DNA of 31,827 bases, from positions 1-31,827 of the forward strand of contig JACRKZ010000177.1 in NCBI GenBank assembly GCA_016235455.1, given 5' to 3'. The notes under the pieces are model-generated. The model saw only the letters and a list, made by a program, of their open reading frames with translations. It ran no database searches and was not told the DNA's origin. Each line of letters starts with the position of its first letter. The stretch's first letter is position 1. Shown piece by piece: positions 1-31,827 of this stretch. The translations under genes were made by a program, and so were the position numbers. This stretch comes from Armatimonadota bacterium (lineage in GTDB: Bacteria; Armatimonadota; UBA10988).

Positions 1-1
1 G

Positions 2-421
2 CAACTCGCGGCACTCGCTCACCGGCGCGTCAGCCGTGTCGTCGTGGTTGAGACCGCCGACGTCGCCGTGAGTGTCTGGGGGCGCACCGTGGCGTTGCGC
101 GCCGCCGACCTCGCCAAGGAAGAACCGTGGGTCATGCTGACCCACGTGGCTCGGCAACTGGCGGCCCTGTCGCTGCCCAAGACTTCGCGGCTGGGCTGGC
201 TGGTCGCGGGCCTGGGTCTGGGGGTTGGCCACCTCCTGCCGCCGCTGGCCGCGGTGGTGTGGGTCCTCTTGCTCGGCGGAGCCGCCATGTACGCCGGCCT
301 TTCAGCCACCGAGGCCTGGACGAAAGCCACCGAGCGGCGCACGGCAGAGCTGATTGGCGCGCTGCGGCAGTCTACGCCGGAAGCCTTCGCGGAACTCGCC
401 AAGCGTCAAGGCTTGGCCTGA
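2..421 (+). CDS. Hypothetical membrane protein (5'-partial)
   Basis: Frame is open from position 2 to TGA at 419-421. It has two hydrophobic segments (LGWLVAGLGLGVGHLL; LAAVVWVLLLGGAAMYAGL) and is followed by a strong hairpin. Confidence 0.65.
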   Translation, partial: QLAALAHRRVSRVVVVETADVAVSVWGRTVALRAADLAKEEPWVMLTHVARQLAALSLPKTSRLGWLVAGLGLGVGHLLPPLAAVVWVLLLGGAAMYAGLSATEAWTKATERRTAELIGALRQSTPEAFAELAKRQGLA

Positions 422-448
422 CGCCGCGCCAAGGCCTGGCCCAAAGTG

Positions 449-482
449 CGAGGCGGGGCGCCGCGAGGGGCGCCCCGCCTCG
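449..482. terminator. Probable bidirectional intrinsic terminator
   Basis: 14-bp perfect stem CGAGGCGGGGCGCC (449-462)/GGCGCCCCGCCTCG (469-482) between convergent genes. CACTTT follows on the minus strand. Confidence 0.7.
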
Positions 483-503
483 ATCGATAGGCGAGTTGGC
501 TTC

Positions 504-1226
504 CTACTGCCAGACGGTGCCCCACCAGTTGGTGTTGACGGTGACGCTCTGGAGGAACGGGTACTGCGCTTCCAGGGCGGCCGAGGTGGCGCTGGTGCCA
601 TACTGCCAGCCGGCGCAGGGGACCAGGTCCTTGCTGATCTTCACATGGCCGTCGGCGAACAGCACGTTGGCCTTGTCCATGTGCCGCGGCAGGCCGCGGT
701 CCTTGCGACAGACACGCGCCGACGCCGCCCACATGGTGTAGTCAGAGTTCAGGCCATTACCGGTGGCGGCGTTGTTGGGGTCCCAGTTGCCGCCGCGCTC
801 GGTGTGTCCGTCCATCAGGATGATGACCATCGTGGGCTGGTCAATGGCGGCCAGCGCCTGCTGCCCAATCCAGTTGTTCATGTTGTAGCTGCTGGCCGAA
901 GTGGCTTCGGTGTCGCTCGGGCACTTGAACACCTGGCGGCTCTTGATGTAGGGCTGAACGGCCATGCCCCAGTTTAGGGTGGCGTTGGCGCCGACGGTCG
1001 CATTGCCGTTCCAGGCTTCGCAGAACTTCTCGTCGTAGTCCTGCGCGTACTGCATGAAGGCAATACCCAACTGCTTGAGGTTGCTCTGGCACGACGAGGT
1101 CCGCGCCTTTTCACGGGCCTTGGCGAAGACGGGGAACAGGATGGCTGCCAGAATCGCGATGATGGCGATGACGACCAGCAGCTCGATCAGGGTGAAAGCA
1201 CGCTTGTTCGGTGGCACTTTGCGCAC
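504..1226 (-). CDS. Prepilin-type N-terminal cleavage/methylation protein with H-X9-DG motif (DUF1559-like pseudopilin)
   Basis: GTG start 8 nt after AAGGAG. Motifs [52 protein letters not shown] and [16 protein letters not shown] (H-X9-DG). Confidence 0.93.
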
Positions 1227-1380
1227 GAGTGTTGCTCCTTTGCCTTGTTCGGTCGGCCAAAGACGGCGCCGGCACGAAGCTGTGCCCATCATTGTAGCGC
1301 GAGTAATCTCGGAATGCGATGGCTCGTCTTGTCGAAGGGCGCGGCGCCCGTGTGGCGAAGCGCATCGCTGGGAGCTGGCC

Positions 1381-4300
1381 ATGCGGGCTTGTGCGGTGCT
1401 GCTGTCTTTGTGGGTCATGGTGTCGTCGGCCTGGGCCGATGCGACGTTGGACAACGCGCATCTGCGGCTGACGGTCAGTGGCGCCGGCGCGCTGGAGGTG
1501 CAGCACAAGGACACCGGGCGGCTGTGGACCACCGCCGCGGTCAGCAGCGCGCCCCGGCTGGCGGTGCCGCGGTGCGCCAAAGGCCCGGTGGTCGATGGCC
1601 GTAGCGAGGACTGGCCGGCGGGCCGCACCATGCTGCCCGGCGGCAGCCCGACCTTCGCCGCACGGTTCACTGCCTGCTGGGATGCCGCGGCCTGCTACTT
1701 CCTGGTGGAAGTGACCGACGCCAAAGTCGCCTTCCCAGCGCAGCCACGCCTGCGCTGGTGGGACGACGATTCGGTGGAGGTCTGGCTGGGCAGCCAGCAA
1801 ATTGGCGCCAGCCTGAGCGCCGCGGGCGACCTGGCCAGCCGTATCGACCAACCGGCCAAGGCCAGCGTGGCGCATAGGCTGGTGCCGGGCGGCTATGTGG
1901 TGGAGGCCGCTGTGCCCTGGCCCGAGGGACAGGCGCCGGCCTCGGTGCCGTTGGCGGTCGGTGTCAACAACGCCGACCAGCCTGGCACTCGGGTTGGCCA
2001 GCTCTACTACCCGAGCACGTGGCAGCACAGCCAGCCGACCACCTTCGCCCAAGCCGTGTTGACCGGGCCTGACGGCCGGTTGCCCACTGCGCCCGTCTCG
2101 GGCGCCGCGCCTACCGCGCGCGAACTGGCCGTCGGCGCCGATGGCAGGCTGACCTGGCAGGAGACGCTCAGTGCCGGTGGCAAGGGCTTCGATGCGGCGA
2201 TGACGGCGTGGCTGGAAGACCAGACGCTGCACCTGGAGTGGACGGCGCCGGCCGAAACGCCCATGGCCGATGTGGCCTGGCCGCCACCGTTGCGCACTGA
2301 CCTGGCCGACGGCCGCATCAGCTTCACGCCGTACTGCGATGGGCTACTGGTTCCGTGGGACGATCCGGGCTTCAAGTGGCGCTCGACGGGCCCGGCGTTC
2401 GACCTGCCGTACATCGGCCTGACGGCCGGGCCGCTAGGCGACGGCTACGCGCTCATGGCCTGCACACCGCACGACACGGCGCTGCGGCTGACCCCGGTGG
2501 GCGACAAGCAGGTGCCGCAGGCGGTCTGGCTGTCGCAGATGGGCCGGGTCGGGTCGACGCGGCGCATGAGGTACGAGTTCGTGCCGCGCGGCGGCTACGT
2601 GGCGTTGGCCAAGCGCTTCCGGCAGATCGGTGTGAAGCAGGGCTTCGTGGACACCCTGACTGCCAAGACCCGGCGCACACCGGCCACGACCCGGCTTGGT
2701 GGCGCACCCAATGTGTGGGGTGGCGATGCCGCCTGGGGCCGAGCGGCCTGGGCCGCGGGGTTCGAGTGGTGCCTGTTCAACTACACCGGCAGCCCTGAGC
2801 AGATGAACCGCTTCAACACGCTGGGCTGGCTGACCAGCCGCTACGACAACTACGCCGACATGTTCACCGAGGCCGATCGCGACAAGTGGGACAATGTGCG
2901 CGGCGGCCAGGACGAGGTGCTGATCGCCCCGGACGGCAAGCAGGTGCTGGCCTGGCTGACCTGGGACAAGAAGACGCAGTACCTTAAGCGCTCGTCGGCG
3001 GCCATGCTGCGCGCGGCGCAGCGCTCGGTGCCACCCGACCTCAGGGCCCATCCTTACAACGCGCGGTTCCTCGACGTGACCACCGCCGACGCCCTGTTCG
3101 AGGACTGGCGCGACGGCGCGCGACAGACGCGCGTCGACGACGTGGCGCGGCGTCTGGAGCTGTTTCGCTACGTCAACTCGCTTGGCCTCGTGACGGGCGG
3201 CGAGCATGGCCGCTTCTGGGCTGTGCCGACCATGGCCTACGTCGAAGGGATGATGTCGACCAACAACTTCTCATGGCCAGCAGGCCATCTGCTCAAGCCC
3301 GAAGGCGGACGGGCCGGCATCAGTGACGACTACCGCCGGCTGGGTCTCGGCGACCGCGGAGAGCGCGTGCCGCTGTGGGAGCTGGTCTTCCACGACTGCT
3401 CGGTGAGTTACTGGTACTGGGGTGACAGCACCGACTACCTGTGGAACGAGGACCCGACCATCACCGACCGCAAGGATGCGCTGAACGTGCTCTATGGCAC
3501 GCCGCCGATGTACTGGGCGGCGCGAAGCGGGTTCGACGGGTCCAAGCCCGAGCAGCGCCGCCGGCTGCTCCAGAGCCGCGACCGCACCTGCCTGTGGCAC
3601 CGCGTGGTCTACGACCGGGAGTTGGTCGACCATGCCGCGCTGTCGACCGATCGGCTGGTGCAGCGCAGCACGTTCGCGGGTGGCTATGAGGCCATCGTCA
3701 ACCTCGCGCCGGAGCCGCGCAAGGTGACTGTGGCCGGCACCACGACCACCTTGCCGCCCAACGGCTTCGTGGCCCAAGGGCCCGACGCCTGGGTCGAATA
3801 CAGCCTCGGCGCCGACGGCCAGCCGCGCACGCGCATCAAGACGCCGGGCCGCCGCATGGTCGAGGGCGCCTCGGTGCCGGGCCTGACCAGTGCCGGGCGG
3901 GCCCTGGCCATGACGCAATCGACGGAGCGCATCGACATCGCCGCGGAAGGCGCGGCCTGTGAGGTTGAGCCGGCCCGGATCGTCCCGGGCTGGCAGGCCA
4001 AGGGCACGCGCGTCTTCGAACTGGACGCCGACGGCCTGCGGCTGCGCGCGCTGCCCATCGCCCTGCGCGACGGCCGACTCGCGCTGCCGGCCACGACCCG
4101 ACGGCTGGCCATACAGACGGGCAGCGCCACTCGGCAGCCGGACGTCCAGGTCGGCGCCGTGACGCTCTCGCCAGTGCAGCCGGTGTCCGCGGTGCCGTTG
4201 ACGGTCGCCACGACGCTCAGCAACGCCGGCCAGGCCGACGCACGCGGCGCTGTCCTGGTCGTCCGGGTGGATGGCGTGGAGGCCGCGCGCCGGACCGTCA

Positions 4301-5391
4301 CGGTGCCGGGCCTGACCAGCGGGCTGGCGGCGCGTTTGATGGTTCCCACGAGCGCGCTCGACGGCCGGCATCGCCTGGCGCTGGCCGTGGAGCTGGCGCC
4401 GGACCAGGTGGACCAGGTGGCGGCGGACAACGTCGTCGAGAGCTTCGTGGACATTGCGCTGGACCTGAGCCACCGCGTCCACCAGAAGGTGGGCGGCGGC
4501 ACGGTGCGTAACCCGGGCCCGGCGCGCACAGAGGCGGTGGTCGCGGTCGACTTCCCGCTGCCGACCAGCGTCGACGGCCGCGCGTTGCGCGTCGTCGGGC
4601 CGGATGGTAGCCTGGTGCCCACGCAGTTCGAGCCCGGCACGCCGGGGCAGTTGGTCTTCCAGATCCCCGGCCGGATCGACTCGGGGGCTTCCTGGCGCTA
4701 TGAGGTGCAGCGGGTCGAGGGCCTGGCCGGGGGAGCCAATCTGTACCTGTCCGAGGGCGGTCGGCGGGTGGTCACACCGGTCTACAGTGCAACGCTGTCG
4801 GCGGGCCTGGTGCGTGACCTCGCGCTGGCGGGTCGGGCGCCGCTCATCACGCACATCATGTACAGCTCCGCCGAGACCGGCTGGAACGATGAGCCCGGCA
4901 GCGGCGACCTCACTCTGGTCGCGGGCGGGCCGGTGCGGCTCGTGATGCGGGCCGACCGGCGCCTGCAGGGCGGCACGCACTACGCCAAGACCTACACCTT
5001 CACCGCCGACACACTGCGCATCGACACCGTGGCCGACCCGTCGGTCACCGGCCTGCACAACCGGCTCTACCTGGCTCCCGAGCCGCTCACACTGACCAAC
5101 AGCGCGGGCAAGAGCGTGACCATCGATGGCCGCGGCGACGATGAGGTCGGGCCGGCACAGCCCGAGTGGATCGCGTTGTATGGGCCGCGTGGCGCGTGCG
5201 CCATGGTGGCCGAGCGGGCCACATCGTCCACCTACTGGGATGCTGGCGGCTCGTGGGGTGGGGTGGGTTTCCATCACGACCCGAAGCGGTCGCGCGAGTG
5301 GCTGGTGTTCAGAGCGAACGCCGCGGACGCCTCCTTCGCTAAGGAGGCCGGGGAGCAGTGCCGCCAGCCCGTGACGGTGTTGCCGGAGTAA
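1381..5391 (+). CDS. Large secreted multidomain glycoside hydrolase-like protein (CBM9/DOMON-like domain, GH101/GH129-related catalytic region, CARDB-like Ig domain)
   Basis: ATG after GGGAG and signal peptide [22 protein letters not shown]9-like [25 protein letters not shown]; catalytic-like FLDVTT and GGEHG; [10 protein letters not shown]; CARDB-like [22 protein letters not shown]. Confidence 0.8.
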
Positions 5392-5395
5392 CCCG

Positions 5396-6259
5396 TTGGA
5401 CGATCAGACGCTCAAGCGACGGCTGGCCAATCTCCGCCGACTGGCGCAGACGAGCGATTTCCAGGCGCTGGCGCAGTTTGTCAGCGACCGATCGCCCGCG
5501 GTGCGCCGGCGCGCGCTCGAGACGCTGACGCAGTACCACTTCGATGGCCTGCCGCAACTGCTGGTGCGTGGCTTGGCCGATGATGACGAGCGCGTGCGTG
5601 TGCTCTGTCGTGAAACGCTCATCCGCCATGCCGACGCAGCCGTGCCGGTCCTGGCCAACGGGCTGCGCGACCCGCGCCGCGCGGCTCTCTGCGCGGCCCT
5701 GCTGGCCAGCAGCGCCGCTGGCCGCCGGGTACTGGAGTCCGTGCCGGGCGTCGTGGAGCACTTGCTCGATGTCCTGCTGGATGCCGAGCAGCCCGGCCTG
5801 CTGCGTGGGCAGTGCCTCGCGTTCGTCGAGCGGCTGCGCGGCAGCACCATCGATATCGCGCTCGGCCGGTGTCTGAGCGACCGCGAGCTGCAGGTGCGCG
5901 AGGCCGCCCTGGCCGCCTTGCTGCGGCGCGACACACCCGAAGGCAACGACGCCCTGCTGGACTGGGCGGAGAGCAACTGGCGCGAGGCCGGCCTGCTCAT
6001 CGGTTGGCTGGCCGTGCATCCCGATCCGCGATCGCGCCTGGTGCTGGAGCGCATGGCGGGCTGGCACGGCCTGCTGGCCATGCCACTGCGCCGCTGTCAG
6101 GAGGCACGCGCGGCGCTGGGCCGTCTGCGCCGCCGACACGCCGTGGCCTCCGACGCGGCGCTGAGTCGGGCCAAGGCGCCCGCCCCGGCTCGCGCCGAGG
6201 CGGCCCTGAGCAAGGCGGCCAGTCCAGACGACAAGGAACAGAGGCGCACGCGACGTTAG
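5396..6259 (+). CDS. HEAT-repeat protein
   Basis: TTG start 7 nt after GGAG. Repeated HEAT motifs SDRSPAVRRRALETL, LADDDERVRVLCRETL and LSDRELQVREAALAAL. Confidence 0.8.
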   Translation: MDDQTLKRRLANLRRLAQTSDFQALAQFVSDRSPAVRRRALETLTQYHFDGLPQLLVRGLADDDERVRVLCRETLIRHADAAVPVLANGLRDPRRAALCAALLASSAAGRRVLESVPGVVEHLLDVLLDAEQPGLLRGQCLAFVERLRGSTIDIALGRCLSDRELQVREAALAALLRRDTPEGNDALLDWAESNWREAGLLIGWLAVHPDPRSRLVLERMAGWHGLLAMPLRRCQEARAALGRLRRRHAVASDAALSRAKAPAPARAEAALSKAASPDDKEQRRTRR

Positions 6260-6286
6260 CCGCAGTCTTGCCGCAACTTGACGCGG

Positions 6287-6316
6287 TTGACAGACACTCG
6301 GCGACGAGCGTACGCT
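6287..6316 (+). promoter_or_regulatory. Sigma70-type promoter
   Basis: TTGACA (6287-6292), 18-nt spacer, TACGCT (6311-6316). Predicted transcription start about 6321-6323. Confidence 0.7.
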
Positions 6317-6319
6317 CTA

Positions 6320-6455
6320 GGCAGGTAGAGGGTGTTGTCGATGAAGCGAATTCGCCAAAGACGCTGCCGGTTCGAGCCGCCGTTCCAGATACGGCGACAT
6401 GAATGGCGTCTGCTCACGGTATGCATACGTGAAGGCGACATCGAGACGATTTGCC
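6320..6455 (+). ncRNA. Candidate structured RNA/leader of unknown family
   Basis: Nested complementary segments: 6320-6326/6449-6455 (with G-U), 6338-6343/6439-6444, 6352-6356/6434-6438, 6359-6364/6406-6411, 6378-6383/6391-6396, plus side hairpin 6414-6418/6428-6432. It starts at the predicted TSS and ends at a terminator-like hairpin. Confidence 0.4.
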
Positions 6456-6469
6456 CAAGAGCCCGGTGA
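6341..6469 (+). CDS. Candidate 42-aa Arg-rich leader peptide (uORF)
   Basis: ATG after purine-rich AGAGGGTG; encodes MKRIRQRRCRFEPPFQIRRHEWRLLTVCIREGDIETICPRAR. The stop codon lies inside the downstream hairpin. Too short for the supplied ORF track. Confidence 0.3.
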   Translation: MKRIRQRRCRFEPPFQIRRHEWRLLTVCIREGDIETICPRAR

Positions 6470-6500
6470 CCTGCTCCGCAGGCATCGGGCTCTTGGCTTT
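6455..6500 (+). terminator. Terminator/attenuator-like hairpin upstream of the HNH gene
   Basis: CCAAGAGCCCG (6455-6465)/CGGGCTCTTGG (6486-6496), extended by GTG/CAT and CCTGC/GCAGG with loop TCC. Followed by a short CTTT. Confidence 0.6.
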
Positions 6501-6521
6501 GGGCCACCGGGAGAGGCGCAG

Positions 6522-7052
6522 ATGAACCGACAGGTGCTCGTGCTCAACCAGAACTACGAACCGCTGAACATCACCTCGATGCGGCGGGCGGTGGTTCTGT
6601 TGCACCTGGGCAAGGCCGAAGTGGTGGCCGAGCTCGAGCGGCATCTGCGCAGCACCAACCACTCCATGCACGAGCCAACCGTGGTGCGGCTATCGCACTT
6701 CGTGCGCCGGCCCTATCCAGATCTGCGCGTCACGCGGCGCGGCATCTTCGCGCGTGACGGCCATCGCTGCCAGTACTGCGGCGCTGAGAACGTGGTGCTG
6801 ACCATCGACCACGTCCTGCCGTCCAGCCGCGGCGGGGGCAACGACTGGACGAATCTCGTGGCGAGCTGCGTGGCCTGCAACAACAAGAAGGGCAGTCGCA
6901 CACCCGAGGAAGCCGGCATGAGGCTGCGGCACACCCCGTTCCGGCCGCGTACCGCGCCGTGCATCGGCTATGCGCGGTTCGTGGTCGGTGTGCGCGACCC
7001 GTACTGGAACAGCTATCTCGCGCCGTACGCCAAAGGGCTGGAGCTGAACTGA
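6522..7052 (+). CDS. HNH endonuclease (McrA-like, Zn-binding)
   Basis: ATG after GGGAGAGG. N-terminal VLVLNQNYEPL; RD..RCQYCG, LTIDHVLPSSRGG, W.NLVASCVACNNKKG.RTPEEAGM. His/Asn catalytic residues and two CxxC motifs are present. Confidence 0.93.
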   Translation: MNRQVLVLNQNYEPLNITSMRRAVVLLHLGKAEVVAELERHLRSTNHSMHEPTVVRLSHFVRRPYPDLRVTRRGIFARDGHRCQYCGAENVVLTIDHVLPSSRGGGNDWTNLVASCVACNNKKGSRTPEEAGMRLRHTPFRPRTAPCIGYARFVVGVRDPYWNSYLAPYAKGLELN

Positions 7053-7056
7053 CCGT

Positions 7057-7893
7057 TCAGCCCAGTTCGCCCATGAGGTAGGCCATGAGCGCCTCATGCT
7101 CCGCGAAGTCGGGCACGATGATGTGCGCGCCAGCGCCGGTCAGGCGGTCGCGCTTCCAGGCATCGATGCCCGCGCGATGCTCTTCGTCGGTGGCGGCGCC
7201 CACGGCAATGCCGCCGACGGCCACCGTGTTCTCGATCTCCACGTAGCCGTCGCCGAAGGCCACCAACTCGGGACCATGCAGGTCATGGTCGGCCAGGATG
7301 CGCTCGATAACCTGGGCCTTGGAGAAGCGGCGGTAGTCGTCCTGCGCGCCGGAGATCCCACCGTCGAACAACTCGGTGAGGCCCAAGGCCTCGGTCTCGG
7401 CCAGCACGAACGGCTCGTCGGTGCCCGACGCCAGGTAGCAGGTGATGCCGCGTGCGCGGAGGTTCTCGAGCAGTTCGCGTGAGCCGGCCACGCGCAGTTC
7501 GGCGGGCTCGATGCTACCGTCGGCCAGGCCGTCGAGCCGCCATTGGATGCGCTCTCCCAAGGCGTCGAGGTAGCGGTACTTGTACTCCAGGGGCTCGGCC
7601 GGCCTGCCGCCACGCCGCTTGACCTCGTCGGCCAGGCGCAGGCATTGGTAGATGGTCTGCTTGCCCGTGAGCGTGTCGACGAAGTCGCGCACCACGCTCA
7701 GCAGCGTGTCGTGGCCCTCGGCCTCGGGGCAGGCGGCCAGTTCATCGACGAACAGCGGGATCATCACGTCCTGCCATCCGCTGCGGATCAGGCTGATGGT
7801 GCCATCGAAATCAAAAAGCGCGGCGCGGATGCGACCGCGCTCAAGGCTGTGCGAGAGGATCTCGATCGAGGTACCGACGGCAATGTTGGACAT
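7057..7893 (-). CDS. HAD-superfamily hydrolase/phosphatase
   Basis: Motif I LFDFDGT, motif II LASGT, conserved Lys (FSK), motif IV FGDGYVE. Confidence 0.88.
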   Translation of the reverse strand: MSNIAVGTSIEILSHSLERGRIRAALFDFDGTISLIRSGWQDVMIPLFVDELAACPEAEGHDTLLSVVRDFVDTLTGKQTIYQCLRLADEVKRRGGRPAEPLEYKYRYLDALGERIQWRLDGLADGSIEPAELRVAGSRELLENLRARGITCYLASGTDEPFVLAETEALGLTELFDGGISGAQDDYRRFSKAQVIERILADHDLHGPELVAFGDGYVEIENTVAVGGIAVGAATDEEHRAGIDAWKRDRLTGAGAHIIVPDFAEHEALMAYLMGELG

Positions 7894-7897
7894 ACGA

Positions 7898-8962
7898 CTA
7901 GGCGACTTCCACGCGGCTCTGATCCGAGAGCATAAAGCGGTTCACCCGCGGCCGGCCCTCGGCGCCGACCAATTCTACCTCATCGCCTAGCAGACTGCCC
8001 TCGATGCGCGGGCCCACATCGAGAATCTGGCAGCCGCGCAGCACGATGCTGTAGTCGATCTCGCTGCCGCGCACATGGCAGTCTTCGGCAATGGAGGTGA
8101 ACGGCCCGACGAAGCTGTCTTCCACCACAGTGCCCGCGCCGATGATGCAGGGGCCGCGCAGCACGCTGTGGCGCACGCTTGCGCCCGCCTCGATGATTAC
8201 GTTGCCAGAGACCACGGTATCCTCATCGATGCTGCCATCCACCCGCGCGGGCATGTGGTCCAACACCAGGCGGTTGGCTTCCAGCAGGTCGATGGGCTTG
8301 CCTGTGTCTTTCCACCAGCCGGTGATCTCCGAGTAGGTGACCACCTTGCCGTGGTCGATCAGCCACTGGTGCGCGTCGCTGATCTCCAGTTCGCCGCGCG
8401 CCGAGGGCGCAATGGCGTTGGCCGCCTCGAAGATGCTCTGGTCGTAGAGGTAGATGCCGGCCACGGCATACTTGCTCTTGGGCGCCGCGGGCTTCTCCTC
8501 GATGCCGATGATGCGCCCGTCGCACATCTCCGGCACGCCGAAGCGCTCCGGATCGCGCACGGCGGCCAGCGTCAGGTGGCAGTTGCTGCCGCAGCGCTCA
8601 AACTCCTCGACGAAGCGGCCCACGCCACCGACAATCATGTTATCGCCCAGATAGAAGATGAACGAGTCTCCGTCGATGAACGACTCGGAGATCTTGACCA
8701 CGTGGGCCAGGCCCAGCGGCGCGTCCTGGGCAATGTGGGTGATGGGGATGCCGAAGGCGGAGCCGTCGCCGATGCGGCGTGGCACTTCATCGCTGTCGGC
8801 CGAGTAGATGATGCCGATCTCGGTCACGCCAGCGTCTCGCACAGCCTCGATGGCGTAGTGCAGCATCGGCTTGTTGGCCACCGGGATGAGATGCTTGTTC
8901 TTGGTGTGCGTGATCGGCCGAAGCCGCGTGCCACGTCCGCCGCTGGTGATGAGAGCCTTCAC
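7898..8962 (-). CDS. Glucose-1-phosphate thymidylyltransferase (long form with C-terminal beta-helix)
   Basis: GGRGTRLRPITHT..KHLIPVANKP, Q..PLGLAH, YLGDN, EEKP, PSARGELEISD, GWWKDTG, then hexapeptide-like C-terminal repeats. Confidence 0.92.
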   Translation of the reverse strand: MKALITSGGRGTRLRPITHTKNKHLIPVANKPMLHYAIEAVRDAGVTEIGIIYSADSDEVPRRIGDGSAFGIPITHIAQDAPLGLAHVVKISESFIDGDSFIFYLGDNMIVGGVGRFVEEFERCGSNCHLTLAAVRDPERFGVPEMCDGRIIGIEEKPAAPKSKYAVAGIYLYDQSIFEAANAIAPSARGELEISDAHQWLIDHGKVVTYSEITGWWKDTGKPIDLLEANRLVLDHMPARVDGSIDEDTVVSGNVIIEAGASVRHSVLRGPCIIGAGTVVEDSFVGPFTSIAEDCHVRGSEIDYSIVLRGCQILDVGPRIEGSLLGDEVELVGAEGRPRVNRFMLSDQSRVEVA

Positions 8963-8974
8963 GAGCCACCTGCC

Positions 8975-9934
8975 TTAGTCGCGGCGGAAGTCGGGAGTCA
9001 GCAGACCGCCCACCGGTTCGCCGGTGAAGTAGTGGACCACATTGCGGGCCGCATACACCTTAAGTTCGTGTTGCGACTGATCGGACAGGTAGGCCACATG
9101 CGGCGTGACCAGCACGTCGGCCCGGCCGAGCAGCGGATTGTCGGGCGAGGGCGGTTCGTCGGTCAGCACGTCCAGCGCGGCGCCGGCCAGCTTGCCGGCG
9201 TCGAGCGCGGCGATCAGCGCGGCTTCGTCGACCAGGTTGCCGCGTGCCGTGTTGACCAGATAGGCGGTCGGCTTCATCTGTGAGAGCGCGTGCTCGTCGA
9301 TGAGCGGCACCATGCCGGGCGTGGCCGGGCAGAGCAGACAGACGATATCGCTGTCGCTCAGCAAGGTGGGCAGATCGACCTGGTCGACGCCTTCGGGCAC
9401 GCCCAGCACGTACGGGTCGTAGCCAATGACGTCCATGCCCAGCGCGCGCGCCACGGCGGCGATGCCTTGGCCCATGCGGCCCAGACCCACGAGGCCCAGG
9501 ACCAGGTCGGCCGTGGAGAGGATCGGGTGCTTGCCGCCGTAGCTGCCCCACTGGCCGCCGGCCACGGCGCCGGGCGCATCGAGCAGGCCGCGGTTCAGGG
9601 CGAGGATTAGTGCCAACGTGTGCGCCACGGACTCGTCGGTGCAGTACTCGGGGCAGTCGGCCACAGCCACCTGGTGCTCGGCGGCGCCGGCCAGGTCCAC
9701 TTCCCACGGGCCGATGCCCATGCGCGAGATGAAGCGCAGTTCGGGCAGATGGCCGAGGACCTCGCGCGGCAGGCTGGCATAGCGCACTAGCAGGGCCTGC
9801 GCATCGTGGGCGGCCTCAATCAGCTCCCGGTTGTCCGCGCAGCGGGCCACCACGAGCTCCCAGCCGGCGCGTTCCAGGACGCGGCGCGCGGGCCCTTCGG
9901 TGCCCAGGTCCCAATCGGTGGCGACGACTTTCAC
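8975..9934 (-). CDS. D-isomer-specific 2-hydroxyacid dehydrogenase (SerA/CtBP-like)
   Basis: GTG start after GAGGAG. GLVGLGRMG, YDPY, VNTARG, ALDVLTDEP and TPHVAY give the Arg/Glu/His catalytic set. Confidence 0.9.
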   Translation of the reverse strand: MKVVATDWDLGTEGPARRVLERAGWELVVARCADNRELIEAAHDAQALLVRYASLPREVLGHLPELRFISRMGIGPWEVDLAGAAEHQVAVADCPEYCTDESVAHTLALILALNRGLLDAPGAVAGGQWGSYGGKHPILSTADLVLGLVGLGRMGQGIAAVARALGMDVIGYDPYVLGVPEGVDQVDLPTLLSDSDIVCLLCPATPGMVPLIDEHALSQMKPTAYLVNTARGNLVDEAALIAALDAGKLAGAALDVLTDEPPSPDNPLLGRADVLVTPHVAYLSDQSQHELKVYAARNVVHYFTGEPVGGLLTPDFRRD

Positions 9935-10008
9935 GGGCTCTGCTCTCCTCTGTCGAACGGCACGGTCTATGATACGCCCTGGCGCGCTAGTCTCCTGCGT
10001 CCGGGGCG

Positions 10009-10728
10009 CTACGGCTGGAAGCGATGGCCGTCGGCGATGAAGCGGCCGGCGACCCAACTCCGTGTACGGCCCTCGACCGCGTCGTCGAAGACCAGCACGA
10101 GGCGGCCGACGACGCTGCTGATGCCGCCTTGCTCCACCGGGCCGCGCTCCTCATCGATGCGCAACCAGCACGCCCAGTCGTAGCGGCTGCCGGTGGTCAA
10201 CTGCGGCGTGGCGCCCGCCACGGCCGCGGCTTCGATGGTGTAGAACGCCGCGACGGTCGACTCCGCCTGGGCTCGGAAGGCCCGTGTCCAGGTGCCCACC
10301 TCCGGCTTGCGCGGGATCTCCAGGTTGACATTGGTGTCATCGAGCGACAACCCGCCGTCGCTCGGCCGCGGCTGGCCCGAGAAACGTAGCCAGAGGGTCG
10401 GCTGGCGCGCCTCTTCGTCGGCCCAGATGCCCGCGTAGCGGCAGATGAATGGTTTGCCGGCTACCTGGCCGGTGACCGGTTGGGCCGGCACATCGGCCTC
10501 GGCCAGCGTGTCCTTGGGCGCGAACTGGGCCACGGCGTCGGCCACCGGCTGCGCCTGCGGCGCGATGGGCGCGAGCTTGCTGGCGAAGTGCTCCACCAGC
10601 CCGGTGGCGGGCGGTTTGGCGCTGGCCTCGGCGCCGGTCGACGGGGTTGGCGTCACCACCTTCGGCGCGCGCGCGGTGCAACCGCCCAGCAGCAGACAGA
10701 CTACGGTGCCCAGTATGCACAAGCGCAT
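10009..10728 (-). CDS. Hypothetical lipoprotein
   Basis: MRLCILGTVVCLLLGGC lipobox followed by a Pro/Thr/Ala-rich linker. Starts 4 nt after the upstream stop. Confidence 0.75.
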   Translation of the reverse strand: MRLCILGTVVCLLLGGCTARAPKVVTPTPSTGAEASAKPPATGLVEHFASKLAPIAPQAQPVADAVAQFAPKDTLAEADVPAQPVTGQVAGKPFICRYAGIWADEEARQPTLWLRFSGQPRPSDGGLSLDDTNVNLEIPRKPEVGTWTRAFRAQAESTVAAFYTIEAAAVAGATPQLTTGSRYDWACWLRIDEERGPVEQGGISSVVGRLVLVFDDAVEGRTRSWVAGRFIADGHRFQP

Positions 10729-10732
10729 CCAG

Positions 10733-12553
10733 CTATCTCCGTTCCAGTACGACGAACGTGTCGTTGTCGGCGGCCACCAGTTCACGGTACCAGTGTAACG
10801 CCTCCGCCACCTGCGACTCGGCCAGCAGCGGCTTGGTCAAGCTGACCGTGCGCGCATACTCGATGGTATCTCCGACCAGCCGATGTGTCACACGCCAACT
10901 GCCCCAGGCGGCTTTCTGGCCCTGGTCGGCCGGCAGTTCGCGCACGGCCAGCCCCGGCGCGAGCCGGATGCGCAGCCGGTCTTCGGTCTCGCGCGCGGCT
11001 CCGTCGAGCCGCACCGGCCCGCGGGCGTCGGTCAGCGCGCGGGGCAGGGCGGCGCGCTCGATGACCGCGCCGCGCAACGGCAGCAGCTTGTTGCCGCGTG
11101 CATAGGGCTGGCGCGCCAATCGGTAGCGCAGCGTGAACGGCTTGTCCATTGCCGCCGGGGCCGATGCTTCCACCGAGCCGGGCTCGACCTGCAGCGCCAG
11201 TTGGGCGTTCAGTTCCTGGGCCACACCGGACGGGCCGGCGTTGGCCACCGCCAGGCGCAGCGCCTGCTCAATAGCGCCGCCCGCGGTCACCTCGACCTGG
11301 CCGCTGATCTCGCCCGCGGCGCTGAGCGCCAGGTCGCCCACGCGCCGGCGAAAGTTGGCGGTGCCGGTCGGAATGGGTAGGACCGACCAACGCGCACCGC
11401 TCTCGGTCACCACCAGGGCTTGCACGCCCTGGATCTTGGGCGGCAGGTAGTCGGCCGGGCCGAAGCGCCAGGTCGGATCGAACCAACGGTAGCCGCCGGC
11501 CTGGGGTACGGCCACGACGACGTGGTCGAACTGGGCCATGGCCGGCAGTGACTCGATGAGGATGCCGCGCGAAAGGCTGCGCAGCAGCGCCGGATAGGCA
11601 GTGATGCCCGCGCGCGCCAGCATGGTGATGAGCAGCGTCACCATGTCCTTGCAGTCGCCCACGCGCAGGTCGAACGTCTCGGTCGCCGGCCGCGGGGTGA
11701 TGCCGGGCGCGCCGGTCTCCACCTGGCCGACCTTGTAGGCGATCTGCGTCACCAGATAGTGGTACAGCGCTCTGGCTGGGTCGGTCTGGCCCGCGGTTTC
11801 GCGCGCCACTGCCGCGTCCAGCGCCGCGTGGCGGCGGTACTGGCCGGCGGCCGCCTGGCGGTAGCGCGTGGCCACGACGTTCCAGTCGGTCAGCCGGGAG
11901 ACCAGCAGCGGGCAATCCGCTCCGGCGGGCACGTCGGACTCCTGCCAGGCGTACTCGGTGTCGGTGCCCACCGTGCGCACGACCACGGGCCGCTTGAATT
12001 GCCTGGGATCGCTGTTCGGCGGCGTGCGGTCGGGCAGCCGCGCGGCATAGCGTGCGTCGAGTACCGGCTCGTCGGCGCCCAGCTGCCACTGGTCGCTGAG
12101 CCCTTCGGGCTGCGTCGGCCGCTGGTCGTCCAAGTGGACCTCGTAGTCGAGCACCGACTCGGCGTCGAGCGTGGGGAATTGCAGCGACAGATGGTCCACT
12201 TCGTCGAACGGGCCGAGTTGGGCGCGTTGCAGCGAGACGGCCTGCAGGTCGACCAGGCCGCGCCGCGGATGCCAGGTGCGCGCGGCGGTGACCGTCACGC
12301 GCTGGTCGGCGCCAAAGTAGCCCAGGTCGACGTTCTCGGGCGGTCGGCCGCCGCGCAGGACCTTGAGTGTGCCGCGCAGCGTGCGGTCCAGGCGGCCGTC
12401 CTGGTGCCAGGTGACGACGCGCTCGCGCCGCAGCCACACGGCGCGAGCCGGGCTGTCGGCGGCGCTCGGGGCGGTGGCCAGCAGACCGGCCAGGTCGGCC
12501 GGCGGCTCGGGCGCCAGCAGGCACAGCCAGAGCCACCACAGCATGGTACTCAC
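10733..12553 (-). CDS. Secreted DUF3857 / transglutaminase-like protein
   Basis: Signal-like N-terminus, DUF3857-like region, triad motifs GDCKD, FDHVVV and WFDPT. GTGA overlap with the upstream gene. Confidence 0.85.
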   Translation of the reverse strand: MSTMLWWLWLCLLAPEPPADLAGLLATAPSAADSPARAVWLRRERVVTWHQDGRLDRTLRGTLKVLRGGRPPENVDLGYFGADQRVTVTAARTWHPRRGLVDLQAVSLQRAQLGPFDEVDHLSLQFPTLDAESVLDYEVHLDDQRPTQPEGLSDQWQLGADEPVLDARYAARLPDRTPPNSDPRQFKRPVVVRTVGTDTEYAWQESDVPAGADCPLLVSRLTDWNVVATRYRQAAAGQYRRHAALDAAVARETAGQTDPARALYHYLVTQIAYKVGQVETGAPGITPRPATETFDLRVGDCKDMVTLLITMLARAGITAYPALLRSLSRGILIESLPAMAQFDHVVVAVPQAGGYRWFDPTWRFGPADYLPPKIQGVQALVVTESGARWSVLPIPTGTANFRRRVGDLALSAAGEISGQVEVTAGGAIEQALRLAVANAGPSGVAQELNAQLALQVEPGSVEASAPAAMDKPFTLRYRLARQPYARGNKLLPLRGAVIERAALPRALTDARGPVRLDGAARETEDRLRIRLAPGLAVRELPADQGQKAAWGSWRVTHRLVGDTIEYARTVSLTKPLLAESQVAEALHWYRELVAADNDTFVVLERR

Positions 12554-13815
12554 GGCGCCGTCACCACCAAGGCGTTGGCCACCTCGGCGGGCGCGCCGGC
12601 GCTGGGCCGGCCCTGGAGCCGGCCGCCGGCAACCATCGTGGCCGACCGCGAGCCGTCCAGGTTCATAGCCTCCACGCAGCCCAGGTCATGAAACACAGCG
12701 GCCCATTCGGCCAGGGAGAAACCGCGACTGTACGGCGCCCAACCCTCGCCGAAGGCCAGAATGATCGAGCCGTCGGGCAGCAGGCCCACACCGCTGCGCG
12801 CGGTGACGCTATCACGTACATCGCGCCTGAACTGCTCGGCCTCGACCGCGTCGCTGACCACCACCTGACCTTCGCGCAGCAGCCGCGGGCCGCCGCCGAG
12901 CACGTTGCTCGTCGCCGCGGGGTCGGTGCGCCAGACGAGAGTGGGCGTGCCATCGAGCGTGGCGCGATGGTGGATGGCCAGTTTGCCCAGCATGGTGCGG
13001 TTCATGCCGCGGAAGGCGTCGGCACCATCCCACCACTCGCTGGTCACCGCGCACTCGGCGTCGTCGCTGGGCGTGTGATTGACGGCCTCGATGGGCAGTT
13101 TGAGCAGCGGCGTCTGCAACTCGGACTGCCAGGCCAGCGCGTCGATACGCGGCCTCTGGCCGGCTTCGAGCAGCAGGCAGGTGCGGTTGAGCAGGGGTTG
13201 GCTGACCCACTCGCCGTCGAGCCGCAGCGCCCCCAACGGCGGGCCGTCGTCGGGGTCGAAGTAGCCGCCGTTGACCGCGGCCGTGTGGTTGGCGCCCATG
13301 GTCGCCACGGTCGCGCGGGCGGTCATCTTCCGACCGGCGGCACAGAGGCGCAGGCGATAGGCCTGATCGGCGGCCAGCCGCACGGCAAAGACCCGCGTCG
13401 GCCCGTCGGGCCGGGCCTGCTCGAGCGTCAGCAGCGTCGCACCGGCGTCGAGCGCGGTCTCGCGGCGGGTGGTGCCGACCGTGGTCACGATGAGCCGGGC
13501 CGTGCCGCCGGCCAGCTCCGCGCGCGCGGCGAAGCGCCAGGGCAGCAGCAGCTCGATGCCGTCGGCGACCAGGCGCACCGAGCCGCCGGCCACCCGGGGC
13601 AGGGCCGTGTTGGGCCGGGGCCTGGCGGCGGGCAACGGCAGGCGGTAGACGGCCTGGTTACCTTCCACGCGGATGGAGGGTTCGGCGATGCGCTCGATGC
13701 CGGCTACGGCGAGGACGCTCTCGGCCGCGCCGGGCTGCCAGGAGACGACTGGCCGGCGTTGGCAGCCGGTCAGCAGAAGGCCTGCCACCACCAGGGTGGC
13801 CAGCCGCCTCAACAC
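12550..13815 (-). CDS. Phosphodiester glycosidase (NAGPA-family) lipoprotein
   Basis: Lipobox LLLTGC; AVNGGYF, GGGPRLL, ARSGVG, AMNLDG, VANAL. Start is GTG 13815 or TTG 13812, overlapping the permease stop. Confidence 0.82.
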   Translation of the reverse strand: MLRRLATLVVAGLLLTGCQRRPVVSWQPGAAESVLAVAGIERIAEPSIRVEGNQAVYRLPLPAARPRPNTALPRVAGGSVRLVADGIELLLPWRFAARAELAGGTARLIVTTVGTTRRETALDAGATLLTLEQARPDGPTRVFAVRLAADQAYRLRLCAAGRKMTARATVATMGANHTAAVNGGYFDPDDGPPLGALRLDGEWVSQPLLNRTCLLLEAGQRPRIDALAWQSELQTPLLKLPIEAVNHTPSDDAECAVTSEWWDGADAFRGMNRTMLGKLAIHHRATLDGTPTLVWRTDPAATSNVLGGGPRLLREGQVVVSDAVEAEQFRRDVRDSVTARSGVGLLPDGSIILAFGEGWAPYSRGFSLAEWAAVFHDLGCVEAMNLDGSRSATMVAGGRLQGRPSAGAPAEVANALVVTAP

Positions 13816-14672
13816 GTGACGTCGCGTCTCACAAAGCGCCATAGCCCAGCCGTCGCGAATAGGATGATGGTCACACAGTGTACCCGAACCATGGGCCAAA
13901 CCGCCGCACCTGGGAACAGCAGCCGCCCGCTGTCCGGGTCGAAGGCGATCGGGTAGGCCTTGGCATGGTCAAAGAGGTAGTTGGAGAAGAGGTAGGGCTT
14001 CACCTTTTCCACCCAGTCAAAGTTCATGCCACAGATGATCTGGAGCGTGATGACCAGGCCCACCGCCGTGAAGCCGGGCGCCAGCGCGTTGTCGAACCAG
14101 CTGCCCAGCGCCACGGCGATGGTGCCGCCCGACATCATGGACAACGTCATGAGCGAGTAGGACAGCAGGATGTAGCGCGCGCCCTCTCCCGCGGTCATGA
14201 CGATGATCTTGCCTTCGGATGCCGGCGACACCGACGTCAGCTTGCCCCAGCCGAAGCACAGCGTGCCGATGGCCAGGCTCAGCAGCATGGTGAAGGCCGC
14301 GATCGACGCGGCGTAGAGCCAGGCGGTGGCGTACTTGGCCAGCCACACCTGCCAGCGCGGCCGCGGCCGCACCAGCATGGTGCGCAGCGTGCCGGCCGCG
14401 CCTTCGCCGCCGAGGATCTCGCCGATCACCACCGGTGCCAGGTACAACAGCAGCATGGCGATGGTGATGCTCACCGCCTGACACTCGAACAGGCCGTTGC
14501 GCAGGTCGCCCACAATCTCCATCTGGCCGCCGCGGTTGGGGCGGAACGCGTGGCGGTCCTGCCTCATGCCCCAGGTCATCAGCCCAATCAACAGCGTGCT
14601 GGCGGCGTACAGCAGGTACGGCGCGAAGCGCCGGTGGAGGCGGTAGATCTCCCAACGCAGCAGGACGATCAC
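13809..14672 (-). CDS. ABC-2 type transporter permease
   Basis: Several TM segments; GE...GTLRTMLVRP..RWQVWLAK motif; C-terminal F.RRDV. Confidence 0.9.
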   Translation of the reverse strand: MIVLLRWEIYRLHRRFAPYLLYAASTLLIGLMTWGMRQDRHAFRPNRGGQMEIVGDLRNGLFECQAVSITIAMLLLYLAPVVIGEILGGEGAAGTLRTMLVRPRPRWQVWLAKYATAWLYAASIAAFTMLLSLAIGTLCFGWGKLTSVSPASEGKIIVMTAGEGARYILLSYSLMTLSMMSGGTIAVALGSWFDNALAPGFTAVGLVITLQIICGMNFDWVEKVKPYLFSNYLFDHAKAYPIAFDPDSGRLLFPGAAVWPMVRVHCVTIILFATAGLWRFVRRDVTC

Positions 14673-15616
14673 AGCGAGCTCTCCTCACCGGTCACCTCGA
14701 AGAAGAACTCCTCCAGGCTGCGCCGCACGATCAGCAGCTCGCTGACCGCCACGCCGGCGCCGACCAGGGCCGCGTTGACCGCGGCGGCCCGTTCGGCGGG
14801 GGCGGTGACGATGAGGTACTCGTCCTGGCTCTGGGCCTCACGCACCTCGGGCACGGCGCTGGCGATGGCCACGGGATCGACGCCGGCGGGCGCTTGGCAG
14901 GCCAGGCGCAGCACGGCGAGGCCGTCGGTGTTTCCCAGCAGCTCGGCGACCGGGCCCTCGGCCACCATGGCGCCGTGGCTGATGACCGCCACGCGGTCGC
15001 AGACCGCCTGCACCTCGGACAGCAGATGGCTGGAGATGAAGATGGACATGCCATCTTCCACCGCCAGCGTGCGCACGAGTTCGCGCACTTCCCTCATGCC
15101 TTGCGGGTCGAGTCCGTTGGTCGGCTCGTCGAGCACCAGCAGCTCAGGCCGGCAGAGCAGCGCCTGGGCCAGCCCCAGCCGGGCCCTCATGCCTTGCGAG
15201 TAGGTCTTGACCTTGTCGCCGTCGCGGCCGGTGAGGCGCACCCGGGCGATGGCCTGATCGACCAGCGCGCGCGGCGTGGGCCCGGTCAGGGCGCCGAGGA
15301 ACTCCAGGTTGCGACGGCCGGTCATGTAGCCATAGAACGACGGGGCCTCCACCTGCGCGCCAACGCCGCGCAGGGCGCGCACGCGGTCGCGGCGGATGTC
15401 GTGGCCCAGGATGCGCGCGGTACCGGATGTCGGCGAGATGAGTCCGAGCAGCATGCGGATGGTGGTGCTTTTGCCCGAGCCATTGGGGCCCAGGAAGCCG
15501 TACACCGTGCCGGCCGGCACGGTCAGGTCGAGGCCGTCCACCGCGCGCCGCACCCCGAACCGCTTGACCAGGCCGCGCGCCTCGATGACCGGCGTGGCGG
15601 CCGCCTCCGCGCTCAC
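14669..15616 (-). CDS. ABC transporter ATP-binding protein (BcrA/multidrug-like)
   Basis: Walker A GPNGSGKST, signature YSQGM, Walker B LVLDEPTNGLDP, H-loop SSH. Confidence 0.95.
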   Translation of the reverse strand: MSAEAAATPVIEARGLVKRFGVRRAVDGLDLTVPAGTVYGFLGPNGSGKSTTIRMLLGLISPTSGTARILGHDIRRDRVRALRGVGAQVEAPSFYGYMTGRRNLEFLGALTGPTPRALVDQAIARVRLTGRDGDKVKTYSQGMRARLGLAQALLCRPELLVLDEPTNGLDPQGMREVRELVRTLAVEDGMSIFISSHLLSEVQAVCDRVAVISHGAMVAEGPVAELLGNTDGLAVLRLACQAPAGVDPVAIASAVPEVREAQSQDEYLIVTAPAERAAAVNAALVGAGVAVSELLIVRRSLEEFFFEVTGEESSL

Positions 15617-17562
15617 CTGAGCGTCTGCTCCGCCAGATCCAGCCGCTTCTCATCCAGCCGCCAGTTCGGGCCCAGGAACCCGCCGGCGAGATAGGCGCTG
15701 GTGCCGTCCCAGTCGACGCGGTCTTCATAGACCAGCAGGTCGGGCAGCAGATCGAACTTGTGGTTGGCGGGCAATCCCCGGCCGTATTCAACGCCGCTGT
15801 TCCACAGCACCAGACCTTGGGGGCGCACCGGATGCGGCGTGAGCAGGACCATGCCGACCTTGTCGCCGCTGTAGGTGTGGGTGCCGACGGTGTATTTGCC
15901 TGGCTCCATGGCAATGCCGGCCGGCAGCATCTTGGCCGGGTCGGCAATGCCCGGCAGCTTGACCGTGCTCGGCTCTCCGAAGATGACCAAGTTGCGGCCC
16001 TTGACCAGGTCCTCGGTCAGCGTCGTATCCAGCACCATGGGCGGGAAGGCCTCGGCGAAGGTGAGCCAGACGCCCTGGAAGGCCCGTGCGCGACTCATGT
16101 TCAGCGCCTGGCGCGCATCGTCGCCGCCGGTGGCCACCACGGCCAGGAACGGGCTATTGAACACCTCGCGCGCCGGGCCCACCAGCGGGCGTTCGGCCGG
16201 CGGCGTGGCGGCTGCCAGCGCGGGCGTGCCGTCGGCGGCGATGGTCAGCCGCTGTGAGCCGGCGCCGAGTGGGCCCGCGGGCTTGCCATTGACTGTCACG
16301 GCCACTGGCCTGTCACCGCGTAGCTTGGCCGGCGGGTCCAGGTACAGCTCGGCTACGTTGGTGCAGGTCAGCGCCAGCTTGCCAGCGGTCAGGTCGGCCT
16401 CGATGTCAGCCGGTGGACCCCACTGCGCCAAGGCGCGCACGTCGATCCAGTAGGCCTGGCCCTGCTTGGGCGTGAAGGTGCGGAAGGTGATGTGCGGCGG
16501 CGCGGCGGCGCGCACCTTGGGCTTGACGAAGTCGAACATGGCCTCGAAGGGCGGGTCTTCCCAGTAGATATAATGGCCCTGGCCTTCGTACTCCTTGTAC
16601 TCCACCTGATAGCCGCGACGGCGCAGCTCGGGGACGATCAGGCGCGAGTGCTCGGTGGGCACCAGCGTGTCCAGTGCGCCGTGCTGCACGAAGGTCGGCA
16701 GCCAGCGGGCGTTGCCCACCAGGTCGAGCGGGTTGTTCTGGCTGATGCACCAGGTCTTGTAGGCGGTCTGCTCGCGCTGGCGCTTCTCCCACAGGAAGAA
16801 GTCGCTCTGGCCGGCCATGGGCGAGAGTGCGGCGAACATGTCGGGATGCCGCAGCGCCAATGCCCAGCCGCCATAGCCGCCCATGGACGAGCCGGTCATG
16901 TGGATGCGGTCGGGATCGATGCTGTAGAAGCGCTGCATCTCCTCGATGACGCGCAGCACGTCGACCTCGCCGATGCCCAGGAAGTCGGTGTTGCGCCGGC
17001 CATGGGGCAGCACCAGGATCATCTGCCGGTCGGCGGCCATCTTCCACTGCTGTGGCGGCAGCACCCAGGGGTAGATCTTGGAGGTCTCGGGCACGTAGCC
17101 GTGCAGGAAGAGCACCAGCGGGTAGCGCTTGGCCGGGTCGTAGTCGGCTGGCAGCCGCACGAAGTAGGGCTGCGCGCTGCCGTCGGTGCGGCACTGGTAG
17201 GCGCGCTCCAGGTAGCCCTGTGCGTTCTCGCCGCCGGTCAGCCCCCGGTAAGCCACCTCGCCAGCCTTGCAGCGGGCCAGCGCGGCCTCAGCGGCCTTGA
17301 CCGAGGCGTCCTGCGCGGGGTCGAAGGCCGCGATGGCGTAGCGCGGTCGCTCCTGGAGCTTGTCGATCTCCAAGGCCACGAGCGGCAGGTTGGAGTCGCG
17401 CACATCGGCGGGCATGACCATGGCCGCCGCGGCCTGCAGCCGGTTGCTCAGGTCGGCCGCGACGGCCAGGTAATCAGGAGCCTTGCCAGCGGGCGGAGCC
17501 GGCTGGCAAGCAGCCGGCAGCACAAGCGCGAGGCAAATCAGCAACAGCAGTGATCTGGGCAT
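15613..17562 (-). CDS. Exported alpha/beta serine hydrolase (esterase/peptidase S9-like)
   Basis: Signal peptide (possible lipobox LPAAC); YPLVLFLHG, GSSMGG nucleophile elbow, HGALDTLVP (Asp), GQGH (His); long C-terminal extension. Confidence 0.88.
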   Translation of the reverse strand: MPRSLLLLICLALVLPAACQPAPPAGKAPDYLAVAADLSNRLQAAAAMVMPADVRDSNLPLVALEIDKLQERPRYAIAAFDPAQDASVKAAEAALARCKAGEVAYRGLTGGENAQGYLERAYQCRTDGSAQPYFVRLPADYDPAKRYPLVLFLHGYVPETSKIYPWVLPPQQWKMAADRQMILVLPHGRRNTDFLGIGEVDVLRVIEEMQRFYSIDPDRIHMTGSSMGGYGGWALALRHPDMFAALSPMAGQSDFFLWEKRQREQTAYKTWCISQNNPLDLVGNARWLPTFVQHGALDTLVPTEHSRLIVPELRRRGYQVEYKEYEGQGHYIYWEDPPFEAMFDFVKPKVRAAAPPHITFRTFTPKQGQAYWIDVRALAQWGPPADIEADLTAGKLALTCTNVAELYLDPPAKLRGDRPVAVTVNGKPAGPLGAGSQRLTIAADGTPALAAATPPAERPLVGPAREVFNSPFLAVVATGGDDARQALNMSRARAFQGVWLTFAEAFPPMVLDTTLTEDLVKGRNLVIFGEPSTVKLPGIADPAKMLPAGIAMEPGKYTVGTHTYSGDKVGMVLLTPHPVRPQGLVLWNSGVEYGRGLPANHKFDLLPDLLVYEDRVDWDGTSAYLAGGFLGPNWRLDEKRLDLAEQTLR

Positions 17563-17594
17563 GGCGCAAGGGTGTCCCGACTACGGTGTCGCTG

Positions 17595-18119
17595 TCAAGC
17601 CGGTGGCTTCACATCGCCGTAGATGTCACTGTACGTCTGCACGCGCCACAGGCCGTCGGCACCCTTGACCAGCACCAGCGGCCGGGGCTTGTCGGTGCCG
17701 CTGCTCTGGAGCAGGATGCGCCAGGCGCCGTCGCGGAACTTGTCCGCTTCGCTCGAGACGACCTGCAGCGCGAACTGGTCGGGGTCCATCTTGTAGCTGT
17801 TCGACGGGCTCGTGCCCTGCGCATAGCTGCGGAAGATGTACGGCTTGGAGCGCATGCCGTCCACGAAGTAGGTGTTCTTCTCCCACTTCTCGTCGACCAT
17901 GCCCAACGACAGCATCTTGCGGCCGGCGTCGCGCGTGGACTCCTTGGAGTAGCAGTAGATCGCTTCGAACCACAGCTTGGCGGCGCCCTCGGGTCGGGTG
18001 GCCTCCTTGGTCTGCCGATCGCGGAACTCGTCCACGTCGCGCGGCAGCTTGGCCAGGACCCCCGAGGTCAGTCCCAGGACCGCCGCGACTGTCATCACCA
18101 ACGCTGAACGCCTGAACAT
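17595..18119 (-). CDS. Secreted DUF6935-like protein (paralog 2)
   Basis: Signal peptide after AGGAG; PYIFRSYAQGTSPSNSY, SSGTDKPRP, IYGDVKPP. Family recalled from these motifs. Confidence 0.75.
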   Translation of the reverse strand: MFRRSALVMTVAAVLGLTSGVLAKLPRDVDEFRDRQTKEATRPEGAAKLWFEAIYCYSKESTRDAGRKMLSLGMVDEKWEKNTYFVDGMRSKPYIFRSYAQGTSPSNSYKMDPDQFALQVVSSEADKFRDGAWRILLQSSGTDKPRPLVLVKGADGLWRVQTYSDIYGDVKPPA

Positions 18120-18218
18120 GGCTGTTCTCCTGCTTACTAGAACGACGCCAGGGCCGGCCCTGGGTTCCCCGTCAGCCGGCCCTGCTCGTAGCGGCCCGTT
18201 AACCTCGACGGTCAGTCA

Positions 18219-18788
18219 TCACTTGAACTCTTCGGCATTGGGGTCCCGGGGGGGACGGATGTCGGTGTAGATGTTGCGGTGGTCGTAGATGTACCAGAGC
18301 TCGGTTTTGGTGCTCTGCTTGCAGTACACCGGCCGGCTCATATCCGCGCCACTGCTCTTCCAGTACACCTGATACGCCTTCTGGTGGTTGGGATTCGACT
18401 TCTCGATGTTCAGTTCGTACTTGTTGGGGTCCATCTTGTAGGCGTTGTCCGGTGACGTGCCCTTGGCGTACGACCTGAAGATGTGCTGCTTGCCCGGATC
18501 CTTCAGCCGCTCGACGAAGATGCGGGCGTCGGGCGTCGTGTCCCAGTTCGGCTTGTCCTTGTACTCGATGATCATGTACTGGATCATCTTGCGGCCCTCG
18601 TCGCGTGTCTTTTCGTCCATATACACGCAGATCGCGTCGAGGAACAGCTTGCTGGCGATCTCGGGCGTCTTGGCCGTCTCGCTGTGTAGCTTCTGGAACT
18701 CGTCCAGGTTCTTGGGCAACTCGGCTCGTGCCGTAGCCGCCGCGCCAACCAACGCCAAGGCCAACAGAATTCTGCTCAATGTGCGCAT
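18219..18788 (-). CDS. Secreted DUF6935-like protein (paralog 1)
   Basis: Signal peptide after AGGAGG; HIFRSYAKGTSPDNAY, SSGADMSRP, IYTDIRPP. Confidence 0.78.
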   Translation of the reverse strand: MRTLSRILLALALVGAAATARAELPKNLDEFQKLHSETAKTPEIASKLFLDAICVYMDEKTRDEGRKMIQYMIIEYKDKPNWDTTPDARIFVERLKDPGKQHIFRSYAKGTSPDNAYKMDPNKYELNIEKSNPNHQKAYQVYWKSSGADMSRPVYCKQSTKTELWYIYDHRNIYTDIRPPRDPNAEEFK

Positions 18789-18907
18789 GGTATCCCTCCT
18801 TGGTCAGTCAGCGGCCAACCGTCTCCGCTCTGTCTGCCGTCCAGTGTACCGCGTCGCGATACGGCGCGTTGACTGAGTTGCTGTTACCATCGCGCAAACC
18901 CAAAGCA

Positions 18908-18941
18908 CAACGCCGCTGGCCCCGCGGGGCCAGCGGCGTTG
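18908..18941 (-). terminator. Perfect 34-bp palindrome, probable terminator of the isomerase-like gene
   Basis: CAACGCCGCTGGCCCCG|CGGGGCCAGCGGCGTTG lies just after the stop at 18959 and is followed by TGCTTTG on the minus strand. Confidence 0.7.
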
Positions 18942-18958
18942 GTGTGACGTCGCGGCGG

Positions 18959-19798
18959 CTACTTGCCGGCCAGTTCCGCAACGGTCTTGAACCACCACTC
19001 GGCGCACTTGCGCACGGAGGCTTCCTGCTCGGCGTCCCACTTCTCGTACTCGATGCTGAAGGTGCCGCGGAAGCCCTGGCGCTGCAGCTCGGCCAGCATG
19101 CCCTTGGCGTCGGCCTTGCCCGTGCCCCACGGCGCGTCCTGGTTCTTGTCGTCCAGGTCCTTGAAGTGCAACGAGGCGATGTGGCCTTCGAGCTTCTTGA
19201 GGCCGTCGAGCGCCACGACGCCGCTGCGCGGCCAGTGGCCGGTATCGGCGCAGGCGCCGAGGAAGCTGCAGCCGGCCAGCTCGCTGGCGGTGAAGGCGGG
19301 ATCCCAGTAGTGGCTGGGCTTGGGATGGTTGTGCAGGCCGATCTTCAGGCCATACTCCTCGGCCAGCCGGTCTACCAGCGGGAACATGTCCTTGCCGATC
19401 TCGGTGTTGATGGTGCCGATGCCCCAGGTCTGAGCCCAGCCGAACATCGAGCGGATGCCCTTCTCGTCGCCCGGAATGCCGGTCACGCCAAAGGCGATGA
19501 CATGGCAGCCGGTCTCGGCCAGTTTGTCGCGCACGATCTTGCTGGCGGCTTCGCTCATGCCCGGCCCGAAGCCCGTGGCGTCGTCCTTGGAGACCTTCTG
19601 GCCGGGGAAGCACTCGATGTACTGAATGCCGAGTTCCTTGGCCTTGTCGATGACTTCCACCACGGTCTTGCCGTTGAACGTCCAGGCCTGCAGCGCCAGT
19701 CGCCATCCAGGGATGGCCGAGCGCTGGAAGTCGGCGGCCTGCCCGCTCAGGCCGAGCACCAGCAGCGGCGCCAGAACCCATAGCTTGCTCATTCGCAT
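18959..19798 (-). CDS. Exported sugar phosphate isomerase/epimerase-like protein (xylose-isomerase-like TIM barrel)
   Basis: Signal peptide; GWRLALQAWTF, LGIQYIE, HNHPKPSHYW, ADTGHW, LHFKD, WGTG and FSIEYE metal-binding motifs. Confidence 0.88.
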   Translation of the reverse strand: MRMSKLWVLAPLLVLGLSGQAADFQRSAIPGWRLALQAWTFNGKTVVEVIDKAKELGIQYIECFPGQKVSKDDATGFGPGMSEAASKIVRDKLAETGCHVIAFGVTGIPGDEKGIRSMFGWAQTWGIGTINTEIGKDMFPLVDRLAEEYGLKIGLHNHPKPSHYWDPAFTASELAGCSFLGACADTGHWPRSGVVALDGLKKLEGHIASLHFKDLDDKNQDAPWGTGKADAKGMLAELQRQGFRGTFSIEYEKWDAEQEASVRKCAEWWFKTVAELAGK

Positions 19799-19863
19799 GA
19801 TGCTAACTCCTCGTGTTCGCTGATCGGACGACAGGTGGCGCGGCGAGGTTCACCGCACCGCAC

Positions 19864-20742
19864 CTACCACAAGCCGCGGGCCGCCAGTTGGGCCTGATGC
19901 TCGGCCAACGACTGCGGCAGATCCAGATGCGGCCGGCCGTCAGCCGCGGGCGACACGCCGATACGCGCCGTGCCCGAGCGGCTGATCCAGTACAGGTCGC
20001 CGCTGACCGGCTGGGGCATCGTGCGGGCCCCGTCGTGGGCCACCTGCGCCAGGCCGCGCAGCGCGGCCAGCCCTGGGCGACAGAACGGCGCGGCGACCAG
20101 GAAATCACGGGCTGGAATGGCCGCCACCAGGCCCTGCTCGGCGAACTGCGGCAGCAGGTCGGGCAGGATCAGCAGTCGCGAACTGTCCAGGCCGTCATCG
20201 CAGGCCAGACCATACGACAGCCCGGCCTCGTCGCCGCGCAGCATCTGCACCGCGTCCTCGCCGGTGCGCGCGCGCAGGTTGCCCAACGCCGCCGCGACGA
20301 GCGCCGGCGCCGGCTGGCCCAGCGACTCGAGCTCGGCGCGCTGGACGAACCGACGGCCGTTGACCGTCGGCGCGGCGAGGGTGGTGATGAGCCCCGGCGC
20401 CTGGCTGAAGGCCAGCACATCGGGCGCGCGCCGGGCCAGGTCGCGCGCGCTCGACTCGCCCCACAGCACGGGCAGCAGCGTGGCCAGCGCGTCGGCGGGC
20501 TCAGCCGTGTCAGTGCGCGCCTCGGCGGCCAGATGCACGACGCGCTCGGCCACGGCATCGGCCCAGTGTGCCGGGTCGGTGCCGTGCAAGCAAGCGTCGA
20601 GGTCGGTCCACACCAGCTCCATCTCGAGCTCGGCATAGGCCACCAGCAGCGCCTCGTCGGTGGCGCCCATGGGGCGCGCGCCCAGCGGTGCCAGCGCACT
20701 CTCGATGAGGGCCAGCAGGGGATGGCCGGCGCTCTCGGTCAC
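19864..20742 (-). CDS. DUF1444 (YtpQ)-like protein
   Basis: ALGNLR, DGLDSSRLL, AAIPARDFL and PVS..LY resemble DUF1444 motifs. GTGA overlap with the TPR gene. Confidence 0.6.
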   Translation of the reverse strand: MTESAGHPLLALIESALAPLGARPMGATDEALLVAYAELEMELVWTDLDACLHGTDPAHWADAVAERVVHLAAEARTDTAEPADALATLLPVLWGESSARDLARRAPDVLAFSQAPGLITTLAAPTVNGRRFVQRAELESLGQPAPALVAAALGNLRARTGEDAVQMLRGDEAGLSYGLACDDGLDSSRLLILPDLLPQFAEQGLVAAIPARDFLVAAPFCRPGLAALRGLAQVAHDGARTMPQPVSGDLYWISRSGTARIGVSPAADGRPHLDLPQSLAEHQAQLAARGLW

Positions 20743-21263
20743 TTCGCCTCCGCGTCCTTGCGGAACGTGGGGTCGGCGTGGAGATCACGCCGCACATGCG
20801 GGCGCAACTCCTCGGGCAGCATGGCCATGGCGGCGTCCAGCGGCTCGGCGAAGTTCTTCTTGCCAAACTGCTTGCGCACCAGCGCCATCATCATCGTGGC
20901 CACTTCCTGCTGCTCGGCGTCACCGGCCATGGTGGCCAGGGCATCGACCCGCAGGCTGTAGGCCGTGGCCTCAACCCACTGGTCGACCCGGCGCGCCACG
21001 GCGGCGGCGTTGCCCCAGGGCGTGATCTTCTCGTCTAGCGTGGCGGTCTCGGGCACCAGCGCGGCGGACTTCAGGTACGATTCCAGCGCCGCCTCAAAGT
21101 CCTTGAGGTCGCACTGCACCGTGCCGATGTTGTTATACGCGATGGCTTCGGCCAGCGCGTCGCCGCTCTCCTGGGCCTCGGCCGCCTCGCGCCGGAGCGC
21201 TTCCAGGCTGCCCTCGAGGTCCTTCTTGCGTCGTTGTTCGTTCTTCTCTCGTCCAAATCGCAC
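20739..21263 (-). CDS. Tetratricopeptide-repeat protein
   Basis: GTG after GGAGGG; EAIAYNNIGTVQCDLKDFEAALESYLKS is a TPR consensus. Confidence 0.8.
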   Translation of the reverse strand: MRFGREKNEQRRKKDLEGSLEALRREAAEAQESGDALAEAIAYNNIGTVQCDLKDFEAALESYLKSAALVPETATLDEKITPWGNAAAVARRVDQWVEATAYSLRVDALATMAGDAEQQEVATMMMALVRKQFGKKNFAEPLDAAMAMLPEELRPHVRRDLHADPTFRKDAEAK

Positions 21264-21322
21264 GGTGCCGCCCTCCAATCCGACCACGATACCCTTGGAA
21301 GCCCACTATGGTCAACGAGCCC

Positions 21323-21394
21323 TGACCCGAGCCGGAGGATGCGGGCCGCCGGCAAGCACGCTCGCCCGCGGCTCGCATCCTCGGTCGCGGGTCA
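21323..21394. repeat. 72-nt imperfect inverted repeat (terminator or REP-like)
   Basis: TGACCCG/CGGGTCA enclose GAGGATGCGGGCCGC/GCGGCTCGCATCCTC, immediately after the ThuA stop. Confidence 0.65.
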
Positions 21395-21396
21395 CC

Positions 21397-22254
21397 TCAC
21401 TTGGCCGCGTACGGCGCGTTCGGGGCGACTTCCTTGGCGTTGGTCTTCGGTTCGTACTGGGTGTTGCCCGTGGCCCAGTTCAGCCCGGCCAGCACGATCA
21501 TCTCGTAGATGGGGCTGGCCACGACGTCCTCACGATGGCCGAACGAGGTGGCGAAGACACGGCCCTGGCCCTGCTTGCGGCACCACGTGGACGGGTAGGC
21601 GGGCGTGCCGGCATACGGCGCGGCCATGCCGTCGGTGGACTGCAGCGTGATCACGTCCATATCGGCGTTCATGTTCTGGAACATGTACCACTCGTCCAGC
21701 AATTCGATGGTCGCCGGGCAGTTCTCCAGACCGGGGAACTTGGTCTCGACCAGCGTGTGCTTGGCCTTCATCTGCGCGCCGTGGGTTTTGAACGCGCCAC
21801 CCACGAACGGGGTGTAGGTGCTGCCCGGGTCGCGCAGTGTGTCGGTGGCCGTGTGCAGGCCGACGAAGCCCTTGCCCGACTCGATGAACTCGTACAGCGC
21901 CTTGAGGCCGTCGGCGGGCATGCCCGGCTGCTTGTCCGTGCCGGCGTCGAGCAGGTTGCCCGTGGTGTAGAACATCACGGCGTCATAGGGGGCCAGTCCA
22001 TCCTTGGTGAAGACGCTGCCGTCCTTGGTGCAGGTGACCTCGAAGCCGTTCCAGGCGCCCACCTGCTTGAGGATAACCTCGGCCCAGGCCGGCTGATCAC
22101 CCTTGCGGGCCACCACCGAGTGCTGGAATCCCGAGGACTTGGTGAAGAACAGGACCTTGCGTACCGGCTTGTTGCCCTGCGCGGCGGCGGGGGATATGGC
22201 GGCCAGGGCCAGCAGGCCACAGACGCTCAGGCTGACGAACACACGCGATCTCAT
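21397..22254 (-). CDS. Exported ThuA-domain (class I GATase-like) protein
   Basis: ATG after AGGAG; signal peptide; KVLFFTKSSGFQHS, YDAVMFYTTG, GKGFVGLHTATD, GGAF..H, DEWY, GQGRVFATSFGH. Confidence 0.9.
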   Translation of the reverse strand: MRSRVFVSLSVCGLLALAAISPAAAQGNKPVRKVLFFTKSSGFQHSVVARKGDQPAWAEVILKQVGAWNGFEVTCTKDGSVFTKDGLAPYDAVMFYTTGNLLDAGTDKQPGMPADGLKALYEFIESGKGFVGLHTATDTLRDPGSTYTPFVGGAFKTHGAQMKAKHTLVETKFPGLENCPATIELLDEWYMFQNMNADMDVITLQSTDGMAAPYAGTPAYPSTWCRKQGQGRVFATSFGHREDVVASPIYEMIVLAGLNWATGNTQYEPKTNAKEVAPNAPYAAK

Positions 22255-22332
22255 GCTTTGCTCCTGTGCGCGTGCTTCGCGGCCGCCGGGGCGAGTCCTC
22301 CCTGGGCCGCGGCGAGTCGGGTGCCGGTCTCC

Positions 22333-22361
22333 TTGACACGTGGGTGGGCCTCGTCTATACT
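22333..22361 (+). promoter_or_regulatory. Near-consensus sigma70 promoter for ACP-fabF
   Basis: TTGACA (22333-22338), 17-nt spacer, TATACT (22356-22361). Confidence 0.85.
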
Positions 22362-22410
22362 TCGCCCGGTCTGCTGCCGCCTGGACAGCTTTGGCTGGGA
22401 GCCTGCCTGC

Positions 22411-22671
22411 ATGGATATCAATGGCGAGATCATCGGGATCATCGCTGGGTATAAGGAGCTTGACCCCGCAACCGTTTGCGCGGAGAGCACCTTTGAAGAA
22501 CTCGGCATCGATAGCCTCGACGCTATCGATATCGTCTACGAGATCGAGGAGAAGTTCGGGGTGCAAGTGCCCCAGGATGCGCTCGATCTGAACACCGCGC
22601 AGCGGGTTTCCGACATCCTGGCCGTCGTGGAGAAAGTCCGCGGCAGTAATGGACAGGTCTCGGGCGCCTGA
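22411..22671 (+). CDS. Acyl carrier protein
   Basis: 86 aa, acidic; FEELGIDSLD phosphopantetheine Ser motif and IEEKFGV. It is hidden at the end of the track ORF 20965..22671. Confidence 0.92.
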   Translation: MDINGEIIGIIAGYKELDPATVCAESTFEELGIDSLDAIDIVYEIEEKFGVQVPQDALDLNTAQRVSDILAVVEKVRGSNGQVSGA

Positions 22672-22747
22672 CGCCTTGCCGGCCCGCCAGGCGATCCAAC
22701 CGGTTTCGCGGCATCTGGGGTGGGCAGGTGTCAGGGATGATTCGCTC

Positions 22748-23968
22748 ATGCGCCGTGTTGTCGTTACCGGTCTCGGTGTGATCTGTTCTGTTGGCCACGA
22801 TGTGCCCCAGTTGCTCGCGGCGCTGACCGAGGGCCGCTCCGGGACCGCTACGATCGCTTCGCTCGATCCGTCGTGGCTCAACACCCAGGTCGGTGCCGAG
22901 GTGCGTAACGCCAGCTTCGACCATGTGGTGCCGCGCCCCGAGCAGCGCCATCTCGACCGTCAGTCGCTGCTGGCCATCCACGCCGCGCAGCAGGCGGTGG
23001 ACGACGCCGGGTTCACTTCGGCCGAGGACGGGCCGCGCTGCGGTGTCATCCTTGGTACCGGCATGGGGCCTGTCGAGACCATCGACGGCGCCATCCGCGA
23101 AGTGCATATCGACAAGCGCAAGCCGCGGCCAACCACCATCCCGCGCTGCATGTTCAACGCGGCCTCGGGCCAGTTGTCCATCCGCTTCGGCTGCAAGGGC
23201 CCGTCGCAGACCATCGTGACGGCCTGCGCCTCCAGCGCGCACGCACTGGGCCAGGCCGCCAACTTCATTCGCCACGGCACCGCCGACGCATTCCTGGCCG
23301 GCGGCACCGAAGTCTTTCCGACGCTGTCACTGCTGGCCGCGTGGGACACGCTGCGTGTCATGTCCACCAGCAACGACCGGCCGGAAGCGGCCAGTCGTCC
23401 GTTCAACCGCGACCGCGACGGGTTCGTCATGGGCGAGGGCTCGGCGGTGCTGGTGCTCGAGAGCGAGGAGCGCGCCACGGCGCGCGGCGCGCGCATCTAC
23501 GGCGAGATCATTGGTGTGGGCCTCAGTTCCGACGCCCACCACATCACCCAGCCGCAGGTGGGTGGCTTGGTGCAGGCCATGAGCCTGGCGCTGGCCGATG
23601 CCCAGGTGGCGCCTGAGGACGTGCAGTACATCAACGCCCACGGCACCGCCACGCCGATCAATGATCCGCTGGAGACCGAGGCCATCAAGCAGGTCTACGG
23701 CGACCATGCCCGCCGGCTGATGGTCAGTTCCACCAAGTCGGCGCACGGTCACACCATCGGCGCCGCGGGCGCGCTCGAAGCCACGGCCACGTTGCTGGGC
23801 ATGAACCACGGTTTCGTGCCCGCGACGCTCAACCTGACCGACCCGGATCCGGCCTGTGACCTGGACTGCGTGCCGCTCACGCCGCGCGCCGAACGGTTCG
23901 ATGTGGCCATGAGCAACTCCTTCGCCTTCGGCGGACACAACGTCTCGCTGGTGTTCCGGCGGTACTGA
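22748..23968 (+). CDS. fabF: Beta-ketoacyl-ACP synthase II family protein
   Basis: MRRVVVTGLG; Cys-His-His triad in TACASS, INAHGTAT and KSAHGHTIGAAG; SRPFN..RDGFVMGEG; SNSFAFGGHN. Confidence 0.93.
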   Translation: MRRVVVTGLGVICSVGHDVPQLLAALTEGRSGTATIASLDPSWLNTQVGAEVRNASFDHVVPRPEQRHLDRQSLLAIHAAQQAVDDAGFTSAEDGPRCGVILGTGMGPVETIDGAIREVHIDKRKPRPTTIPRCMFNAASGQLSIRFGCKGPSQTIVTACASSAHALGQAANFIRHGTADAFLAGGTEVFPTLSLLAAWDTLRVMSTSNDRPEAASRPFNRDRDGFVMGEGSAVLVLESEERATARGARIYGEIIGVGLSSDAHHITQPQVGGLVQAMSLALADAQVAPEDVQYINAHGTATPINDPLETEAIKQVYGDHARRLMVSSTKSAHGHTIGAAGALEATATLLGMNHGFVPATLNLTDPDPACDLDCVPLTPRAERFDVAMSNSFAFGGHNVSLVFRRY

Positions 23969-23969
23969 G

Positions 23970-24401
23970 ATGGCCGGCGCGGGTGGGAACGGCCGTAACG
24001 GCAGGGCCGGCGCGGGCGGCGTGGTGCTCCACGGTGATCGCGTCCTGCTGCTGTACAAGCGGCTCAACGGCGAATGGCGGTTGCCCAAGGGTCGACTGAA
24101 CGCCGGAGAGGACCTGCTGGCGGCCGCCCTCCGCGAAGTCAGCGAGGAGACCGGATTCGCCCAACTCGCCGCGGTCGCTCCGCTGGGCACACGGCGGGTC
24201 GAGTACACCGTGAATGGGCAACGCTCCGGCCGCGACCTGACCTTCTTCGCCATGCGCCTCGATGGATTCACCCGGTGCCCGCGCGACCGGCGCGATGCCA
24301 AGCGTTTCGCCGTGTGCTGGATGACCGTCAGCCAGGCGCTGGAGGCCTTGACCTTCGACGACGAACGCCAATGGCTACGCCAGGCGCTGGACCTGGCCTG
24401 A
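23970..24401 (+). CDS. Nudix hydrolase
   Basis: W.LPKG plus complete Nudix box GRLNAGEDLLAAALREVSEETG. Starts 1 nt after the fabF stop. Confidence 0.9.
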   Translation: MAGAGGNGRNGRAGAGGVVLHGDRVLLLYKRLNGEWRLPKGRLNAGEDLLAAALREVSEETGFAQLAAVAPLGTRRVEYTVNGQRSGRDLTFFAMRLDGFTRCPRDRRDAKRFAVCWMTVSQALEALTFDDERQWLRQALDLA

Positions 24402-24474
24402 CCGACCGGCGTAGAATGCGCGCGGCGGGCCGGGACGGCTCCATCCGGCGGCCGCCACGCCCAGGAGGTCCGCC

Positions 24475-25779
24475 ATGCTGCCCGCCATCGTCGACCTGAC
24501 CACGGCGCCGGCTAACCTGCCGCTCATCCAGCCGGCCGCCATCATCCGCGTCGAGCCGGCCTGGGCCGGCGCCTGGACTACCGCGGGCGATGTGGATGGC
24601 GACGGGCGCGCGGAGATCGTCCAGGCGCGCATCGACGAACGAGACGACACTCACGCTGTCGTGGCGGTGAGCGTCTACCGCCAGGACGGCACGGTGCTCT
24701 GGCGCTGGGGCAACCCCGCCGCCGGTGTGGCCGCGCTGCACAGCGATGTGCCCTGCCAGGTGCACGACTGGAACCGTGACGGCCGGCCCGAGGTCGTGGT
24801 CGGCACGCGCACGGCGGTGATCACCCTGGATGGCGCCAGTGGCCACGAACTCGAGCGCTTCGCCACGCCGGGACCGGACGCGGTGGACTGTCTGGTGTTC
24901 GCTCGGCTCAGTGGAGCCGAGCGCGACGACCTGCTCATCAAGACGCGCTACCAGCGTCTCTGGGCCTACACCGCCGCGGGGCGGCTGTTGTGGACGATCA
25001 ACGAGCCCGGCGGCCAGCGCACGGCCCATCAGCCCCTGGTGTTCGACCTCGACGGCGACGGGCGAGACGAGGTGCTGGCCGGGTACGAGCTGCTGGGACA
25101 CGATGGCCAGGTGCGCTGGACGCTGGACGTGGCGTCGCTGAGCCTGGGCCGGGGCCATCTCGACTGCGCGCGCGTGATGCGGACCGGCGCCACGCCGGCC
25201 GACTGGCGATTGGTGCTGACCTGCTGCGGTGACCAGCAGCTCCTCTGCATGGACGGCGCCGGGAAGGTCATCTGGCGCCAGACCGGGCGGCACTTCGAGT
25301 CCCTGCACCTGGCCGATTTCGCCGGACTGGGCGAAGGCCAGATCCTGGTCGACATCGATCACACCGAGCGCAGCCGCGCGCCGATGGAGGTCTATGCCGC
25401 CGACGGCACGACGCGGGTGGTGCTCAACACGACCTACGGCCGGTTCCATCCCGTGCTGACCTGGGGCGACGACCCGACGCCACGCCTGGTGGCTTGCGAG
25501 GACCGGCTACTGGTCAGCGGCGCCGACGGCCGGCCCCTGGCCAGGTTCGCCACGCCAACGCCCGATGATGTCGCCTTTGACCAGTCGGCCAACGCCGCGG
25601 AGCATCGCGCGATGGGTGACTACCACCTGATCGGCCAGGTTGGCAATCTGTTTGGCCAAGGACAGCCGGACCTGATGCTGCACAGCAATCCCGGCGGGAT
25701 GATCTGGCTGTACCGCAACCCGGCGAGGGCACGCGGCTCGCTGGCGCCAGGCCTGGGTCCGAACGTAACCCTCTACTGA
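24475..25779 (+). CDS. FG-GAP-like beta-propeller protein (PL11-like architecture)
   Basis: ATG after AGGAGG; DVDGDGRAEI, DWNRDGRPEV and DLDGDGRDEV Ca-binding loops; repeated G..LW blades. No signal peptide. Confidence 0.72.
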   Translation: MLPAIVDLTTAPANLPLIQPAAIIRVEPAWAGAWTTAGDVDGDGRAEIVQARIDERDDTHAVVAVSVYRQDGTVLWRWGNPAAGVAALHSDVPCQVHDWNRDGRPEVVVGTRTAVITLDGASGHELERFATPGPDAVDCLVFARLSGAERDDLLIKTRYQRLWAYTAAGRLLWTINEPGGQRTAHQPLVFDLDGDGRDEVLAGYELLGHDGQVRWTLDVASLSLGRGHLDCARVMRTGATPADWRLVLTCCGDQQLLCMDGAGKVIWRQTGRHFESLHLADFAGLGEGQILVDIDHTERSRAPMEVYAADGTTRVVLNTTYGRFHPVLTWGDDPTPRLVACEDRLLVSGADGRPLARFATPTPDDVAFDQSANAAEHRAMGDYHLIGQVGNLFGQGQPDLMLHSNPGGMIWLYRNPARARGSLAPGLGPNVTLY

Positions 25780-25782
25780 GGG

Positions 25783-26271
25783 CTAGTCGGCTTCGACTTC
25801 GGCCCACGAGCTGGTGGTCTCCCACAGCCGCACGCGCCGCAGCTTGAGCCCCGGCGGCACGGCGTACACAGCACCGGTCTCCGGGTTGCACAACTGGCCA
25901 CCACCCTCCAGCCGCTCGCGCACATGCTCGAAGATCTGGCGCGCCATGACTTCAGAGGTCGGGTCCTCGGTCAGGTAGGGGATGATCCGGCTGCCAGGGC
26001 CGCCGTACTTTTCGATCAGGGCCTCGTAGAGGGGATCGTTGACGTTCACGCACATGGCGTGGTCGAACTGATCGATGAACTCGTTGACGGCCACCTTCAG
26101 GGCCTTGAAGTCCACGACCATGTCGGTCACGGTCAATTCGCGAGCCTCCACCACCACCTCTACCCGGCGCGTATGGCCATGGGGGAAGCGGCAGCGCTCG
26201 GGATGCTTGGACAGCATGTGCCCGTTCTCGACTTCGAACATCTTGCAGATGCGGTACACCAGCCCGTCCAT
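25783..26271 (-). CDS. queD: 6-carboxy-5,6,7,8-tetrahydropterin synthase (6-PTPS family)
   Basis: ATG after AAGGAG; FE..GH, C..PHGH, MVVDF..LK, FDH, PTSEVMA, VRLWET. Confidence 0.88.
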   Translation of the reverse strand: MDGLVYRICKMFEVENGHMLSKHPERCRFPHGHTRRVEVVVEARELTVTDMVVDFKALKVAVNEFIDQFDHAMCVNVNDPLYEALIEKYGGPGSRIIPYLTEDPTSEVMARQIFEHVRERLEGGGQLCNPETGAVYAVPPGLKLRRVRLWETTSSWAEVEAD

Positions 26272-26381
26272 GCCAACTCCTTCACGCGGTCCCTGTCTGT
26301 CAGGCTAAGTCAGCATCGCCAAAGTGGCAACAGGAGTCGCCGGACGCGCGCCGAATCGACCCAGCGAAGAGGAGACTCGCG

Positions 26382-27572
26382 ATGCGCCAGTGGCGGCAGA
26401 GCCTGGTTGCGATGGTGGTGGTGGTAGCAGCGTTGACCGGCCGTGCCGGCGCCGCGCTGCCTGATGGCTGGGCTGGCCGCGACGTGGGCTCCTGCATTGT
26501 GCCTGGCTCGTCGCTGGAATCCGGTGGTACCTGGACGGTGAAGGCGTCCGGCCGCGATATCGGCGGCACCGGCGACACCTTCCGGTTTGTGTATCAGACG
26601 CTCAAGGGAGACGGCTCGGTGGTGGCGCGCGTGGCCAGCCTGGCCAACACCAACGAGTGGGCCAAGGCCGGTGTCATGGTGCGGGCCTCGCTGGACAAGG
26701 ACGAGTCCTTCGCCATGGCCGCGGTCACCCCGGCCAACGGTGTCCGCCTGCAGTCTCGTCCCCAGCAAGGCGCGGCGGCTACGCAGAGCGAGGCGAAGGC
26801 CGGCGGCCCGGCGCCATACTGGGTGAAGCTGGAACGTGCCGGCGGCGCGGTCACGGCTTCTTGCTCAGCCGACGGCAAGGAGTGGAAGGAAGTAGGCAAG
26901 ACCGACGTGCGCTTGCCCGTGGTGGCTTACGTGGGGCTCTGCCTGACCAGCCACGACAACAGCACGCTCGGCGCGGCGACCTTCGACAACGTGGCCGTGA
27001 CGCGGGCCGGCGGGGCTATGCCCGCACCGTGGAAGGCCGCCGATGTGGGTGCGGTCAACCCCGAAGGCGAATCCGCGCTGAACGCGGGCAAGTGGACGCT
27101 GACGGCCGCGGGCGCGGACATCTGGGACCCGTCGGACTCCTTCCATTTCGTCTACCAGGTATTGTCGGGCGACGGCACCATCGTGGCCAAGGTGCTGCGG
27201 CTGGAGGCCGTCGACGGCTGGTCGAAGTGCGGCGTGATGGTGCGCGAAACGCTCAACCCGGCGTCGGCCCACATCATGGCGGTCGTCTCGGGCAGCAATG
27301 GCGTGCATGTCCAGTTGCGTCCCAGTACCGACGGCGCCTGCCTGGATAGCGCCCAGAACGCCGGCGAGGCCGCGCCGTACTGGGTCAAGCTCCAGCGCAA
27401 GGGCGACACATTCACGGGATTCTGCTCCAAAGACGGCAAAGAGTGGGCCCAAGTGCATCAGACGGATGTCAAAATGGCCAAGGACGTGTTGGTCGGCCTG
27501 TGCTTGACCTCGCACAACGAGGGCCAGGCGACCACCGCGGAGGTGTCTGACGTCACGGTCACACAGGGCTGA
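26382..27572 (+). CDS. Secreted protein with two tandem concanavalin-A-like (DUF1349-like) beta-sandwich repeats
   Basis: Signal peptide after GAGGAG. Each repeat has W...DVG, G.DI...D.F.FVYQ.L.GDG..VA.V, W.K.GVMVR, PYWVKL.R and VGLCLTSH. Confidence 0.85.
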   Translation: MRQWRQSLVAMVVVVAALTGRAGAALPDGWAGRDVGSCIVPGSSLESGGTWTVKASGRDIGGTGDTFRFVYQTLKGDGSVVARVASLANTNEWAKAGVMVRASLDKDESFAMAAVTPANGVRLQSRPQQGAAATQSEAKAGGPAPYWVKLERAGGAVTASCSADGKEWKEVGKTDVRLPVVAYVGLCLTSHDNSTLGAATFDNVAVTRAGGAMPAPWKAADVGAVNPEGESALNAGKWTLTAAGADIWDPSDSFHFVYQVLSGDGTIVAKVLRLEAVDGWSKCGVMVRETLNPASAHIMAVVSGSNGVHVQLRPSTDGACLDSAQNAGEAAPYWVKLQRKGDTFTGFCSKDGKEWAQVHQTDVKMAKDVLVGLCLTSHNEGQATTAEVSDVTVTQG

Positions 27573-27607
27573 ACTGGCATCCGCCTCGGTGCATCTGCCA
27601 GCGCGCC

Positions 27608-27637
27608 TTGCGTGCGTGTTCGGCACGGCTGTATAAT
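27608..27637 (+). promoter_or_regulatory. Sigma70-type promoter
   Basis: TTGCGT (27608-27613), 18-nt spacer, perfect TATAAT (27632-27637), which is rare in this GC-rich DNA. Confidence 0.7.
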
Positions 27638-27705
27638 GTGAGCCTGTTACCTGGTGGTCAGATAGGCCAGGTGCCAGGGGGCGACGGCAAATGGGGAGAG
27701 GCGGG

Positions 27706-30700
27706 ATGCGAACAGCAGCAAGTCGTATGAGCTGGATGGCGATGGGTCTGTGGTGCCTTACGGCGGCCTCGGCCCAGACGGCACGCCCACTCGACTTCTC
27801 CCAGGCCAGTTGGATTGGCAGCCCGGTTCCGGCGCAGCGCGTGGCCTTCGAGCGCGGTTTTGTGCTGCCGGCCGCGCCGCTGACCGCGCAGTTGCTGATG
27901 ACAGCCGACCCCAGCTACCAGGTGACCGTGAACGGCGCGACCGTGGGCGGCGGCACCGACTGGGGCCAGCCGCAGCGGTTCGACGTGACCCGCCTGTTGC
28001 GCGCCGGCGAGAATACCGTCGCGGCCACGGTGCCGCGCGGCGAAGCCGGTCGCGGCTCGCTGCTCGCAGCGCTGCGAGCGGTGACCGGTGACGGTACGGT
28101 GGTCGAACTGCGCACCGACAAGCAGTGGCGCGCGGGCGAGGCCGGCGCCGCCGCCTCGGCACTGCAGCCGGCGGCCGAGATCGGTGCCTACGGCAGTCAG
28201 CCCTACGGTCGGCTGACCCGCATGTCCATGGTTGAGGCGCTGGCCGCCATGGCAGACGTCCGCTTGACCGTGCCCGCCGAGGGGCAATCGGCCAGCACCT
28301 TCCAAGGCAGCTACACGCGGCCCGAACTGGCCGACCGCTACCGCAGCTACGTCACTGTCGATCGTGGCAACGGCCGCTTCCGTGTCGCCGGGACGCCCAA
28401 GGCCATGTTGTTCGTGCGCTATAGCCAGCCTGGCGGCGGCTATGACGCTCCGTGCGTACGGCCGCAGGACTTCGATTTCGACCTGTTCGCCTCCGATCTC
28501 AAGACCCTCTCGGCCAACGGCCTGCAGATTGCGCTGGGCGGCTTCGGTTGGCGTGACCTGCTGGCTGCAGACGGCACGTGGCTGAAGCTGGCCCGCCAGC
28601 CCAAGGGCGCCGGCCTGCCGCTCTTCCGGTATGCCTATGAGGTCGTCGACTACGCCCTCGACCGCGTGCAGGAGCAGGGCCTCTCGGCCGTCGTGCTGCT
28701 CGACTTGCGCCAAGCGCTGCCCGCCGGCGCGGTGCCCGAGCCTTACGCCGACAAGATGCTTCTGGCGCCGCAGTTGTGGGACGCTGTGGTCCGTGGCCAG
28801 GCCAAGATCGCCGGCTACTTCGGCGAGCGGCCCGTGATCGCCGGCTGGTGCCTGGCGGCCGATGGGTTGCCTGTCTGGCCACAGCGCGCCGAGCCGCTGC
28901 TCACGCAGGCCTACCGCGAATACCTGACCGGCAAGTACGGCGGCATCGACGGCGTCAAGCGTGCCTGGAACGGCGCCGCCCCTGCCGCCATGGACAGTGT
29001 CGCCCTGCCCGCCGAGGGCGCCACCGACCAGGCCGCGTGCGATCTGGTCGCCATGCGCGAGGCGGTGACCGTGGCCCGGCTGAACGGTCTGGCCGACGCA
29101 CTGCGCGGCGCCGCGCCGCACCACCTGCTGGCCTTCGGTGACCCCGACCCCAGCACCGCGCTTGCCGAACCGCAGCGCTTGCGGTTTGACATCTACGGTA
29201 CGTTCGGCATGGCGCCGGCGCCGCTCGACCCGGCTGGTGAACTCGCGCCGCCGTCGCCGGCCGCATGGGCGTTGGCGCGTTCTGTTCGCGCCTTGCCACG
29301 GGCCAGCCTGGCGGGCACCTTGAGCGGCCGCTATGGCGCCGGCAGCATCGGCGCACGTGCTGGTCGCGCTGTCTTGCACGAGTGGGCCGAAAGCGTGACC
29401 GACGGCGCTGCCGGCTGCATCACGGCGCCTACCTGGGATCGCCTGACCGGGCGCGGGCCGGGCACGCAGTCGATGCCCGAACTGCCGGCGGTGAGCCGCT
29501 TGGCGACCGCCGTCGAGGCGCTGCAGAAGCCGTTCATGGCCTATCCGCCGCGCGTCCTCGTCGTCCGCGGCCAGGGGCTGCCGGCGGCGACGGAGCAGAC
29601 CTCCGCGGCGCGCCTGGCTGAAACCCTGGAGCGGCTGCACGTGCCCTACGATGTGCTGGCGCCCAGCGCCGTGGGCGGGCTCGAAGAGGCCTTCCATGCC
29701 GACCTGGGTCGCTACCGCATGGTCATCATCCCGGCCATTCGACGGCTGCCCGATGACGGGTTCTGGACGGCGGTCGACCGCTGGCTCGGCGAGAGCGGCA
29801 CGGCGGAGCGCACGCTGTTGGTGGGCCGCGTCGCCACCGCGGGTCCGTTGTCGCCGGTCGCCGCCAAGGTCATTGCCGGCTGGGCGGCCGGTGGCGACGC
29901 CGCGGTCGATGCCGGCGCGTTCTCGGTCAAGCAGCCCATCGCGGCGCTGCCGGCCGGTCGCCTGCTGGCCTGGCCGAGCGCGCAGTTGCCCGTGGTCGAC
30001 GTACCTTCCGAGGGCGGCACCGTCATCGGTACCATGCAGGGCCATGGCACCGAGCGACCCGTGCTGGTGGCGCGCCGGAGCGCGGCAGGCCATCGGCTGG
30101 TGGCGGCCGGGTTTGATCTGGGCCTGGGCGAGGTGCCGGTGATCAACGCTGCGCTGTGGGACACGCTGACCTACTTGGGCCGCGGGCTGCTGGAGTCGAC
30201 GGATATCGTGACACCCATCCAGTCGCCGGGCGCGCTGACCGTGCGACTCAGCGAGGATGGCGGCACCGCCGTGGCCATTGAGCGCGGCGGGGACTCGCCC
30301 GACGTGCTGTGGACCACGGGCGCATCGCGGCCGGAAAGCGTGTGGGCCGGCGCGGAGACGCGCTTCGCCGGAGACGGTACGGTCTCGGTGGCGGCGCCCA
30401 TCGCGCCCTACCAGGTCAAGCTGTTCGAGGCGGTCGGCGAAGTCCACGGCCTGGACGCCGACGAGCGCGCCAAGGTGCAGGCCAATCAGCCCACGGGCGA
30501 GGGCCTGAGCGTCACGGCGCAGGGGCCCGATGGCATGATGGTCCGGCTGCGCACCATCCCCAGCGGCAACTTCACCGTGCGGCAGGCCAACGGCACGCCG
30601 CAGACCGAGCGAGCCGATGAGGAGGGCAATGCCGAGGCGACGCTGGACGCCGGCAAGCCGGTGACGATGCAGCTCTACGGCGCTGTGGCGCCGCCGACGC

Positions 30701-31722
30701 AGGTCGTCACCGCCGCGGACTATGTCTCGCTGGCCGACTACTACGTACAGCGCCGCGACATCGACCGCGCCTTCGGCGAGTTGGCGCGGCTGAGCGCATC
30801 CTACCCCGGCACCGAGGTGGCCAAGCTCGCCGACCTGCGGGCCGACGCGCTGCGCAAGCGCTGCGGCGCGGTGGTGCTGGTCAACTGCACCGACCAGCCG
30901 GTGATGGCCAACTACGCGGGCATGCAGCTAAGCAGCGGCGTGGTGGAGCCCGGTCGTGAGCGGCGCTTCCTGCTGTGGGCCGGCGGCTACCGCGAGGAGA
31001 TTCGCGACATCTACGGCTATCTGGCCCAGGGCGAGGAACGCTCGAACATGATCGTGACCGCGGGTCAGGTCGATGTGCGCGAATGGGCCGGTGAGGCCGG
31101 CGCTACGGCGGTAAAGTTGCTCCGTTCGCGCCTGGCGCCCGAAGAGCGCCAGACACTGGCCAGCACGACTCAGCAGCAGTTGGGCCTGGCGCAGGCGCAA
31201 GCCGAGGGTGGCGCGGGCACCGGGACGGCCAAGCCCGGTCAGGGCGCCGAGCCGCCATTGGCTGGCGCCATCACCGTTGACTACGACCTGGTCAAGAGCC
31301 TGCCGACCAAGGCTGCCGGCGTCAGTCGCTTCACGGTGCGCAACCGCACCTCGCGCAAGGCGTTGCTGATGATCCGGCACCGGGCGCTGCCGCCGAACCC
31401 GGTCACGCTGGAGGAGGTGCCGGTTGACCCCAAGCGCACCGCCGCCACCGAGGCTGACCTGGAGGGCACCTACGACCTCTGGATCCATTTCCCCGACAGC
31501 GGCCAGGACCTGACCATCGGTGAGCACAAGGCCGATGGCTCGGTCTTCGTCGTCACCGTCGGCGAGTACACGCCTCAGCAGATGGAGCGTCGCAAGCTCG
31601 ACAAGCGGCGCCGGGCCAGCGGGACGACGCGGACCAAGCGGACGGTGCCGACCCCGTCGTCGGAGTCGTCGTCGTTCGGCGGCCAATCGCCCTTTGGCGG
31701 CACATCGCTGGGCGGCAAGTGA
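27706..31722 (+). CDS. Large secreted multidomain protein: rhamnosidase-N-like beta-sandwich, GH42/GH5-like barrel, GATase-like domain, TPR-like segment, basic tail
   Basis: ATG after GGAGAGG; signal peptide. ASWIG..FER.F..TADPSYQVTVNG..FDVTRLLRAGENTVA; YREYLTGKYGGIDGVKRAWN (GH42-like); LERLHVPYDVL; YPGTEVAKLA. Confidence 0.78.
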   Translation: MRTAASRMSWMAMGLWCLTAASAQTARPLDFSQASWIGSPVPAQRVAFERGFVLPAAPLTAQLLMTADPSYQVTVNGATVGGGTDWGQPQRFDVTRLLRAGENTVAATVPRGEAGRGSLLAALRAVTGDGTVVELRTDKQWRAGEAGAAASALQPAAEIGAYGSQPYGRLTRMSMVEALAAMADVRLTVPAEGQSASTFQGSYTRPELADRYRSYVTVDRGNGRFRVAGTPKAMLFVRYSQPGGGYDAPCVRPQDFDFDLFASDLKTLSANGLQIALGGFGWRDLLAADGTWLKLARQPKGAGLPLFRYAYEVVDYALDRVQEQGLSAVVLLDLRQALPAGAVPEPYADKMLLAPQLWDAVVRGQAKIAGYFGERPVIAGWCLAADGLPVWPQRAEPLLTQAYREYLTGKYGGIDGVKRAWNGAAPAAMDSVALPAEGATDQAACDLVAMREAVTVARLNGLADALRGAAPHHLLAFGDPDPSTALAEPQRLRFDIYGTFGMAPAPLDPAGELAPPSPAAWALARSVRALPRASLAGTLSGRYGAGSIGARAGRAVLHEWAESVTDGAAGCITAPTWDRLTGRGPGTQSMPELPAVSRLATAVEALQKPFMAYPPRVLVVRGQGLPAATEQTSAARLAETLERLHVPYDVLAPSAVGGLEEAFHADLGRYRMVIIPAIRRLPDDGFWTAVDRWLGESGTAERTLLVGRVATAGPLSPVAAKVIAGWAAGGDAAVDAGAFSVKQPIAALPAGRLLAWPSAQLPVVDVPSEGGTVIGTMQGHGTERPVLVARRSAAGHRLVAAGFDLGLGEVPVINAALWDTLTYLGRGLLESTDIVTPIQSPGALTVRLSEDGGTAVAIERGGDSPDVLWTTGASRPESVWAGAETRFAGDGTVSVAAPIAPYQVKLFEAVGEVHGLDADERAKVQANQPTGEGLSVTAQGPDGMMVRLRTIPSGNFTVRQANGTPQTERADEEGNAEATLDAGKPVTMQLYGAVAPPTQVVTAADYVSLADYYVQRRDIDRAFGELARLSASYPGTEVAKLADLRADALRKRCGAVVLVNCTDQPVMANYAGMQLSSGVVEPGRERRFLLWAGGYREEIRDIYGYLAQGEERSNMIVTAGQVDVREWAGEAGATAVKLLRSRLAPEERQTLASTTQQQLGLAQAQAEGGAGTGTAKPGQGAEPPLAGAITVDYDLVKSLPTKAAGVSRFTVRNRTSRKALLMIRHRALPPNPVTLEEVPVDPKRTAATEADLEGTYDLWIHFPDSGQDLTIGEHKADGSVFVVTVGEYTPQQMERRKLDKRRRASGTTRTKRTVPTPSSESSSFGGQSPFGGTSLGGK

Positions 31723-31827
31723 ACCGAGATCAGGCCGGGTCGACACCGCGCATCGCGGTACTCGACCCGGTCGTCGCCAACCAGATAGCGGCTGGCGAGG
31801 TCGTCGAGCGCCCAGCCAGCGTGGTCA
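31719..31827 (+). CDS. mutL: DNA mismatch repair protein MutL (3'-truncated by the window)
   Basis: GTG at 31719 overlaps the upstream TGA and reads MNRDQAGSTPRIAVLDPVVANQIAAGEVVERPASVV, the canonical MutL N-terminal signature. Not in the ORF track. Confidence 0.92.
   Translation, partial: MNRDQAGSTPRIAVLDPVVANQIAAGEVVERPASVV

Follow-up and report, generated by a model that had tools for sequence, protein, structure and literature searches.

The DNA analysed, hereafter the window, is a stretch of 31,827 nt from an Armatimonadota bacterium (UBA10988; assembly GCA_016235455.1, contig JACRKZ010000177.1, positions 1–31,827 of the forward strand). Within the window, a gene for an HNH nuclease has genes for a HEAT-repeat protein and a HAD hydrolase as its neighbours (Pfam). 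Position 6259 is the last of the HEAT-repeat gene and the nuclease ATG begins at 6522, leaving a gap of 262 nt (6260–6521) with no long gene inside, as an earlier reading made without database searches (hereafter, the sequence-only reading) had noted. The same reading took this to be the largest intergenic gap of the window, which does not hold: under a crude gene model based on GC3, four apparent gaps are larger, although these may contain unmodelled genes. The features of the locus are listed here; the promoter-like site and the Shine-Dalgarno-like site of the nuclease gene were read from the sequence, the GAGGG site was inferred from it, and the AUA codons are classed as rare from codon counts.

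6287–6316, + strand: promoter-like site, with -35 TTGACA (6287–6292), an 18-nt spacer and -10 TACGCT (6311–6316)
6328–6332, + strand: Shine-Dalgarno-like GAGGG, 8 nt before the ATG of the small open reading frame (ORF)
6341–6469, + strand: small leader ORF of 42 codons and TGA (MKRIRQRRCRFEPPFQIRRHEWRLLTVCIREGDIETICPRAR), unannotated and absent from the protein collection
6389–6391, + strand: rare AUA (Ile) at codon 17 of the small ORF, part of the motif P-P-F-Q-I
6425–6427, + strand: another rare AUA (Ile) at codon 29, part of the motif L-L-T-V-C-I; it follows the first by 12 codons and shares its frame
6455–6474 and 6479–6496, + strand: arms of an intrinsic-terminator-like hairpin, followed by an interrupted U tract, CUUU (6497–6500)
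6509–6516, + strand: Shine-Dalgarno-like GGGAGAGG of the nuclease gene, 5 nt before its ATG
6522–7052, + strand: gene for an IshB-like nuclease of 176 amino acids, with a PLMP-like domain (residues 3–63), an HNH domain (64–143) and C-terminal helices

The nuclease gene is intact. Residues D96, H97, N111 and N120 and four cysteines, comprising the HNH and zinc-binding positions, are invariant among 50 homologous sequences. A profile search of the PDB returned TbaIscB first (E 2.5e-19), followed by chains of Cas9d and IscB, and the NCBIfam model guided_IscB scores 74 bits on the HNH part, below its cut-off. The AF2 model (pLDDT 89.6) is composed of two domains and short helices, in which residues 64–143 superpose on NbaCas9 with a VIA-align Z of 9.6, and residues 3–63 on residues 2–49 of HfmIscB with a Z of 6.3 (1.3 Å rmsd over 48 residues, 25% identity). 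Foldseek places DtIsrB, which has no HNH domain, at rank 27 with probability 0.99, and the profile aligns residues 4–37, weakly, to the PLMP motif stretch of TbaIscB (conditional E 0.0011). The motif that gives this domain its name reads E-P-L-N here instead of P-L-M-P. The HNH domain is of the IscB/Cas9 type with its catalytic and zinc residues intact, and the predicted model assigns the N-terminal domain to the IscB-type PLMP domains. The description of the protein as McrA-like and without known RNA-linked kin should therefore be replaced, as its N-terminus is of the IscB PLMP type and its HNH domain is closest to those of IscB and Cas9d. The sequence-only reading was correct that a RuvC domain is lacking: Pfam returns matches to HNH families alone (HNH_5/HNH) and the model contains just the two domains.

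The combination of a PLMP domain with a Cas9/IscB-type HNH domain gives the nuclease the layout that has been named IshB in the parts of PMC11610941 and PMC10734217 that treat it. The excerpt of PMC13284715 discusses IshB only as what may have been an early stage in the lineage of IscB and Cas9, and no function for it is reported in the sections of these three papers that were available (PMC11610941, PMC10734217, PMC13284715). As far as IshB is characterised in those sections, the present protein resembles it in size (176 versus ~180 amino acids), in its PLMP-type fold, in an HNH domain closest to IscB/Cas9d, and in the absence of both RuvC and TAM-interacting domains. It differs in that the gene belongs to the core of a phylum, is nearly always present once, and shows neither signs of a transposon nor an omega-RNA-like structure, and in that the motif reads EPLN. 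PADLOC gave matches only at the level of the HNH domain (PtuB, PDC-M01B), with no whole system.

The leader begins with a promoter-like site, from which transcription would be expected to start near 6323. The sequence-only reading had called it a sigma70 promoter. In its favour, the TTGACA and TACGCT hexamers are present at an 18-nt spacing, and 21 of 30 related loci carry a site that agrees with the consensus at 9 or more of 12 positions in the equivalent relative place, ~220–380 nt upstream. Against this, a consensus promoter scan called no site, owing to a -10 element that matches at 3 of 6 positions only.

At its other end the leader is closed by the hairpin at 6455–6496, and here the strong structure proposed about 25 nt before the nuclease gene is borne out. 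It contains ~17 pairs with a folding energy of -36.6 kcal/mol (z -5.32), which none of 200 shuffled sequences equalled. RNAalifold retains no other structure in the family, and 10 of the 17 pairs that it retains show compensatory changes. The stop codon of the small ORF (6467–6469) sits within its 5' arm. A terminator scan did not call the hairpin, because the T run is short; it is a putative terminator. Contigs from RNA libraries of a close relative may offer a faint hint in the same direction, as they break at the hairpin: a 191-nt contig covers 6307–6492 (depth 16.2), followed by one that begins at 6509 (depth 9.2). Such contigs cannot mark transcript ends and may include DNA, and the promoter region is covered as well. 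Stretches that lack contig cover, and the small shares of runs X10–X19, were given no weight with regard to expression or habitat. The hairpin is bridged in another RNA run, and a DNA run is continuous across it.

Between the promoter and the hairpin, the sequence-only reading had proposed a structured RNA of ~135 nt with several helices. This fold is reproduced as the minimum-energy structure of 6320–6454, yet its z of -1.25 is unremarkable, with 24 of 200 shuffles at least as good. Its helices 1–7 pair in 29–75% of the cells of the family alignment, versus 86% for the hairpin, and RNAalifold drops them. The energy of the 135-nt part is thus at the level of shuffled sequence, and its structure neither covaries nor is conserved. 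The whole leader does stand out from shuffled sequences on the + strand (z -4.14), but this signal comes from the hairpin alone, as is evident from the value obtained once the hairpin is removed.

Searches for known RNAs in the leader were equally plain. Rfam gives no match at gathering score in the window and none in 20 related loci; a permissive scan of 6200–6600 (E up to 10) yielded nothing but an miRNA hit to the hairpin at E 0.73, which is a chance match, and no tRNA or tmRNA genes were found in 30 loci. A riboswitch or other structured cis-regulatory RNA is not supported by the fold z-score and helix pairing given above, nor is an omega-RNA or HEARO element supported, since Rfam is empty for the window and the 20 related loci and the terminal hairpin alone is conserved. 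A type III toxin-antitoxin RNA was likewise set aside, as Tandem Repeats Finder returned no rows in 6200–6600. Of the three roles that had been suggested for the RNA, that of a guide, scaffold or antitoxin finds no structure beyond the hairpin, no Rfam or HEARO match and no tandem repeats to build on, and a 6S-like RNA likewise finds no match to 6S models in 6200–6600, even at E up to 10. The third, a cis-acting leader gating the nuclease, survives as a terminator-closed leader, although its content is a short reading frame and not a fold.

The small ORF at 6341–6469 is more likely than a folded RNA to be the content of the leader. Its 42-residue peptide has no match in Pfam or PADLOC and no database homologue. 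An ORF listing starts it from an upstream GTG. The ORF has a GC3 of 0.62 versus 0.88 in genes, and its CAI of 0.38 is among the lowest 3% of the 444 gene windows compared. GC3 in the three frames of this stretch is 0.62, 0.60 and 0.55, so composition does not set the ORF frame apart. In comparison to the same-genus locus L002, in which the ORF is also of 42 codons, there are 6 synonymous and 21 non-synonymous differences, with 2/22 and 5/23 in the other frames. A relative of ~91% identity, represented by sequencing runs, has three listed changes in the conserved core, of which those at R19 and V27 are synonymous and the third converts H20 to E. Two ATA-bearing motifs, ~36–39 nt apart, occur in 5 of 8 loci of the family (L001–L004 and L031); the first motif is missing from L005 and L007, and L006 and L004 each have an extra match nearby. 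The ORF would be expected to be translated in the organism from which the window derives.

The nuclease gene is found in 228 of 251 Armatimonadota genomes, nearly always as a single copy, and in 38 of 41 genomes of a smaller set. One copy is present in the 6.5-Mb genome, and the gene has ordinary neighbours and no sign of a transposon, so that the context is not that of an IS200/IS605-like insertion sequence, which the name IshB implies. Column identity averages 58% over 50 sequences from several phyla, and the nuclease is kept at 45–53% identity in many phyla in which the upstream layout is absent. Most Armatimonadota loci share the order of promoter, short ORF, terminator and HNH gene. Among 102 Armatimonadota upstream regions, a set that holds a few loci representing the same genome twice, 72 contain, no more than 200 nt from the start, a hairpin of -15 kcal/mol or better that is followed by a T-rich tail, and in 64 an ORF of 25 codons or longer ends at the terminator hairpin. 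The layout is absent from ~30 of the 102, including all 14 loci of genus g51; it is present at locus L026, which belongs to a complete 3.4-Mb genome.

The geometry of stop codon and hairpin was examined in 51 curated loci using terminator-based hairpins, as a best-hairpin search that dispenses with the T-tail rule is too noisy. The ORF stops in or near the hairpin in 46 of them, a count that is partly circular because the set was chosen partly by nearness of stop and hairpin; 27 have the stop 0–12 nt ahead of the stem, 18 have it within the hairpin and one has it 14 nt ahead, and in the remaining five the ORF runs past the hairpin. The distance from the end of the terminator to the HNH start has a median of 38 nt. 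The hairpin is not simply the terminator of a neighbouring gene, as the nearest long upstream ORF is on the opposite strand in several loci (for example L019 and L025).

Conservation in the leaders of the 102 Armatimonadota regions was examined with home-made statistics. The test frame was fixed beforehand by position, as that of the ORF ending at the terminator, and compared over six frames. This frame has the highest synonymous fraction of the six in all six clades. The fraction is clear in four of these (g20, 0.236; f7, 0.226; f25, 0.222; f18, 0.257) and marginal in f24/33 (0.110) and in f1, the family of the window (0.127). Five independent close pairs, summed by hand, give 47 synonymous and 124 non-synonymous changes in the ORF frame, versus 24/144 and 24/142 in the other frames, and variable sites in genus g20 are distributed by codon position as 23, 20 and 32 of 40 (p 0.016). 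The conserved content of the leader thus behaves as a short protein-coding frame and not as a folded RNA. An all-against-all blastp comparison of upstream frames does not discriminate between them: close relatives match in all frames and on both strands (32 pairs on the + strand and 32 on the - strand). Alignments of the peptides from seven clades were compared by hhalign, and none of the 21 comparisons was significant (best P 0.016); what is conserved is therefore the layout, and one ancient peptide family is not demonstrated. Some resemblance of motifs between clades can be seen by eye.

Codon usage in the small ORFs is also distinctive. Their GC3 is lower than that of the HNH gene in all 24 loci compared. 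Of 68 Ile codons in the small ORFs of 53 loci, 43 are ATA, 15 ATC and 10 ATT, whereas ATA accounts for 3 of 103 Ile codons in the genes of the window and 23 of 260 in the HNH genes. The preference is less sharply tied to the frame: ATA occurs 40, 18 and 5 times in the three frames of 41 non-duplicate loci, an in-frame excess that appears only with curated frames after near-duplicates are dropped. Over all 53 curated loci the counts in frame 0 and frame +1 are nearly equal (43 versus 39), and automatically picked ORFs have no in-frame excess of ATA (53/55/24).

Taken together, we lean towards the view that the stretch is a leader ORF with an attenuator for the IshB-like gene, in which the terminator is masked once a ribosome reaches the end of the ORF. 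This proposal builds on the parts present at the locus, which are conserved across Armatimonadota, on the coding-type pattern of changes in relatives, and on the fact that no fold but the hairpin is conserved. The promoter at 6287–6316 would drive the 42-codon, rare-codon-rich ORF at 6341–6469. A ribosome following closely behind RNA polymerase would cover the 5' arm of the hairpin at the end of the ORF, so that no terminator forms and the nuclease gene is transcribed; a ribosome lagging at the two AUA and other rare codons would leave the hairpin free to form, and transcription would stop. Between 6500 and 6522 there appears to be no room for a separate promoter, and with none available within the 25 nt that separate hairpin and ATG, the nuclease would be transcribed by read-through only. 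Production of the nuclease is then probably tied to how well the small ORF is translated, with efficient translation of the small ORF presumably favouring transcription of the nuclease. Against an attenuator stand the marginal coding signal in the window's own family, the undistinguished composition of the frame, the short U tract, the lack of significant peptide similarity between clades, the loose tie of ATA to the frame, the negative antiterminator test described below, and the loci in which the layout is absent. No description of such a leader before IshB or PLMP-HNH genes was found in the literature.

The proposed arrangement has a close parallel in the pyrBI operon of E. coli, in which a leader ORF of ~44 codons extends into the hairpin of the attenuator, and termination is prevented when the ribosome is closely coupled to the polymerase. 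In both cases the regulated gene is immediately preceded by an intrinsic terminator, at or within which a short leader ORF ends. At the present locus GAGGG is 8 nt before the ORF start, the stop codon is in the hairpin and the nuclease ATG is 25 nt further on. The two differ in that a nuclease takes the place of a biosynthetic operon, and the candidate pace-setter would be AUA and not nucleotide-sensitive pausing of the polymerase. Leader-peptide attenuators (trpL, hisL, ilv) and arrest peptides (TnaC, ErmCL) likewise combine an upstream short ORF, a terminator and enriched codons, and these elements recur here. In contrast to them, antiterminator pairing was not detected in the window or most relatives, and a rare isoacceptor codon is enriched in place of a run of codons for one amino acid. 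When the 90 nt upstream were paired with the hairpin's 5' arm and compared with 100 shuffles, the duplex z was +1.09 in the window, and the median over 57 loci was +0.22, with 9 loci below -2. An attenuator of the trp/his type thus finds no support overall. The pyrBI type needs no antiterminator, and so fits the negative result.

It is possible, though unlikely, that the small ORF encodes a working micro-protein, such as an inhibitor, an antitoxin-like partner or a cofactor, and that the terminator only sets a high ratio of peptide to nuclease. The coding-type conservation within families is compatible with this, as is the retention across the phylum of the order small ORF, then nuclease gene, which resembles that of antitoxin-first operon pairs. 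However, the poor codon usage and preference for rare AUA would be unusual for a protein needed in excess, the peptides diverge fast enough that the clade profiles do not match, and they belong to no Pfam or PADLOC family and lack database homologues. Nor does the nuclease appear to need a peptide partner, as it is retained in many phyla in which the layout is missing. A complex prediction for nuclease and small peptide using family alignments scored 0.00, which speaks neither for nor against such a partner. It is improbable, in our estimation, that the small ORF and the nuclease have no regulatory link, the ORF being an independent or spurious mini-gene and expression of the nuclease relying on constitutive leak-through or on a start site that went unrecognised. 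The distance from terminator to nuclease start reaches 85–130 nt in some relatives, which would leave room for a promoter, and RNA-library contigs of two studies begin at ~6507–6509, which may be a slight hint of such a start. Against these stand the short spacing of hairpin and ATG, both in the window and at the median of the curated loci, and the pairing of the two genes, which is kept across families in which the other neighbours differ.

We consider it less probable still that the transcript 6323–6500 acts as a non-coding RNA, whether a riboswitch-like sensor in cis or an omega-RNA-like scaffold in trans, with the frame incidental. It would form a discrete promoter-to-terminator unit of ~180 nt, the folding of the whole leader departs from shuffled sequence, composition fails to separate the three frames at this locus, and several families retain UUC-NNN-AUA as a nucleotide motif. 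The nuclease, moreover, carries a PLMP domain, which contacts RNA in IsrB (PMC9581776). The folding signal is lost with the hairpin, which is the sole conserved helix, and Rfam is silent for the window and its relatives; substitutions fit the reading frame in every clade, synonymous changes in genus g20 break candidate pairs when inspected by eye, and the gene is single-copy and outside any mobile context.

According to PMC9581776, the PLMP domain of IsrB contacts the terminal hairpin of the omega-RNA as well as the Shine-Dalgarno site that immediately precedes the gene. The leader described here is similarly placed directly upstream of a PLMP-bearing nuclease, with a hairpin beside a Shine-Dalgarno site, as are omega-RNA and HEARO elements of IscB and IsrB in that account (PMC9581776). 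It differs from these elements in having no conserved multi-helix scaffold, Rfam match or mobile-element end, and in the conservation of a reading frame. A speculative extension of the attenuator model, to which we give little credence, is that IshB, a minimal cousin of the ancestors of Cas9, is a chromosomal housekeeping nuclease and not a passenger of transposons, gated phylum-wide by the pace of lysidine-dependent AUA decoding, such that its level would report decoding capacity; the PLMP domain might bind the hairpin and Shine-Dalgarno region of its own leader as in IsrB, and the leader could be a relic or forerunner of the partnership of protein and RNA from which guide RNAs arose.

These findings argue against seeking a guide RNA at 6260–6521. 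The nuclease is a slowly evolving core gene that lies, in Armatimonadota, behind a dedicated leader ORF and terminator, and the leader offers an experimental handle on when the nuclease is switched on and by which translational signal. The preference for AUA, if causal, would represent an uncommon kind of codon-gated control. For genome scans, the lesson is to look first for short reading frames whenever a 'structured RNA' spans a promoter-to-terminator unit of a GC-rich genome.

A 262-nt stretch separates a HEAT-repeat gene, ending at 6259, from the HNH nuclease gene, whose start was placed at the ATG at 6522, in line with the alignment of its N-terminal residues, MNRQVLVLN, to those of 50 homologues. 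Four apparent gaps in the window are larger than this leader (422–1053, 13900–14668, 20962–21396 and 23497–23969), although they come from a crude GC3-based gene model and may hold missed genes. The elements of the leader are the following.

6287–6316, + strand: promoter-like site, from the sequence (TTGACA 6287–6292, 18-nt spacer, TACGCT 6311–6316)
6328–6332, + strand: GAGGG, from the sequence
6341–6469, + strand: small open reading frame (ORF) of 42 codons, from ATG at 6341 to TGA at 6467–6469
6389–6391 and 6425–6427, + strand: the two AUA isoleucine codons of the small ORF
6455–6496, + strand: hairpin followed by CUUU, from sequence and fold
6509–6516, + strand: GGGAGAGG, between the hairpin and the HNH ATG

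The sequence-only reading, which had described a promoter, a structured RNA of about 135 nt, a strong hairpin and an intact nuclease gene, is confirmed in part. The gene is indeed intact, and the promoter-like site is present, though below the level at which a consensus scan calls it, with three of six positions matching in the -10 element. The scan likewise did not call the hairpin as a terminator, and its T run is short.

The leader as a whole folds better than its shuffles, with z -4.14 on the + strand and -1.99 on the - strand. This signal stems from the hairpin alone, since the segment 6450–6505 gives z -5.32, equalled by none of 200 shuffles, against z -1.25 for 6320–6454. The strong hairpin is therefore real, whereas the nested multi-helix fold that can be drawn for 6320–6454, similar to the one proposed earlier, is no better than chance, as 24 of 200 shuffles do equally well. 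Nor is that fold conserved. When the window's own structure was imposed on a seven-locus alignment of its family, pairing was kept in 86% of cells for the hairpin and in 29–75% for the seven helices upstream of it. The latter range is close to the background expected when the imposed structure comes from one of the aligned sequences. RNAalifold on seven loci of the family drops everything except the hairpin (17 pairs, 10 with compensatory changes). The Rfam scan called for in the sequence-only reading returned no family in the window at the gathering score and none in 20 related loci; a permissive scan gave a single chance miRNA match on the hairpin. No tandem repeats were found in the leader.

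Small ORFs in this position carry a coding signal across clades. The candidate frame was set by position, as the ORF ending at the terminator, and all six frames were compared on nucleotide alignments from six Armatimonadota clades. In all six, the synonymous fraction is highest in this frame. It is clearly ahead in genus g20 (0.236) and families f7 (0.226), f25 (0.222) and f18 (0.257), with positive mean BLOSUM scores in each, and marginally so in f24/33 (0.110) and in the poorly aligned family of the window (0.127). In f25 the ORF, whose stop lies at -21 in locus L206, corresponds to frame 2, the top frame. Five independent close pairs, summed by hand, give 47 synonymous to 124 non-synonymous changes in the ORF frame versus 24/144 and 24/142 in the others, and third codon positions are the most variable in g20 (23, 20 and 32 of 40, p 0.016). 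Between the window and a locus of the same genus, the length of 42 codons and the block PPF-x-IRR-xx-WRLLTVCI are kept, with six synonymous changes in the ORF frame versus two and five elsewhere. The motifs F-x-I and LL-x-x-[SC]-[FI] recur in peptides of several clades but were recognized only by eye, and a profile-profile comparison of the clade peptides gave nothing significant, which counts against a single ancient peptide family. Neither Pfam nor PADLOC gave a match to the peptide, and the protein collection searched contains no homologue of it.

The small ORF is rich in rare codons. Its GC3 is 0.62 versus 0.88 in genes, and its CAI falls within the bottom 3% of 444 gene windows; because the other two frames of the leader resemble it in composition, composition alone fails to mark it as coding. 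In 24 of 24 loci the GC3 of the small ORF is below that of the nuclease gene. AUA accounts for 3 of 103 isoleucine codons in the window's genes and for 23 of 260 in nuclease genes, and the 53 curated small ORFs hold 43 ATA, 15 ATC and 10 ATT. Counted by frame, ATA occurs 40/18/5 times in 41 non-duplicate loci, 43/39/13 in all 53 curated loci and 53/55/24 in automatically picked ORFs. The AUA preference is thus real in several families, including that of the window, yet is not universal.

The layout recurs in relatives. In a first set of 30 loci, 21 have a promoter match of at least 9/12 at 220–380 nt upstream, and 15–110 nt before the nuclease start there is a GC-rich hairpin with a T-rich tail. 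The regions upstream of the gene in 102 Armatimonadota loci were screened for a hairpin with a T-rich tail and a folding energy of -15 kcal/mol or lower no more than 200 nt from the start. Such a hairpin is present in 72, and in 64 it marks the end of an ORF that is 25 codons or longer; the layout is absent in about 30, including every one of the 14 loci from a single genus. On visual inspection, loci of other phyla mostly have no strong hairpin directly before the start. In 51 curated loci, chosen partly by nearness of stop and hairpin so that the count is partly circular, the stop codon ends 0–12 nt before the stem in 27, 14 nt before it in one, and lies inside the hairpin in 18 (12 nt inside in the window), while in five the ORF extends past it. 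The median distance from hairpin end to nuclease start is 38 nt. In L200, L206, L208 and L209 of f25, and in L003 of the window's family, the small ORF reads through the hairpin and ends 1–21 nt before the nuclease start, or overlaps the start codon in L003, which suggests translational coupling instead of, or besides, termination control.

Pfam matches on the nuclease are to HNH families only, and the NCBIfam IscB model matches its HNH part below the cut-off. A profile of the 50 homologues searched against solved structures found TbaIscB first (E 2.5e-19), followed by Cas9d and IscB chains, with residues 4–37 aligning weakly to the PLMP-motif stretch of TbaIscB. The AF2 model (pLDDT 89.6) has an N-terminal beta-beta-alpha-beta-beta domain followed by an HNH domain. 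In VIA-align, residues 3–63 match residues 2–49 of HfmIscB (Z 6.3, rmsd 1.3 Å) and residues 64–143 match NbaCas9 (Z 9.6); DtIsrB, which is without the HNH domain, is among the Foldseek matches. As modelled, the nuclease has the layout of PLMP plus HNH, which bears the name IshB in PMC11610941, PMC10734217 and PMC13284715.

The gene is single-copy in the 6.5-Mb genome and present in 38 of 41 related genomes and in 228 of 251 sampled across Armatimonadota (192 of 206 of high quality), with homologues at 45–53% identity in Bacteroidota, Ignavibacteriota, Chloroflexota, Zixibacteria and Cyanobacteria. It behaves as a core, non-mobile gene. Its protein sequence has changed unusually slowly for so small a nuclease (58% mean column identity and 24 invariant columns in 50 sequences from several phyla), and its gene occurs once per genome in most Armatimonadota; both features would fit a housekeeping role.

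The best explanation of these sequence features, with chances slightly better than even, is that the leader ORF and terminator control this IshB-like core nuclease by attenuation. Pairing of an antiterminator with the 5' arm of the hairpin is not detectable in the window (z +1.09) or in most of 57 loci (median z +0.22; below -2 in nine). Ribosome occlusion is therefore the simplest working model: once a ribosome had finished the leader ORF, it would cover the 5' arm and let polymerase read on, and a slow ribosome would allow the terminator to form. The proposed occlusion is similar to that at the pyrBI leader. We found no description in the literature of leader-ORF attenuation of an IshB-like nuclease. 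In L013, L247, L026, L226, L230, L018 and L007 the 90 nt upstream of the terminator pair with its 5' arm much better than shuffled sequences do, with z between -2.6 and -4.9. A true antiterminator may thus exist in some lineages, unlike most, the window included.

Near-identical DNA occurs in groundwater and freshwater metagenome runs and a relative of about 91% identity in bioreactor runs, and four of the bioreactor runs were mapped onto the window. One RNA-library contig of 191 nt spans 6307–6492 (depth 16.2), the next of that run starts at 6509 (depth 9.2), and an RNA-library contig from another study has the same start. In a third RNA run the hairpin is bridged by a contig at 6422–6599, and a DNA run covers 6189–6751 without a break. 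As contigs cannot show transcript ends and RNA libraries may include DNA, this is a weak hint that cover drops at the hairpin, with some read-through.

A different arrangement is seen in 45 loci of Bacteroidota, Ignavibacteriota and allies (L035–L170), where (A/G)GGAGG, 7–10 nt and TTC-AG(C/T) are conserved 12–111 nt before the aligned HNH start. All 45 have the TTC in the reading frame of the nuclease, giving an N-terminal extension x-F-S-...; in 16 an in-frame stop precedes it by one or two codons, with no ATG, GTG or TTG there. In several of the loci TTA or CTT is aligned with the usual start codon. These features point to translation from a non-canonical start, or to recoding, downstream of a strong Shine-Dalgarno site, which is unusual for Bacteroidota. 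In the 14 loci of one Armatimonadota genus (L231–L244), which are without the small ORF and terminator, GGAGGTGA-N5-TTCCAC lies directly 5' of the nuclease ORF, and the N-terminal extension, T-A-F-H-S-K-D-G, is similar to that of Bacteroidota.
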